This document shows, one piece after another, positions 1-64,000 of a stretch of 64,000 nt of DNA. The stretch's first letter is position 1. Each line of letters starts with the position of its first letter. Position numbers and translations under genes: made by a program. Source of the stretch: Trichormus sp. ATA11-4-KO1 (GTDB lineage Bacteria > Cyanobacteriota > Cyanobacteriia > Cyanobacteriales > Nostocaceae); contig JAHHIM010000036.1 in the NCBI GenBank assembly GCA_019358915.1, forward strand, positions 192,001-256,000. The letters run 5' to 3'. The notes under the pieces were generated by a model that saw nothing but the letters and a program-made list of their open reading frames with translations, made no database searches and had not been told where the DNA came from.

Positions 1-221
1 ACAACAACTATTACTCGACTCTTGTTTTGGCTGACAGCTAATCGCCCCAACTGTTCATCACTAAATATTACCTCCTCAATGAAAAATACTCGTCTTTCTG
101 AAGCACAGCGACTTAAAATGTGTTGCAATCTGGGATGAACACAATTCCAAGGTAAGTTAGATAGGCATACTATGTCAGGTGTATCCGAGATAAAAGTAGT
201 AAAACTACGAGTAATTGTCAT
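1..221 (-). CDS. N-terminal part of a glycosyltransferase (GT1/GT4-like, of the type often associated with UDP-galactopyranose mutase); runs off the window edge
   Basis: My own translation from ATG at 221 gives MTITRSFTTFISDTPDIVCLSNLPWNCVHPRLQHILSRCASERRVFFIEE..., resembling the 'DIVCLSHLRWNFVYQRPQHLLSR...RVFFIEEP' N-terminus; GAGGAAA RBS upstream; open to position 1. Confidence 0.65.
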   Translation of the reverse strand, partial: MTITRSFTTFISDTPDIVCLSNLPWNCVHPRLQHILSRCASERRVFFIEEVIFSDEQLGRLAVSQNKSRVIVV

Positions 222-337
222 ATTTTCCTCAGCATACTTGGTATATTTTGAGTTATTTAAAAGTCTGTTAAACGCAGAGGAAAGCGAAGATAAGTGCAGA
301 GGATAAGCAGAGATTTAAGGAAGACGATATGTCTTTA

Positions 338-2194
338 CTATGAGTATTTATGAATTTCTAAATATTTTTCCCAAAAATCTCTATTAGTCAGTTCTGGTAG
401 AGTATCTCTATATTTTTGCTTTAGTTGAGGATATTTAACTAATATTTCCAAAGACAGAAAGATATTTTTACTCAAGATTTTGAAAAATTTACCTCTAGAA
501 AAAGTAACAGCAAAGCCTTCCTGATTGACGAGATTATAATACAAAGCTTTTCTAGATCTAAAAACATTAATAGGTCTGTAATTTTGCATGGGAACAACTT
601 TATATACTTGTTTAGTTAATCTATTGTCTTGATGAAAAAATATAGTAGGTAATAGATGGCCATTTAATATCATAAGTCTGAACCAACGATGAATTGTGTT
701 TTCTGTTTCAACTAGACTTTCTTTATATTTGCCATATATAAAAGGTAATTCGTGATTTTTGACTGGCTTTTCCCCCATACGCATAATTTCTGAATTTTTC
801 TCTTCAGGATCAAGTGCTTTCAAATATTCCGGGCCTTTGAGAAAATCAGCAACAGCCTGAAGAACTATATTTGCACTTTTATATCTATAACAAAATGCCT
901 CTCTCATACTAAATTTAACAAAATACTTGATTGCATCTAGCTTGCTAAAATCATCATTAGTAATAACATTGAAAATTAATTCATTCTTTTTTAAGTAATA
1001 GTTCATCATCGGAGAATATTTATTTTCTAATGCTTCATGCCATACGCATACACCATTTAAAGTAATAATTTTATTATTCAATCTCCTGGGAAATTCCATA
1101 TCATCCATTTTGATAAAAAATGGATATGGTAACTTAGAATTATCTATAATTTGTGTGGGAAAACAAAAGAGCCACCAACCATTGTAAGTAATATATTCTT
1201 CTATTTCGTTGAATAAAATATTTTTTATATCTCTCAAATCCAGATCGGGTTTGAGTCGAATTACTTCTTTGTCCCAAATTGCTCCATTTTCATGCTGAAT
1301 ATACTGATCATCTAACTTCAGCATACTACCACCAAGACATATACTCTCGTCATTAGCCACAGTTTGAAAATTATAAATTCTCTCAAATACTTCTGGCGAT
1401 ATAATTACATCATCATCCATAAATATAATATGAGAAAAATCTGATTTGCGGTTTAAGACCTCAATTATTCCTCTAGTATATCCACCGCTACCACCCGCAT
1501 TTTTGTTACGGATTAAATGTATCCTTGAATTACATATATCCTTGAGAGTTCTACCGTTATCTATAACAAATACTTCAAACTTATCTGCTGTGCTTGGATG
1601 ATTTAGTAAAATTTTTTCTATTAAATTGATATTTTTATATATATAAGCTTCTCTTTTGTAAGTACATATGATAATTGCCATTTTTTTAGTTAATTCTTGG
1701 CGATTATTTATATTTGTCTGAAAATAACCACCTATAAATAAGCAGTTATTTTCTAAAGCCTCTATTTCTAGATAAAGTAATCCTTTATATAAGCTAATAT
1801 CTATATTCTTAAATATACTAACTTCTTCACAATCATTATTAGCAATTAGTTTTTGATCTACTAATCTTTTAAATTGTGTTGCATATTTTATATTTATTAA
1901 ACTTACCTTAAATTTTCCTTTTAAATATAGGTTAATCCCTATTGTTTTCACCTTGGTATATTGTTGCCATTTTTGAATTGAAAAAGAATTAAAATATGTA
2001 TCAAAGTGAATAATTCCCGATTTTTTAAGTTCAACAGTATTCCCTTCGTAATTGAGTACACATTTAGAATTCAATCTCAAGAAAAGTTCTTCTACAGTGC
2101 AAATATCTAAATTTGGTAAAATAATATTTTGCAGTTTAATAGTCGTTTGAGTATTGGTACTATTAAGTATGGGATTTACTAAAAGCTCTGACAT
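338..2194 (-). CDS. GT2 glycosyltransferase, galactofuranosyltransferase GlfT2-like
   Basis: N-terminal LQNIILP...FDTYFNSFSIQKW domain, NAGGSGG, FMDDD (DxD), GWWLFCFP, KMDDMEF and WHE motifs; ATG at 2194 preferred over TTG at 2221. Confidence 0.8.
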   Translation of the reverse strand: MSELLVNPILNSTNTQTTIKLQNIILPNLDICTVEELFLRLNSKCVLNYEGNTVELKKSGIIHFDTYFNSFSIQKWQQYTKVKTIGINLYLKGKFKVSLINIKYATQFKRLVDQKLIANNDCEEVSIFKNIDISLYKGLLYLEIEALENNCLFIGGYFQTNINNRQELTKKMAIIICTYKREAYIYKNINLIEKILLNHPSTADKFEVFVIDNGRTLKDICNSRIHLIRNKNAGGSGGYTRGIIEVLNRKSDFSHIIFMDDDVIISPEVFERIYNFQTVANDESICLGGSMLKLDDQYIQHENGAIWDKEVIRLKPDLDLRDIKNILFNEIEEYITYNGWWLFCFPTQIIDNSKLPYPFFIKMDDMEFPRRLNNKIITLNGVCVWHEALENKYSPMMNYYLKKNELIFNVITNDDFSKLDAIKYFVKFSMREAFCYRYKSANIVLQAVADFLKGPEYLKALDPEEKNSEIMRMGEKPVKNHELPFIYGKYKESLVETENTIHRWFRLMILNGHLLPTIFFHQDNRLTKQVYKVVPMQNYRPINVFRSRKALYYNLVNQEGFAVTFSRGKFFKILSKNIFLSLEILVKYPQLKQKYRDTLPELTNRDFWEKYLEIHKYS

Positions 2195-2229
2195 TTTTTT
2201 ATCCTTGTTGTAAATATTCAACTACAATT

Positions 2230-2991
2230 TTAGAGAGAAGTACTAAAAGTATCAGTAGTCATTGTAGTTTTTAGATACTCTTTAACAACTTTTTTGGCAT
2301 TACCAATTAGTTTAATTTTTCCTTTATCCAACCAAATTACCCTCTCACATGAGTTTTGAATAAACTCCAAATCATGAGAAACTACTAAAACTGTCGCGTC
2401 AGCAGTCCAAAACTTTTCAATTCGTTGCTTACACTTATTTCTAAAACTCTCATCTCCTACCGAAAGTACTTCATCTAAAATCAAAATATCTGGTTGTACA
2501 TCAGTGGCGATCGCAAAGCCTAATCGTGCTACCATACCAGATGATAAAACTTTTACTGGGACTAAAGAATAATCCTGTAATTGAGAAAATTCTAGAATTG
2601 ATGGCACTCTGGCAATCATTTGTTGGCGCGAAAACCCCAACATGACTCCATAAAAGATAATGTTATCAATCACTGAAATTTCAGTATCAAAACCAGCACC
2701 TAATTCAATCAATGGGGCAATTTCTCCTCCTACTCGCACTACTCCTGATGTAGGTTGTAAAATCCCACAAATTACTTTCAAAAGTGTAGATTTACCTGAC
2801 CCATTCGCGCCAATAATACCAATTTTTTTACCTGCTTCCACCTGTAAATTAATTTCATCCAATACTAACTTTCTCGTAGGTTGACGATACCTCCCTTCTA
2901 AAAAAGACAATATTGTTTTCTTCAAGTCATAAGAAAACTCTTCTTGTGTTCGTCTCCATAAAGAAACTTGATCTAGGCGTATTATTTCCAT
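2230..2991 (-). CDS. wzt: Polysaccharide ABC exporter, ATP-binding subunit (Wzt/TagH type)
   Basis: Walker A GANGSGKST, LSSGM signature, ILILDEVLSVGD Walker B; no C-terminal carbohydrate-binding domain. Confidence 0.9.
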   Translation of the reverse strand: MEIIRLDQVSLWRRTQEEFSYDLKKTILSFLEGRYRQPTRKLVLDEINLQVEAGKKIGIIGANGSGKSTLLKVICGILQPTSGVVRVGGEIAPLIELGAGFDTEISVIDNIIFYGVMLGFSRQQMIARVPSILEFSQLQDYSLVPVKVLSSGMVARLGFAIATDVQPDILILDEVLSVGDESFRNKCKQRIEKFWTADATVLVVSHDLEFIQNSCERVIWLDKGKIKLIGNAKKVVKEYLKTTMTTDTFSTSL

Positions 2992-3798
2992 TTACAACAA
3001 ATCCATAAATGAATTTCGCCACCAACGAAAACAACTTAATCCTAGTCCCAAAAAAATTACCCCACTTAAAAGTGCATGTGCGATTAAATTAATATCTGGT
3101 GGTGTTCCTGATAATGAAATCTGGCGAATACTTTCAATTACTGGTAGTAATGGATTTAATAATAAAAATGACTTCACCGATTCTGGAACAATTGCTGCTG
3201 GGTAAAAGATAGGACTACTCAACCACAGCATAAATACAATTAATTCATAGAAGTAAGGTAAATCCCTAAAAAATACAAATAAAGCACTTACTAACAGACT
3301 AATACCACTACATACTAAAATTAAACCAATTAAAGGAAATAAAAGTGCTAACACATTGACGAAGCTTCTAGAGTTAATCAGCGTCATAATTGCCAGTAAT
3401 GGCAAAACACCAATTACAAACTGAAATATATTTGCTGCAATTAATGAAATAGGAAAAATACTCACAGGTAAGCAAATTTTATTTAACAAACCACCATTAT
3501 TAACTACACTCCATAAGGCTTGTGTTGTTGATGCTGAAAAGAAATTAATTACTACTAATCCCGTAAATACTGCCAACACATAGTTAACAATCGAATTGTC
3601 ATAATATGCTGCAAATGCAGTCCCAAATATTGCAGTATACACTCCCGTCATTAGTAACGGATTGATCAGTGACCAATACACTCCCAAAAAAGAACCTCGG
3701 TAACGTACCTTTAAATTTCGGGATACCAAAACTTGTAGTAATTCCCAGTAATGCTGTAGTTTTGAATTTTGTAAATCGACTTTTAATGATAGGAGCAT
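2992..3798 (-). CDS. wzm: Polysaccharide ABC exporter permease (Wzm/TagG type)
   Basis: RNLKVRYRGSFLGVYWSLINPL motif, about 6 hydrophobic segments, abuts wzt; ATG at 3798. Confidence 0.9.
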   Translation of the reverse strand: MLLSLKVDLQNSKLQHYWELLQVLVSRNLKVRYRGSFLGVYWSLINPLLMTGVYTAIFGTAFAAYYDNSIVNYVLAVFTGLVVINFFSASTTQALWSVVNNGGLLNKICLPVSIFPISLIAANIFQFVIGVLPLLAIMTLINSRSFVNVLALLFPLIGLILVCSGISLLVSALFVFFRDLPYFYELIVFMLWLSSPIFYPAAIVPESVKSFLLLNPLLPVIESIRQISLSGTPPDINLIAHALLSGVIFLGLGLSCFRWWRNSFMDLL

Positions 3799-3823
3799 AT
3801 TGAAGTATCCGCTAACAAATCTA

Positions 3824-6166
3824 TTAAACATTGGCTTTATGATTATTTAAACCACTTTGCCAACCAACGCGAATTCCATCAAAAGCTTGTTGAATATAAT
3901 TGATTAAAGTTGAATTAGGAAGACTATGGGTAAATTTAAGGCGGATAATTCTCAACAAACAGCGATAAATGAGTAATGATGTTAAACGAGCAACTAAAAT
4001 AGGAAAGAAAACTTTCTTAAATCCATGTTTTACAGCAAAATAAGTTGTATTCTTTGCCAAAGAATACCAGCAAGTAAGATGTTTCTGATCAATACGATTG
4101 TGACTAGGTTGAGGATAATGATCTACAGATACATCAGCATAGTGAACTTCATATCCTGCCTGAATTAAACGTAAACAAACATCTGTTTCATCAAGATAGT
4201 AATCAAAAAATTCATCGTAGCCGTTGATTTTTTCTAGTATGTCTTTACGGAAAGATGAATTAGTACCCATTAAACCGTTAAACCAAAAGCCATTTGCTTG
4301 GTTATAATTCGCAGCATCATCAGCACGAATAGCAATGGTTTCGCTGAAAATATTGGTAATTCCCCGATGAAATTGTAAGGGATAACCAGGACGAGTTAAG
4401 TCTCTCACTGCGCCGCCAACTGCTGCACATTTTTCTCCACGTTGTGAATAAATGTGTAGCAATTGTTCTATCCATTCAGATGGCGGAACTGCATCATCAT
4501 CAAAAAAAGCCACAATTGAACCTGTAGCTAATTTGATTCCCATATTACGGGAATAACTAATATTTTTAGGCTCAACCTTGAGAAAATTGAGTTTAAAGCT
4601 GTATTTTTTAGATGCCTTACTGACTATTTCACTTGTCTCCATTGTTGATGAAGCATCGATAATAATTACTTCAAAGTTTTGGTAATTAATTAGTGCAATT
4701 GATTGCAGCGCCTTTTCCAGAAAAATCGGGCGATCGCTTGTACAAATTATGATGGAAACTAAAGGATTTAATGAAGTAGATATTGTTTTTGGCATTTGTG
4801 ATAACTTAATTTTGTGAATTTGCCAATATATCTGCCACATCTGATTGATAGTCTTGAGAACTGACTGAATCAGAACTAAAAAATTCAGAGAAACAGGCAC
4901 GTAGCCATTACCTGTAAAGTAGTAAACTTGTTTTGCTAAATTGAGAGCATAAAGTTCAGGTTTTTCACAAGTAACGAGGGCAATATCAACTGGTTTCTTA
5001 AACCAAGCAACTAACCAGAACCACAGACGACTTGTTAATTTATCAGGGAGATACCAGGGAGTTAGTTTTTGCTCTAACTCCATCTTTTTTAAAACCTGAC
5101 TTTGTGAATCATCTTGATAGATAGTAGATTGCACCAAAACTTTGGCTTGTTTATTAATAATTTCTGCTAAAGATAATTCAGTATAATTAAGATTTCCAGG
5201 CATTTTGCCTTGAATACCATTAATGAAATCTTGAAAACCTGCAATAGAAATTTCTGCGAGAAAGTGTCGCCCTGTAGCTGCGTAATAAACTAGTCGAGGT
5301 AAACTTACAATTACCCTTTTTAATAACAGGTTTGGTCGGTGTTTTTGCCAACAGTAACAAAGATTCCGCTCATCGTAATAATTAATCCAGGGGCGGCATT
5401 TAAAGTCAGGCGAATCATGCCAAATAATTGAATGGGGATTAACAGCAACAATCCAACCAGCCTGTTTGGCTCGTAAGCACCACTCTACATCATCAAAGTG
5501 GAGAAAATAATTTTCAAATAAGCCAATTTGTTGCACAACTTGCCGACGAATTAATAGTGATGCAGCTGCACAAACATCTACACTAACGTAAGATTTACCT
5601 TGTAAAATATCTTCATTGCCAATATTACTTTGGTTGGCAAAATTTATTTTTAAATGTGCTTTGGCATCATTGATAAAGCTACCAATTTCTTGAATAGTAT
5701 GAGGTTCCTTGAGCTTGCGAATTTGAGAACCTACTAAGCCAACTTCATCATGATTTTGTAAAGTTTTAATTAGTGAACTGAGAGCTAGAGGATCTAGATG
5801 TACATCATCATCAAGTAGCCAGATGTAATCGTATTCAAGTTGACTAACAACCTGTAAGCCATAGGAAAAACCGCCAGAACCACCTAAATTACTACCTGTT
5901 TGCAGAACCTTGACATTGGCAAAAGAAAATTTTTCTAAATAAGCTTGAGTACCATCATCAGAAGCATTATCTACAACATAAATATCAATTTTGGTCTGAT
6001 ATAGCTTCAGTTTGCAAATATCTTCCAGTAATGAGCAAATATAGTTTAATTTATTATGAGTAACAATTAAAATAGCAACTTTTATGTTACTCACATAAGA
6101 AATGTGGGTTATTGCCTGTGGTTGAGCTAAAAATCCCAAAAAGTAATTTTTCACTTTTGCCAACAC
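3824..6166 (-). CDS. Two-domain GT2 glycosyltransferase
   Basis: Two GT-A domains: VVDNASDDG/WLLDDD/HFDDVEW and VSIIICT/FFDDD/DETDVC. Confidence 0.85.
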   Translation of the reverse strand: MLAKVKNYFLGFLAQPQAITHISYVSNIKVAILIVTHNKLNYICSLLEDICKLKLYQTKIDIYVVDNASDDGTQAYLEKFSFANVKVLQTGSNLGGSGGFSYGLQVVSQLEYDYIWLLDDDVHLDPLALSSLIKTLQNHDEVGLVGSQIRKLKEPHTIQEIGSFINDAKAHLKINFANQSNIGNEDILQGKSYVSVDVCAAASLLIRRQVVQQIGLFENYFLHFDDVEWCLRAKQAGWIVAVNPHSIIWHDSPDFKCRPWINYYDERNLCYCWQKHRPNLLLKRVIVSLPRLVYYAATGRHFLAEISIAGFQDFINGIQGKMPGNLNYTELSLAEIINKQAKVLVQSTIYQDDSQSQVLKKMELEQKLTPWYLPDKLTSRLWFWLVAWFKKPVDIALVTCEKPELYALNLAKQVYYFTGNGYVPVSLNFLVLIQSVLKTINQMWQIYWQIHKIKLSQMPKTISTSLNPLVSIIICTSDRPIFLEKALQSIALINYQNFEVIIIDASSTMETSEIVSKASKKYSFKLNFLKVEPKNISYSRNMGIKLATGSIVAFFDDDAVPPSEWIEQLLHIYSQRGEKCAAVGGAVRDLTRPGYPLQFHRGITNIFSETIAIRADDAANYNQANGFWFNGLMGTNSSFRKDILEKINGYDEFFDYYLDETDVCLRLIQAGYEVHYADVSVDHYPQPSHNRIDQKHLTCWYSLAKNTTYFAVKHGFKKVFFPILVARLTSLLIYRCLLRIIRLKFTHSLPNSTLINYIQQAFDGIRVGWQSGLNNHKANV

Positions 6167-6445
6167 CCAAAATACTTATTTGACTCAAGCTGATTTTTCA
6201 TAGATATCATGAACTCAAAAGATGCATTATTTAAATGCATAATCAAGTCACATAGTTCAAGAATTTAACTTGTTAAAAGTTTGAACTCGTCTGTCTAAAG
6301 AATGATCAGTTGGAATCAAATAAGGTTATCAGGGTAAATTAGGCTACATCTGATAAACTTTGGGTGGATTATTTTAAGATATATTTACTGTCAAATTGCC
6401 TATAATACAAGCACTTTAGCCATATTTCTGGTTGATTTACATCAA

Positions 6446-8566
6446 TTATTGAATGAGACTAACAATGGCTGCCACTAATTCTTCTGGATTAAAAGGCTTA
6501 GATAAATGTATCTGAAATCCTGCTGCTAATGCTTTTTTTTGGTCATTGTTTCCGGCAAAAGCAGTCAAGGCGATCGCGGGAATTTGTCCACCTTCTTCTG
6601 CCGTCCAACTTCTCAATTGACTAATCAGCATATAGCCGTCCATATTAGGCATACTAATATCACTCACCAATACATCTGGCTTTACCTGTTTGAGAGTTTG
6701 TAAGGCTGCAAATGCTGAAGATACTGCCATCACCTCACATCCTTCTTGTTCTAATACAAAAGCCACAAATTCTCGCGAATCAGCATCGTCATCCACAACT
6801 AAAACTTGCACTCCAGTCAGGGATAAAGATTGGGTAGCTAACAATGAAGCATGATTTTGTGCATTAGTCTTACTTAAACTCTCATTTTGGCTTAGTGGTA
6901 ACTGGACAGTAAATGTTGCTCCTTGATCTTCTCCAGCGCTTTCCGCTTTTACAGTACCACCATGCATTTCCACAATATTACGGACAATTGCCAGTCCCAA
7001 TCCTAATCCACCAAATGTTCTCGTAGAACTGCTATCTGCTTGCCGAAAGTAATCAAACACATAGGGCAAAAACTCGGCGCTAATTCCTTTACCTGTATCG
7101 CTAACCACGATTTGAGCATAGCCATCAGCCTGCTTGACTCGTACTTCTATCTTTCCTCTGTTAGGGGTAAACTTGACAGCATTGGAAAGGAGATTCCAAA
7201 CGACTTGCTGCAAGCGCGCAGAATCACCCATAACCTGCCCGACATGCGGTTCAAATATGGGAATAATTTGCATCGACTTGGCTTCTGCCGCTAACCGCAT
7301 TGTCTCTAGTGCAGGTAAGACTACAGATTCTAAGTTGATACTAGTGGTTTTTAGCGCTAGCTTGCCCTGTAAAATTTTTGATATGTCCAGCAAGTCCTCA
7401 ATCAGTTGAACTTGTAAAGTAGCATTACGCTCAATTGTTGCCAGTGCTTGAGTTGTCTTATCTTGGTCAAACTGGCGGCTTTGCAACAACTTAGACCAGC
7501 CCAAAATTGCGTTCAATGGAGTGCGTAACTCATGGGAAAGTACGGCCAGAAATTGATCTTTAATGCGATTAGCTGTTTCTGCTTTAGCTCGTGCTGCTGT
7601 TTCTAATTCCAGTAGTTGCGCTCGTTCTTGTAATATTTGTTTTTGTTCGTGGATATCCGTACAAGTGCCAAACCATTTAACTACACGATTTTGCTCATCT
7701 TTGAGCGGTAAACCCCGTGCTAGTTGCCAGCGATAGGAACCATCAACAGCACGTTTGAAGCGATATTCAATTTCGTATTCAGTACCGCTTTTTACAGCAT
7801 TTGACCACGCTGCAAAAGCTCTTGGTACATCCTCTGGATGTAATGCGGCTAACCAACCAGAACCCAAAGACTGCTCTAATGTTAGCCCGGTATAATCACA
7901 CCAATTTTGATTAAAATAATCACATTCACCATCGGCATTAGTTGTCCAAACCAGTTGAGGAATGGCTTCAGCTAAGTAACGGTAGCGCTCTTCACTTTGT
8001 CTGAGAATTTCTAAAATGCGCTGGCGCTCAGCAACTTCTTGTTGTAATTGCTCGTTGGTTTTAGTAATTTCATGAGTACGAACAGTAACCAATTCCTCCA
8101 GATGATTTTGATATTGTCTCAGTTCTGCTTCTATCCGTAGCCGCTCAGTTATTTGTGTTTGCAGTTCTTGATTTGCTTGTTCTAGTTGAGCAGGACTGGG
8201 AAGTGCCAGTGCTTTTGGAACTAAAGGCAGAAGTGCCACTGCTGTAATCAAAGATATTGTTGCAGTTCCCGCTTTGACTAATCCCGACAGCCAATAGGTG
8301 GGATGCCAAAGTGTCCAAATTGCCATTAAGTGAGTAGTGCCGCAAGCTACGATAAATGCACTAAACAGCAGAAAAATCCAATAAAAAGGTAAATCTTGCC
8401 GCTTGCGGACAAAATAGAACAGTGTAGCGGGAATGGAGTAATAAGCTATTGCAATTAGTGCATCAGATAGTAAGTGTAGCCAAACTAACTTTGTTTGCCA
8501 TAGATAGCAGTGTCCGTGGGGTATAAATGACCCTGAGCTAAATAGATTAATCCATAATTGTGACAT
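6446..8566 (-). CDS. Hybrid sensor histidine kinase with N-terminal ETR1-like (ethylene-binding) membrane domain, PAS, HisKA, HATPase and receiver domains
   Basis: LSDALIAIAYYSIP...FSAFIVACGTTHL, PAS (AIPQLVW...LHPED), LSHELRTPL, NAVKFT, GGLGLGL, VVDDD...SDISMP; ATG at 8566. Confidence 0.9.
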   Translation of the reverse strand: MSQLWINLFSSGSFIPHGHCYLWQTKLVWLHLLSDALIAIAYYSIPATLFYFVRKRQDLPFYWIFLLFSAFIVACGTTHLMAIWTLWHPTYWLSGLVKAGTATISLITAVALLPLVPKALALPSPAQLEQANQELQTQITERLRIEAELRQYQNHLEELVTVRTHEITKTNEQLQQEVAERQRILEILRQSEERYRYLAEAIPQLVWTTNADGECDYFNQNWCDYTGLTLEQSLGSGWLAALHPEDVPRAFAAWSNAVKSGTEYEIEYRFKRAVDGSYRWQLARGLPLKDEQNRVVKWFGTCTDIHEQKQILQERAQLLELETAARAKAETANRIKDQFLAVLSHELRTPLNAILGWSKLLQSRQFDQDKTTQALATIERNATLQVQLIEDLLDISKILQGKLALKTTSINLESVVLPALETMRLAAEAKSMQIIPIFEPHVGQVMGDSARLQQVVWNLLSNAVKFTPNRGKIEVRVKQADGYAQIVVSDTGKGISAEFLPYVFDYFRQADSSSTRTFGGLGLGLAIVRNIVEMHGGTVKAESAGEDQGATFTVQLPLSQNESLSKTNAQNHASLLATQSLSLTGVQVLVVDDDADSREFVAFVLEQEGCEVMAVSSAFAALQTLKQVKPDVLVSDISMPNMDGYMLISQLRSWTAEEGGQIPAIALTAFAGNNDQKKALAAGFQIHLSKPFNPEELVAAIVSLIQ

Positions 8567-8625
8567 AGGCACTCTCAGAAGGAGCAGGGGAAGCAAGGGG
8601 AGGTAGGAGAGGCGAGAGGATTATT

Positions 8626-8862
8626 CAGTAAGTCGGCGAGAAAAAATCAAACTATGTGTTTTGCAATGTAAAATAATTGAAATTCAGTTCGTGGTCAGGG
8701 CTACCCTACGGGTTCTGCGAAGCAGTACAGCCCTTATTTGAGGACTTTAGTCCTCTCTTCTCTACGAGAGGCTGCGCCAACGAGACGCTGCGCGGTAAGC
8801 GCAGCTATGCCCGTCAGGGCTTGACACTACAAACTTTTAATTATTTACGCCGTCCTACTTAA
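8626..8862. mobile_element. Degenerate MITE-like element with nested short dispersed repeats
   Basis: Imperfect inverted ends (AGTAAGTCGGCG...AAA / TTATTTACGCCGTCCTACTTA). The internal 41-nt block ACGCTGCGCGGTAAGCGCAGCTATGCCCGTCAGGGCTTGAC recurs at about 22220-22260. The right part GAGGACT...CTACAAACTTTTAATTATTTAC recurs at about 48251-48290. Confidence 0.55.
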
Positions 8863-9102
8863 ATTAAATTAAACTTGACTACCCCAATATTAAATAAATA
8901 TATATACCTATAATCAATTGAAAATAGGCGCAATTCTCAGGATATTTCAGAATTACGCCGATTTTTGTGAAAATCTAAACATAAACGCACTATTCGGCGC
9001 ACCCCCAATTGCAATCAACCGGATGAGATTTTACATCCTTTACCAATCTTTACTGAGAATGCTAATGGCAATTCAGTTTGACTATTTTGATTTGTGAATT
9101 GC

Positions 9103-9363
9103 TTAAGCTCTCGTTGGTTTCAAAAATAACCAGGCGACAAAGAATGTCGCGGCTGTAAATAGTTGCGTCAAATCCAAAGCAGATAGATAGCCATCTGCAA
9201 ATGAAGCAATACTGCGATCGGTGATGCCAAATACCCAAGACGAGAGGCCAAACAGCCAAATTCCATTCTTGAGATTACCGACAAATTCCTGAGAGTCTGA
9301 TGATTGCTGCTTTTTCATAATCCTCTGCTCCGTTGATGAAGAATTTGGTGCTTGATTAGTCAA
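9103..9363 (-). CDS. Small hypothetical membrane protein
   Basis: 86 aa with two hydrophobic segments (GIWLFGLSSWVFGI; LFTAATFFVAWLFL); start codon uncertain. Confidence 0.65.
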   Translation of the reverse strand: MTNQAPNSSSTEQRIMKKQQSSDSQEFVGNLKNGIWLFGLSSWVFGITDRSIASFADGYLSALDLTQLFTAATFFVAWLFLKPTRA

Positions 9364-9793
9364 AGTTTTTTTTGAACTCCTGATATTGAAGTTACACTTA
9401 TATTAATAAATATTTCATAAGCTTGACTTCACCACCCAAAGGTACATCTAGTTATCTTGACATTCCTACCTTAGGTCTGTCGCCTGCGGAAGACTATCAT
9501 ACGTTGATGAGCATACTTCTCAGCACAGACCTTGAGTTTTTTGGTTACATAAGTGACAAATAATTAGGGAAATTTTATTTAATTTTTTTTATAAAATACT
9601 TCTAAAGACAGATGGATTTTAAGAATTATTAGCAAACAACAATCCAGCCGTCAGAACAAAAAACCTGATCATGACTGAGTAAGTTGAAATCGCTCTGGCA
9701 TAGGCTAAACAGGAAATTAAGTTAACCTAGTATGGAGAGTGCTGAGTGTTAAGTAAAACTTAGTTCAAACCCAAAATAGTAGCAATTAATTTA

Positions 9794-10741
9794 ATGGCCG
9801 CAATCCAGTTCCAAAATCAACCTCATTCACAGCGATCGCCAAAAAGTTCACCGCCACATTTAGGGCTGGTTTGTATCACCATTTCTCAACAAGTGCGCTT
9901 TCGGACAATGACGCGCACACGCTACTTGAAGTTTTCTCTCAGCCAACGTGAAAGCGCCCTGAAAGAACTGTATCGAGATAACTTACAGCGTCTAGATCAA
10001 GCCTTGACTTTTTGTCAGGAAAACAATACTAGGCTGTATCGCATGTCCTCTAATTTATTTCCCCTGAGTGACATGGAAGACGAAATCGGTGCCAACATCT
10101 TAGAAGAAATGAGCGCTGATTTAAGCAAAATCGGTCAAAAGGCGCAAGCATTGGCTATCAGAATGGTTCTACACCCAGATCAATATGTTGTACTGAGTTC
10201 TGATTCTCCCGAAATCGTGCAAACAAGCATCAAAATTTTAGAACGACACGCCCGCACCCTGGACTTACTGGGCTTACCGCGATCGCCTTGGTCATTAATG
10301 AATATTCATGGCGGCAAATCTCAACGCTCAGAACAGCTAATCAAAGTCATCTTAGAATTACCAGCAGCCATTAAAAATCGTTTAACCCTAGAAAACGACG
10401 AATACGCTTACAGTTCTGATGAAATTTTAGCAGTGTGTCAGCAAACCGGCATACCAATGGTATTCGATGCTCATCACCAAATTTGTCACGAAAATTTAGA
10501 TAGCTACGATCATCCAAGCGTAGCAGAAATGTTTTATGCAGCCAGAGAAACTTGGGAAAATCCAGATTGGCAACTAGTCCATATATCCAACGGTGAAACC
10601 GCCTTTAACGACAGAAAGCACAGTAATTTGATCATCGCCATGCCCAGTATCTACCACCAAGCCCCCTGGATAGAAATCGAAGCCAAACACAAAGAAGAAG
10701 CGATCGCTCATTTGCGCTCTTGGTGGCTTATGGGAAAATAA
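9794..10741 (+). CDS. uvsE: UV DNA damage repair endonuclease UvsE/UVDE
   Basis: LGLVC, LYRMSSNLFP, HPDQYVVL, NIHGG, LTLEND, FDAHH, VHIS, EIEAKHKE motifs. Confidence 0.92.
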   Translation: MAAIQFQNQPHSQRSPKSSPPHLGLVCITISQQVRFRTMTRTRYLKFSLSQRESALKELYRDNLQRLDQALTFCQENNTRLYRMSSNLFPLSDMEDEIGANILEEMSADLSKIGQKAQALAIRMVLHPDQYVVLSSDSPEIVQTSIKILERHARTLDLLGLPRSPWSLMNIHGGKSQRSEQLIKVILELPAAIKNRLTLENDEYAYSSDEILAVCQQTGIPMVFDAHHQICHENLDSYDHPSVAEMFYAARETWENPDWQLVHISNGETAFNDRKHSNLIIAMPSIYHQAPWIEIEAKHKEEAIAHLRSWWLMGK

Positions 10742-10789
10742 TTGCATTGAACTTTGCGCCTTTGCGCCTTTGCGTGAGATAAAAAAGAT

Positions 10790-12385
10790 ATGGCGATTGC
10801 GATCGATTTTGGTACTAGTAACACGGTTATTGCTCGTTGGAATCCCATAACCCAGCAGCCGGAAACCTTGAACATACCTGGTTTATCAATTCAGCAAAGT
10901 CTCAATCCCCCACTGATTCCCAGCCTTGTTTATATAGAAGAAGCCACACAAGGTAAAGTCTTAGTAGGGCAACAAGTGCGCGATCGCGGTCTTGACATCA
11001 AAGGCGAAGCGCGATTTTTTCGCAGCTTCAAACGAGGTATTGGTGCAGATATCCCAGGTTTCTTACCAGAAATAGACGGGCAAGTTTTCACCTTTGAGCA
11101 AGTAGGGCAATTGTTCCTCACTCAAGTAATTGAGCAACTTGCACCCATGCAAGGAGGTTTAGATTCTCTCATCTTAACAGTACCCGTAGATAGCTTTGAA
11201 GCTTATCGTCACTGGTTAGGCAAAGTCTGTCAAGCCCTCCCTGTGGAAAAAGTACGGATGCTAGATGAACCCACAGCCGCCGCTTTAGGTTATGGTTTAG
11301 CAGACCAAGAAATTCTCTTGGTAATTGACTTTGGCGGCGGTACTTTAGATTTATCCCTCGTGCGCTTGGATCAAAGCGTACAAACCACCAAGCCTGTAGG
11401 TTTTCTCCTCAAATGGGGAAATAAATCCCTGGCGGAAAACTCCCAGCAAAAACCAAAAATAGCCCGTGTACTAGCCAAAGCCGGGCAAAATTTAGGCGGT
11501 ACCGATATTGATAATTGGTTAGCAGATTACTTTGCCAAAACTCAAGGACTAGCGGTAAGTCCCTTGACTATCAGATTAGCAGAACGAGTAAAAATTCAGT
11601 TATCGACTCAAAACCAAGCTAGTGAAGTTTATTTTGACGATGAAAACTTTGAAAGCTATGAACTGGAACTCAACCGCGAAGCTTTAGAAAATATCCTCAA
11701 AGAACACGGATTTTTTGCACAACTAGATGAGTCAATGACGAGTCTATTACAGCAAGCGCGACGCCAGGGAATAGAACTTGCAGACATCAACGCCGTTTTA
11801 TTAGTTGGTGGAACTGTGCAATTACCCGCAGTGCAAACATGGGTGAAGCAGTATTTTGAGCCAGAAAAAATCCGTTGTGAACGTCCCTTTGAAGCGATCG
11901 CCCAAGGTGCATTACAGTTAGCCCAAGGCGTGGAAATCAAAGATTTTCTCTACCATAGTTATGGTGTCCGCTATTGGGATCGTCGCAACCAGCGCCACAG
12001 TTGGCATTCCATTATTAAAGCCGGACAAGCCTACCCCATGACTCAGCCAGTGGAATTAGTCTTAGGTGCATCTTTAGAAAATCAACCCAGCATTGAATTA
12101 ATTATGGGGGAATTGGGAGCAGAAACAGGCAGCACCGAAGTTTATTTTGATGGCGATCGCTTGATTACTCGTCGTCTAGAAGCAGGTACAACCAGCGTTA
12201 AACCCCTCAACGATCAAGCAGGTGCAAGAACTATAGCTCAACTGACACCACCAGGATATCCCGGAAGCGATCGCATTAAAATTCTTTTTCAAGTTGATGA
12301 CCAGCGTTTTTTGCGAATCACCGTTGAGGACTTGTTGACTAATGACACGCTTTTAGAAAATCGACTTGTAGCACAGTTGAGTTAG
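10790..12385 (+). CDS. Hsp70/DnaK-family protein (cyanobacterial DnaK-like, short C-terminus)
   Basis: IAIDFGTSNT, DEPTAAALGYG, VIDFGGGTLD, LLVGG motifs. Confidence 0.88.
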   Translation: MAIAIDFGTSNTVIARWNPITQQPETLNIPGLSIQQSLNPPLIPSLVYIEEATQGKVLVGQQVRDRGLDIKGEARFFRSFKRGIGADIPGFLPEIDGQVFTFEQVGQLFLTQVIEQLAPMQGGLDSLILTVPVDSFEAYRHWLGKVCQALPVEKVRMLDEPTAAALGYGLADQEILLVIDFGGGTLDLSLVRLDQSVQTTKPVGFLLKWGNKSLAENSQQKPKIARVLAKAGQNLGGTDIDNWLADYFAKTQGLAVSPLTIRLAERVKIQLSTQNQASEVYFDDENFESYELELNREALENILKEHGFFAQLDESMTSLLQQARRQGIELADINAVLLVGGTVQLPAVQTWVKQYFEPEKIRCERPFEAIAQGALQLAQGVEIKDFLYHSYGVRYWDRRNQRHSWHSIIKAGQAYPMTQPVELVLGASLENQPSIELIMGELGAETGSTEVYFDGDRLITRRLEAGTTSVKPLNDQAGARTIAQLTPPGYPGSDRIKILFQVDDQRFLRITVEDLLTNDTLLENRLVAQLS

Positions 12386-12406
12386 ATCAGAGACTGGGGA
12401 CTGGGG

Positions 12407-12579
12407 CAGGGCTGATTCGTTCCCTAAAAGGGTTAAAATTGCAAGGGCAAATCCACAATTAAGACCGAAAATTTTGGCATCTTCAGTCCGAAATACCTGA
12501 TTTTTCTTTGCGTCTTTGCGCCTTTGCGTGAGATTATCCTCTTGACAAATCTCCAACACAAGCGAATGAAACAGCCCTG
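12407..12579. mobile_element. 173-bp MITE, copy 1 (CAGGG ends, ISAs1-like)
   Basis: TIRs CAGGGCTGATTCGTTC / GAATGAAACAGCCCTG; exact 10-bp direct repeat GGGACTGGGG on both flanks (12397-12406, 12580-12589); interior matches copy 2 at 28296. Confidence 0.9.
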
Positions 12580-12630
12580 GGGACTGGGGTGGAGTTTATT
12601 CATAATGACCAACGACCAAAGGTAAAGGTT

Positions 12631-12831
12631 ATGTTAACACTTGAACAAATTGAAGCCGCTATCCTCAAACTCCCACCTGATAAATTTCAAATACTGATGG
12701 AATGGTTTTTGAACTTAGATTATCAGCGATGGGACGAACAATTAGAGAAAGATATTGCTGACGGTAAGTTAGATGCTCTTGCTCAAGAGGCTATCTCCGA
12801 TTTTGAAGTAGGTAACTATCGAGCAATTTAA
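12631..12831 (+). CDS. Putative type II antitoxin (small acidic protein)
   Basis: MLTLEQIEAAILKLPPDKFQILMEWF...WDEQLEKDIADGKLDALAQEAI pattern; its stop overlaps the next ATG (TAATG). Confidence 0.7.
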   Translation: MLTLEQIEAAILKLPPDKFQILMEWFLNLDYQRWDEQLEKDIADGKLDALAQEAISDFEVGNYRAI

Positions 12832-12881
12832 TGCACTACACAACTCGCCGATTTTGGGAGTGTTATGGTTCAGTTACTTAG
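12831..12881 (+). pseudogene. Truncated RelE/ParE-like toxin remnant
   Basis: ATG coupled to the antitoxin stop; encodes MHYTTRRFWECYGSVT then TAG, resembling the 'H.TT.RFW.CY' N-terminus of cyanobacterial RelE/ParE-like toxins. Confidence 0.55.
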
Positions 12882-12928
12882 AGATAGAAATTATAACTAA
12901 TTAGGCCGATATAAGAGGCGTTTCTAAT

Positions 12929-13828
12929 TCACATCAGGGTATTCAAAACCCCCTGATCTGCGTCTAATGTTGCCAATACACCAACTGGTAAAGCTGCATT
13001 AGGATTGCCATGACCAAAGGGTAAAGCGGAAACAATGGGAATGCCTAAATCACCCAAGCGATCGCGTAGTACTTCTGCAACACTAAAACTAGGTACATTT
13101 GGCGGTGGTTCGCAATGAGTAAAGCTACCCAAGGCAATACCACGAACTTTTGACAAAACGCCACTTAAACGCCACTGCGTTAACATTCGGTCAATTCGAT
13201 AGGGTGCTTCTGTAACATCTTCCCAGGCCAAAATTACATTATCTAAATTTGGTTGGATGGATGTAGCTAAAATATGAGTAGTCACCGTGAGATTACCTGG
13301 TAGTAACAGACCAGTAGCCATCCCACCGCCCCAACCACAACCTTTGAGAGGAGCGAGAGGGCGGCCTTCTACAAAATCGAATAATCGCTGAATTGACCAA
13401 TCTGTTTCCTCTGCTAAAGTAGTCAGCACAGGAGCATGAACGCTGGCAATCCCTGCTTTATAAAGACTCCACAACAAAGCAGTAATATCAGAAAACCCAA
13501 TTAGCCATTTTGGTGGGACAGAATTGGTGTGCCAAGTCCAATTTTCTAAAATGCGGGTGCTACCAAAACCACCCCTGGCACAGAGGATACCACGACAATC
13601 TGGATCTTCCCAGGCTGCGGCTAACTGTTGGCGACGATTTTCATCTTTTTCAGCTAAATATCCCCATTTCTCACCTACCTTGGGCATGACTTCTACTCGA
13701 TAACCACGCGATCGCCAAATTTCCACACTCCGTCCAAATGCCTCAAATTCTCGCAAAGCACCACTAGGGGCAATTACTCGGAGTAAGTCACCAGGTTGGA
13801 GGGGTGGGGGTAATATTTTGGATTTCAT
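12929..13828 (-). CDS. ldcA: LD-carboxypeptidase (peptidase S66 family)
   Basis: VIAPSG, ARGGFG, GFSDIT (catalytic Ser), GNL, EDV.E, FGHG motifs. Confidence 0.88.
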   Translation of the reverse strand: MKSKILPPPLQPGDLLRVIAPSGALREFEAFGRSVEIWRSRGYRVEVMPKVGEKWGYLAEKDENRRQQLAAAWEDPDCRGILCARGGFGSTRILENWTWHTNSVPPKWLIGFSDITALLWSLYKAGIASVHAPVLTTLAEETDWSIQRLFDFVEGRPLAPLKGCGWGGGMATGLLLPGNLTVTTHILATSIQPNLDNVILAWEDVTEAPYRIDRMLTQWRLSGVLSKVRGIALGSFTHCEPPPNVPSFSVAEVLRDRLGDLGIPIVSALPFGHGNPNAALPVGVLATLDADQGVLNTLM

Positions 13829-14185
13829 GAATAATTTACTAGTAGTAAAAATTACAGATAGGCAAAAAGTGAGGAGTTAGCAATAAAAACCATAACTCAT
13901 ACTCACAACTTTACCCAATATGTAGATTTGTAAACTGATTTTGGGAATACTAAATATGGCAATATTGCTAGTTTTAACGTGAGTTCGACAACAAAAACCC
14001 CTCTCCTGCAAGGAGGAGCCACTGCGTTGCGCGGGTTCCCCCCGTTGTAGCAAGTGGCGTTAGAGGCTTTGAAACCCACGAGACTTCCAGTCGCCGGGTG
14101 CAAAACATCAATAAACAACCATTTTGGTGGTTGTTTGGGGCGAGTAGCAGAATAAATATTACCTGAAAGGCAAAGGATTGAGATT

Positions 14186-15547
14186 ATGCTGGCTATACAT
14201 AGCATGACAAATGCTCATGAGCTAAATCTGCGATTAGAGTCAACTTTGCAAGATTTACCAGTGTGGAAGGTTCAGATTGAGCTAGATCGCCCAGTAAATG
14301 AATTGACTACACTTTTTGAGCAAGAGCCTTTACTCCCAGGAATTCTCTTAAATAGAGATAATCATTATGTAGGGATGATGTCGCGGCAGAGATTTTTTGA
14401 GCATATGAGTCGCCCTTACAGTTTTGGACTGTTTTCTCAGCGACCGATCCAACATCTCTATAATTTCCTTGATCCAGAAATATTTATCCTGCCTGGGGAT
14501 ATACCCATTGTAGAAGCAACTCAGATGGCATTGGCGCGATCGCCCCAACTTGTCTACAGTCCGATTGTTGTGACTGCTCAATCTGAAACGCCTGGATTAG
14601 TCGATTTTCATCAGTTACTATTAGCCTACTCCCAAATTTATGCTTTAACACTGACTCAACTACAGCATGTAGAGGAACAATCCAAAGTAGCTAAGGCAGG
14701 TTTTCGTGATCTTCAGCACAACTATAGCCGATTATTACAAAATGAAAAAATGGCAGCTTTGGGTCAGTTAGTTGCCGGTATTGCCCACGAAATCAACAAT
14801 CCTGTTAATTTTATTGCTGGTAACCTTGTCCATGCTATCAACTACAGTCAAGACCTCCTCAAACTCATCAGTCTGTACAGACAGCATGATCCTCATCCAG
14901 CAGCAGAAATTCAAAGTGTATCTACGGAAATTGAACTAGAATTTTTAACAACTGATCTGCCTCGTCTGCTTAATTCTATGCAAATTGGCTGCGATCGCAT
15001 TGAGCAAATCGTGCGATCGTTACGAAATTTCTCCCGCCTTGATGAAGCTGAGAAAAAAACAGTTGATATCCATGAAGGTATTGATAGTACCTTGCTAATT
15101 TTACAAAGTCGCTTCAAAAATCACAAAACTAGTGAGAACATTAGCCTGGTCAAGGAATACGGAACTCTTCCTTTGGTAGAATGCTATCCTGGGTTACTCA
15201 ATCAGGTATTTATGAATATCCTGAGTAATGCCATAGATGCTTTAGAAGAATCAATAGCCAATGGTAAAAAAACGGACAATCCAGCGATTGAGATTCGTAC
15301 TCAAGTTATTGGCAGGAATTGGATAGCAATTCATATTAGCGATAATGGCCCAGGCATTCCAGAGAACATAAAAAAGCGATTATTTGATCCATTTTTTACG
15401 ACTAAACCCGTGGGTAAAGGAACTGGCTTAGGACTATCCATCAGTTATCAAATTGTGGTTGAAAAACATGGTGGACAGCTACATTGCATATCTAGTCTGG
15501 GTCAGGGAACGGAGTTCATTATTAAAATCCCAGTTACAAAGGAATAG
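14186..15547 (+). CDS. Cytoplasmic sensor histidine kinase (N-terminal CBS-like region, HisKA, HATPase)
   Basis: LGQLVAGIAHEINNP, NQVFMNILSNAIDA, DNGPGI, FFTTKPVGKGTGLGL; start may be the ATG 18 nt downstream. Confidence 0.88.
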   Translation: MLAIHSMTNAHELNLRLESTLQDLPVWKVQIELDRPVNELTTLFEQEPLLPGILLNRDNHYVGMMSRQRFFEHMSRPYSFGLFSQRPIQHLYNFLDPEIFILPGDIPIVEATQMALARSPQLVYSPIVVTAQSETPGLVDFHQLLLAYSQIYALTLTQLQHVEEQSKVAKAGFRDLQHNYSRLLQNEKMAALGQLVAGIAHEINNPVNFIAGNLVHAINYSQDLLKLISLYRQHDPHPAAEIQSVSTEIELEFLTTDLPRLLNSMQIGCDRIEQIVRSLRNFSRLDEAEKKTVDIHEGIDSTLLILQSRFKNHKTSENISLVKEYGTLPLVECYPGLLNQVFMNILSNAIDALEESIANGKKTDNPAIEIRTQVIGRNWIAIHISDNGPGIPENIKKRLFDPFFTTKPVGKGTGLGLSISYQIVVEKHGGQLHCISSLGQGTEFIIKIPVTKE

Positions 15548-15748
15548 GGCATTGGGAGTAGGAAATTTCAAGCTTTTCAATTGCCAATGCTTGACACGCA
15601 GTTCCTGATTACGAATTATAAATTGGTATAAAATACTCTTTAAGTTCGTAGTGAGTGCTTTAGCGCTCAAAATCAACGTTTTCCAGGTTAAAGCCACTTA
15701 ACTACATATTGCTCTTTATATGTATATCTACTACCTAGTGAAAATCTT

Positions 15749-16204
15749 ATGATTAAAGCATTGCAAATCAGTATGCTGCTAGTTGCAGTTTGGGGAAACT
15801 TGGCATGGTCATCTAGCGCTAGGGCAAATTTCCGGGGTAACCTCACCGTAGACATTGATGGATTCAAAAACCCACAAGGACAAGTTTGTGTCAGTGTATT
15901 TTCTAGCAGTCAAGGTTTTCCCAATGATCGCGATCGCGTATTAAAAAGGCAGTGTACCCAGATTACTGATAAATCTTTGCAAATGACCTTTGATAATTTG
16001 CAAGCTGGTAATTACGCCGTCGCCGTCATCCACGACCAGAATAAAGACCAAATCCTCAATCGTAATAACCTAGGTATGCCCACCGAAGGTTTTGGATTTT
16101 CCAGAAATCCAGAAGTTCGTACCAGTCCTCCCAAGTTCAGCGATGCCGCTTTTTTGTTGGCAGGGCCAAATACAGTCATTAAAATCCAGTTGAAATACTT
16201 ATAA
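15749..16204 (+). CDS. DUF2141-type secreted protein
   Basis: Signal peptide; GNYAVAVIHDQNKD...GMPTEGFGFSRNP motif. Confidence 0.8.
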   Translation: MIKALQISMLLVAVWGNLAWSSSARANFRGNLTVDIDGFKNPQGQVCVSVFSSSQGFPNDRDRVLKRQCTQITDKSLQMTFDNLQAGNYAVAVIHDQNKDQILNRNNLGMPTEGFGFSRNPEVRTSPPKFSDAAFLLAGPNTVIKIQLKYL

Positions 16205-17380
16205 ATTTTCTTGTTCTGGCTCTTTTTCAGTATCTTCCGGGAGACTTTTTCGAGTGGGTAAACTACGCATTCTATTCATCTGAGTTAGAGCATATTTTGC
16301 TGTTGTCTGCACGTCAGCATCAGGATCATCTAGGGCGTGGGACAACATCTGGCTCATTTGCGTCATCATGTCATAAACACGAGTCAGATCACGAATGGCG
16401 TTTTGTCGCACTTGTGGACTTTCATCTTGCAACGAGATTGCCAAAGCCCGATTCATTGGCTTGAGTGAGCGGGCGTTAATCTCTGCCAAAGCTGCCAAAA
16501 TTAGACTGCGTTGTTGAGAATCAGCATCAATCATCAAGTCTACCAATGGCTGAATTGCCCGTGAGTCTCCCTGCTGACCCAAATCCCAAATAGCCTTACG
16601 CCGCTTTGTTGGATCAGTACTGCGTAAGTCCTGAATCAATTCGTCAACGATATTCAGTTTGGGCAGACGAGAAGTATGATCTGGTGGCAATACTGAAGCA
16701 GTAATTGATGTTTGTGCTGTTTTTGGATTGGTTACAGATGCTGTATTTTCCTGCGGATTGGATAAAGTGTCTAATTCTAATGGCGGCTTAATCTGGTCTT
16801 TGTCAGCCGGACTCAACGCTTTGAGTTCTGGGTTTGTGGATTCTGGGTCTTGTGGAATCTGACGATACCATCTCAATAGAAACAGGAATGCGCCAATACT
16901 TCCCAGAATTCCCAGACCAAGCAGTGACCACCAAATTAAACCTCTCTGGTTTGACTCAGGCTGGGCAGTTGGTTGAGTATCTGAAGTTAAAGAGGAGACG
17001 TTAGGAGAGATGACAACCTGATTTTTTGCTGCCCAAGCTGTTTGCAGATTGCGCCTAGTCGCCAAATCAGCAATACCATCTATTCTTCTTAAATTTTGGG
17101 CTTTTTGAAATTTAACTACCGCAATTTGCGTACTTGTGGCGTACACTCCATCAACTACATCATCGTAGTATCCTAATGCCTGTAATTGGGTTTGCAGTCC
17201 CTTGACATCCGCCCCTTGACTACCGGGTCTGAGAACAGACTGGATGGCAGGCATTGTCGAACTGGCTTGTGCAAGTTCTTGAGATGCTGGGTTAGGTGTG
17301 GCTGTACTTGCGCGAATCGGGTAAAAACCCCAGCAAGTCAAACAGGTAAATATCAGAATTGAGGAATGGCATAGCCTCAT
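16199..17380 (-). CDS. Peptidoglycan-binding domain plus transmembrane helix plus HEAT-repeat protein
   Basis: LRPGSQGADVKGLQTQL...DGVY...FQK (PG_binding_1), central hydrophobic helix, C-terminal HEAT repeats (AIWDLGQQGD, LQDESPQVRQNA). Confidence 0.82.
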   Translation of the reverse strand: MRLCHSSILIFTCLTCWGFYPIRASTATPNPASQELAQASSTMPAIQSVLRPGSQGADVKGLQTQLQALGYYDDVVDGVYATSTQIAVVKFQKAQNLRRIDGIADLATRRNLQTAWAAKNQVVISPNVSSLTSDTQPTAQPESNQRGLIWWSLLGLGILGSIGAFLFLLRWYRQIPQDPESTNPELKALSPADKDQIKPPLELDTLSNPQENTASVTNPKTAQTSITASVLPPDHTSRLPKLNIVDELIQDLRSTDPTKRRKAIWDLGQQGDSRAIQPLVDLMIDADSQQRSLILAALAEINARSLKPMNRALAISLQDESPQVRQNAIRDLTRVYDMMTQMSQMLSHALDDPDADVQTTAKYALTQMNRMRSLPTRKSLPEDTEKEPEQENL

Positions 17381-17615
17381 ATTTTCAGTTTCAGCCTGAA
17401 CGTGCTTTTGAAGTTATGGATACCACAATAACTTCAATATGTCTAAATGTTAACTTTTAAAGTAGCAAAAAAATCATCAGACTTTCTAATTAGGGGATGA
17501 ATAATTGCATTTTTTGAGATTTACCTCTTACTTGCTTGATATAGCTAGTGCAAAATCTCCAGCCCAGATTTTTTTTACCTGCAAGATGAGAGGATTTTAC
17601 CATACTCAGCACTCT

Positions 17616-18632
17616 TTATTTGTTAGCAGATGCTTCTAAAACTGGTGGTTGCTGTGTAGTTGTTTCTTGAACACTTACCTTGTTACTTGGCCCCGCCAAG
17701 GTGTCACGCTGGTTAATGAGATAGATACTAATTAAAGTCAGGCCAACTCCCACCCACTGCAAGGGACTGAGAACTTCTGAAAGGAAAAGATTACCGAAGA
17801 ATAGGGCAAAAATGGGTGTGAGAAACGTCAGGGAACTGAGACTAGTAAGACTACCACTAGACGCAAAGTAGAAAAACAACCCATAGGCGATCGCACTACC
17901 AAACACTGTGGCATAACCTAAAGCCAACCACTCAGATGTCACAATATTTGACCATTGCTGAGACTCCACAATTGATGAAATGCCCCACAACGGTAATCCA
18001 CCCACAATCATGTGCCATCCCGTAGCGGTTACCGGATCAGCATACCTACACACAAACCGGATCATTACTGTTCCTACAGCCATTGATAGGGCAGCTAACA
18101 GCATTAACCATTCGCCACTAGCCAACAAATCTTGCCAATTGCCCATGGTGGCATTTATCCCTGAATCGAAAATACGGAAAATCAACTCATCTGGCAAGCC
18201 AATTAAACTAATACCCGTGACTCCTAGTGCTAATCCCAGCCATCCCCAAAAACCAATATGTTCTTGGAATAACCACAACGACAGCAACGCCACAGCTAAC
18301 GGTTGGGAATCAATCATCACAGAACCCAACCCAGCACCAGTTCTGACTAATCCCTCTGCTAAAAAGCCCTGAAATAAAGCCCCATCTACCAAGGCAAATA
18401 AAGTAATCCACAGCCATGCAGCCCAACCCTGCGGCTGGGGTCTACCCATAAACGCTGCGACGATGAGAACTAACACCCCAGCTGGTAGTAAACGCACACC
18501 TGCCATAAATAAGGGTGTAGTGTGGGGTATCACTCCTTTCATCGCTACCATTGCCGTTCCCCACAGGAAAAAGGGGGCAATTAATAGTAGGGGGGTGAAG
18601 GAAAGTCGAAATGCACTGAGTTTCAGTTGCAT
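17616..18632 (-). CDS. DMT/EamA-family transporter
   Basis: About 10 TM segments, two EamA repeats (FLWGTAMVAMK...RLLPAG; TFLTPIFALFFGNLFLSE); ATG at 18632 preferred. Confidence 0.88.
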   Translation of the reverse strand: MQLKLSAFRLSFTPLLLIAPFFLWGTAMVAMKGVIPHTTPLFMAGVRLLPAGVLVLIVAAFMGRPQPQGWAAWLWITLFALVDGALFQGFLAEGLVRTGAGLGSVMIDSQPLAVALLSLWLFQEHIGFWGWLGLALGVTGISLIGLPDELIFRIFDSGINATMGNWQDLLASGEWLMLLAALSMAVGTVMIRFVCRYADPVTATGWHMIVGGLPLWGISSIVESQQWSNIVTSEWLALGYATVFGSAIAYGLFFYFASSGSLTSLSSLTFLTPIFALFFGNLFLSEVLSPLQWVGVGLTLISIYLINQRDTLAGPSNKVSVQETTTQQPPVLEASANK

Positions 18633-18790
18633 GGGTTTGCTGATGCCTTTGTTTAACAAATGCCAAAATTGCTTTACCCAATTTTACCGAATTATGTCGT
18701 TTTGTGAAGGAGAAAATACTTAATGGTAGTAGAAATTACAACTTATGTAAAGACCTACGTAAATACACTTAATTTATGATCAGATTTTCC

Positions 18791-18894
18791 GGCGTTGCAT
18801 ATTTGCGGGATGATTTTACTAGTTTTGTGCGATGGGCAGCGTTCGACTGAGCGCTGCCCACCCTAAGAGCATCATTTCTTGATTCAGCAACGCC
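18791..18894. repeat. Small element with GGCGTTGC...GCAACGCC inverted ends
   Basis: Inverted 8-bp ends with an internal GGGCAGCG...CGCTGCCC hairpin; related ends ATTAGCAACGCC and ATTAGCAACACC at about 39151 and 43678. Confidence 0.5.
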
Positions 18895-18921
18895 AATTTT
18901 ACTCCTACCCATCGCCTGGAT

Positions 18922-19263
18922 CTAGAGTGCAGATTGAATCATTTCTGCGTATTGTTTTTTAGGCTTCAAGCCCGCAATCTGTGCTAATGTTTGCTGCTGT
19001 TTCAGTAATACTACTGTAGGGGCACTTCTGACACCAAAATTAATAGCTAGTTCAGGTTCTTCGCTCATATCGAGTTCAACCAAGTGCAATTTACCTGTGT
19101 GAGCATCAGCTATTTGATGTAGTACAGGTTGAAGTGTTTCACAGGAAGGACAGTAGGGAGCCACAAACTTGACAATGATTAGCTGATCAGACTCTTGCAT
19201 CAACCATTCAAAAGCTGCTCGTCCTGTAAAGAAAGTTTGAGCCAGAGAAAAAGTCTCTTGCAT
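18922..19263 (-). CDS. Thioredoxin resembling the C-terminal Trx domain of NTRC (CPSC active site)
   Basis: ESDQLIIVKFVAPYCPSCETL...GVRSAPTV; AGGAG RBS before ATG at 19263. Confidence 0.85.
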   Translation of the reverse strand: MQETFSLAQTFFTGRAAFEWLMQESDQLIIVKFVAPYCPSCETLQPVLHQIADAHTGKLHLVELDMSEEPELAINFGVRSAPTVVLLKQQQTLAQIAGLKPKKQYAEMIQSAL

Positions 19264-19298
19264 ATTTATCTCCTGATAATTGTGATAAAAAACCCTGT

Positions 19299-20261
19299 TT
19301 AGGCAGCGAAAGTCACGAGCGATCGCTGCTCTGATAACCACCGTTCAGCTTCCAGGGCTGCCATACAACCTGTGCCAGCTGCGGTAATTGCCTGACGATA
19401 AATGTGATCTTGAACGTCTCCAGCCGCCCAAATGCCAGGGATATTGGTGGCTGTACTTTTACCCTGAGTTTTGATGTAGCCCGCTTCATCGAGTTCCAGT
19501 TGCTCCTGAAACAGCTGCGTGTTGGGGGTGTGTCCAATGGCGTAGAATAAACCACTTACGGCTAGCGCAGAAACTGCACCAGTGAGATTGTCTTGAACTT
19601 GGACGCAACGGAGGACGGCATCACCATCCACGCTAATAGGTGAACTATACCAATGGATGTGAATTTGGCTGTGATTGAATATGCGCTCCTGCATGGTCTT
19701 AGAAGCCCGCAGGCGAACGCTACGTACCAGTAAATGAACCTTACGGGCATACTTAGTTAAATATAAAGCTTCTTCCACAGCCGCATCACCGCCACCAACG
19801 ACAGCAATATCTGCATTCGCAAACAAAGGATTTGCCCCATCGCAAATTGCACAGGCGGAGATACCGTTATTCCAAAACTTATCCTCACCCGGCAAATGTA
19901 ATCTTTTGGCAGTTGCTCCCGTACAGATGATGAGAGCGCGAGCCTTAACTTCTAGCAAATCAGCAGAGGCTACAGCAAACGGGTATTGAGTAAAATCCAC
20001 AGCAATCACATCATCGGTGATCAATGTCGCACCCCAGCGCCTTGCCTGCTGGCGCATCTGCTGCATTAACTTTGGCCCTTGAACTCCTTCGGGGAAACCG
20101 GGATAGTTCTCTACCTCAGTGGTGGTCATCAATTGACCTCCGGGTATTCCCCCAGTACTGAAACCTTCAAATACCACGGGACTGAGTTGAGCGCGTCCCG
20201 CATAGATGGCGGCAGTATAACCAGCAGGGCCAGAACCAATAATCACCAGATTCTCGACCAT
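19299..20261 (-). CDS. trxB: NADPH-dependent thioredoxin-disulfide reductase (NTR)
   Basis: [54 protein letters not shown]...[10 protein letters not shown]. Confidence 0.93.
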
Positions 20262-20268
20262 GATTAAC

Positions 20269-21120
20269 CTAACCTCCCACGAACCATTGAGTGCCGGTAA
20301 ACAGGTAGTATGCCCCAGTCAGAATTAACGCCAAACTGCCAAAGCGGATAATTCCCTCGGAATGTTTTAACAACTGATTACTTTGTTTAGCCAGTCCCGT
20401 AAATAAACTCGCTAGGAAAATCAGCATAGTATAACCTAGAGCATAGCTAACCATTGTCAGCGTACCCAATACCTGGGAACCTGTTGCTGCGGCCGCCGCC
20501 AGCACTGCAAATAGCACTGGACTAGCACAAGGGGAACTCACCAGGGCAAAAGTCAACCCCACCCCATAAGGCCCAGCCTGAGGGAGATTCACATTCATTT
20601 CGGGTAGAGGCAGCTTTACCACTCCCATCAACCACAGACCCATCACAGCCATAATCAGTCCTACTACTATATTGATATAGCCCCGGTACTCTACCATTAC
20701 GGCTCCGGCAAAAGATGAAACCAAGCCAAACAAACTTAAAATTGTCACTGCTCCCAAGACAAACAAGCCAGCCTTAGCAAAAGCATCCCAACGTGATTTA
20801 ATTTTCAGTGTACCGATGTAACTGAGGTTAACTGGTAAAAGTGCCAAGATACAGGGTGATACACTAGCAAGCACCCCACCGATAAACGCCAAAGGCAACA
20901 AAACAAAGGGATTTGCCGTATTCTGTTGGTCAAACCACTGTTGATAACGGTTTTCGACAATCGAAATCACTCGTTCAATAGGATGACTAATTACAGGCCC
21001 CAGAGTAATTACCAGAATGAGGGAGAGCAATCCCAATCCACCATAGACTAGCCATTTTTTCGAGATTTTAGAGCGCCGGGAAGCTTTATGCTCAGTGGAC
21101 GACTGAGATGTTCGTGTCAT
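20269..21120 (-). CDS. ccdA: CcdA/DsbD-beta-type transmembrane electron transporter
   Basis: [11 protein letters not shown] and SSPCASPVL cysteine pair in a multi-pass membrane protein; extra N-terminal TM segment. Confidence 0.87.
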
Positions 21121-21328
21121 TAAGTTCTCCTTAAGCTATGAAGAGATGGAGTCATTTTATGTCCGTTCCCATACCCGTCATTGCGTTGGCGAACACCACT
21201 GAGATGCTCCATTTCACCTCGCAATAACAAAGGAGAAGGAATATAGCTAATACCAATTCGTCAAAATCCAGCAGATGAATCTGACAAACTTAATTACGCA
21301 TTACGAATTGGTACAAAGCCATCACTCA

Positions 21329-21934
21329 CTAAATACTCGCTAAAGCCGTGTCGAGTACTTTGGTGTAGTCATCCTTGTTCGGATTATTTTTAAAAATTGT
21401 TAAAATTTTGCCAGTAGCCGGGTCAACAATAGCTACAGTGCTTGTTTGGCTCTTGTTAGCTTCCAGAAATTTACTCAGACCTAATTTTGCTGCCCTAGCT
21501 TCCGTTTCTTTCACTGTGGCTTGATCAGTCACATCCAGAACAACAAAATTGACCTTGCCGGAATATTCCTGTTTCAATTGTGACATGGTGGGAGCAATAT
21601 TCTTGCAGCCAGGACACCAGGTAGCAAACACATCCACCACAACTGGTTTACCTTGAAGTTCTTGGGCTAGAGGACCTCCTACAGAGTTGGCTTTAGCAGC
21701 GCAGGGATTTTTAGCAGCGCATGGGTTTTTAGCAGCGCAAGGATTTTTAGCAGCGCATGGGTTTTTAGCAGCGCATGGGTTTTTAGCAGCGCATGGGTTT
21801 GCCTGAGAAACATCAGTTGATGATGGAGCTTGATTTTGAGAAATATTATCTGGGTTTGTTGCGCTGCATGATACTGTCAAAATAAGACCACTCAAACACA
21901 CTAGACTTAACAAAAATTTGCTCGATTTGTACAT
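21329..21934 (-). CDS. Exported thioredoxin-domain lipoprotein with 6 NPCAAK repeats
   Basis: ATG at 21934 with GAGGAGA RBS; lipobox-like LTVS-C; (NPCAAK)x6; VVVDVFATWCPGC. Confidence 0.85.
   Translation of the reverse strand: MYKSSKFLLSLVCLSGLILTVSCSATNPDNISQNQAPSSTDVSQANPCAAKNPCAAKNPCAAKNPCAAKNPCAAKNPCAAKANSVGGPLAQELQGKPVVVDVFATWCPGCKNIAPTMSQLKQEYSGKVNFVVLDVTDQATVKETEARAAKLGLSKFLEANKSQTSTVAIVDPATGKILTIFKNNPNKDDYTKVLDTALASI
21692..21799 (-). repeat. Six tandem 18-bp coding repeats (NPCAAK)
   Basis: AA(C/T)CC(A/T/C)TGCGCTGCTAAA x6, with synonymous variation only. Confidence 0.95.
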
Positions 21935-22030
21935 TAGGTTCTTCTCCTCACGTTTAAATAGGATGTTTTTTCCACAATGCACCTAGACGTGCATGTTCCG
22001 TTGGTTTTTCCGAGACGAGAAATTGAAATT

Positions 22031-22103
22031 GGAACTGTCAATTGTGGAGCATTTGTTTATAAGACGAATGAGCCATCAAATTTGGATTTATAAATTCAAA
22101 ATG
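22031..22103 (-). promoter_or_regulatory. Conserved upstream element with ECF-sigma-like promoter AATCC-N16-TCGTC (copy 1)
   Basis: Minus strand AATCC aaatttgatggctcat TCGTCTTATAA; clearly homologous to 23076-23150. Confidence 0.6.
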
Positions 22104-22149
22104 TTTTCTTAGCACTAAGTACAACATTTCATTAATTCGTAGCGAATTC

Positions 22150-22325
22150 TTTGCGTACCTCTGCGCATCCCTCTGCACACGACAGTCGCTACAAGTCGGC
22201 AAAGCCTTATGCCTACGGCACGCTACGCGGTAAGCGCAGCTATGCCCGTTAGGGCTTTACGGCAGTTCCTCTTTGGGGAAACCACCAAGACCGGACTGCC
22301 TCACCAACGCGCTGTCTCCCCTTTG
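22150..22325. repeat. Cluster of nested short dispersed repeats between the two exported thioredoxin genes
   Basis: Contains the 41-nt block shared with about 8785-8825, and hairpin GGCAGT...GGGGAAACC...ACTGCC similar to those at about 14017-14060 and 25111-25151. Confidence 0.6.
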
Positions 22326-22441
22326 TGTTTAAATTTCCACCCTCAATTCGCCACGATTTTACGCAAATCTGTACTAAGTGGCGTTTGCAGCCATAAAAAG
22401 CTAGCTTTACCCCTAAAGATAGGGGCAAAGCCATAATTCAA

Positions 22442-22975
22442 TTAATTGTTTGCTAAAGCGGTTTCGAGTATCTTGGTGTAATCAGCCTTATTGGCATTGT
22501 TTTGGTACAGAGCTAAAATGTTGCCAGTAGCCGGGTCAACAATAGCTACTGTGCTTGTTTTGCTCTTATTAGCCTCTAGGAATTTCCCTAGACCTAATTT
22601 TTCAGCTTTAGCTTGCGTTTCTTTGAGTTTGGCCTTATCAGTTACATCCAGAACGACAAAGTTGACCTTGCCGGAGTATTCCTGTTTCAATTGTGACAGG
22701 GTAGGAGCAATATTCTTGCAGCCAGGACACCAAGTCGCAAATACGTCCACTACGACTGGTTTACCTTGAAGTTCTTGGGCTAGAGGCCCTCCCACAGAAT
22801 TGGCTTTAGCAGCACAAGGATTTTTGGACGCACAAGGATTTGCCTGAGCAAGTTTTGTAATTGATGATTGAGCTTCAGTTGCAGAAATACTAGCTGAGGT
22901 TGTTGCTACCATCGATACTGTAAAAACAAGGCTGCTCAAACAGATGTTGAGCAAGAAATTCCCATGTTTGCGCAT
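22442..22975 (-). CDS. Exported (Sec signal) thioredoxin-domain protein with 2 NPCA(S/A)K repeats; paralog of 21329-21934
   Basis: Signal peptide, ANPCASKNPCAAKANSVGGPLAQELQGKPVVVDVFATWCPGC; Trx domain nearly identical to the paralog. Confidence 0.85.
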   Translation of the reverse strand: MRKHGNFLLNICLSSLVFTVSMVATTSASISATEAQSSITKLAQANPCASKNPCAAKANSVGGPLAQELQGKPVVVDVFATWCPGCKNIAPTLSQLKQEYSGKVNFVVLDVTDKAKLKETQAKAEKLGLGKFLEANKSKTSTVAIVDPATGNILALYQNNANKADYTKILETALANN

Positions 22976-23075
22976 ACAATTTTTCCTGTTTTATAGCTTC
23001 AATTGCAGGACGGATGCTGCCACAATGCCAAATACCAAGTTTTGCGGTTTTTCCCTAAAATAGGGAACTAAAACT

Positions 23076-23150
23076 GGAACTGTGAATTTTGGAGCATCTG
23101 CTTATAAGACGACTGAGCTATCAAAATCGGATTTAATTAAATTTAAAATG
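23076..23150 (-). promoter_or_regulatory. Conserved upstream element with ECF-sigma-like promoter AATCC-N16-TCGTC (copy 2)
   Basis: Minus strand AATCC gattttgatagctcag TCGTCTTATAA; same spacing as copy 1. Confidence 0.6.
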
Positions 23151-23212
23151 GTCTAAAAAAACCTACCTTTAAAAGACTGAATCGCCCCCTGAGGGTGTTT
23201 GGAATTGACTCG

Positions 23213-23635
23213 CTAGTCAATGTCAACCATTGGAGCTCGTTCGCCACGACACCATTGAAAGAAATCCCGAGCGTCTAGTACAAGGGAAATTAATACTGTA
23301 CCAGTTACTTCCCAAGCCCACGCCATCAAGAGACTTGAATCAAGTGATTGATAGTAGAAGACGAACAAGAAAGGAATTGGTGTCCACCAAATTAAATGTG
23401 CCAGCCCCAAGAGCTTGACTAAGCCAAAGCGCAGAGCCAGCCAGCCGCCGAAGATAATGTTTCCCATCTGGCAAATACTAACAGCAAGACCAAATGGGTG
23501 AGAAAGGAAGAATAAGGTAGCTACTCCACTGCACAAAATGAGCCACCAAAGCCAAGCTTGCAGATGTCGCGGAAGTCGGGCCAATTGCCTCACAAACCGA
23601 ACGAACGAGTATTTAGGAGAGGTCATAAAGTACAT
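23213..23635 (-). CDS. Hypothetical membrane protein (about 4 TM)
   Basis: Hydrophobic Trp-rich 140-aa ORF, co-oriented with the redox genes. Confidence 0.65.
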   Translation of the reverse strand: MYFMTSPKYSFVRFVRQLARLPRHLQAWLWWLILCSGVATLFFLSHPFGLAVSICQMGNIIFGGWLALRFGLVKLLGLAHLIWWTPIPFLFVFYYQSLDSSLLMAWAWEVTGTVLISLVLDARDFFQWCRGERAPMVDID

Positions 23636-23748
23636 TCAATAAAGTTACTTTACTGAATGTACTTTATTGAGAATGAACTAGTCTCACGCAGAGGCGCAGA
23701 AAGTAAGAGATGGAAATCTTGCATTGTGAATTTTCTACTCGTATTCAG

Positions 23749-24030
23749 CTACTTATGCTGCATAAACTCAACTTTAGGTATTAAAGGGTCAGTCACCATA
23801 CCCACACCACTAAAACCCCAACGTTTGAGTAAGTTTCCCAACTGTGTACCCGGAAGGGATTCTACAGCAAAGCGGTTTGCTACTTCTGCCGCATGGGCGT
23901 TGAGATAACTTAAAGCATCAAAGTGTTCACGAAAGAGCAACAAATAACCTGATGATTCGGCGTTGGGATGAGCTATGAGATAACGTCCATCGGTTTGCGA
24001 TCGCACTATGTAATAAATTTCAGAGAACAT
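23749..24030 (-). CDS. Hypothetical protein
   Basis: 93 aa, 6 nt downstream of the permease; YLLLFREHFDALSYLN...LKRWGFSGVG looks like a real cyanobacterial protein. Confidence 0.7.
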   Translation of the reverse strand: MFSEIYYIVRSQTDGRYLIAHPNAESSGYLLLFREHFDALSYLNAHAAEVANRFAVESLPGTQLGNLLKRWGFSGVGMVTDPLIPKVEFMQHK

Positions 24031-24036
24031 ACTAAA

Positions 24037-25077
24037 TTAAGATTCCAGACGAATCCTGGGGTCGGCTACCTTTAACAATAAATCTGCCATTAAGTTGCCG
24101 ATATTCAGCAGTACGGCACTCATTACTAGGCTAGCCATGACTAGATACTGGTCTTTAGCCATCACCGCCTGCAAAGTCAATCTTCCTAAACCAGGCCAGT
24201 TAAAGAACTGTTCCGCAATGAATGCACCACCTAATAAACCAGCTAACTCAAAGCCTAACAAAGTAATCAAAGGGTTGATAGCATTACGCAGCGCATGAAC
24301 GTAAATCACGCGATTTTCTGGTAGTCCCTTGGCACGTGCTGTTTGGATGTAATCTTGACGTAGAACATCTAATAATTCACCGCGAGTGATTCTTTGCAAA
24401 CCAGCAAAACTAGTGATACTCAAGGCTACAGTAGGTAAAATCAGATGCCAGCCAATATCGATGATTTTACCAAACCAAGAAAAATCAGCATGATTGATAC
24501 TAGTCATGCCACCCACTGGAAAAATAGGTGAGGTCATTTGCGCAAAGATGAGCAGGAAGAGGGCTGTAATGAAACTAGGAAATCCTTGCCCAGTGTAACT
24601 AATTACCTGTAAAATTCGGTCAGTGGCTCGATTTTGCTTCACAGCAGCCAAAATCCCCAAAGGAATTGCTATTGACCAGGTGAAAAACAAAGAAGCGATC
24701 GCTAAAAGTAAAGTTGCTGGTATCCGCTCCCACAATAAAGAAGCTACTGAGCGTTGGTAAACAAAACTTGTCCCAAAATCCCCTTTTGTCAAGATTTGCC
24801 ATAACCACAGCCAAAACTGCTCTGGCCAAGATTTATCCAAACCAAACTGCTGTCTTAATTCCTCAATTCGCTCTGGAGAAATTGTCGGATTTTGTCGCAG
24901 GGTATCGACATAATCCCCTGGAGATAATTTCATGATGAAAAATGACAGCGCCGTTGCCAAAAACAAGGTGAACAGTGCTTGCAATATCCGTTTCACCACA
25001 TAAACAAAGGTCTCACTAGTGACTAGCCGCATCAGCCAATCCCGACCTGTCTCCAAGGAAATTCTCGTAGAAGTCAT
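24037..25077 (-). CDS. Peptide/nickel ABC transporter permease (OppB/DppB family)
   Basis: GLDKSW.EQFW, GDFGTSF, DYIQTARAKGL...HALRNA, EQFFNWPGLG. Confidence 0.9.
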   Translation of the reverse strand: MTSTRISLETGRDWLMRLVTSETFVYVVKRILQALFTLFLATALSFFIMKLSPGDYVDTLRQNPTISPERIEELRQQFGLDKSWPEQFWLWLWQILTKGDFGTSFVYQRSVASLLWERIPATLLLAIASLFFTWSIAIPLGILAAVKQNRATDRILQVISYTGQGFPSFITALFLLIFAQMTSPIFPVGGMTSINHADFSWFGKIIDIGWHLILPTVALSITSFAGLQRITRGELLDVLRQDYIQTARAKGLPENRVIYVHALRNAINPLITLLGFELAGLLGGAFIAEQFFNWPGLGRLTLQAVMAKDQYLVMASLVMSAVLLNIGNLMADLLLKVADPRIRLES

Positions 25078-25230
25078 AGCAGTTTAGTCATTGGTCACTG
25101 GTCATTGGTGAGTCAGTGCGGTCTTGGGGGAAACCCCCATGAGCAACTGACGCTCGTCGTAGACGTGCCGTAGGCATCACCCGAAGGGTCATTAGTCATT
25201 GGCTGAGGAAATAGGACAAAGCACACATGA

Positions 25231-25749
25231 CTAATATTCAATTAGGGAAATAATAGGCACATCTGGGAGATGTTTCCGTCCTTGTAAATCCCGTAGCTCG
25301 ATAATAAACCCAAAACCCACCAGTTCGCAGCCAATCTTTTGTACCAACTTAGCTGTGGCACTTGCTGTGCCACCTGTGGCAATCAAATCATCCACAATTA
25401 AAACACGGCTATCTGGGTGCAACGCGTCTTGATGCATTTCCAAACAGTCTGTACCATACTCTAGTTGATATTCAATGGAGTGAACTGCTGCTGGTAGTTT
25501 CCCCGGTTTCCGCACAGGAATAAAACCAGCTCCTAATTTATAAGCTAAAGGAGGGCCAAAAATGAATCCCCTAGACTCCATGCCTACAACATAATCTGCT
25601 GTTAATCCAGACTCAATGCATTTTTCCGTAAAAAAGTCAATAGTGTAGCGTAATCCTTCTGGATCACGCAGTAAAGTAGTAATATCCCGAAATAAAATTC
25701 CGGGTTTGGGAAAATCTGGGATGTTGCGAATTAGAGACTTTAAATCCAT
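25231..25749 (-). CDS. apt: Adenine phosphoribosyltransferase
   Basis: [41 protein letters not shown]. Confidence 0.96.
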
Positions 25750-25810
25750 AAGTTTATGAGGGAGTAGGGAGACGGGGAGTACGGGAGCAGGGGAGCAGGG
25801 GAGCAGTAAT

Positions 25811-25882
25811 GTAATTTTTGGAGTTACCTAAATATATAAGTTTTTTTCTCTTCCGCCCCTCTGCCTCTTTCCAGTCCCCAAT
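25811..25882. repeat. About 70-bp dispersed repeat (second copy at about 49343-49416)
   Basis: TAATTTTTGGAGTTACCTAA(A)TATA(TA)AGTTTTT...CCCCTCTG...CCAGTCCCCAA in both places. Confidence 0.7.
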
Positions 25883-26192
25883 ACCTGAAAAATCGTACAC
25901 TATAATGTCATACGCTGGGGATCGAGACTCTAGTACAAAAATCCATTGACGATACTGAGAATCTACACCAATCTAAAGATAAGCTGGTACTAACAAAACA
26001 GGAGAGTAAACTGAGGCTTTGAAAACTTAAATTTAAGTATACGGAAATCTTTGAGTAGAGCAAGTAAGTGATGTATATATCAGTTAGACTGGCTACTGCC
26101 ACAAGTCTAATTTTCTGGTTTAGCTACTTATCTTAAATTAGTTGTACTAGTTTTATTTAGTCTGTTTAGAACCGCACAAGGTATTTTAGAGC

Positions 26193-26819
26193 ATGAATGT
26201 CTCCGCCAGCTTAACGCCGTTGAATAGTCCAACCCCTCCATCATTGCCGATGATTCTGGATACTTTACCAGACCCTGCCATAGCAGCACAGGGTTGTCCT
26301 GCTAGAACCCGGCTGCAAGTTGACCTAATTTTACTGGCGATTGAAGCTTTAGAGCTTGGTGGTTCTGAAGCCATTCTGACTTTTGCTGAAGAATTAGAAT
26401 TAAAGGGAATTATTAAAGACCGGGTGAATTTGTGGAGAATGCGTAGCTCTAACCCGATGCGACGAGCGCATATTCGCCGTCCCTTAACCATTATGGAGGC
26501 AAAAGCTTTAGTGGTAATTGCTTGTTATATAGCGCGGCGTTTAACAGTCGTCATTCGCCAGATGCTGATGATATATCAGCAAATGAGTGAAAAGCAAATC
26601 CCACTAGAACAGAATTTGCGGCTATCTAATTATCTAGAGCGGTTTAGAGTACATTTTAAAAGTCGGATGAATGCTCGACGTTCTGGCTTACTAGCATTAA
26701 CTTCTGATGAAAAATTAGATGAGCTAGCAATGAATTTGTTGGGACAATTATTATTTTGTACTGGCACTGCTGGAATGCAGCGATTTTGGATTAGTCTTTT
26801 TGACGGTGAAATAGAATGA
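26193..26819 (+). CDS. DUF3038-type conserved cyanobacterial protein
   Basis: DLILLAIEAL...RVNLWRMRSSNPMRR...LLFCTGTAGMQRFWISLFDGE. Confidence 0.8.
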   Translation: MNVSASLTPLNSPTPPSLPMILDTLPDPAIAAQGCPARTRLQVDLILLAIEALELGGSEAILTFAEELELKGIIKDRVNLWRMRSSNPMRRAHIRRPLTIMEAKALVVIACYIARRLTVVIRQMLMIYQQMSEKQIPLEQNLRLSNYLERFRVHFKSRMNARRSGLLALTSDEKLDELAMNLLGQLLFCTGTAGMQRFWISLFDGEIE

Positions 26820-28276
26820 ATATCCAACGTAAGTACAGTCTACCTAATTGTACTCTGCTGTTAGAGGGTTTGAGTGACGCAGCAAAAACTGCACAATATC
26901 AAGAAATGCGCCCAGAACTATCAATATTGGTAAATGCCGAATGCTATATACATGGCTATAATCAGCCCCTAGTGGGAGGGCGAGAATTTTTTGAAAGCTT
27001 GGTAAGAGCGGTGAGTGGCTATGCCCAAGAATTTTTGAGTAATGTGTCTAACCCCCAAGCGCACAGTCAAGAGTCAGAATTAGTGGAGTTACAGAAAATT
27101 GACACTAATCGACACAGGCTGACTGTACATTCGGAAATCACCTCAGAGGGCTTTGAATCTAATCCTAACTATAATAAACCGCCCATTCAAATAGATTTGA
27201 ATACGGTGCAATTATTTGATTTAGTGGAAGCTGTAGACCAGTTTTTTGCTGATACCCAAACCTTACCAGAGTTGTCATTAGAATTACGACCAGTTGCTCG
27301 ACGTTACGGCAGTAATAATCAAACCTTCTTCAAGCAGGCAGTACCGGCGAGTATCGGCGTTTCCAGTGTAGCAGTGGCCGCGATCGCCTTTAGCTTGATT
27401 CCCGCCCCAGAGTTACGTCCACCAGAACCCAAACCAGAGGAGCAGACTACCTCTACAGCACCTAGCAACAAATCTGCTACACCACCAACAACAACACCCC
27501 CAGATTTAGAGACTCCTGCATCAAATTCTGTGGCTGTCGCCAGTCCCACACCGACCCCCACAGCAGAATCAACACCAGTAGTTACAGATTTAGCAGCACT
27601 CTTAAACACAGTTACAGAAATTACAGATCCATCCCAACTACGCGCCCTAAATCGCCAAGTTTATAACCAAATTAATCCAACTTGGGCTAGTCGTTCAACA
27701 CTCCAGCAAGATTTAGTCTATCGTGTGGGTGTAGCGGCAGATGGTGCGATCGTCGGCTATAAAGCGGTAAATAAAGGAGCCAATGAAGCAATAGAGTTAA
27801 CTCCTTTGCCCAAACTGCTTTACAATCCTGCCAACCGTCCGCCGATTTCTAATGAACCAATAGCCCAATTTAAAGTAGTTTTTACCACCCAAGGTGTCCT
27901 GGAAGTTAGCCCTTGGCGAGGATATGCCAGAATACCAGAGGTCATCGGTGCAAAAATCACTGACTCTAACACAGTTAAAACTTTAAACCAAAAACTTTAT
28001 GATGTAGTTCGCGACAATTGGGGTGGTACTCCTAGTTATACAAGCGATTTAAAATATCGGGTAGCAGTAAACAAAGATGGCATGATTGCCGACTATGAAC
28101 CACTTAACCAAGTCGCCTTTGACTATTTTCGAGAAACACCCCTACCAAAGATGTTTCAAGAGATTTATGGTTCCAATGTGGCGGCTCCCAATAACAAAGA
28201 ACCTCTCGCGCATTTTCAAGTAGTCTTCAAACCCAGTGGCGTATTAGAAGTGACTCCTTGGCAAGGGTATAAGTGA
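26816..28276 (+). CDS. DUF4335-type protein
   Basis: RKYSLPNCTLLLEGL N-terminus, QLFDLVEAVDQF, one TM, two C-terminal repeats; 4-nt overlap with the previous gene. Confidence 0.78.
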   Translation: MNIQRKYSLPNCTLLLEGLSDAAKTAQYQEMRPELSILVNAECYIHGYNQPLVGGREFFESLVRAVSGYAQEFLSNVSNPQAHSQESELVELQKIDTNRHRLTVHSEITSEGFESNPNYNKPPIQIDLNTVQLFDLVEAVDQFFADTQTLPELSLELRPVARRYGSNNQTFFKQAVPASIGVSSVAVAAIAFSLIPAPELRPPEPKPEEQTTSTAPSNKSATPPTTTPPDLETPASNSVAVASPTPTPTAESTPVVTDLAALLNTVTEITDPSQLRALNRQVYNQINPTWASRSTLQQDLVYRVGVAADGAIVGYKAVNKGANEAIELTPLPKLLYNPANRPPISNEPIAQFKVVFTTQGVLEVSPWRGYARIPEVIGAKITDSNTVKTLNQKLYDVVRDNWGGTPSYTSDLKYRVAVNKDGMIADYEPLNQVAFDYFRETPLPKMFQEIYGSNVAAPNNKEPLAHFQVVFKPSGVLEVTPWQGYK

Positions 28277-28295
28277 TTGGAGATGGGGGGATGGG

Positions 28296-28468
28296 CAGGG
28301 CTGTTTCATTCCCTAAAAGGGTTAAAATTGCAAGGGCAAATCCACAATTAAGACCGAAAATTTTGGCATCTTCAGTCCGAAATACCTGATTTTTCTTTGC
28401 GTCTTTGCGCCTTTGCGTGAGATTATCCTCTTGACAAATCTCCAACACAAGCGAATGAAACAGCCCTG
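28296..28468. mobile_element. 173-bp MITE, copy 2
   Basis: Perfect 16-bp TIR CAGGGCTGTTTCATTC/GAATGAAACAGCCCTG; flanks GGGGGATGGG (left) and GG+GGGGGATGGG (right); interior matches copy 1. Confidence 0.9.
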
Positions 28469-28529
28469 GGGGGGGATGGGGGGATGGGGAAGCATTTTCG
28501 TTCTTGACCCCTTGTCCTCCCCACTCCCC

Positions 28530-30797
28530 TTATCTTGTAATTTGCCTCATATAACTGCCCCACAACTGAGCTGCTTGGGCACTGCTGCCGGATGTGGGAG
28601 AATTATTGTCATTACCTAGCCAAATACCAGTGACGAGTCGCCGATTGGGAATAAAGCCTATGTACCATAGGTCAACATTTTTATCGGTCGTACCAGTTTT
28701 ACCAGCTTCCCCAAGTCCAATAGCCGCAGCACGTCCGGTACCATTAGTCACTACCTGGCGCATCATCCGGGTCATTTCGTCGGCTACGCCTGCGGGTAAG
28801 ACGCGCTTATTGGCTTCGCGATTTTGGTCAAAGGAATAAATGACACGGCAGGTTTTAAAATCGTTGCGATCGCTACAATCACCACTATCCAAAATCCGGC
28901 TAATTGCATGGGGTGGATTCCATACGCCACGATTGCTAATAGCACCGAAAGCACCAGTCATTTCTAACACATTGACCACGCTTTGACCCAGCACTAAGCC
29001 AGGAACTGCCTCTAGTGAAGACTTTACCCCCATACGCTTTGCCATGGCTACTACTCTATTTAGCCCTACGTCCTGGGCAATTCGCAGGGCGATAGGATTT
29101 TCCGACAGGGCTAGCCCCGTAGTCATATTTAAAAAATTATTAGCGCCAGTCCTACAGGGTCTGTAGGTAAAGCCTTGCCAAGGGAAAGCAGCACAAGAAT
29201 AAGTCTTGGATGCTGGTATTCCTTGCTCTAGAGCGGCGGCGTAAGCAAAAACTTTAAAGGTAGAACCCGGTTGTCTTTGAGCTTGAACAGCACGATTAAA
29301 CTGGCTGCTTCTAAAATCAGTTCCGCCTACCATAGACAAAATACTACCGCTTCTAGAGTCAAGGGTAACGATCGCTCCTTGAGAAAAGCGCAAGGTTGAC
29401 CCAGCGTTGCTCACTGAATTACGTAACGAGGTTTCTGCTTGGGCTTGAATTCCTGGATCAAGCTGAGTTTCAATAATATAGTTACCTTCTCTAGCAGCGC
29501 CTTCCCCCAAGATTGATTCTAGTTCCTGGAAAACGTAACTATAAAAGTAAGGAGCAATGGTAGCGGCTTGCTGCTCGCAGACTTTGGGGCTAATTTGCAC
29601 AGTTGAGCGTCTGGCTCGGTTGGCTTCCTCTGGTGAAATTTTGCCCATGTCTAACATCCGCCTAATCACGCGATTGCGGTATTCAGAAGCGTCTAATCTA
29701 TTCGAGCCACCACAAAAATTGAAAGCGTTGGGAGCAGGTAAAATTCCCACTAATGTCGCAGCTTCCGCTAGCGTTAATTCTTTGGCTGACTTCTCAAAGT
29801 AATACTGAGCCGCATCTTCAAAGCCGGAGGTATCTACACCCAAAAATACCCGATTTAAATACGTCAGCAAGATTTCATCTTTGCTGTAAAAAGTTTCTAA
29901 CTTGAGGGAAACAATTGCTTCCCGCAGTTTGCGTCCCAAGGAATCTTGAGCGCCAACGTAGTCCCTAAACAAACTCCGGGCTACTTGCTGGGTAACAGTA
30001 CTAGCTCCTTGCTGCACATCACCACTGCGGGTATTAACCAACACGGCTCGCAAAATTCCCAATGGATCGACCCCAAAGTGCCAATAGTAACGACTATCTT
30101 CGGAAGCTACCACGGCTGCGGGCAAATAAGGGCCAAAGTCCTGCAAACGCTTCATATCCACGTGTGAGGTAGTCCGAGGCTCACGCAGGGGAGTCGAGCC
30201 ATCACGGGCATAAATAACTACTGGAGCGCGAGTAGCTGTGGGTAAAGGTCTTACGGAAAATTTCAGCCATTCCACGCCTACGACCAATGCCACTAAGGCA
30301 CTGACACCGCCAACACCATAAGCAGCCCAAGATGCCGCTTTGATGTGCAAAGGTGGTGGATCGACATATTGCAGTCGCACAGAAGCTGCTAGTTCTGGTG
30401 GCCCTAAGGTAAAAATATCACCGTGACGCAGTTCTAAAGAATTGATGCGGCGCTTACCACGATATATCCCGTTTGTGGAGTTTTCATCTTTGATCACAAA
30501 AACGGGGGTGCGTTGAGTCGAATCCCGCGATAGTGACAGGTGAATTTGGCTGACAACTGGGTTGCGAATGACTATATCACAGGATTTGGAACTGCGACCG
30601 AGGATGTAGCGATCGCCCAAAAGCGGATATACCTCTGCCTTATCCGCCCCCGCATCCTGCACCCATATTTCTGGTACTTTGGCATTAGGCTTGAGCGCCA
30701 GCTTAGAAAAGTCAACCTTAGCTTGAATTGTATGTACTGCTTGAGTCAGTTGACCAAGTAAAGTTTGCGGCTTGTGAGGAGGTTGGGGGGAACTCAT
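28530..30797 (-). CDS. Class A penicillin-binding protein (transglycosylase/transpeptidase) with N-terminal FHA domain
   Basis: FHA (ILGRSS...VSQIH...STNG), EDSRYYWHFGVD, GASTVTQQ, RKLRE, PGSTFK (SxxK), SEN, GKTGT. Confidence 0.92.
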   Translation of the reverse strand: MSSPQPPHKPQTLLGQLTQAVHTIQAKVDFSKLALKPNAKVPEIWVQDAGADKAEVYPLLGDRYILGRSSKSCDIVIRNPVVSQIHLSLSRDSTQRTPVFVIKDENSTNGIYRGKRRINSLELRHGDIFTLGPPELAASVRLQYVDPPPLHIKAASWAAYGVGGVSALVALVVGVEWLKFSVRPLPTATRAPVVIYARDGSTPLREPRTTSHVDMKRLQDFGPYLPAAVVASEDSRYYWHFGVDPLGILRAVLVNTRSGDVQQGASTVTQQVARSLFRDYVGAQDSLGRKLREAIVSLKLETFYSKDEILLTYLNRVFLGVDTSGFEDAAQYYFEKSAKELTLAEAATLVGILPAPNAFNFCGGSNRLDASEYRNRVIRRMLDMGKISPEEANRARRSTVQISPKVCEQQAATIAPYFYSYVFQELESILGEGAAREGNYIIETQLDPGIQAQAETSLRNSVSNAGSTLRFSQGAIVTLDSRSGSILSMVGGTDFRSSQFNRAVQAQRQPGSTFKVFAYAAALEQGIPASKTYSCAAFPWQGFTYRPCRTGANNFLNMTTGLALSENPIALRIAQDVGLNRVVAMAKRMGVKSSLEAVPGLVLGQSVVNVLEMTGAFGAISNRGVWNPPHAISRILDSGDCSDRNDFKTCRVIYSFDQNREANKRVLPAGVADEMTRMMRQVVTNGTGRAAAIGLGEAGKTGTTDKNVDLWYIGFIPNRRLVTGIWLGNDNNSPTSGSSAQAAQLWGSYMRQITR

Positions 30798-31235
30798 CGG
30801 CTATTCACATCACAGTTATTGGCAAAGATCGGGCGAATGACAATCTGGATACAGATCTTCCACCATTTTACTCATAAGCCAAAAAATAAATTGGCTGTAC
30901 GGAATTCTTGCCGATTCCATCTTACACCAAGCCCATATTGCCCCAGTAAATTTACTTTATTGGCTTAGTTACTGTTTTATATGTGTAAAAATTTTCTTTT
31001 CTAGTCTTTTATGCTGATTTGATCTATTATTTTTTAGGCAATGATCAGGGTTATTACTTGCGCTTTTGTATTGCTCAAAACTAGTGAGTAATTTCCAGCA
31101 AATTTAAAGTTTACATCTGAAGATATCCTTACATTTTGCCGGAAATTTATACATCTTCATTTAGGCAGATTTTCTCCAATCAGTTGTCTGATTTAATTGG
31201 CGGAATGTTCTGTTTCCGTTGAGGTGAATTTCAGA

Positions 31236-31739
31236 ATGAAGGGAAAATCTCTGACCCTGATGGGTACAGCTTTAACATTGGCACTCACTACCAATGTTGC
31301 TTTTGCCCAATCAAGTAAATCCCCGATAGCCGACTCCAATAACTTGTCCACTAGTTCGCCAACGGAAATCAAGCTTTCACCAGAAGGAATGAAAATTCTG
31401 TGTGAGCGCTCCCCTCTAAATTCCCGTTGTCCAGGAGGTACAGCAGTCATTTCTCCCGCTTCTGGTAGTACATTACCAGAAACCCCGCCTTCTGAGAGCA
31501 ACACCACTCCTGAAAGTACAACAGCACCAGAGACTTTAATGGTACCTGAGTCTGATACTCCAAGTAGCACAACAACACCAGAGACTTTAATGGTACCTGA
31601 GTCTGACACTCCAAGTAGCACAACAACACCAGAGACTTTAATGGTACCTGAGTCTGATACTTCGGGTAACTTAACACCAACACCAAAAACCTTCATGGTA
31701 CCTGAGTCTGGCACTCTTGGTGAATCCATCTCCAGGTAA
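31236..31739 (+). CDS. Secreted protein with a Cys pair and 17-aa Thr/Pro/Glu-rich tandem repeats
   Basis: Signal peptide MKGKSLTL...VAFA, LCERSPLNSRC, repeats TT(A/T)PETLMVPESDTPSS; GAGG RBS. Confidence 0.78.
   Translation: MKGKSLTLMGTALTLALTTNVAFAQSSKSPIADSNNLSTSSPTEIKLSPEGMKILCERSPLNSRCPGGTAVISPASGSTLPETPPSESNTTPESTTAPETLMVPESDTPSSTTTPETLMVPESDTPSSTTTPETLMVPESDTSGNLTPTPKTFMVPESGTLGESISR
31518..31714 (+). repeat. 51-bp tandem coding repeat, three copies plus one degenerate copy
   Basis: ACAACA(G/A)CACCAGAGACTTTAATGGTACCTGAGTCTGA(T/C)ACTCCAAGTAGC units. Confidence 0.9.
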
Positions 31740-32033
31740 ATTACCAGAATATAGTGTGCTAAAAACTCCCATTAAGGGTGGTTAAAAGCTCAAATTTAAT
31801 TCTGATATTAATTTGCTGTTAAAGATGGTCGGTGCATCTTATGTCTTGTACCAATTGCATTACCTGGTGCAAGATGTAAATCGCTCGAACCAATAATGCA
31901 AGTCTTGCGTATAAGACTAAAAAGGGTTTTAGCTTTCACCGGCCTGGGTTATTCACCCAGGCTATATTGCTTAAAGTGAGATTTATTTATACAATTTATC
32001 AGCAAGAGCGATCGCCAGCTTGTCAATGACTCA

Positions 32034-32510
32034 TTAACGCGTTCTGTCACTAGAATTCGGTGTTTTTTGCCAAGAAGAAATTAGCAGACAAACAATACCG
32101 ATACTAATAAATGAATCTGCCATATTAAATACAGCAAAATTAATCAAGCGAAAATCCAGAAAATCCACGACATAGCCTAAAACAAACCGATCAATACCAT
32201 TGCCCATAGCTCCACCTAAAATCAAACCATAGCCCAACTGATCCCAACGATTTAACTCCTGACCAAACCATGCCAAAGCTATCAATACCAAACTCACTCC
32301 CAGAGATAGCCAGCGCAACCACTCTACTTTTCCACTTAATAGACTAAAAGCTGCACCCGTGTTAGTGACATAAGTCAGGTGAAATATCCCTGGTAATAAT
32401 GGTAGTGTCTGTCCCAGGCTAAAGGTTTGCACTACCCAGTATTTTGTCAGTTGGTCTAGGAAAAAAGCAATGAAAGCAGCAATCCAGAAGAGACGATTTT
32501 TTAAACGCAT
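32034..32510 (-). CDS. lspA: Lipoprotein signal peptidase II
   Basis: DQLTK, NTGAAFS, GGAMGNGIDR, VVDFLD, FNMAD. Confidence 0.96.
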   Translation of the reverse strand: MRLKNRLFWIAAFIAFFLDQLTKYWVVQTFSLGQTLPLLPGIFHLTYVTNTGAAFSLLSGKVEWLRWLSLGVSLVLIALAWFGQELNRWDQLGYGLILGGAMGNGIDRFVLGYVVDFLDFRLINFAVFNMADSFISIGIVCLLISSWQKTPNSSDRTR

Positions 32511-32584
32511 GAAACTAGGGACTAGGGACTAGGGATTGAGGTGAGGTCTTACAAAAATAATTTTAAATTTTTAGCCTCTATTAA

Positions 32585-33172
32585 CTAATAAAACATTAAG
32601 TGACGTAATATATATGCTATTACGGTAACAGCACATACTACAGCTAGCTGACCGGGTAATGCCAACCAAGAGTATCTGAGGATTGCTTGGATCAATAGCA
32701 AATTTTCTGTGCCTTTCCACTGAAAAATATAGCTGATTATCAAATAAGTAACACCGCAGATGTGGATAGTTAACAAGCCACTCAAACAACTAAAGGCAAG
32801 AGTTTCTAGTTTAGGTCTAGCTTTAAAGGCCAAAAAGCCACAAATCCACGCTCCAGGAATAAAGCCAAGCAGATAACCAAACTGAGATAGCTTGATATAA
32901 CCGATACCACCACCTTCAGCAAATACAGGAAGCAAGGTTAAACCCATCACTAAATAGGCAATTTGTGATAATGCACCAGCATTTTTTCCACCCAAACAAC
33001 CTATTAATAGCACCGCACCAACTTGACAGGTGACACCTAAAGAAAAAGTTTGAATTCCATGCTGACTCCAACTCCAAGGCAAAGTGAGACCGTAGGCTTC
33101 TAAGAAGGTACCGCCCATTGTCAGGAGTAAGCCGATCATAGACCATAGTAATTGATTGGAAGCGGCAAACAT
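32585..33172 (-). CDS. bioY: Biotin transporter BioY
   Basis: SQIAYLVMGLTLLPVFAEGGG...FGYLLGF motif. Confidence 0.88.
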   Translation of the reverse strand: MFAASNQLLWSMIGLLLTMGGTFLEAYGLTLPWSWSQHGIQTFSLGVTCQVGAVLLIGCLGGKNAGALSQIAYLVMGLTLLPVFAEGGGIGYIKLSQFGYLLGFIPGAWICGFLAFKARPKLETLAFSCLSGLLTIHICGVTYLIISYIFQWKGTENLLLIQAILRYSWLALPGQLAVVCAVTVIAYILRHLMFY

Positions 33173-33400
33173 TTATCAGGCAAAAGGGAAAAGCAACAGC
33201 AACCAGTATAGGCATTAATTCAGTCAATGAGATTTGTACTGGTATTTAAAGAAGTAGCATATTTTCTCTTGCCTGTTTGGTTGGTGATGTTATTTTTAGC
33301 TGTTAAGTCTATTTTTTTACCTTATTCAAGGCTGAGTGCTGAATCAGAAGAGGAGGGAAGTATTTTCGCATTCGGTAAATACCCCACCCCTCGCGGTCAC

Positions 33401-33463
33401 TGAGCGGCTTGAGTGACTTGTACTGAGCCTTGTCGAAGTAGCCTTCGCCGAACTCCTGTCAAA
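33401..33463. repeat. Composite (nested) SDR-type repeat; second copy at 43334-43396
   Basis: TGAGCGGCT(T/C)GAGTGACTTGTACTGAGCCTTGTCGAAGTAGCCTTCGCCGAACTCCTGTC(A/G)AA in both places. Confidence 0.8.
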
Positions 33464-34137
33464 GTACGGGTGGTTTTTTAACTCAGCACTCTTAATTGCC
33501 TACAGCGTATACCGCAGAGACACAGAGTACACGGAGGAAGAAAATAGAGAGATTTTCACAACTGATTTAAGCTCGCTACATACAGCAGACCGCAGGTAAA
33601 TAAGGTATAAATTTTAAGAACAAAACCATATACCAAGAGGTTTTCAATCCTGTTCTTTGCTGTATTATATCTTTTTTTTGTTTCTTTTATTTTTAATGAT
33701 TACTTTAATTAATTATTAGAGGTTAATATTAGACTAAAAAATATTCTATGAGTAGAAGATATCTGCATTTTTTGCTGAGGAATAAAAAGTAGAACTTCAT
33801 TATTATTGTTTTGATGTATATCGAAAATAAACCTATTAATGCTAAAAAAATATCTAAAAGATTGACAATTTAATCAAAATATTTTCCATTGTATTACATA
33901 TAGAAATTGCCTAGAATTTAATGTAATATTAGCGCCGAATCAAAGCTTATTTAGGTTAGGATATATTGACTAAAAAATCAATATATTAGCCCACGAAGCT
34001 TAATGCGTTAATAGCTAATAACTAGCTTTGGCAATGGAACAACATACAAATAAATTCATGAAGCTGGGTGAATTTCCTTCATTTAATGTTCCAGATATAA
34101 CAAGATTTTCATCCAAAAAATAGGAGGCTTCGTTCTG

Positions 34138-35166
34138 ATGGCAGATTCGATGAATGATGGTAGCAGCAACGCTTCTACTGAAGATATGAGTTCTTTGCTT
34201 CGGCAATCACCTTTTGGAGCCTTGCTAAACATTGAAGGTGTAACTCCAGAAACCTTAATGAGTTCTTTTGCCACTGCTGTTGGCAACTTCAATGATGATG
34301 AGAACCCGTTTGGTAGCGGTAGCTCACCTAGTGGAGGTAATCCCTTTTCTAATTTTGGCAACCCAACAGCTGAAGGTAGCCCGTTAACTGGCGGTGTAAA
34401 CCCCTGGGCTACTAACAACCAAGGTGATGGCGACTCATCAACTGGCGGCGGTAACCCGTTTAGTGGTGGTGGTAACTCATCAACTGGCGGCGGTAACCCG
34501 TTTGGTGGTAGTAACTCATCAACTGGTGGCGGTAACCCGTTTAGTGGTGGTGGCGACTCATCAACTGGTGGTGGTAACTCATCAACTGGCGGCGGGAATC
34601 CGTTTGGTGGTAGTAACTCATCAACTGGCGGCGGGAATCCGTTTGCTGGTGGTAGCGACTCATCAACTGGTGGCGGAAATCCATTTGGTGGTGGTGGTAA
34701 CTCATCAACTGGCGGCGGTAACCCGTTTAGTGGTGGTGGTAACTCATCAACTGGCGGCGGGAATCCGTTTGGTGGTGGTGGCGACTCCTTGACTGGTGGC
34801 GGGAATCCGTTTGGTGGTGGTGGCGACTCATCAACTGGCGGCGGGAATCCGTTTGGTGGTAGTAACTCATCAACTGGTGGCGGGAATCCGTTTGGTGGTA
34901 GTAACTCATCAACTGGTGGCGGGAATCCGTTTGCTGGTGGTAGCGACTCATCAACTGGCGGCGGGAATCCGTTTGCTGGTGGTAGCGACTCATCAACTGG
35001 TGGCGGAAATCCGTTTGGTGGTGGTAACCCGTTTGCAGGTAGTGGCGACTCCTCGACTAGTAATAGTGACCCGTTTGCTAGTGGCGATAACCCATTTGCT
35101 GGTGACAGTAACCCATTTGCTGGCGGAGGTAATCCATTTGCCGGTGGCGGTAACTCGTTTACTTAG
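34138..35166 (+). CDS. Gly/Ser/Asn-rich low-complexity protein with about 20 NPF motifs
   Basis: TAGGAGG RBS, ATG at 34138, repeats SSTGGGNPF(G/S/A)GG(G/S)(N/D), followed by a terminator. Confidence 0.8.
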   Translation: MADSMNDGSSNASTEDMSSLLRQSPFGALLNIEGVTPETLMSSFATAVGNFNDDENPFGSGSSPSGGNPFSNFGNPTAEGSPLTGGVNPWATNNQGDGDSSTGGGNPFSGGGNSSTGGGNPFGGSNSSTGGGNPFSGGGDSSTGGGNSSTGGGNPFGGSNSSTGGGNPFAGGSDSSTGGGNPFGGGGNSSTGGGNPFSGGGNSSTGGGNPFGGGGDSLTGGGNPFGGGGDSSTGGGNPFGGSNSSTGGGNPFGGSNSSTGGGNPFAGGSDSSTGGGNPFAGGSDSSTGGGNPFGGGNPFAGSGDSSTSNSDPFASGDNPFAGDSNPFAGGGNPFAGGGNSFT

Positions 35167-35200
35167 TAATAGCAATCATTCTTTTATTTTTGTGAACTAC

Positions 35201-35229
35201 CCCAACTTCTTAACTGAAGTTGGGTTTTT
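35201..35229 (+). terminator. Rho-independent terminator after the NPF-repeat gene
   Basis: CCCAACTTC-ttaact-GAAGTTGGG followed by TTTTT. Confidence 0.75.
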
Positions 35230-35322
35230 CAGTATTGTGTGCCTTTACTTTGTTAGGGATATTCTGAAAAATATCCGTCACGAAAGAAGATTCAAAGCAC
35301 GATCGCAATTTATGAAAAATGC

Positions 35323-35348
35323 AAAAAGTCGAGTGTTAACTCGACTTG
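35323..35348 (-). terminator. Rho-independent terminator at the end of the scytonemin cluster
   Basis: AAGTCGAGT-gtta-ACTCGACTT stem; T-run follows on the minus strand. Confidence 0.7.
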
Positions 35349-35370
35349 ATTACCGCTACTTTTATGCCAA

Positions 35371-36438
35371 CTAAATAGAATTTACTAATGCAGGCGGCAT
35401 AGACCAGCGATTAACTACTTTTCCCAAAACAGACATTTCCTGAACCAAGCGGTCAAATTTCTCAGGAGTGAGGGACTGAGGCCCATCAGATAAAGCTCTT
35501 GCGGGATTGGGGTGAACTTCAATCATTAAGGCATCTGTACCAGCTGCGATCGCAGCTAAAGCCATTGCTGGGACATAATCAGAGTTACCAGTCCCATGAC
35601 TAGGATCAATCATCATCGGCAGATGGGTGAGCGATCGCAAGACTGGAATTACTGATAAATCTAAGGTATTTCTGGCATATTTGGCATCAAAGGTTCTAAT
35701 CCCCCGTTCACACAAAATCACGTTGGGATTTCCTGATGCCAAAATGTATTCTGCTGCCATTAGCCACTCATCAATAGTGGCTGACATTCCCCGCTTGAGC
35801 AGCACTGGTTTATCTTGAGCGCCTACTTTTTTTAGCAACGAGAAGTTGTGCATATTCCGCGCTCCTATTTGGATGATGTCAGCTACTTTCGTTACAGCTG
35901 GTAAGTCTGCTGCATCCATCAGTTCTGTAATGATGCCTAAACCTGTAGCTTCTTGTGCTGCTGCTAACAAATCTAAAGCACTTTCGCCATATCCCTGAAA
36001 CGCGTAGGGTGAGGTGCGGGGTTTGTAAGCTCCTCCACGCAGAAACTTTGCTCCTGCTGTTTTCACCCGCTTTGCTGTCTCTACTATCATCGCTTCATTT
36101 TCGACGGAACATGGCCCAGCTACGACAACGATGGGATGATGCTCTCCGAAAGAGACACGACCGTTAGGTGTAGATACAACAACTTCGCTGGCTTCCCCGT
36201 GGCGAAATTCGCGACTTACCCGCTTGAAAGGTCGCTGTACTCGTAATACTTGCTGAATCCAAGGGCTTAATTCCTGGACTTGCAATGTATCGATGGTAGA
36301 TGTATCACCAATGATTCCTAAAATAGCTTTATGCTTGCCGATGCTTTTTTCAACGGTGACTCCCCAAACTTCCTTTAAATCTTGGGAAATTTGAGTGATT
36401 TCGCTATCAGGTGTACCATTTTTAAGGACTACAATCAT
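35371..36438 (-). CDS. aroG: DAHP synthase (class I-beta with N-terminal regulatory domain), scytonemin-cluster copy
   Basis: AGPCSVE, RGGAYKPRTSPYAFQG, QIGARNM, LLKRG, CERGIRTF, DPSHGTG. Confidence 0.93.
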   Translation of the reverse strand: MIVVLKNGTPDSEITQISQDLKEVWGVTVEKSIGKHKAILGIIGDTSTIDTLQVQELSPWIQQVLRVQRPFKRVSREFRHGEASEVVVSTPNGRVSFGEHHPIVVVAGPCSVENEAMIVETAKRVKTAGAKFLRGGAYKPRTSPYAFQGYGESALDLLAAAQEATGLGIITELMDAADLPAVTKVADIIQIGARNMHNFSLLKKVGAQDKPVLLKRGMSATIDEWLMAAEYILASGNPNVILCERGIRTFDAKYARNTLDLSVIPVLRSLTHLPMMIDPSHGTGNSDYVPAMALAAIAAGTDALMIEVHPNPARALSDGPQSLTPEKFDRLVQEMSVLGKVVNRWSMPPALVNSI

Positions 36439-36608
36439 TTTCTTTTCCTTAACTTTTATTATTGAAACTTCTTTGTGTCTTTGTAGTAAAAAAAATGAAT
36501 TTTATTAACCACTAAGACACTAAGACACCAAGTAAAATTACAAGTAAATAGAGGGAATAAACTTAGATATTTCACCCTCTTTAATAGGGCTATCTCTAGC
36601 CCCTATTT

Positions 36609-37730
36609 TTAGTGCAAAAATTTGGCAAGTTGTTCTAACTTTGTCCAAGCTGCACCGCTTTGCAGAACTTCTTGAGCTAGTACAAGACTTTTCTCGCACC
36701 CTTCTAAAATATCTGTGACTCCCTCAACGGCTTCGCTAACTTGCAGGGCGATCGCTGTATTTAAAGCGACTACATCCTGCTGTGCTTGAGTACCTTTACC
36801 TTGCAGAACTGCCTGCAAGATTTCCGCATTTGCTTGGACATTGCCACCGCGTAATGCCACAGTTGGTGCAGGAGTTAAACCTAATTTTTGAGGATTAAGT
36901 ACTAGACGACGTACTTGATTATCTTGGAGTACAGCCAAGTCTGTTAAATCTGCTAATCCAGCTTCATCTAACCTTTCTCGTCCGTAGAGGGCGATCGCCT
37001 GCCGACATCCCAATTGTGATAATGCTTGGGCGATCGTCTCCAGTAAACCTGGGTCGTTGACACCAATAATTTGTCCTGTCGGTCGCATGGGATTGACGAG
37101 AGGCCCCAACAGGTTAAAAATAGTCCTGACTTTCAAAGTTTTTCGCAAAGCAGCGACCGCCTTTAGTGCCGGATGCCAACCAGGAGCAAACAAAAAGGTG
37201 ATACCAACTTCACCAACAGCAGCCTGTACTTTCTCAGGACTGGCGTTGAGATTTATACCCAAAGCTTCCAACACATCAGCCGAACCAGTCTTACTAGATG
37301 CGGAACGATTGCCATGCTTGGCAACTTTCACCCCTGCGGCCGCAGCAACAAAAGCAACAGCTGTAGAGATATTAAAAGTTGAAGCCCCATCGCCACCAGT
37401 TCCACAAGTGTCAATTAAAGTGCTGAGTGCTGAGTGCGCTTGCCCTGAGCGAAGTCGAAGGGGAGTGCTGAGTGGGGAAGATTGAGATTGTAAGACTCTA
37501 GCCATGCCAACTAGCTCATCTGGGGATACGCCTTTGGCTTGGATGGCTGCTAAAATGGCTCCTGAGAGTACAGGGGGAATAGTTTCTGTGAGCCAACCCT
37601 GCATTAAGTCAGCAGCTTGGGGAACTGTCAAGGATTCTCTGTCAAGTAACTGTTGTAATAAAGCTGGCCAATTCTGGGAATCAAGAGTAACTTGGTTTTG
37701 TCCAGGTGGGGCTTGAGTTACAGATGTCAT
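36609..37730 (-). CDS. trpD: Anthranilate phosphoribosyltransferase
   Basis: [36 protein letters not shown]; in-frame repeat-derived insert just before the motif. Confidence 0.94.
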
Positions 37731-37764
37731 GTTATTAACACTCAATAATTAATGAACAATCAAC

Positions 37765-39000
37765 TCAGGACTGAGGATTTAAAAATTTCGCTACGGTTTG
37801 CACATCCTTGTCACCTCTGCCAGAACAATTAATGACAATGCGGGGACTGCCAGCAAGTTGAGGACAGAGAATTTCTAAATAGGCGATCGCATGAGCGGTT
37901 TCTAAAGCAGGTATAATTCCTTCTAGTTGGGAAAGTCTCTCAAAGGCATCTAAAGCCTGCCCGTCAGTGACGCTGTAATATTCTGCCCGACCGAGATCCT
38001 TTAAATAACTATGCTCAGGGCCCACACCGGGATAGTCCAATCCGGCGCTAATTGAATGTGCTTCAACTACTTGGCCGTCATCATCTTGTAGTAAATAACT
38101 CATCGCCCCATGCAAAACTCCCACCTTTCCTTGTGTGAGCGTCGCTGCATGTTTATCTGTATTGATACCTTCACCCGCCGCCTCTACTCCCACCAGGCGC
38201 ACAGCAGCTTCATTAACAAACTCATGGAACAATCCCATGGCATTGGAACCACCACCCACACAAGCCAGCAGAATATCCGGTAATCCGCCCCATTTCTCCT
38301 GACACTGAGAGCGAGTTTCTTTACCAATAACTGCGTGAAAATCACGTACTATCATCGGGTAGGGATGCGGCCCAGCAACAGAACCGAGGATGTAATGGGT
38401 TGTTTCCACATTTGTCACCCAATCCCGAATCGCCTCAGAAGTAGCATCCTTTAAAGTTCCTGTTCCTGCTTCCACTGGACGCACTTCTGCCCCCATCAAC
38501 TTCATGCGAAACACATTCAGGGCTTGGCGTTCCATATCGTGGATGCCCATATAAATCACACACGCCAATCCAAACCGCGCACACACGGTAGCAGTCGCCA
38601 CACCATGTTGACCTGCTCCAGTTTCCGCAATAATTCGCTGTTTACCCATGCGTTTAGCTAATAATACCTGAGCCAAAGCATTATTAATTTTGTGAGCGCC
38701 TGTATGATTTAAATCTTCGCGCTTTAAATAAATTTGCGCTCCCGTACCATCAGGTCTAGCGTAGTGTGTCGTCAAACGTTCCGCAAAATATAACGGGCTG
38801 GGTCGTCCCACGTAATCCCGCAGTAAGTTTTGCAGTTCCACTTGGAAACTCAAATCATGATGATATTGATCAAATGCCGCTTCCAATTCACTTAATGCCG
38901 GCATTAAAGTTTCCGGAACATATTTCCCGCCGAATTTGCCAAACCTACCCAAAGAATCAGGTCGAACAGTCGCAGTATTGATGTCTTGTATACTTACCAC
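37765..39000 (-). CDS. trpB: Tryptophan synthase beta chain
   Basis: [44 protein letters not shown]. Confidence 0.97.
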
Positions 39001-39171
39001 TAGTCAAAATCCTTGTATTTATCGTTCGCGTAGCGTGCGTGCAATAGAGGCGCAAAGAACGCCGACAGAGGAAGCGTTGCTGAAATACCAAAATACCTTT
39101 TTTTTTCTTTGCGCCTTTGCGCCTTTGCGTGAGGTAAATTCATACATTCAATTAGCAACGCCAAATGATTT

Positions 39172-39999
39172 TTAGTTAGCAGAACCAACAGTTTGCAAAG
39201 ATACAGAAGTAATAGCCGCTTTGAGTTGACGACAAAGTTGTTCCACAGATTGCAGCCCCTCCTCTGGACTACCTTCAGCTAACCGTTTGACAAAAGCACT
39301 ACCAACAATCACAGCATCCGCCCCCCACTCTCTTACCTGAACTGCTTGTTCTGGTGCAGAGATCCCAAAGCCGACACCAATAGGTTTATCGGTGACACTC
39401 CGCATATCCGCCAGTAAATGCTGTACACGATCTTGGATTTGAGCGCGCATACCTGTAACACCAGTCACACTTACAAGGTAGATAAAACCCTGAGATTGAC
39501 GAGCGATCGCCTCTATCCTATCTTGAGAACTGGTAGGAGCTACGAGCAAAATCACCTCAATACCAAAAGCAGCAGCAGCTTGTATTAATTGTGCTGCTTC
39601 TTCTAGGGGTAAATCTGGCACCACCAATCCGCGCACACCAGCCGCCGCAATTTCGCCTAAAAATGTCGGAATACCCCGATGCAAAATCGGATTGTAATAA
39701 GTAAATAAAATGATCGGCGCTTTCAGACTAGGACTGACATCTTGCAACATCTTCAGCACTTGCTCTAATTTTGTGCCTTTTTGCAAAGCACGAGTTGCTG
39801 CGGCTTGAATCACCGGGCCATCTGCTAAAGGGTCGGAGTAAGGAACACCCAACTCAATAAAGTCAGCACCATTGCGATCTAAAATGCGTAAAGCCTCGGC
39901 AGTGGTTGTTAAATTGGGGTCGCCAGCTGTGATAAAGGGAATCAAAGCACACTGCTGCTGCGATCGTAAAGTGTTAAAGGAATCGGAGATAGAAGTCAT
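39172..39999 (-). CDS. trpA: Tryptophan synthase alpha chain
   Basis: [43 protein letters not shown]. Confidence 0.97.
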
Positions 40000-40121
40000 T
40001 CTGGAAAATAGTTAATGATTAGTTAATAGTTCGGAAATAATCAACCATGAGCAATTAACAATGCCCACGCTACATTTTTTGTCATTGAGTATCCGAGGTT
40101 CATTAATTAATAGACAATGAT

Positions 40122-40949
40122 TTAAAGAAGACTGAACAGATTACGCACAGCTTGCTCGACATCTTTTTGTTTAACTAAAGACTCACCGATTAAAACTGCA
40201 CGCGCCCCAGCTTCGGCGACAAAAGATAAATCAGTAGGTGTATACAGTCCCGATTCACTGACAACGGTGATATCCCAGCTTTGCAATTGTTGCTGATATT
40301 GTGTTAAAAGTTGCTGTGTTGTTCGTAAATCTACTGTAAAATTTTCTAGATTGCGGTTGTTAATGCCTACTAAATGCAGGTCGTCTAGCTTTAGCACTCG
40401 CTCCAATTCAGTTAAGGTATGAACTTCTACTAATGCATTCATCCCCAAGTCATGAATTAAGTGCAAAAATTCCTGGAGTTCTGTATCTGAGAGAATGGCA
40501 GCAATTAATAAGACAGCATCTGCACCTGCCGTCCGTGCTAAATAAATTTGGTAGGGGTCAATGATGAACTCTTTACACAGTAAGGGTAAGGCGACAGCAG
40601 AGCGCACAGCCCGCAGATTAGCAAAACTACCGTCAAAAAACTTTTCATCAGTGAGAACAGATAGACAAGCCGCGCCACCTCGTTCATAAGCTTGAGCGAT
40701 CGCTACTGGATCAAAATCCGCACGAATAATTCCCCGACTCGGTGATGCTTTTTTTACTTCGGCGATTAAACTAGGTTGATGGGGATTTTGCTGTAAAGCA
40801 GTCAGGAAATTGCGCACAGTCGGCGCAGCAGTTAACTGGTGTTGCCAAGATACTAAAGGTAGTTCTTGCTGCATTTGCGCGACTTCTTGCTTTTTATGCC
40901 ACACAATTTCTTCGAGAATATGGCGCTCAATGGCAACAGGAATATTCAT
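40122..40949 (-). CDS. trpC: Indole-3-glycerol phosphate synthase
   Basis: [36 protein letters not shown]. Confidence 0.96.
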
Positions 40950-40983
40950 AAATTGCTAGATGAGGTAGACCAAAACCCAATAA

Positions 40984-43188
40984 CTAATGACTAATGACTA
41001 ATGACTCTTCAGTTTGTGTATATGCCGACATGACATTTTTAATAATTGCCAAACCGACTTCTCCTGCTAAAGTCATGATTGATTCTGGATGAAACTGAAC
41101 GGCAGCGATGGGAAGTGTTTGATGTTCAATACCCATGATTACGTCGTCGTCAGAAATCGCTGTTACTTTGAGTGCTGCTGGTAAATGTTGCGGTAGGGCA
41201 AATAATGAATGATATCTACCGACTGCAAAGGATTCTGGTAAGTTTTTGAATGTTACAGAATTGGGGTCAGTTACAAAAATCCGCGAGGATTTACCATGTT
41301 GGGGATAGTTGAGAACTCCTAATTTTCCGCCAAAAGCCTCAACGATACCTTGCAGCCCTAAACAAACTCCAAAAATGGGAATTTGACGACTGATGCAGGC
41401 GGTGATAGTCTCGGAAACTCGAAAATCACTCGGTTTACCAGGGCCAGGAGACAAGACCACTAAATCAGGGCGTTCTGTGTCGAATAGCGATTCTGCAAAG
41501 CCATGACGTAGTGTGGTGACGCTAGCACCAGTTTGGCGAATGTAATTGGCTAATGTGTGAACAAATGAGTCTTCATGATCTATTAATAAGATGCGTTTGC
41601 CAGGTTCGATATCTGGGACGCATTTACTCATTTTGATGGAACTACATTCTTCGGTGTTCTCGTCGGTTAGCTTGGCACGACGAATGGTTTCAAATAAAGC
41701 CGCAGCTTTGGTAATTGTTTCTTGTTCTTCTGCTTGTGGGATCGAATCATAAAGGACAGTAGCACCAACTCGCACTTCGGCAATAGAATCTTGTAACCGA
41801 ATTGTCCGCAGAATTAATCCGGTGTTTAAATTTCCATTGAAATTTAAATAACCAACTGCTCCACCATACCAACGTCTAGCACTACGTTCATGCTGTTCAA
41901 TAAATTGAATTGCTGCTCTTTTGGGTGCGCCTGTGACTGTAACTGCCCAAGTGTGACTTAAAAAGGCATCTAACGCATCAAATTCTGTTCTGAGTATGCC
42001 TTCAACATGATCTACTGTATGAATTAAGTGGCTATATAATTCAATTTGGCGACGGCCAATGACTTGCACTGAACCAGGTTCACAAATCCGGGATTTGTCA
42101 TTGCGGTCTACGTCTGTACACATTGTCAACTCAGCTTCATCTTTATGTGAGTTGAGTAACTGACGAATTTGATCTGCATCATCAAGGGCATCTTGTCCCC
42201 TAGTAATGGTGCCACTAATCGGACAAGTTTCTACCCGTCTACCTTCAACCCGGACAAACATTTCTGGAGATGCACCGATGAGATATTCTCCACCTAAATT
42301 AAACATGAACCCATAAGGACTGGGATTAATTTGTTTTAAAGTTGCAAATAGTTTACTGGGTGGCGCTTCACACGGTTCAAAAAAGTTTTGACCGGGAACT
42401 ACTTCAAATAAGTCGCCCCGACGGAAATAATCTAATGCCAGTTCAACTTGTTTGGCATATTCACCTATTTTATGGTCAGCAGTTTGATTTGGGGTTAAGC
42501 GCTGGCCTCGATAATCAAGAGATTCACCTGTTCTAGGGAGATTTATAGTGTTGCCATGCGCTATTTCAAATTCATATTGCAGCCGAAATGCCTGTTGTAG
42601 ATAGTAGTCAACCACTATCAATTCATCTGGTAAGTAAAGTACTAAATCTCGCTGGTTTGTGGGACGTTCTAGGCGTTGGGGAATTGGTTCAAATTGAAAA
42701 ACTAAGTCATAACCAAATGCGCCATATAATCCTAAATGCTCGTCTTCCTGACTAGAGAAAGTATGGAGAATTTCTCGGATGACTGTAAATGCTGAAGGTT
42801 GCTTACTACGCTCTTCTTCAGCAAAGAATTGGCTAGCAGGTTGAATAAATCCTGTGATGTAATTCTGATTTTGGGTAACTTCTTGCAGTTGTGTGGAGAG
42901 GGAAAATCGCTGTAAAAGCAATGGTAAAAGTACTTGGCCGCGTTCATTCAATGCTGTTAAAGTGAAGGCATTTTCTCTCGTTGTTAATTCCAGTGGTGGA
43001 TTAACAAAACCGATTGCCCATCTTTTATATCTTCCTGGATATTCGTAGCTGCTGGCCAGCAAGCCTCCACGCTGAGAATTTAGGTAGAAAAGAATTTCTT
43101 CGAGGGCGTTGTCCATCTTAACTTCTGTGACGGAGCGAGAAACAAGGACACCACCTTGGGTTGTGTAGGAATGGGAATCAAAAATCAT
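40984..43188 (-). CDS. trpE: Anthranilate synthase, fused TrpE(G)
   Basis: Chorismate-binding domain (ASPEMFV, PISGT, TGAPK) fused to a glutamine amidotransferase (DHEDSF, SPGPG, GVCLG, QFHPES). Confidence 0.95.
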   Translation of the reverse strand: MIFDSHSYTTQGGVLVSRSVTEVKMDNALEEILFYLNSQRGGLLASSYEYPGRYKRWAIGFVNPPLELTTRENAFTLTALNERGQVLLPLLLQRFSLSTQLQEVTQNQNYITGFIQPASQFFAEEERSKQPSAFTVIREILHTFSSQEDEHLGLYGAFGYDLVFQFEPIPQRLERPTNQRDLVLYLPDELIVVDYYLQQAFRLQYEFEIAHGNTINLPRTGESLDYRGQRLTPNQTADHKIGEYAKQVELALDYFRRGDLFEVVPGQNFFEPCEAPPSKLFATLKQINPSPYGFMFNLGGEYLIGASPEMFVRVEGRRVETCPISGTITRGQDALDDADQIRQLLNSHKDEAELTMCTDVDRNDKSRICEPGSVQVIGRRQIELYSHLIHTVDHVEGILRTEFDALDAFLSHTWAVTVTGAPKRAAIQFIEQHERSARRWYGGAVGYLNFNGNLNTGLILRTIRLQDSIAEVRVGATVLYDSIPQAEEQETITKAAALFETIRRAKLTDENTEECSSIKMSKCVPDIEPGKRILLIDHEDSFVHTLANYIRQTGASVTTLRHGFAESLFDTERPDLVVLSPGPGKPSDFRVSETITACISRQIPIFGVCLGLQGIVEAFGGKLGVLNYPQHGKSSRIFVTDPNSVTFKNLPESFAVGRYHSLFALPQHLPAALKVTAISDDDVIMGIEHQTLPIAAVQFHPESIMTLAGEVGLAIIKNVMSAYTQTEESLVISH

Positions 43189-43695
43189 GGGTAATTCTCA
43201 GGAATGGTTATTAGTTAAAAGCCATTCATCATTATAGTAATTTAACGAAGTCAGAGGGAAGAAGAAAGAAGGAATAAGTCTTTTTTCTTCTTGCCAAACG
43301 GGTTTAAATCCTCACTTCGACAGGTGGATACAGTGAGCGGCTCGAGTGACTTGTACTGAGCCTTGTCGAAGTAGCCTTCGCCGAACTCCTGTCGAACTAT
43401 TCAGTGACCACCACCAATTTTCTTTCTTCACTTCGGCCACGCTCAGTACAAGCCTTTTGACTCCAAACTTCCTCCTTCTTTAAGTTCGTTAAAGGACAGA
43501 ATTGGACGATTTTTTTATTGTGTTTATACTGTCCTAGTTTTCCCATTTGGGTTATTTTGTTGTTTATTTCTAGATTAATATTACTAAAAATCAATTCTTT
43601 GTTGCATGAATATTTTTTCGATGTAACTATCAATTTATTGGTTTCTTCTCGTGGTGCAAATAAAAATAATCTTATTAATTAGCAACACCAAAAAA

Positions 43696-45087
43696 TTAAT
43701 ACCCAGTTCCTTCTCCATCCATGAGATGTTGGAGAATTAATTGGCAAACATCGATCGCTTGAATTGATGAGGAGTTAAGTAAGTGAGTTTGTTTGCTAAT
43801 TAATAATGGACTTTCAGTCGGGGATGAGGGAAGACAACCATGAGATCCACGCACTAAGTCAGCATCTAAGGGAATGATATCCATTAGATAGCGAAATCCT
43901 AGTTGTTTTTTTAACAGTTTTAAACCGATTTTCATCTGCGGAAGTTTGATTTGCGGGTCGAGAAATAGTTCTACAGGGTCGTAACCTGGCTTACGATGGA
44001 TATCTACAGTTCTGGCAAAATCAGGAGCGCGATGATTATCGTACCAGTAATAATAGGTAAACCAGGCATCTGGTTGAGCTACTGCAATTAACTCTCCTGA
44101 TCTAGAATGATTCAGATGATAAGCTGGCTTATTATCATCATCTAAAACATAGGCAACTCCCTGTGTTTCTTCTAGAAGCGATCGCACCTTGGGAATATAG
44201 AATGGGTCGTTAACATAAACATGAGCAATTTGATGATCAGCAACGGCGAAGGCTTTACTCGCACCAGCATCTAAAATTTCTCGTCCTAGTTCTTCTCGCA
44301 CACTCAGCAAACCTTTTTCCCGCAACATCCGATTGAGATGAATTGGTTGGGATACTGATGTAATCCCATATTCTGATAAAACGATGACTTGAGATCCCCG
44401 ATTTTCATAGTATTGAATTAAATCGCTACACACCGCATCAATTTCTTGTAAGTCTGGAGCGATTTTGTGCAAGTCACAACCGTATTTTTGTAAGCAGTAG
44501 TCTAAATGTGGGAGATAAACGAGTGTAAGTGTGGGATTATGGTCTTTTTCTAGCCATTTGGCTGAATCTGCAATCCATTGGGTAGATTTAATGGATGTAT
44601 TTGGCCCCCAAAAATTAAACAGAGGAAACTGACCTAAGTCGTTTTGCAGTGGCGATCGCAGTTTTTGTGGTTGTGTATATATATCAGGAATTTTTCTGCC
44701 GTCGGCGGGATACATCGGTCGGGGGGTGATGGCATAGTTGACTGATGAGTACATGTTGTACCACCAGAATAAGTTGGCGCAGGTAAAGTTGGGATCTATT
44801 TCTTTGGCTATTTCCCAGATTTTGGGAGCTTGAATCAGTTTGTTGGATTGTCGCCAAAATTTAATTTCACACTCGTCTCGAAAGTACCAACCGTTACCAA
44901 CTATTCCATGCTCGTTAGGTAATTTTCCTGTGAAATAGGTTGCTTGTACTGAACAGGTAACTGCTGGTAAGACGGGGGTGATGGGTACTATTTGACCTTG
45001 TTTCGCCCAATGGGAAAGGAAGGGTGTATGTTCACCTATGAGGTTGGGTGTTAATCCTACTACGTTGAGAACAACAGTTTTTTGCAT
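43696..45087 (-). CDS. eboF: Alkaline phosphatase/nucleotide pyrophosphatase family protein EboF
   Basis: LNVVGLT, PAVTCSVQAT, YLPHLDYCLQ, SEYG, DIHRKPGYDPVELF, GSHG. Confidence 0.88.
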   Translation of the reverse strand: MQKTVVLNVVGLTPNLIGEHTPFLSHWAKQGQIVPITPVLPAVTCSVQATYFTGKLPNEHGIVGNGWYFRDECEIKFWRQSNKLIQAPKIWEIAKEIDPNFTCANLFWWYNMYSSVNYAITPRPMYPADGRKIPDIYTQPQKLRSPLQNDLGQFPLFNFWGPNTSIKSTQWIADSAKWLEKDHNPTLTLVYLPHLDYCLQKYGCDLHKIAPDLQEIDAVCSDLIQYYENRGSQVIVLSEYGITSVSQPIHLNRMLREKGLLSVREELGREILDAGASKAFAVADHQIAHVYVNDPFYIPKVRSLLEETQGVAYVLDDDNKPAYHLNHSRSGELIAVAQPDAWFTYYYWYDNHRAPDFARTVDIHRKPGYDPVELFLDPQIKLPQMKIGLKLLKKQLGFRYLMDIIPLDADLVRGSHGCLPSSPTESPLLISKQTHLLNSSSIQAIDVCQLILQHLMDGEGTGY

Positions 45088-45120
45088 GATAACGAACCAC
45101 AAAGGACACGAAGAAAGAGA

Positions 45121-46362
45121 TTAGTTAGGTACTAATTGTTTTGTTAATAGTTTTGTTTGTACCCATTCGTACTCGCGTTGAATTGATGTGAGTAAGTCTA
45201 GTTTTATCTGTTCGGGAAGGACTTCCCATGTGTAAGTTTCTATTTCTAGGTGGGTGCAATTGTGATTATCTTGCAGTAATTCTAGTACGGTAATAATGTC
45301 GTCTTGAGTGGAATGCAATAGTTGGTAATCGCGGATGAAAATTGGCACGTGGAAGTGAATCCGCCACTCACAAGTATTGGTGTTTTCTAGGTGTGTTAGG
45401 GCAGTTTCTAGGTCTGGATAGTGAATTAGTGGGCTATTTTGACTGCGGGCAATTACTTGATGTAAATATGTGGATTCAGCGAAAGGTTTTAATCGTTCGC
45501 TTATGAGGCGACGCTGTGCGATATCTTCTGATAAGTTTACTTGCAAGGCGGCACTAATTTGAATTTTACCAATTTGAATTCCTGCATTTTGCAATCGCTG
45601 AAAAACTGAAATGGGATTTTCATATTCGACAGCAAAATGACAGGTGTCGTAACAAATTCGCACATGTTCTAGTAAGTAACTCTCGGCAATTGTTGGTGAA
45701 ATTCCCAGATGCTTAACTAAATAAGCGCCACCAATAGGTAGTAAATGCTTTTGAAAATAATCAATCACTTCAGCTGCATTTTCAATTAATCCATCGGGTT
45801 CTGGTTCTAAATCTAGGTGCAGTAATTTTCCCTGCTGATTACGGATATGTACCATTTTTGCCACTACTTGTGCTATGTGCAGACTAGCACTATCCATGAC
45901 TGATGCTTGGTGAAGTTGATTTCCGGCAAACCAAGGCTTATAGGATAAAGGCAGTGTGGAAATGCTACCCTCTGTATCGGTGGGTAATAATTCTGCCAGA
46001 ATGTTTGTGAGTTGTAATGTGTAATCTAACCGTTTCTGTTTAGACCAATCCGGTGCATAAACTTGGTCTTTCACCACTTCCTGATGAAATTTGCCATAAG
46101 GAAATCCATTCAAGGTAAATACATATAAACCTTGTTCAGTTAACCAAGATTGGAACTGAATTAAGGTGTTTATTTGCAGCAATTCCTTCGCTGCTACTGC
46201 TGCTAAACGTAACCCAATACCAAAGGGTTTCTCTGGTGCTAATCTGGCTTTTAAAGATGGAATATAATGCTTTAAATTAGCAAAAATTTGCTCCCACTCT
46301 TCACCAGGGTGAATATTAGTACAATAGGTTAAGTGAAAGTTATTGTTAGTTCCTATTTTCAT
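45121..46362 (-). CDS. eboE: TIM-barrel metabolite traffic protein EboE
   Basis: HLTYCTNIHPGE, TLNGFPYG.FH...VKDQVY.PDW, LEPEP, CYDTCH, WRIHFHVP, EIETYTW. Confidence 0.9.
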   Translation of the reverse strand: MKIGTNNNFHLTYCTNIHPGEEWEQIFANLKHYIPSLKARLAPEKPFGIGLRLAAVAAKELLQINTLIQFQSWLTEQGLYVFTLNGFPYGKFHQEVVKDQVYAPDWSKQKRLDYTLQLTNILAELLPTDTEGSISTLPLSYKPWFAGNQLHQASVMDSASLHIAQVVAKMVHIRNQQGKLLHLDLEPEPDGLIENAAEVIDYFQKHLLPIGGAYLVKHLGISPTIAESYLLEHVRICYDTCHFAVEYENPISVFQRLQNAGIQIGKIQISAALQVNLSEDIAQRRLISERLKPFAESTYLHQVIARSQNSPLIHYPDLETALTHLENTNTCEWRIHFHVPIFIRDYQLLHSTQDDIITVLELLQDNHNCTHLEIETYTWEVLPEQIKLDLLTSIQREYEWVQTKLLTKQLVPN

Positions 46363-47581
46363 TTTTCATTTTTAATTGTTTATGTAACTGCAATATTGCT
46401 TGTTTATATAAAGACAAATCCACTTCGTGAACTTCAATTCCTTTACCAACACATTGCAGCAACGTTAAAGTTAATTCTCCACCCAAGTGTTCTTGAAATT
46501 CGGTCAAACCCCGGAATAGACAACGGGGATGTTGTTGGTTTGTTAATTGTTCAGCTAGTTCTGGTACATACAAAGTGAAACCTAATGCTGATAGTGTATT
46601 TAGTATTTTTTGCCACTCTGACCAACCAAGCATTCCTAAAAGATAAGAATAGGTGCTATCCAAAGCAATACCGATCGCTACTGCTTCTCCATGACGCAAG
46701 CTATAGTTGGTCAAATGCTCTAGTTTATGAGCCGCCCAATGACCAAAATCTAGGGGACGGGATGAACCCATTTCAAATGGATCACCGCTTCTGGCAATAT
46801 GTTCTAGGTGTAACTGGGCGCAACGATAAATCAGCTGTTGCATACTCTCCATATCTCGACGGACGAGTGCAACACTGTGGCTGTGGATAAAATCAAAAAA
46901 ATCAGCATCCTTAATTAGTGCCACTTTGAGCGCTTCTGCAATACCTGATCGCCAGTCGCGATCGCTCAAGGTTGTCAAGAAGGTAGAATCATTAATCACC
47001 GCATAAGGTGGAGCGAATGTACCGAGAAAGTTCTTTTTCCCAAAGGCGTTAATACCGTTTTTTACCCCGACACCAGAATCATTTTGTGCTAACACCGTCG
47101 TGGGTATCCGAATCAAACGAATTCCTCGATGAGCGGTTGCAGCTGCATAACCTACCAAATCCAATACTGCACCACCCCCAACAGCCAACAGGTAGGAGTG
47201 ACGACATAAACCAGCTGCATCGATTAGCTGATGAATTTGCTCTACTAAAGTGCGATCATTTTTGGCAACTTCTCCACCGGGAAGAATTATCGGTTCCACC
47301 ACAAGGTTTAATGTTTCTGCATAAAACTTGGTGTACGCTACTAACTGCTCTAATAATGTAGAATGATTATGTAATAATCCGGCATCCACAACTGCTACTA
47401 TTTTCTTTGGCTTTGTTTCCCCATCAGCTATAATCACTTGCGCCAACGTGGGATTTTTCAAGTCAAATAAATTGTTAGTGAAGTAAACTTCATAGTTGAA
47501 GGTCACCGAGATACGTTGATAAATTGATTGCCGAGAAGATGCAGTTTTTTGAGTAGTCTTTTGGTTGAAATTTATTACCAT
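46346..47581 (-). CDS. aroB: 3-dehydroquinate synthase-like sugar phosphate cyclase (scy-cluster AroB / EboD)
   Basis: GGEVAKN, AVGGGAVLD, PTTVLAQNDSGVGVKNGIN, LDFGHWAAH, HGEAVAIG. Confidence 0.88.
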   Translation of the reverse strand: MVINFNQKTTQKTASSRQSIYQRISVTFNYEVYFTNNLFDLKNPTLAQVIIADGETKPKKIVAVVDAGLLHNHSTLLEQLVAYTKFYAETLNLVVEPIILPGGEVAKNDRTLVEQIHQLIDAAGLCRHSYLLAVGGGAVLDLVGYAAATAHRGIRLIRIPTTVLAQNDSGVGVKNGINAFGKKNFLGTFAPPYAVINDSTFLTTLSDRDWRSGIAEALKVALIKDADFFDFIHSHSVALVRRDMESMQQLIYRCAQLHLEHIARSGDPFEMGSSRPLDFGHWAAHKLEHLTNYSLRHGEAVAIGIALDSTYSYLLGMLGWSEWQKILNTLSALGFTLYVPELAEQLTNQQHPRCLFRGLTEFQEHLGGELTLTLLQCVGKGIEVHEVDLSLYKQAILQLHKQLKMKNENRN

Positions 47582-48222
47582 TGTTTTGCTAAAACTTCCA
47601 TAAATGCAGCACGATTTAAAGCCCGAAGGAACACGTTTACCGATTGAGAACCATCTACTTTAACTTTGTTATTGAAGATAAAAAATGGCACGCTAGTAAT
47701 ACCATTTAACCGAGCAAATGTTGATGCAGCAACAACTGCATTAATCGCATTATCATTATTTAGTTGCAGCCGTAACGTCTCTTCATCCATTTGATGAACG
47801 GTACCAATGGCAATAAGGATTTCAATATCTCCAATATTCAAACCCTCTTCAAAGTAAGCTTGATAAATTGCTTCTACAACATTATTTCTGATATTTACTG
47901 GTGCAGCTGCAATCAGTCTATGAGAAAGCTTAGTATTGACAGCTAAACGAATTTTATCAAGATTTAGTTTAACTCCAGCAGCCTCACCTGCTTGTCGCGT
48001 ATAATTAAACATTTGCTGGAGTTCTGCTATGCTAATCCCTTTTCTCACTTGCATAAAACGACGAAACTCGTATCCTTCAGAAGGAACAGTATTATCAAGC
48101 AAGAAAGGATGCCAGCGAATATTTACCGCTTCATCTTCCCATTGTAGAAGTGCATCAAAAAGGTACTTTTTCCCAATCCTACACCAGGGACAGACAGTAT
48201 CATGAAAGATATCAATCAGCAT
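47575..48222 (-). CDS. dsbA: DsbA/FrnE-family oxidoreductase
   Basis: DIFHDTVCPWCRIG, GITSVPFF; position matches the scytonemin cluster. Confidence 0.88.
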   Translation of the reverse strand: MLIDIFHDTVCPWCRIGKKYLFDALLQWEDEAVNIRWHPFLLDNTVPSEGYEFRRFMQVRKGISIAELQQMFNYTRQAGEAAGVKLNLDKIRLAVNTKLSHRLIAAAPVNIRNNVVEAIYQAYFEEGLNIGDIEILIAIGTVHQMDEETLRLQLNNDNAINAVVAASTFARLNGITSVPFFIFNNKVKVDGSQSVNVFLRALNRAAFMEVLAKQW

Positions 48223-48314
48223 AATTTTTATTACTCAATTTTGCTAGTAATGAGGACTAAAGTCCTGACTACAAACTTTTAATTATTTACACTGTACTGA
48301 CAGATTAAATTTAT

Positions 48315-49250
48315 TTAAAGCATAGATAATTTATCTGTCTCCATCTCGGATGTAAAATTACTTTTGTGATTCTGGTTAGTTATTGTGTGTGAAAAACTTA
48401 CCAAATAGTTACTTTCTTCATCCAAAAATTTTTGAGCATTTGCAAATTCTTGGATTAATGCAGTTCGGTCTTTCTTTGCTACCAGCATTGCCAAGCGACT
48501 ATAAGTTTTAGCTAAAGAATTAATTGCCTCACATCGTTCTTCTGTAGCTAATATAATATCTACACATAAGTGAGGATTTTGTGCAAACAAACGCTTAAGA
48601 ATATCAATTTCTTGACGATAGCTAGGTGTTGACATAGACAAACTACGCTCCATATCAATTTTGGCTTGTGCTAAAAAGACACCAAGACTAAATCGAGAAA
48701 AATGCTGCGTTGCTTGAACGATTACCATTATTTGGTCATGCTCTTCCGGAGTGCAAATGATTAGTTCTCCACCCTGACCTTGAATGAAGTTTAATAACCA
48801 TTGAAAAGAATCATCATTTCGACCTGGACACACCACCACCTTTTGTCCCACGAATGATTTGATACTGGGACCAAACAGAGGATGTAATCCCATGACAGGG
48901 CCTGAATGATGTGCGAGCATTGCTTGAGTAGGCTGAGTCTTAATACTTGTGATATCGCACAATGCAGTATTTGGGGCGAGGTATGGGGCTGCACGCCTAA
49001 TCACCTCAACTGTCCGTTGAATCGGGACACTGACTAAGACTAATTCAGCCTGACTTAATAATTTATCTGCATACGCCCAATCTTCCTGTTCAAGCACACT
49101 AACTTTGTGACCTATGGCCGAAAGTTGCTCTCTAAATAATCCTCCCATCCTGCCACATCCACCGATGATAGTAATGTTGCGGATTCTGGCATGATTTACA
49201 GATTCAGGATTTAGTTTTTGGTTGGTTTGTTGAAGCTGATTTGGAATCAT
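48315..49250 (-). CDS. tyrA: Prephenate dehydrogenase
   Basis: IIGGCGRMG, DITSIK, GLHPLFGP, EEHDQIM...QATQHF; no chorismate mutase domain. Confidence 0.9.
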   Translation of the reverse strand: MIPNQLQQTNQKLNPESVNHARIRNITIIGGCGRMGGLFREQLSAIGHKVSVLEQEDWAYADKLLSQAELVLVSVPIQRTVEVIRRAAPYLAPNTALCDITSIKTQPTQAMLAHHSGPVMGLHPLFGPSIKSFVGQKVVVCPGRNDDSFQWLLNFIQGQGGELIICTPEEHDQIMVIVQATQHFSRFSLGVFLAQAKIDMERSLSMSTPSYRQEIDILKRLFAQNPHLCVDIILATEERCEAINSLAKTYSRLAMLVAKKDRTALIQEFANAQKFLDEESNYLVSFSHTITNQNHKSNFTSEMETDKLSML

Positions 49251-49419
49251 AAGCTTAGTGTGAGGGAGTGGGTAAGGGAGCAAAGGGGAACAGGGGGGAC
49301 AAGAATCTGATAGTCTTCTGGGATGCAGGATAGTGGTAATTTAATTTTTGGAGTTACCTAATATAAGTTTTTCTCCTCTGCCCCTCTGCTGCTTTTTCCC
49401 AGTGCCCAGTCCCCAAATT

Positions 49420-50709
49420 TCAAATATCAACAAGTGATTCTTTAGAATTCAATTTGGGCAAGATATTTAAATTTAATTCTCGCTTGGCAGCAATATCAGA
49501 AAATAATTCTTCATACCGATTCAGCGTTTGCTCAAAAGAATAATTTTCTACGGCAAACTTTCTGCCTTTATCACCTAGTTGGGTGGCTAGAGCCGGATTC
49601 ACATACAATTTCTGCACTGCATCGGCCAAAGCATCAGGGGATTCTGGACTCACAACTATGCCACCGCCACTGAGTTGAATTGCTTGAGCCGCAGTGCCAG
49701 TATTAGGAACTGAACCGATGATTGGGCGACCACTAGCCAACAGCAGTGGTATTTTTGAAGGCATATTGAATGAAATTATGTTGTGCTTTTGCACAATTAA
49801 CCCTACGTCAGCTGCTGCCAGCATTTGGGGTAGTTCTTCTCGCGGCTGCAACGGTAATAGCAATACGTTATCAGCACCACAACTCAGACAATATTCCTGC
49901 AATTTTTGCAATGCTTTTGACTCACCAACAATCACAAAAACTATTTTTTTGATATGACGTAAGCGCATGGCTGTTTCAACTACTGTTTCCAATCCTTGTG
50001 TTAGTGCAATATTGCCTGAATAAAGTACGACAAATTTTCCATCTAGTTGATGTACTGATTTCCAGTGGTTGTTCTTATTTGGTAAAGGGCGAATAAAATT
50101 TACGTTCACCCAATTAGGAATGCAAACTATTTTCTTAGTAAGTACTCCCTTGTTGACTAAATTCTCTCTAAACCCTTCACTGATAACGCTGATGGTATGT
50201 GCATTGCGATAGGCAAATTTTTCTAGGGCTGTCAATACTCGGATCACCCACTTGTTTTTGATCAGCCCAACACGTACCGCAGCTTCTGGGAGAATATCTT
50301 GTACATTTAGCACTACTGGGCAGTTATACAGCCAACCCAGTAAACTCGCAGGTAAGGAAACCAGCAAAGGCGGAACTGTTAAGAGAATTACATCCGGTCG
50401 CTTGCCTTTGATGGCTTGTGGCAAACTCGTGAAGACAAAACTCAACTCTAGGAGTAACCGATCAAGAAGATTAGGTTTAGACTTGATCCGTACATAACTG
50501 CGCTGAACAGTCACGCCATTTTTTTGTTCGGTTAAATACCATTTACCTTGATATTCATCATAAATTTGGCGTTGAGGATAGTTGGGCATTCCTGTAATCA
50601 CCCGTATTTCATGACCTCGCTTCACTAATCCTTCTGCTAGTTCAGTCATTAAGGGCGCAATTCCAATTGGCTCTGGATGATAGTTGTAGGAATAAATCAG
50701 AATATGCAT
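49420..50709 (-). CDS. GT4 glycosyltransferase (WcaI-like), scytonemin-cluster member
   Basis: NYHPEPIG, GMPNYP, VQDILP, YSGNIALTQG, MPSKI. Confidence 0.88.
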   Translation of the reverse strand: MHILIYSYNYHPEPIGIAPLMTELAEGLVKRGHEIRVITGMPNYPQRQIYDEYQGKWYLTEQKNGVTVQRSYVRIKSKPNLLDRLLLELSFVFTSLPQAIKGKRPDVILLTVPPLLVSLPASLLGWLYNCPVVLNVQDILPEAAVRVGLIKNKWVIRVLTALEKFAYRNAHTISVISEGFRENLVNKGVLTKKIVCIPNWVNVNFIRPLPNKNNHWKSVHQLDGKFVVLYSGNIALTQGLETVVETAMRLRHIKKIVFVIVGESKALQKLQEYCLSCGADNVLLLPLQPREELPQMLAAADVGLIVQKHNIISFNMPSKIPLLLASGRPIIGSVPNTGTAAQAIQLSGGGIVVSPESPDALADAVQKLYVNPALATQLGDKGRKFAVENYSFEQTLNRYEELFSDIAAKRELNLNILPKLNSKESLVDI

Positions 50710-50800
50710 AAGGTGTTAATGTCTTTGGAGGCACCCTAATAACGTCGGCTTGGTTGAGATAACTAACTATAATATTCATCAAAATTGTCAGTTTTAGGCT

Positions 50801-51709
50801 TTAAGTCACTGCAAAAATTTGACCCAGTTTTATGGAAATCGGCAGTAGGCTTAAGACTAGTAATCCGTAGAGCAAACCTGCAAAACCTGCAACAACTGTA
50901 GTATCTAAAACAATTAGTGATAACACGCCAGCCTTAACTGCGATGCGGATTTGCTCTGGAGTAGGTTCGAGTACAGCTTTGATTAAAGGAAGCAACACTC
51001 GAATAGCAAATAATATGAGGAATGGTAAAGCTGTCAGCAGTTGATAGTTAGTTAATAGCCCCATCTCTAAAAGTCCTGAGATGACGATCGCCATTAGTAA
51101 TAGCGCTACCACTCCAGTACTCAGCTTTGACCCATGTACCTCACCCCGACTCAACATAGTTATAGCCCCAATGTAAACTATGGGAATCAAAGCCAAAAAC
51201 CAATACTCTTCTACCATGGCTGGCAAGACACTCACGCCTAGCAATAAATTGCCTCCACGACAAATACCCATGTTGATGGGGCCGAAGATGGGGTGATGCT
51301 TACCAACAGCGTTATATAATAAGGCGGCTACAGCGATACCAAGAGCTAGAGTAGCGCTCAACCACGAGACTTGAGAAGCTGCTACTATACCTATACTTAA
51401 AAGCAAACTTCCTAGTACAGTTGCCCCTCTCAGGGATGCTCTATGACTGGGGATAGGTCGTTCTGGTCGTTCCTGGGTATCTAATTCAGCATCAAATACA
51501 TCATTAAATACAATGCCGCCGCCGTATAAGCCAGTGGTGGCTAGTAACAACCATGCTAGGGAGTCAAGATTAATCTCTGATCCAGTTGTTAGAACACCCG
51601 AAGCAGCAAAGCCAGCGAGGATATCTGCCCAAGCAGTGACAATGTTAGCCGGTCGTAGTAATTGTAGATATGCCCATAAGCGATGGGAACTTAGGGTTAC
51701 AGTGTTCAT
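50801..51709 (-). CDS. eboC: UbiA-family prenyltransferase EboC
   Basis: LLRPANIVTAWADILAG, NDVFDAELD..ERPERPIPS, MGICRGGN; multi-TM. Confidence 0.9.
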   Translation of the reverse strand: MNTVTLSSHRLWAYLQLLRPANIVTAWADILAGFAASGVLTTGSEINLDSLAWLLLATTGLYGGGIVFNDVFDAELDTQERPERPIPSHRASLRGATVLGSLLLSIGIVAASQVSWLSATLALGIAVAALLYNAVGKHHPIFGPINMGICRGGNLLLGVSVLPAMVEEYWFLALIPIVYIGAITMLSRGEVHGSKLSTGVVALLLMAIVISGLLEMGLLTNYQLLTALPFLILFAIRVLLPLIKAVLEPTPEQIRIAVKAGVLSLIVLDTTVVAGFAGLLYGLLVLSLLPISIKLGQIFAVT

Positions 51710-51800
51710 AGTAAATGCTGATGATTTAAAATATGGATTTGTCTCACGCAAAGGCGCAGAGAGTAGGAGTTGAGAGGGCTGAATTTTTCCTATTTCTTCA

Positions 51801-52709
51801 TCACTCGATTAGTGCGTATTCACGACTGGACTCGACTAGTGGTTCTTGTCCCCGTAGTACAGAATTATCATTGAACATCTGTCGCTGATCTATGGGTAGG
51901 GGATTGAGCCAGTCGGACTCTTGGATTTGACCACTTTGGCTGTAAGCTGTTAGCGCATTTTGATAACAGACTGCTTTCACATGCGCTGTGGAAATGCCCC
52001 GTTCTAGCATTAATTGAGCAGTTTTGGGTACAGCCAGGGGATCACTGACACCCCAATCAGCACTACTATCTACGATGATGCGATCGCTCCCATAATGACG
52101 GACAATTTCTACCATGCGAGCATTCCCCATTTTTGTTTGTGGGTAAATTGTGAATGCTGCCCAAAAGCCGCGCTCTAAAACTTCTGCAACGGTCTCTTCG
52201 TTGTTATGATCCACAATTACCCGCGATGGATCTAACCCATGCTCAATACAAACATCCATACTGCGACTTGTACCTGCTTTTTTGTCGCGATGGGGTGTAT
52301 GAATCATTACTAACATATTTAATTCTTTGGCTAGTTCTAGCTGGAGACGAAAGTATTTATCTTCGGCTGGAGTCATATCGTCGTAGCCAATTTCACCGAT
52401 CGCCACTACACCCTCTTTACAAGCATACAGAGGTAACAGTTCCATTACTTGTGCTGCTAAGGCTTCGTTATTGGCTTCTTTGGAATTTAATCCTATTGTG
52501 CAGTAGTGCTTGATACCAAATTGAGAGGCGCGGAATCTTTCCCAACCGACTAGGCTACTGAAATAATCTTGGAAGGAGCCAATGTTTGTGCGGGGTTGAC
52601 CTAACCAGAAGGCTGGCTCAATTACTGCGACAATACCTGACTCGCGCATCATTTGATAATCATCGGTTGTGCGCGAACTCATATGAATGTGGGGATCTAT
52701 AAATATCAT
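51801..52709 (-). CDS. eboB: TatD-family hydrolase EboB
   Basis: IDPHIHMSSRTTDDY, EPAFWLGQPR, GEIGYD, HTPH, DSSADWG. Confidence 0.9.
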   Translation of the reverse strand: MIFIDPHIHMSSRTTDDYQMMRESGIVAVIEPAFWLGQPRTNIGSFQDYFSSLVGWERFRASQFGIKHYCTIGLNSKEANNEALAAQVMELLPLYACKEGVVAIGEIGYDDMTPAEDKYFRLQLELAKELNMLVMIHTPHRDKKAGTSRSMDVCIEHGLDPSRVIVDHNNEETVAEVLERGFWAAFTIYPQTKMGNARMVEIVRHYGSDRIIVDSSADWGVSDPLAVPKTAQLMLERGISTAHVKAVCYQNALTAYSQSGQIQESDWLNPLPIDQRQMFNDNSVLRGQEPLVESSREYALIE

Positions 52710-52772
52710 AATTCTTAGTGTTAATACTTGGTAAAGCAAATGTGCAGTTATATTTGTTACTAAATTCTTAAG

Positions 52773-53528
52773 TTACAACAAAACACTTTGTGTTTCAGCC
52801 CTTGGCAAATCTGCGAAAGTGTCAGCATCGGCAAAATCCTCTACTAATGGCCAAAGTTCTTCTGGTACGGAGCGGTGAGCGCTATGGCGTTCGTGGGCAT
52901 AGTCTATTAGCATCCTTCCTAGCTCACGGTTAGCACGAACATCAAGACCCTGAATTAAATGTAGAGGACTGCCGACAAACAAAGCTTTCAGTACCATTTG
53001 ATTCCATGCCAGTGTGTTAAAATACTGGGCTGGGTAGGGATTTTGTAAGGCGATCGCATTGAATACAGCGATCATGTTACTGCGAACTCCCTCGGCAGCA
53101 CGTTTTTGCAGTTGTTCTGGGTAAGGTAGCAAAGGTAAAGCTTGATACAGCGCTACTAATTCTCCTACGTCGGCATTTGTGAATACTTGCTCGAGTGTGT
53201 GTAAATATTTTTCTACATTGTCATGTGGCAGAGCTAGTACTAGTAGTGTACGTGCAGCTTGATCCACGCGCCAATGACCGGGAAACCAACCTATTCTCAT
53301 AATTGAGGCGGCTTTTAAGTCTTTGAGGTTTAGCTCTAGCTGTTGTTTGCCTATATAACGCGGCACTGCACTGAAGGCAGTGAAAAACTCTCGATTGCTG
53401 GCATTGCTCTTAATTTGCTCCCTTTTTTCATCTAGCCAAGTCAGAGCTGCTTGATTCACTGCTTGTGAAATCCAGTGGTGTAATAAGCTAGTGATACTGG
53501 TTTGCTTCAAATAAATTACAGCAGACAT
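52773..53528 (-). CDS. eboA: EboA domain protein
   Basis: DQAARTLL, EGVRSNM..VF.AIA..NPYP...WNQMVLKALF...YAHER..A.R. Confidence 0.88.
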   Translation of the reverse strand: MSAVIYLKQTSITSLLHHWISQAVNQAALTWLDEKREQIKSNASNREFFTAFSAVPRYIGKQQLELNLKDLKAASIMRIGWFPGHWRVDQAARTLLVLALPHDNVEKYLHTLEQVFTNADVGELVALYQALPLLPYPEQLQKRAAEGVRSNMIAVFNAIALQNPYPAQYFNTLAWNQMVLKALFVGSPLHLIQGLDVRANRELGRMLIDYAHERHSAHRSVPEELWPLVEDFADADTFADLPRAETQSVLL

Positions 53529-53803
53529 AATTATGGTTGCAATATAAGGAAGAAGTTAGGAGGAAGAAGGAAGAAGGAATAACTAACAAAAACTTTAGTT
53601 GTGGTTTTAAAGCCCACTTTAAAAAAGATGTTTTTTGAGAGGCGCAGCGCAAAAAAACGGCGGCGGAGTTTCAATCCCACTTTTTAAAATGTGGGTCTCT
53701 TCTTCCCTCTTCCCTCTTCCTTCGTGAAACCCGCATTACCCCCTGGGAAAATCTTGTGTGTACACTGTAGCTTTCTCAGGGGAGGGTTTGGGTGGAGTAA
53801 AAC

Positions 53804-55000
53804 TTACACAGAAGTAATTTCCAATTCCTTCTCTAAACTGATGAGTGTCTTTTTCTGCTTATGTTTCCGTAGTTTAGTAGCAGTAAATCCAAGTCCTAGT
53901 AATCCTAGACCTAGTATTGAAGTAGGCTCGGGTACTTTAGCTGCCCGTTCTACTGTTAAGACTTGAATCCGACCTTGGAAGAAATCACCTACATATACTT
54001 TGCCATCATTGTAATGTAGTCCAGCTGTCCAGTTAAACTTACCTGGTTCGAGGTCGATGGGGGTGCCATAGGGAGTAGTTCCACCTAGGGCTACAGGTGT
54101 AGGCGGTGGTACAATTTCACCAGATGAATTCCGGGTTGGTTCGCCAAAAGTAGTCAGGAAATTACCTTCTTTATCAAAGACTTGAACACGACTATTTTGC
54201 GAGTCTGCTACATAAATATTCTCGTATTCGTCCACATCAATGCCGATAGGTTCTTTAAACTGTCCAGGTTCAGAGCCAGTAGAGCCAAAGGCAAATAGAA
54301 AATCACCATTCGGGTCAAGAACTTGAACACGGCCGTTGTATTGGTCGTTAACATAAATTCTGCCAGTTGTATCGGAGATAATTAAGCCTCCTGGCCCCAA
54401 AAATTGACCGGGTTCACTGCCGGGACTGCCAATAGTTCTAATTTGTTCGCCTTCTGGGTTATATACTTTGATAATGTCGGCACTAAAGTCACTCACATAT
54501 AAATTACCAGTCGCATCAAAATCCATTCCTCCAGGGCCAAAAAATAATCTATCCTCTACAGGCCCGCTAAAAGAGGCATACGATGTCTTATAGTTACCCT
54601 CGGCATCGAAGACATTAATCCGACTGTTGAAAACATCACCCACATGCAAGTCACCTGTTATGGGGTTGAATCTGAGGTCTGCTGGCTCATCGAACTCTCC
54701 AGGCCCAGAGCCAGTGCTGCCAATACCCTTAATATAGTTGCCTTGGCTATCGAACACATCAACGCGGTCAATACCCCGACCATTACTAACGAAAATATTC
54801 TTGGTTGAGTCTTGTACTCCTATACCTTGGGGAACAGTAATTACTCCAGGAACACCAGGAAAATCACCATCGGTAAAGGTAGCAGGTCTACCAATACTAG
54901 TTTCGTATTTTAAAGTTAAAGCTTCGGCTGTACTTGCTATTGCTAATGTCATCAATCCAGCACCAGCAATTGCAATTGATAGTTTTTTTACTAATGCCAT
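53804..55000 (-). CDS. scyF: Scytonemin biosynthesis protein ScyF (NHL repeats, PEP-CTERM)
   Basis: Signal peptide, NHL repeats (GSTGSGPGEFDEP...), C-terminal VPEPTSILGL+TM+basic tail; ATG at 55000. Confidence 0.9.
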   Translation of the reverse strand: MALVKKLSIAIAGAGLMTLAIASTAEALTLKYETSIGRPATFTDGDFPGVPGVITVPQGIGVQDSTKNIFVSNGRGIDRVDVFDSQGNYIKGIGSTGSGPGEFDEPADLRFNPITGDLHVGDVFNSRINVFDAEGNYKTSYASFSGPVEDRLFFGPGGMDFDATGNLYVSDFSADIIKVYNPEGEQIRTIGSPGSEPGQFLGPGGLIISDTTGRIYVNDQYNGRVQVLDPNGDFLFAFGSTGSEPGQFKEPIGIDVDEYENIYVADSQNSRVQVFDKEGNFLTTFGEPTRNSSGEIVPPPTPVALGGTTPYGTPIDLEPGKFNWTAGLHYNDGKVYVGDFFQGRIQVLTVERAAKVPEPTSILGLGLLGLGFTATKLRKHKQKKTLISLEKELEITSV

Positions 55001-55024
55001 CTGAGTTAAGCTCCTAGGTTTGTG

Positions 55025-55079
55025 GGGGACAAGGGGATAGGGGGATAGGGGGACAAGGGGATAGGGGGACAAGAGGACA
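55025..55079. repeat. G-rich short tandem repeat (GGGGA(C/T)A(A/G) units)
   Basis: GGGGACAAGGGGATAGGGGGATAGGGGGACAAGGGGATAGGGGGACAAG. Confidence 0.8.
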
Positions 55080-55135
55080 AAAGGTGATTGCTAATATTAA
55101 GTTTTTTTCCCATCCCGATGCCCAATTCCCAATGA

Positions 55136-56425
55136 CTAATGACTAACGTCGGCTAATTTGCGTTTGTGCTTGAACATAGATGTGGTGCCGAATGCAGCTG
55201 CTGCTATTAGACCCAAAGTAGTAGTAGGTTCGGGGACTTGTGTGGGAGTTATGGGTTTTGTGGGAGTTATGGGATTGTATTGGAGGACTTGTCCAACACC
55301 TGGGCGATCGCCTTTGTTGGTAATATAGATAGTGCCGTCAGAGCCGACTTCTAGAGAAGTTGCAGATTCTAGTCCTTCACCAGCACTAATTAAAGTTGTA
55401 CGAGTCCCATCAGGGGCTACTTGGAATAAAGAAGCAGCGAAATCATTCTGCCATGCTGGTTGGTCGGCATATTGCAAAACTAACAAGTTGCCATTTTGAT
55501 CAAATTCCAAGTCCCCGATTTGTGTAAAGCCATCAGCGAAGACTGTTGGTATCCCATCATCCCCTACTCGATAAACACGTGACCCACCTTCTGGATAAGG
55601 AAAACCGGAAAAGTCGCTGACATATCGAGCGCCATCAGGCCCAATTGCTACACCTGTAGGTACTGGTTGTAAGGGAATTTCGTTGAGCGGTGCATCAGGA
55701 TCTACTCCTGGAGGTGGCTGCTGTCCTGGTGGAAGTTCTGGGAAAACAGCATTCTCAAATGGGCGACTAAAAAATGGTACTACATTAGTAATACCACTAC
55801 CATCTAGTGCCACACTCAATAAAGTATTCGCACCTGCATCAGCCACATAAGCTGTATCACCTTGAATCGCTAAAGCATAAGGGTTGGTGATGACATCACC
55901 TTGGTCGGGATTATTCAGGAGTTCAAACTGTGCTAAATCGGCAATACTAGTGAGCGCACCTGTGTTTAAGTCGATATTATAAAGTTGTCCGAAGGTGGAA
56001 TCATTAAAAACTGTGTCACGGTTGGTTGGGTTACCAGCGAAGCCATAAACCAGATAAGCATTACCTTGGGAATCAAACTTCAGGTCTTGCGGGCCAGCAC
56101 CTTCAATCCCACTACCTTGCAATGCTAAAGATGGTAGGTCTGTGAATATCCGCTCTTGTTGACCATCTTTAATTCTCGTAATCGCAGCAGTGTTACCAGA
56201 GCATAAAGAGGCAAATTGTACACTAGGTGATTGTACACATCCTCCGTCCCCTCCTATACCTGTTTCTGTGACATAGATGCTACCGTCAGGGCCAACACTA
56301 ACACCCCTAGCATTATCAAGACCGTCAGCAATTACAGAAAATGTGGCAGCTTCGGCTACTTTGGGTACAGAAACAGCAGCAATACAAAAGCTGACAAGTG
56401 TGATAGCAAATAACTTGAGTTTCAT
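55136..56425 (-). CDS. scyE: Scytonemin biosynthesis protein ScyE (ScyD/ScyE family, PEP-CTERM)
   Basis: Signal peptide, IADGLDNARG, QPVPTGVAIGPDG, GFPYPEG, VPEPTTTLGL; order after scyD; ATG at 56425. Confidence 0.87.
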   Translation of the reverse strand: MKLKLFAITLVSFCIAAVSVPKVAEAATFSVIADGLDNARGVSVGPDGSIYVTETGIGGDGGCVQSPSVQFASLCSGNTAAITRIKDGQQERIFTDLPSLALQGSGIEGAGPQDLKFDSQGNAYLVYGFAGNPTNRDTVFNDSTFGQLYNIDLNTGALTSIADLAQFELLNNPDQGDVITNPYALAIQGDTAYVADAGANTLLSVALDGSGITNVVPFFSRPFENAVFPELPPGQQPPPGVDPDAPLNEIPLQPVPTGVAIGPDGARYVSDFSGFPYPEGGSRVYRVGDDGIPTVFADGFTQIGDLEFDQNGNLLVLQYADQPAWQNDFAASLFQVAPDGTRTTLISAGEGLESATSLEVGSDGTIYITNKGDRPGVGQVLQYNPITPTKPITPTQVPEPTTTLGLIAAAAFGTTSMFKHKRKLADVSH

Positions 56426-56541
56426 ACTTTTGGAGATTAAGAGTTGATAATTTGGGGGAATTTTCCGGATTTCCAGACAAGAAATTACTTGTCCTAGAGG
56501 TAGTAGGGTAAACACTGAATATTGATCTGAGCGCTAGGACT

Positions 56542-57801
56542 TCATCTATGAAGGGGTTTGAGGCTGTTACTCTTGCGCCACCAAACAACGCCTAAAGCGC
56601 CGAAAGTCAATATACCTAATGCAGAATTAGGTTCAGGAACAGACTGGATATTTTCAATGCGGAGAATTTGTCCTTGTCCTGGGCGATCGCCTCGGTTAGC
56701 AATGTATACAGTACCATCAAGACCAATGGTTAAAGCAGTAGGTGATTCTAGTCCGTTACCACTGAGAATAGTTGTGCGAGTGCCATCGGGAGCTATTTTG
56801 ATTAAAGAACCATCTTGATTACCTTTCCACCCTGACTCATTGGCATACTGCAAAACATACAAATTGCCTGCATAGTCAAATTCCAAGTCCATTAGTTGGG
56901 TAAAACCCTCTGCATAGATTGTTGGGATTCCTTCATCACCAACACGATAAATTTTGGCTCCTGCTTCTGGAAAAGGAAAACCTGTATATTCACTTATATA
57001 GTAGGCTCCATCTAGTCCTTGAGCTACACCTGTTGGTACTGACTGAATGGTCAACTGTGATGGAGGTTTTTCAGTTTGAGTTGGGACTTGTTCAGGTTCA
57101 TTAGATGGGGTAAGGGAAGGCGGGAATACTGGATCAATCAATGTTTGCGTGGGAAGTACCGCGATCGCTTGCAAATCAGAGCCGTCAGTATTAACACGTA
57201 ATAAGCTGTTAGCAGCTGAATCAACAGTAACTAGTTGATTACCATCTATTAAAATTTTTAAGGGGTTGCTATTGAGATCATCGCCATCAGGATTGTTAAC
57301 AAGTTCATAGTTAGCGATATCTGCAATACTCGTCCACGAATTGGTAGCAAAGTCAGGAACGATAATTGTTCCTAGATCAGTTTCACCCAAGCGATCGCGA
57401 TAGGTGGGATTAGTTCCATAGCCCAGCAGCACGTAAGCCTGACCTGTAGCATCAAATTTAATATCACGGGGGCCAGCAGCTCTTTTGCCATCTGGTAATG
57501 CTAAGGAGGGTAATTCTGTCAATATAGGCTTGATTTCACCGTTTTCAATGACACTCACTACACCATTAGTGCCATAGCATAAGGAATCGCCTTCACCGCT
57601 TGGTGGTGGAACGCAAGCGCCACTTCCTCCTGTCCCACCTTCTGTAATATAAAGGTTACCGTCGGGGCTAAAGCTGAGACCACCTGGATTATTTAGACCG
57701 TCGGCAATTACTGTAAAGGATGCGGCTTCTGCTGCTTTCATTCCCGAAAAGACAGTAACATAAACACTAAGAAAGGTAATAGTGAGTTGCTTGATTTTCA
57801 T
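56542..57801 (-). CDS. scyD: Scytonemin biosynthesis protein ScyD (ScyD/ScyE family, PEP-CTERM)
   Basis: Paralog of the neighbouring gene (IADGLNNPGG, QSVPTGVAQG, GFPFPEA, VPEPNSALG); order after scyC. Confidence 0.87.
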   Translation of the reverse strand: MKIKQLTITFLSVYVTVFSGMKAAEAASFTVIADGLNNPGGLSFSPDGNLYITEGGTGGSGACVPPPSGEGDSLCYGTNGVVSVIENGEIKPILTELPSLALPDGKRAAGPRDIKFDATGQAYVLLGYGTNPTYRDRLGETDLGTIIVPDFATNSWTSIADIANYELVNNPDGDDLNSNPLKILIDGNQLVTVDSAANSLLRVNTDGSDLQAIAVLPTQTLIDPVFPPSLTPSNEPEQVPTQTEKPPSQLTIQSVPTGVAQGLDGAYYISEYTGFPFPEAGAKIYRVGDEGIPTIYAEGFTQLMDLEFDYAGNLYVLQYANESGWKGNQDGSLIKIAPDGTRTTILSGNGLESPTALTIGLDGTVYIANRGDRPGQGQILRIENIQSVPEPNSALGILTFGALGVVWWRKSNSLKPLHR

Positions 57802-58006
57802 CTGTTAGGGTATTTATCTAGTTTTATTACTGCTTTGCGTTGTCATGTTTTAAACGCAGAGGGGTGTTGAGGTTTATTAGTTTTAATTCCCTAGGAATTA
57901 ATAAGTTTAAAGAAGCTTTGTCTTGTAGAGTCGCGATTCATCGTGTGTGTAAATTAGGGAAGAATTAATTAACCACAGATAATTTTGTACCTGGAATCCA
58001 GATTTT

Positions 58007-58978
58007 TTAGTTACTGGTAACTAGTGAATTTTGGTTTTTTGGTACATAACTCATTCCCATGTCAAAGGATTTCATGTTTCCAACTTTGGCTTCTAACATC
58101 CGTTTAATGTTCATGCTTTCAGCCCCAAAGTCTTCAATTTGGAGTTTGCCGTGAGCAAGAAGTTGATGATTTTTCCAGAATGTAATTCGATGCAGGATGA
58201 ACCCAGAAGCTTCTGGATCACCGAAAGCATAGGCAGTGGGGATGAGTAGGGCTACAGAGCGCTGATAAAATCCGTAGTCTGGATAAAAGTATTCTTGTTC
58301 GAGCAAGTTGTATTTACTCAAAGCATGTAGTCGCAGAGATATTTTGATTTTTTGGTCATATTCGTCTTTGAATTCACCTGATTGGTGAGTAATTTCACCA
58401 TTCGGCCGCACCAAGTGTGACCACTCATCCATATTTTGCAGGTTTGACAAATACTTGACCCCAATTTCAATGGGAGCATCAACATAGATGGTATCGGTAT
58501 CGATAAAGTAGCGCCCTTTGGCTGCCGAAGTACGACCAACTTTGCGTTCCAAAATGGCTTTGAGAGAACGAGTTTCGGAAGTATGTACAGTGTGAATTCC
58601 CTGCATAATCATCGGAGTTTGCCGCTTGGGATCGACAAAGCTCAACCAGTGGAAATACACACCTTCTTCATCAGTTTCTGGCTCAATGTAGCTCGGAGGA
58701 AAAAGCAGCACAGGATAAACTTGAAAGTATTGATTATACTCAAATCCACAATGCCATTCGATGCCATAGAAAAGTGGATTTTCTAGCTTTTTAACGTGAT
58801 AGTAAAGATTTTTTTGATAACCAGAAGCAGTGCCCAGCCAGGTATCTGCGTCAATTTGCTTGATCATCCGACTAAAGAGCGTCCAATCATCCAAGTTTTT
58901 CAAACTGCAAAGATATTCAAAGGCGCTCCGTGGTGAAGTAGCAATATAAGTTGATGTCGCAAATGTATTTTTTTCCAT
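58007..58978 (-). CDS. scyC: Scytonemin biosynthesis cyclase/decarboxylase ScyC
   Basis: 323 aa, MEKNTFATSTYIATSP..AFEYLCSLKNLDDW N-terminus, position after scyB. Confidence 0.9.
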   Translation of the reverse strand: MEKNTFATSTYIATSPRSAFEYLCSLKNLDDWTLFSRMIKQIDADTWLGTASGYQKNLYYHVKKLENPLFYGIEWHCGFEYNQYFQVYPVLLFPPSYIEPETDEEGVYFHWLSFVDPKRQTPMIMQGIHTVHTSETRSLKAILERKVGRTSAAKGRYFIDTDTIYVDAPIEIGVKYLSNLQNMDEWSHLVRPNGEITHQSGEFKDEYDQKIKISLRLHALSKYNLLEQEYFYPDYGFYQRSVALLIPTAYAFGDPEASGFILHRITFWKNHQLLAHGKLQIEDFGAESMNIKRMLEAKVGNMKSFDMGMSYVPKNQNSLVTSN

Positions 58979-59006
58979 GATTTATTCCTAGATTAATAGT
59001 TAGTAA

Positions 59007-60068
59007 TTACGCAGCAACTTGCTGAGATGTATTTTGTTTAGCTTTCATAATGCGATTTTCTGCTAATTGTTTAGCTGCATCATTTGTAGTAATTTGCTGC
59101 TGTTTAGCAATGTAAAATATTGCTAGTAGCGTGTCATAAATGTTATGCACTTGCTGAAAAGCTTTTTCTTCGTCATAGCCAATCATTTCATTGTAAACAT
59201 TGATTAATCCTCCGGCATTAATTACATAATCAGGGCAATAAATAATGCCTTTTTGGTCTAGCATTTGGCTATGTATTTGCTCATCTCCTAATTGATTATT
59301 AGCAGCACCAGCAATAATTTCAGCTTTTAAAAGTGGAATTGTCTCACTATTGAGCATTCCTCCTAAAGCACAAGGAGCAAAGATATCGACATCAAGAGCA
59401 TAAATTTCATGTGGCTCCACAACAGTCGCGCCAAATAGCTGCTTTACCTCTGCCGTTTTTGCTGGATCTACATCGCTCACATACAGTTTGATATTATGCT
59501 CATGTAAGTGACGGCAAAGGTTTTTACCAACATTTCCTAGACCTTGGACTGCAACTTTTAATCCTGCAAGTCCTTTGGTTTGCCAACGAGATTCTACAGC
59601 AGCTTTAATGCCTAAAAATACTCCCAATGCTGTAATAGGAGCAGGCCCACCAGACTTTTCTGATACCCCTACTACATATTTAGTCTCTTGATTAATTGTG
59701 CGGACATCTTTTGGGGTAATATTAACATCTTGACCTGTAATAAAACGTCCATTGAGACTTTCAATAAAACGCCCATAAGCCCTTAAAAATTCATCAGTTT
59801 TGTTTTCCGGATTAGCAATAATAACTGCCTTGCCTCCACCAGCCGGAATATTAGCACAAGCAGCCTTATAAGTCATCCCCCGACTCAGACGCAATGCGTC
59901 TTTTAAAGCAGCTTCCTCACTGATATAAGGAAAAAGTCTTGTAGCCCCCATTGCTGGTCCCAAACTTGTATTATGGATAGCAATAATTGCCTGAATATCT
60001 GGGTTTTTGCCATGACAGAAAATCACCTGTTCATGACCCATTTCCCTAACAGTTTCAAATAACAACAT
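59007..60068 (-). CDS. scyB: Tryptophan dehydrogenase ScyB (Leu/Phe/Val dehydrogenase family)
   Basis: GPAMGATR, LSRGMTYK, GGGKAVI, QGLGNVG, PCALGG, GAANNQL, DYVINAGG. Confidence 0.93.
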   Translation of the reverse strand: MLLFETVREMGHEQVIFCHGKNPDIQAIIAIHNTSLGPAMGATRLFPYISEEAALKDALRLSRGMTYKAACANIPAGGGKAVIIANPENKTDEFLRAYGRFIESLNGRFITGQDVNITPKDVRTINQETKYVVGVSEKSGGPAPITALGVFLGIKAAVESRWQTKGLAGLKVAVQGLGNVGKNLCRHLHEHNIKLYVSDVDPAKTAEVKQLFGATVVEPHEIYALDVDIFAPCALGGMLNSETIPLLKAEIIAGAANNQLGDEQIHSQMLDQKGIIYCPDYVINAGGLINVYNEMIGYDEEKAFQQVHNIYDTLLAIFYIAKQQQITTNDAAKQLAENRIMKAKQNTSQQVAA

Positions 60069-60233
60069 TTTGGTTTCTCAAACTTAATTTTAGCGATGTA
60101 GAACCTAGCTTTCAGGGTAATATCCAAAACTAACGCAAAAACCCTTTTAAACCTCTTACCTTTGTGTCCTTTGCGGTTTCTTTTTTCATGCTCCTGAATA
60201 AGTCACAATCCTGATATAAATTCAACTCACACT

Positions 60234-62120
60234 TCAAACCGATGGGAAAGAAACCGTCTTAGTTGAAGCATTAACCTGATTTGATTTAACTCCTTGTGCT
60301 GCCAAACTCTTATTACGTCCACCAGAAGGTGCGGGTCGATCAGGGTCAATCACGACATCAATTAGAAAAGGATCATTTGCCGCGATCGCCTGTTCTAATG
60401 CTGCTTCTAAATCCGACTCGCGCACGACTCCCACCGCTTCTGCTCCCATACCACGAGCAATCATCGCAAAGTTAGTTTCGGGCATATCTGCATCTGCACC
60501 TTTTAATCCCAACATTTTCATCCCTTGATGACACATGTTGTAACGGGCATCATTAAGTACAATCCAGACAGCAGGTATCTTGTATTTCACGGCTGTGCTG
60601 ATTTCGTTGTTCATCAGCATTGCTCCGTCGCCAACAATGGCTACAGCCTTGCCTTTGCGGGCTTGTGCTGCACCCAAGACTCCTGTAGCTGTGTGACCCA
60701 TGGCTCCGACTCCGGTGCTGACTCGATAACGATTGGTTTGAGCAAATCGCAGTAAATGAGTTGACCAAGTAAACGAGTTACCGCACTCTGCCATGACTAC
60801 AGCATCGCTACCCTCAACAATAATTTTTTGAATTGCAGCCATCAAAACTTCAGGTCGCACTGGATAGTCTACATTTGCAGGTGGTGCAATAACTGTGCGT
60901 TCTGGATGAGGTAGGGGCAAATCTGTGTTAGCAGCAGGAACGTCTGGCCAATGCTGCAATAGTTCTTGCATGTAGGCTTTAATATCAGACTGAATCGGGA
61001 AGGTTTCAACGTCTGGATAAGCGACACCTGGCACTTCTGGATCAATGTCTACATGGATAAAGCCTCCTGAAGGAACCATCGCTGAACTCCAGAAGGAAGT
61101 AGGTTCACCAAGGCGGGTTCCTAGTACGAGTGTACGCAGTGGAGTGTGTTGTTCCATATAAGTCAAAACGGAAGCATGACCACCCAAACCTGTGACACCG
61201 ACAAACAGGGGATGATCTTCCGGGAAAATACCTTTACCACGGGGTGAACACATGACTGCGGCTCCCGTGTTCTCAGCGAATTGGCGAATCTCATCTGCGG
61301 CATCACGAGCGCCAAAACCAACCCAGATGGCAAAGTTTCCCGCAGATAATAACTCTATAGATTGGGCGATCGCTTCTTGTTGAGCAGTGACTAAAACACT
61401 AGGTACTTCTAGTTGAGGCAGGGATATACTATCAATTAAAGTTGTCTGTATACCTGTGGGAATGCTCAAATGAGCCACAAATCCGCCTGGTTGCGCTAAA
61501 GCCAGAGCTAGTTTGCGAAAAATTTGTGGAAGTTGCGCCCCAGATTCGATGGTAATTGCATAGTTGAACAGCGCGCCTTGGGTGAAGATTCCCCCGCTAG
61601 GTAAAGTGTAGGTGCTAGTTTCTTGAATTGCCCAGCGTCCGCGCTGTGGTGCTGAAGTACAAGCCGATAATAAAATTACCTTTGCACCTTCACCACGAGC
61701 CGCAAATAACCCAGTCAGAGCATTGGTAATACCTGGCCCAGCTGTGGTAAACACTACGGTAGGGCGATTATTAGCAAAATACGCTTCGGAAGCAGCAAAG
61801 GCAGCTCCGGCTTCATGGCGGAAGTTCAATACTTCTATGTTGCTATGGGAAAGCGCATTCCACAGACTAGCCATGGCACCACCAGCCACCCCAAAAGCAT
61901 AGTTGACTCCCAAACTTGCTAACATTTGGGCGATCGCCTCCACAACTGATAGCTTGGAGGATTCGTTGAGTAAAAAAGGTTGAATTTCCGTTTTCTGCTC
62001 TAATTTGTCCAACTGATGGGAACCGTTTGATGTCGATTCTACACAGTTGTTTGGTGGCAATTCCTTGTATATCTCAGTGGTGATTTGAGGGGAGTTTGCA
62101 TCAGTATAGTTTTGACTCAT
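60234..62120 (-). CDS. scyA: ThDP-dependent acyloin synthase ScyA
   Basis: FRHEAGAAFAA, TAGPG, GDGAMLMN...LNDARYNM ThDP motif; first gene of the scy cluster. Confidence 0.93.
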   Translation of the reverse strand: MSQNYTDANSPQITTEIYKELPPNNCVESTSNGSHQLDKLEQKTEIQPFLLNESSKLSVVEAIAQMLASLGVNYAFGVAGGAMASLWNALSHSNIEVLNFRHEAGAAFAASEAYFANNRPTVVFTTAGPGITNALTGLFAARGEGAKVILLSACTSAPQRGRWAIQETSTYTLPSGGIFTQGALFNYAITIESGAQLPQIFRKLALALAQPGGFVAHLSIPTGIQTTLIDSISLPQLEVPSVLVTAQQEAIAQSIELLSAGNFAIWVGFGARDAADEIRQFAENTGAAVMCSPRGKGIFPEDHPLFVGVTGLGGHASVLTYMEQHTPLRTLVLGTRLGEPTSFWSSAMVPSGGFIHVDIDPEVPGVAYPDVETFPIQSDIKAYMQELLQHWPDVPAANTDLPLPHPERTVIAPPANVDYPVRPEVLMAAIQKIIVEGSDAVVMAECGNSFTWSTHLLRFAQTNRYRVSTGVGAMGHTATGVLGAAQARKGKAVAIVGDGAMLMNNEISTAVKYKIPAVWIVLNDARYNMCHQGMKMLGLKGADADMPETNFAMIARGMGAEAVGVVRESDLEAALEQAIAANDPFLIDVVIDPDRPAPSGGRNKSLAAQGVKSNQVNASTKTVSFPSV

Positions 62121-62269
62121 TGATTTTACGTAATTCCAGAAACTTGTATAAAGGCTCCTTGATGCACAATCACATTGCTGGGAATATCTAATACAAACGT
62201 CTCTGTTTTTTACAGTTATGACCGGATTTGATCAATAGTAAAGACGGTTGACTACTGCTAATTGATGCT

Positions 62270-62285
62270 TGTGAGCGCAGTCACA
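62270..62285. promoter_or_regulatory. Perfect CRP-family box TGTGA-N6-TCACA
   Basis: TGTGA GCGCAG TCACA, about 150 bp upstream of the scyA start. Confidence 0.6.
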
Positions 62286-62350
62286 AAAATTTTTGTAAAG
62301 CGTACACAGTCAAGGACGTGCTTATGGAAATCATCATAGGGGGCAGGAAA

Positions 62351-62529
62351 ACATATTTGCAATCAACATTCTTTTGATGTGTTGTCAAATTTTTCGTTTT
62401 TATATTGATGCCTATATTAGGTTATTGACTGCATTATAAAATTTGCTTTTTGTGACTCATAGAATAATAAAGACATATCTGCAATCAAAAATCTTTTGAT
62501 AGCTTTGTCAATTTTTTCGCTCTTATATT
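62351..62529. repeat. Imperfect direct repeat of about 56 bp (62351-62406 and 62473-62529) upstream of scyA
   Basis: ACATAT(T/C)TGCAATCAA(C/A)A(T/A)TCTTTTGAT...TTGTCAA.TTTTTCG.T.TTATATT twice. Confidence 0.8.
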
Positions 62530-62596
62530 AGTAGCTTAGAGAGATTCACTTTTTGTGATGGTTAAAGTAAAATCAATAATTTTATCTATTTAACTC

Positions 62597-62775
62597 GGGA
62601 CTTAGACATTTTTGAGGCACAAATAAGCCTCAAACCCATACAGGGCAAGGAAAATACACCAAAGATTCAAACATGCTTGAAACCCAGATATATCAAGAAA
62701 CTAGGCTAAACGATGTCAAAGTCTCTCTGTATATAGATTTGAGTGTTTTTTCTGGCTACTTTTTGTCTAAGTCCC
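62597..62775. mobile_element. About 179-bp MITE-like element with 12-bp TIRs
   Basis: GGGACTTAGACA at 62597-62608 and TGTCTAAGTCCC at 62764-62775; no clear target duplication. Confidence 0.6.
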
Positions 62776-64000
62776 ACTAATACAACCATCCACATGAAAA
62801 ACAATTTTTCTATTTTCACTAAATATTCTTTAAAGTCAATTTTCTGACGCTGCTCAAGACATATAATCGGAATTTTTTTATTTCTTACGATAGATGACTA
62901 AGTAGAAATTAGGCGTTTTTCTAGGAAAAATGTGTTGCCTGCAACAAAAAATCTAGCGATATGGTCATTTTTCTCTAATGAGGATGTATTTCTCAGGGCA
63001 GATGACTAAGCAACTTATCATATAGTTAAATCTTTAACAATACATAATAGGTTAAGAAATTTTACAAAGTTAAGATTATGAGCAAAAACTTAGTCTTGAT
63101 GTTCTGTACAAATAAGGTGTTCTATAAATTAACGCAATTCTGATGTTTCCGATTTGTGGAAACATCCTTCGAGAAGCAATGTAAAGGCTATGCGACTGAT
63201 ATTAAACATTGCTCATCTTGTAAAAATTAACCGTTAATATTTAGGGATTTCCAAAAATTAAATCATTCATTTTATGGAGTAGGTGTTCCCTCATAAATGT
63301 TAAATTTAGGGGAAATCTCATCGTTAAATTAAGTGTATATACGTAAGATAAAACACAAATTCAAGTATTTGATTAACTTGCATGTGCTAAATCTTTACGT
63401 TGATTATTGAGGAATTACGTAAACACGTATCATCATAGTTCTCAAAAAGGCTTATTTTCTGTTTTATTTTCAGGTTGCTCTAAGCAATGTTACTTATTGG
63501 CGAACAAGATATGAGCTTATTTTGATACTAACAGTGTCTCTACTAGCCCTAAAAATTTGACAATAGCGTAGCATCGCACAGTGCAGACAACGATTTCACA
63601 CGAAAATCTTGGATATTCTTTTTATTGGCAAGTCCCCTAAATAATTCCTTAACTAGGCATATTTCTGCATATTGTTGTATAGTAAAATATGAGAGTAAAG
63701 TTAAGAAAAATTACAAATTTACTCTTAGCTTTAGTGGTGTTTATGCACTGTACAAATGAAACATTACATAGATTCATGAAATTCTGACGTTTCAGACTTG
63801 TGGCTATTTTTCTCAGATGAGCGGCGTAAACGCGTAGCGGTAAGGCAGCACTAGCACTACAAAATGGCTAGTCTGACCCCGACTACATAAGTACAAAGCG
63901 TTTGCCGTAAGCTGACGTCGCAGATATATAGGAGGTATACCCGTTCGTTCGGCGGGGCTGTTCCCAAAGGTAGGGCTTGTTGTTAGACATTGCTCATATG

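Follow-up and report, generated by a model that had tools for sequence, protein, structure and literature searches.

The locus on the minus strand at 18922-22975 of the window (the whole 64,000-nucleotide stretch of Trichormus sp. ATA11-4-KO1 DNA analysed here) combines two separable modules: (A) a relay core and (B) a cysteine repeat with a thiol-dioxygenase homologue. Across cyanobacteria, the repeat is almost always co-inherited with this thiol-dioxygenase-like enzyme, which possibly modifies it, and the system is probably induced by stress and defends against metals or oxidants that attack thiols.

The relay genes and their known counterparts

As in the original prediction, we confirmed five co-oriented genes, in transcription order those of exported Trx 1, Trx 2, CcdA, NTR and a cytoplasmic Trx, together with the two and six NPCA[A/S]K units of the first two (Table 1). 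Pfam/NCBIfam profiles for Thioredoxin (three proteins), DsbD_TM and thioredoxin reductase scored above their curated cut-offs. Because the N-termini of homologues point there, the most likely starts of Trx 2 and TrxE are ATG 21934 (201 aa), rather than GTG 21982, and ATG 19263 (113 aa), respectively. The N-terminal hydrophobic stretch of the exported Trx covers residues 7-25; the lipobox of Trx 2, LTVSC (Cys23), is non-canonical, and a lipobox-like Cys occurs in 91 of 120 homologues. AlphaFold2 gave the Trx domain of Trx 2 a thioredoxin fold with pLDDT >90, and residues 13-79 a pLDDT <50. The exported Trx scores under the TlpA/ResA/DsbE cut-offs.

Table 1. Features of the locus (window coordinates)
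Feature	Position	Strand	Remarks
Exported thioredoxin 1	22442..22975	-	177 aa, signal peptide, WCPGC
Exported thioredoxin 2, likely lipoprotein (Cys23)	21329..21934	-	201 aa, WCPGC
CcdA-family membrane electron transporter	20269..21120	-	283 aa, Cys90 + Cys198
NADPH-thioredoxin reductase, NTR1 type	19299..20261	-	320 aa, CAIC
Cytoplasmic thioredoxin TrxE	18922..19263	-	113 aa, YCPSC
NPCASK-NPCAAK repeat, 2 units, in Trx 1	22805..22840	-	
(NPCAAK)6 repeat in Trx 2	21692..21799	-	residues 46-81, no confident structure
Promoter-like element P1, AAATCC-N17-CGTCTT	23106..23136	-	predicted ECF sigma promoter of exported Trx 1
Promoter-like element P2, AAATCC-N17-CGTCTT	22061..22091	-	predicted driver of Trx 2-ccdA-ntr-trxE
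Terminator-like hairpin after Trx 1	22402..22433	-	consensus scan only
Dispersed intergenic repeat element, outside the system	22131..22380	.	58 blastn matches in genome

The genes look like two transcription units instead of one, since each Trx gene has its own promoter-like copy and a hairpin follows Trx 1; alone, the hairpin is weak (the terminator-like scan found three sites vs 4.8 in shuffles).

A trans-membrane reducing relay, as originally predicted, is the natural and likely reading of the locus. CcdA, with a DsbD_TM domain above the Pfam cut-off and two Pro-Cys redox cysteines, matches PDB 5vkv (E 1.8e-12) and is a paralogue of the housekeeping CcdA (34% identity). Both cysteines are kept in 70/70 homologues, and ccdA adjoins an exported Trx gene in all 31 sampled loci, forming a conserved core. 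The NTR scores 380.5 bits against TIGR01292 (cut-off 343.45), carries CAIC and GGGDAA motifs (CxxC and the GxGxxA NADPH motif, respectively) and shares 65% identity with the NTR domain of NTRC from the same genome; TrxE, encoded directly downstream, is 39% identical to the Trx domain of that protein.

Judged by its motif and by the order of the genes given in the part of PMC7242069 consulted, this pair matches the published NTR1/TrxE pair of Anabaena sp. PCC 7120 (alr2204/alr2205). There too, according to the consulted parts of PMC7242069 and PMC9025218, an NTR is followed by a YCPSC thioredoxin, both NTRC-domain-like, with two WCXXC Trx-like genes upstream. The Anabaena NTR reduces the YCPSC thioredoxin, and no other Trx, in vitro, and the NTR and Alr2205 proteins, undetectable in unstressed cells, were termed possible pseudogenes (PMC7242069, same part). 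In the same portions of both accounts there is no mention of CcdA, export, repeats, an ECF promoter or a dioxygenase; Fig. 4A or the supplements of PMC9025218 may show ccdA. Repeat cysteines are absent from one 7120-type upstream Trx (P0032). No description of the NPCAAK-type repeat was found in the literature and databases searched. The view that no such system had been characterised falls for the cytoplasmic half, which is characterised and whose gene series these sources mention.

NTR1 and TrxE are accessory: both are present in 5 of the 31 sampled loci, and they are intact in 11 of 67 ccdA loci and broken or missing in the remainder. NTRC is also able to reduce TrxE, which fits the loss of NTR1 in many loci. 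That all these genes stand together is a local feature, and the locus is not self-contained, with the likely regulator and the dioxygenase homologue on another contig. By family homology, electrons would pass from TrxE through CcdA to the exported Trx, and the route NADPH -> NTR1 -> TrxE -> CcdA -> exported thioredoxins quite probably operates as drawn.

The CcdA-Etrx1/Etrx2-MsrAB2 system of Streptococcus pneumoniae (PMC3914529) likewise leads from NADPH through TrxB, TrxA and CcdA to surface thioredoxin lipoproteins acting against outside oxidative stress, whereas the window locus is without MsrAB and has its own reductase/thioredoxin pair and cysteine repeats. As first noted, no Msr or cytochrome-maturation client gene is present in the window locus, and msrAB is absent both there and among the recurrent neighbours of the sampled loci. 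A possibly exported MsrB is encoded on contig C65 of the window genome, unlinked to the locus.

Predicted promoters, sigma factor and sensors

The promoter-like elements make it very probable that the relay genes are under ECF control. Using a matrix trained on 12 sites, all from other genomes, P1 was the best genome-wide match (30.8 bits; best shuffle matches <26 bits) and P2 the second (22.6 bits); the P2 region is a 70-base duplicate of the P1 region (84% identical). The ECF-type promoter is conserved before both Trx genes and before an unlinked sigma/RskA-like pair, which the window genome encodes on contig C10, apart from the locus, with the motif also upstream of its own sigma gene. The motif precedes 35/92 exported-Trx ORFs and 24/48 ECF genes, compared with 5/329 other ORFs, and ECF+RskA are present in 16 of the 31 sampled loci. 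The anti-sigma, encoded beside the sigma gene, exceeds the PF10099 cut-off and has one membrane helix, and the sigma belongs to the cyanobacterial PRK12519 subfamily (276 vs a cut-off of 222) and scores below the SigK cut-off (115 bits vs 226).

Loci without ECF hold a kinase/regulator pair (10 loci), a two-component system in other lineages, and the box YTCATC-N5-YTCA[TG] was found at 12 exported-Trx genes, all in ECF-less loci, and in 0/328 background sequences. A half-site of this box resembles the CopR site TTCAT (PMC4182526); nevertheless, its spacing is unlike that of CopR (N6 vs N4-5), and the kinase scores under the heavy-metal-sensor cut-off (218 vs 293 bits). A single outside-facing Cys is invariant in 42/42 anti-sigmas and 9/9 kinases. 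Further hints of a role for metals are that Cd increases Alr2205 protein and transcript (bioRxiv 10.1101/2022.09.23.509143) and that ArsM/ArsS, MerF and MerR adjoin some loci. In the consulted part of PMC9861118, the mycobacterial SigK-RskA regulon with DipZ similarly places a CcdA-family gene and exported proteins under an ECF sigma and an RskA-type anti-sigma; here, in contrast, the sigma is of the PRK12519 subfamily, CcdA and Trx are separate genes, and a two-component system is interchangeable with the ECF pair.

The cysteine repeat and its dioxygenase-like partner

In a six-frame survey of the 5.97-Mb genome (52,694 ORFs), only Trx 1 and Trx 2 contain at least two NPCxxK units; the six of Trx 2 are exact and differ only at synonymous positions. 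In RNA run X1, Trx 1 of a close relative carries an extra 18-base unit, and copy number overall ranges from 0 to 11. The motif is strict: of 453 Pro-Cys units, 451 have Ala following the Cys and 443 have Lys at +3, as would be expected for a core recognised by an enzyme.

The repeat is also borne by YHS proteins or free lipopeptides, often without any relay, and free peptides of signal plus repeat alone exist in relatives. Minimal loci consist of a signal peptide with repeat, the enzyme and a sensor, with DoxX too in two. The repeat recurs in Proteobacteria, flanking SoxA/TsdA-like cytochromes in the vicinity of YeeE sulfur transporters. Fewer than two repeats occur in 14 of the 31 sampled relays, and an exported-Trx match is absent from 21 of 38 repeat genomes, one of which carries a copy truncated at the end of a contig. 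The original idea of the repeat as the relay's dedicated client is not supported, because the repeat often occurs without the relay and on other carriers and tracks the dioxygenase homologue. It is a portable tag with this enzyme as its fixed partner: the co-occurrence is observed, and the modification is what we infer.

In the test set, 20 of 21 repeat genomes encode a cytoplasmic thiol-dioxygenase homologue, compared with 10 of 51 other genomes; all five single copies from the latter that were tree-tested fall in a separate nif-linked clade. A second copy is present in 10/10 family genomes with repeats, 1/7 with repeat-less Trx and 0/31 without Trx, and in genus g55 the homologue occurs in 8/8 genomes with the repeat vs 0/11 without it. 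The association runs in the same direction in 9/9 genera (sign test, p 0.004), with just three independent pairs on well-supported branches, all or nearly all in that direction (p 0.25). The enzyme lies inside the retrieved stretch for 16 of 20 new repeat loci, and in G071, G392, G275 and G145 it adjoins a free repeat peptide or a repeat-bearing YHS protein, not a Trx. G065 and G173 have a repeat-type enzyme and no repeat was found; conversely, no enzyme was found in G202, whose repeat is at a contig edge, or within 14 kb of the YHS repeat of L063. The ECF motif precedes only 3/27 dioxygenase genes and is missing upstream of that of the window genome. We consider functional coupling of repeat and enzyme highly probable; that the coupling consists of direct modification is a tentative proposal.

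The enzyme shares with 3-mercaptopropionate and cysteine dioxygenases (PDB 6xb9, 4tlf) the cupin fold, the 3-His iron site (His113/His115/His164) and an outer-sphere Tyr180. Against direct modification of the repeat, the nearest relatives with solved structures are enzymes of small thiols (3-mercaptopropionate dioxygenase, TM 0.73). Identity is about 28%, and Asn replaces His in the outer triad. Gly-Trp-Ser/Ala (G83-W84-S85) aligns with the first substrate-binding residue set, presumably Tyr58/Arg60 in CDO and Gln62 in MDO. Arg188 is invariant; it may equal the second MDO residue, which we take to be Arg168, and may bind a small carboxylate. A paralogue, 50-60% identical and with the same active-site residues, is encoded next to cysK in a repeat-free cluster linked to cox/nif, which, like Arg188, speaks against modification of the repeat.

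Proposed mechanism, alternatives and significance

Our preferred reading, held at somewhat below even confidence, is that stress induces a thiol defence of the cell envelope: the relay works beside a repeat that is processed by the dioxygenase homologue and then binds metals. Thiol-reactive stress would hit the invariant outside-facing Cys of the RskA-like anti-sigma, or of the sensor kinase in other lineages, and the released ECF sigma would fire the AAATCC-N16/17-CGTC promoters of both Trx genes and its own gene. NTR1, as seen in vitro for the Anabaena pair, or alternatively NTRC would reduce TrxE, and CcdA would hand the electrons to the exported Trx, whose likely clients would be oxidised single-cysteine envelope proteins, the sensor Cys (feedback) and unmodified repeat cysteines. 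The dioxygenase homologue would process repeat cysteines in the cytoplasm ahead of export, by a bufferin-like logic, and the processed repeat would bind thiol-seeking metal ions outside the cytoplasm. If irreversibly oxidised, repeat cysteines could not be recycled by the relay, which counts against this scheme. A broader version, which we hold to be rather unlikely, makes the cupin thiol dioxygenase a peptide maturase that converts the internal Cys of (N/D)PCA(A/S/G)K before Sec export; the tag would be grafted on thioredoxins, YHS proteins and cytochromes, with the unrelated DUF6969 as stand-in in Proteobacteria, and would be induced by sensors that detect the stress by a single outside-facing cysteine.

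Bufferins/oxazolins (PMC11626156) similarly combine a Sec-exported cysteine precursor with a cytoplasmic non-haem iron enzyme, a DoxX neighbour in some loci, ECF/anti-sigma control and a metal-stress context, and minimal repeat loci share the layout of their clusters. The bufferin maturase MNIO (DUF692) was found in 0/5 genomes searched (positive control found in Caulobacter), and the DUF2063 partner is not among recurrent neighbours. Unlike bufferins, the present system pairs with a mononuclear 3-His cupin and often joins its repeat to a working redox domain, and modification of the repeat is a proposal.

Alternatively, in an extension of the original prediction, the unmodified repeat might be a recyclable thiol sink whose free Cys catch metals, oxidants or small thiols and are re-reduced by the fused Trx, where present, while the dioxygenase would do no more than remove cytoplasmic free cysteine, or some other small thiol, under that stress. 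This possible but doubtful explanation suits a repeat on a flexible stretch directly beside an intact WCxxC domain, a copy number that varies like a dosage trait, an enzyme whose sequence and fold mark it as a small-thiol dioxygenase, and the presence of NTR1/TrxE in the repeat-bearing CcdA clade. It also has an analogue in SigF/NrsF-MrpX-YedY of Azospira suillum (PMC4436054, consulted in part), an ECF-controlled periplasmic low-complexity sulfur-rich peptide beside a reductant, which differs in using Met rather than Cys, a Mo-enzyme reductase and no dioxygenase partner; the present repeat is without Met, and yedYZ is absent among recurrent neighbours. However, many repeat genomes have no exported-Trx match, repeats are uncorrelated with TrxE (4/17 vs 2/14) or full NTR in the 31-genome sample, enzyme loss follows repeat loss and not relay loss, and a sponge alone needs no PCAxK motif this strict.

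A sulfur-carrier arm, in which sulfane sulfur or mixed disulfides (polysulfide, organic disulfides) are carried on the repeat outside the cell, split off by the relay and then, as thiol or persulfide, oxidised by the dioxygenase to detoxify reactive sulfur, is improbable: the proteobacterial gene neighbours, the thiol-oxidising enzyme family and the nif-linked paralogue beside cysK would fit it, but the clustered neighbours of cyanobacterial loci include no recurrent sulfur transporter, rhodanese or SQR, and minimal loci are without any reductant. Least credible is a repeat that serves as spacer or inter-chain disulfide tether with no chemistry of its own and co-travels with the dioxygenase in one mobile stress cassette, since free signal-repeat peptides exist and the link persists through carrier swaps, regulator swaps and even unlinking onto other contigs, despite a copy number falling to zero in intact relays, a patchy distribution (45/401 genomes) with frequent decay, and few independent pairs.

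The preferred reading would assign the orphan cyanobacterial NTR1/TrxE a definite task, supplying an envelope reducing pathway, together with a definite way of being induced. A promoter and regulon are also proposed for a cyanobacterial ECF sigma of which little is known. The NPCAAK repeat, widespread and so far undescribed, acquires its first partner from a known enzyme family. Should this enzyme modify the repeat, internal peptide cysteines would become a new class of substrate for thiol dioxygenases, and metal-stress biology would acquire modified-peptide metallophores of a new kind; if it is a maturase, its product would represent a new class of metal-binding modification, ribosomally made and transferable as a tag to working enzymes.

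Relay genes of the window and their characterised half

Homologue names and scytonemin-type genes place the window in a heterocyst-type cyanobacterium. The five co-oriented genes proposed in the original prediction are present in the order given there, and the numbers of NPCA[A/S]K units also agree, with two in exported Trx 1 (NPCASK-NPCAAK) and six in Trx 2, the latter differing from one another at synonymous sites alone. Both 5′-end Trx genes encode proteins with a hydrophobic segment near the N-terminus (residues 7-25) and a WCPGC motif, and in a six-frame search of the whole genome (52,694 ORFs), two NPCxxK sequences per ORF were found in no other ORF. In the AlphaFold2 model of Trx 2, built with 49 homologues, the thioredoxin domain is confident and residues 13-79 have no confident structure. 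The encoded CcdA, which is the second of the genome (34% identity to the housekeeping CcdA), keeps both redox cysteines and matches the solved CcdA 5vkv; its assignment as the arsenical permease ArsG was rejected (33 bits vs a cut-off of 200). The reductase lies above the TIGR01292 cut-off. A gene for a 140-aa membrane protein, located at a rearrangement point upstream of P1, the promoter-like element before Trx 1, was discarded as a part of the system, with no family match and no homologue in related loci. In RNA library X1 (a hot-spring metagenome according to its record; share 0.12), contigs of a close relative cover both Trx genes, ccdA and parts of ntr, and 12 of the 30 bins of a 20-kb stretch; these contigs, which show neither strand nor level, provide a weak hint of expression.

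Features located in the window and in related sequences
Feature	Sequence	Position	Strand	Remark
Exported Trx 1	window	22442-22975	minus	
Exported Trx 2	window	21329-21934	minus	true start likely at 21934
ccdA	window	20269-21120	minus	
ntr	window	19299-20261	minus	
trxE	window	18922-19263	minus	true start likely at 19263
140-aa membrane gene	window	23213-23635		
21-base inverted repeat	window	23625-23667		precedes the 140-aa gene
Dispersed intergenic repeat	window	22131-22380		58 genome matches
Dispersed intergenic repeat	window	18790-18896		12 genome matches
Scytonemin-type cluster, by look of translations	window	~35374-62120	minus	presumably amino-acid dehydrogenase, beta-propeller ScyD/E/F-like, ebo-like, duplicate trp/aro genes, DsbA-like protein
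Low-GC region (29-35%)	window	1-6000		glycosyltransferase-like and ABC polysaccharide-export-like genes
Orthologue-like response regulator (67%)	genome G000, contig C7	57346-58047		beside ArsM/ArsS and a spondin gene
Related kinase (48%)	genome G000, contig C73	95815-98516		behind presumed DM13-like and DUF4079-like genes
Second thiol-dioxygenase homologue	genome G000, contig C3	167714-174212		in a cox-type oxidase / nitrogenase-associated ArsC-like / cysK cluster
Free lipopeptide, three DPCAGKK units	locus L044	8138-8356		between Trx and ccdA genes

According to the available text of PMC7242069, the only protein reduced by the NTR of Anabaena (alr2204) is Alr2205, which has a YCPSC active site and is also reduced by NTRC. 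Two WCXXC Trx-like genes lie upstream of alr2204/alr2205, a series kept in several cyanobacteria; in the absence of stress neither NTR nor Alr2205 could be detected in the cells, and pseudogenes were suggested. The pair was later named NTR1 and TrxE, with PDI-like, GST and Grx neighbours listed (PMC9025218); CcdA, DsbD and the periplasm are absent from the main text of that paper, and its Fig. 4A and supplements may bear on this point. Cadmium has been described, in the portion of the preprint available, to raise both Alr2205 protein and transcript (bioRxiv 10.1101/2022.09.23.509143). Judged by motif, gene order and likeness to the genome's own NTRC (65% identity for NTR and 39% for TrxE), the window pair appears to fit the NTR1/TrxE description. 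A homologue of Trx 2, P0032 (BAB73901.1), which we take to be a protein of PCC 7120, has no repeat cysteines. The relay is a variant within the known CcdA-thioredoxin systems, and its cytoplasmic half has already been characterised.

The relay module across cyanobacteria

Homologues of Trx 2 amounted to 1,503, and among the best 120 the number of NPC motifs preceding the active site ranged from 0 to 11. In an evenly drawn sample of the phylum, exported Trx was present in 45 of 401 genomes, and the relay loci were taken from the 31 with E < 1e-27, leaving out 13 weaker matches and the window's own. The gene ccdA adjoins exported Trx in all 31 loci, and full NTR1 and TrxE occur in 5; the self-contained relay of the original prediction is a local arrangement. 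At least two repeats were found in 17 of the 31, an ECF and RskA-like pair in 16, and a thiol-dioxygenase homologue in 13. In a set of 67 ccdA loci pooled from every source, in which some genomes are possibly counted twice and from which 8 distant or duplicate loci were excluded, NTR1 and TrxE were intact in 11, TrxE lacked a full NTR in 8, an NTR fragment stood alone in 3, and neither was present in 45. The loci with TrxE and without NTR1 fit with the ability of NTRC to reduce TrxE. In a quick CcdA tree, one clade lacks repeats, dioxygenase and TrxE, and another holds them, with repeated losses. Based on these locus counts and the tree, the conserved core is exported Trx plus CcdA, and the five-gene form is the fullest variant.

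A link between the repeat and NTR/TrxE was rejected: TrxE accompanied the repeat in 11 of 14 loci vs 0 of 13 in a similarity-ranked set, but in 4 of 17 vs 2 of 14 in the evenly drawn set, and the association was therefore treated as clade history. Loci L035-L043 and L132, from the repeat-less clade, carry cytochrome b561 and spondin-domain genes upstream of exported Trx.

Predicted control by two thiol-bearing sensors

A 70-base element is duplicated, with one copy before each Trx gene. Using a matrix trained on 12 sites of other genomes, the two sites ranked first and second genome-wide (30.8 and 22.6 bits); three shuffles gave 1, 1 and 2 matches reaching 20 bits, none of which reached 26. 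The pattern AxCC-N16/17-CGT[CA] precedes 35 of 92 exported-Trx ORFs and 24 of 48 ECF genes, compared with 5 of 329 other ORFs, and its location before ECF genes is as expected for an autoregulated ECF sigma factor. On contig C10 of the window's genome, a sigma gene (PRK12519 subfamily), an RskA-like anti-sigma gene, a presumably DoxX-like gene and the dioxygenase are grouped together. In L019, the closest related locus, this block is found 2.4 kb upstream of the Trx genes; therefore, the split is recent. A wider ECF regulon was not found in the window's genome, where the motif is missing from the spondin, Prx-like and ArsS genes. The motif, together with analogy to the SigK-RskA-dipZ system as presented in the available text of PMC9861118, suggests that the relay is under ECF control. 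In loci L028, L100 and L102, the arsenosugar genes arsM/arsS lie directly behind the sigma/anti-sigma pair.

ECF-less loci mostly carry an OmpR-type kinase/regulator pair (10 loci), and the direct repeat YTCATC-N5-YTCA[TG] precedes Trx in 12 genes, every one of them in a locus without ECF (0 of 328 in the background). Its half-site resembles the CopR site TTCATN4-5TTCAT, although the spacing differs (PMC4182526, available text). The response regulator on C7 and the kinase on C73 of genome G000 are scattered pieces of this alternative two-component regulon. In the anti-sigma factor, one cysteine past the membrane helix is invariant in 42 of 42 sequences; in the kinase, one between its two helices is invariant in 9 of 9. 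These are two unrelated sensors, each with a single outside-facing thiol, and their signal would be thiol-reactive.

The repeat, its dioxygenase-like partner and the probable role of the relay

A DNA pattern for the repeat matched 38 of the 401 genomes (the reversed control matched none), missing the variant repeats of G034, G123 and G121. Since 21 of these 38 have no exported-Trx match, the proposed role of the repeat as dedicated client of the relay is not supported. YHS proteins carried the repeat in 12 of the 20 loci fetched and free peptides in 6; a cut Trx carried it in one more, and the carrier in the last was unreadable. The fetched stretch also held the enzyme in 16 loci, the kinase pair in 12 and DoxX in 2. 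Alanine follows the cysteine in 451 of 453 units, and lysine occupies +3 in 443. In Proteobacteria and others, the repeat flanks SoxA/TsdA-like and P460 cytochromes, or stands alone after a signal peptide, in most cases close to DUF6969. Mercury-resistance, AhpD and ArsS-type genes surround the proteobacterial repeat loci L081, L082, L072 and L090.

The cyanobacterial partner of the repeat is a cytoplasmic cupin that most resembles 3-mercaptopropionate dioxygenase (E 9e-18; model pLDDT 92, TM 0.73), with invariant His113, His115, His164, Tyr180 and Arg188. One copy is present in 47 of 47 other genomes searched in the family, the fetched cases belonging to a cox/nif-linked cluster, with a role perhaps in controlling cysteine or oxygen in heterocysts. 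Family genomes with repeats have a second copy in 10 of 10 cases (one of them broken), those with repeat-less Trx in 1 of 7, and those without Trx in 0 of 31. Outside the family, G071 has its sole copy next to a free 9-repeat lipopeptide and a kinase pair, and G392 behind a YHS protein with 12 repeats, so that these apparent exceptions became support for the link. The enzyme is present in 20 of the 21 repeat genomes without an exported-Trx match vs 10 of 51 repeat-negative relatives, hand-picked from the same genera and families. Of the latter ten, all five tree-tested single copies fall in the nif-linked clade (support 100) and four are outside the tree; G173 has one copy of each type and no repeat was found in it. 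In genus g55, the enzyme is found in 8 of 8 repeat genomes, each time about 1 kb from the repeat, and in 0 of 11 others. Among 36 exported-Trx genomes, 21 have repeat and enzyme, 14 neither and 1 the enzyme only. Each of the nine genera with both states shows the same trend (p 0.004). For both tallies the labels were set by hand, with some enzyme types assigned by identity and copy number only, and the number of independent pairs on well-supported branches is just 3 (p 0.25).

DUF6969, present in 5 of 5 positive controls, occurred in 0 of 43 cyanobacterial genomes and was rejected as the partner there, and the dioxygenase gave one weak match in five proteobacterial repeat genomes and none in loci L063-L098; the two thus look mutually exclusive. 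A search of 5 genomes for an MNIO was negative in all of them. Literature searches, including full-text NPCAAK, returned neither the repeat nor its tie to a thiol dioxygenase, nor any match for thiol dioxygenases in cyanobacterial clusters; the original remark that no characterised system of this architecture was known does not hold for the cytoplasmic half, characterised in Anabaena (PMC7242069, available text).

At its smallest, a repeat locus encodes a signal peptide joined to the repeat, a non-haem iron enzyme of the cytoplasm, a sensor and, in some cases, DoxX; bufferin clusters have this layout, according to the available text of PMC11626156. Because of this layout and the strict motif, we narrowly favour direct processing of the repeat by the dioxygenase. 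The enzyme would then act as its maturase, a role that we consider less likely than not. Narrowly less favoured is an MrpX-like sink of free thiols (PMC4436054, available text), with the enzyme clearing a small thiol. Against direct processing stand the small-thiol ancestry of the enzyme, the same active-site residues in the repeat-less paralogue, the ECF motif before just 3 of 27 enzyme genes, and the exceptions with enzyme and no repeat found (G065, G173) or repeat and no enzyme (G202, where the repeat is at a contig edge, and L063, over 14 kb).

The original observation was confirmed, and its interpretation was partly supported. Gene content, motifs and co-occurrence were established here, and the NTR1 to TrxE step has been shown in the Anabaena pair (PMC7242069); by analogy with the pneumococcal pathway, as given in the available text of PMC3914529, TrxE would in turn reduce CcdA and CcdA the exported Trx. 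A possibly exported MsrB is encoded elsewhere in the genome. The anti-sigma factor supplies the only conserved outside-facing cysteine that the repeat-less clade encodes with the relay; for this reason, the relay likely serves in sensor resetting and in the rescue of single-cysteine envelope proteins.
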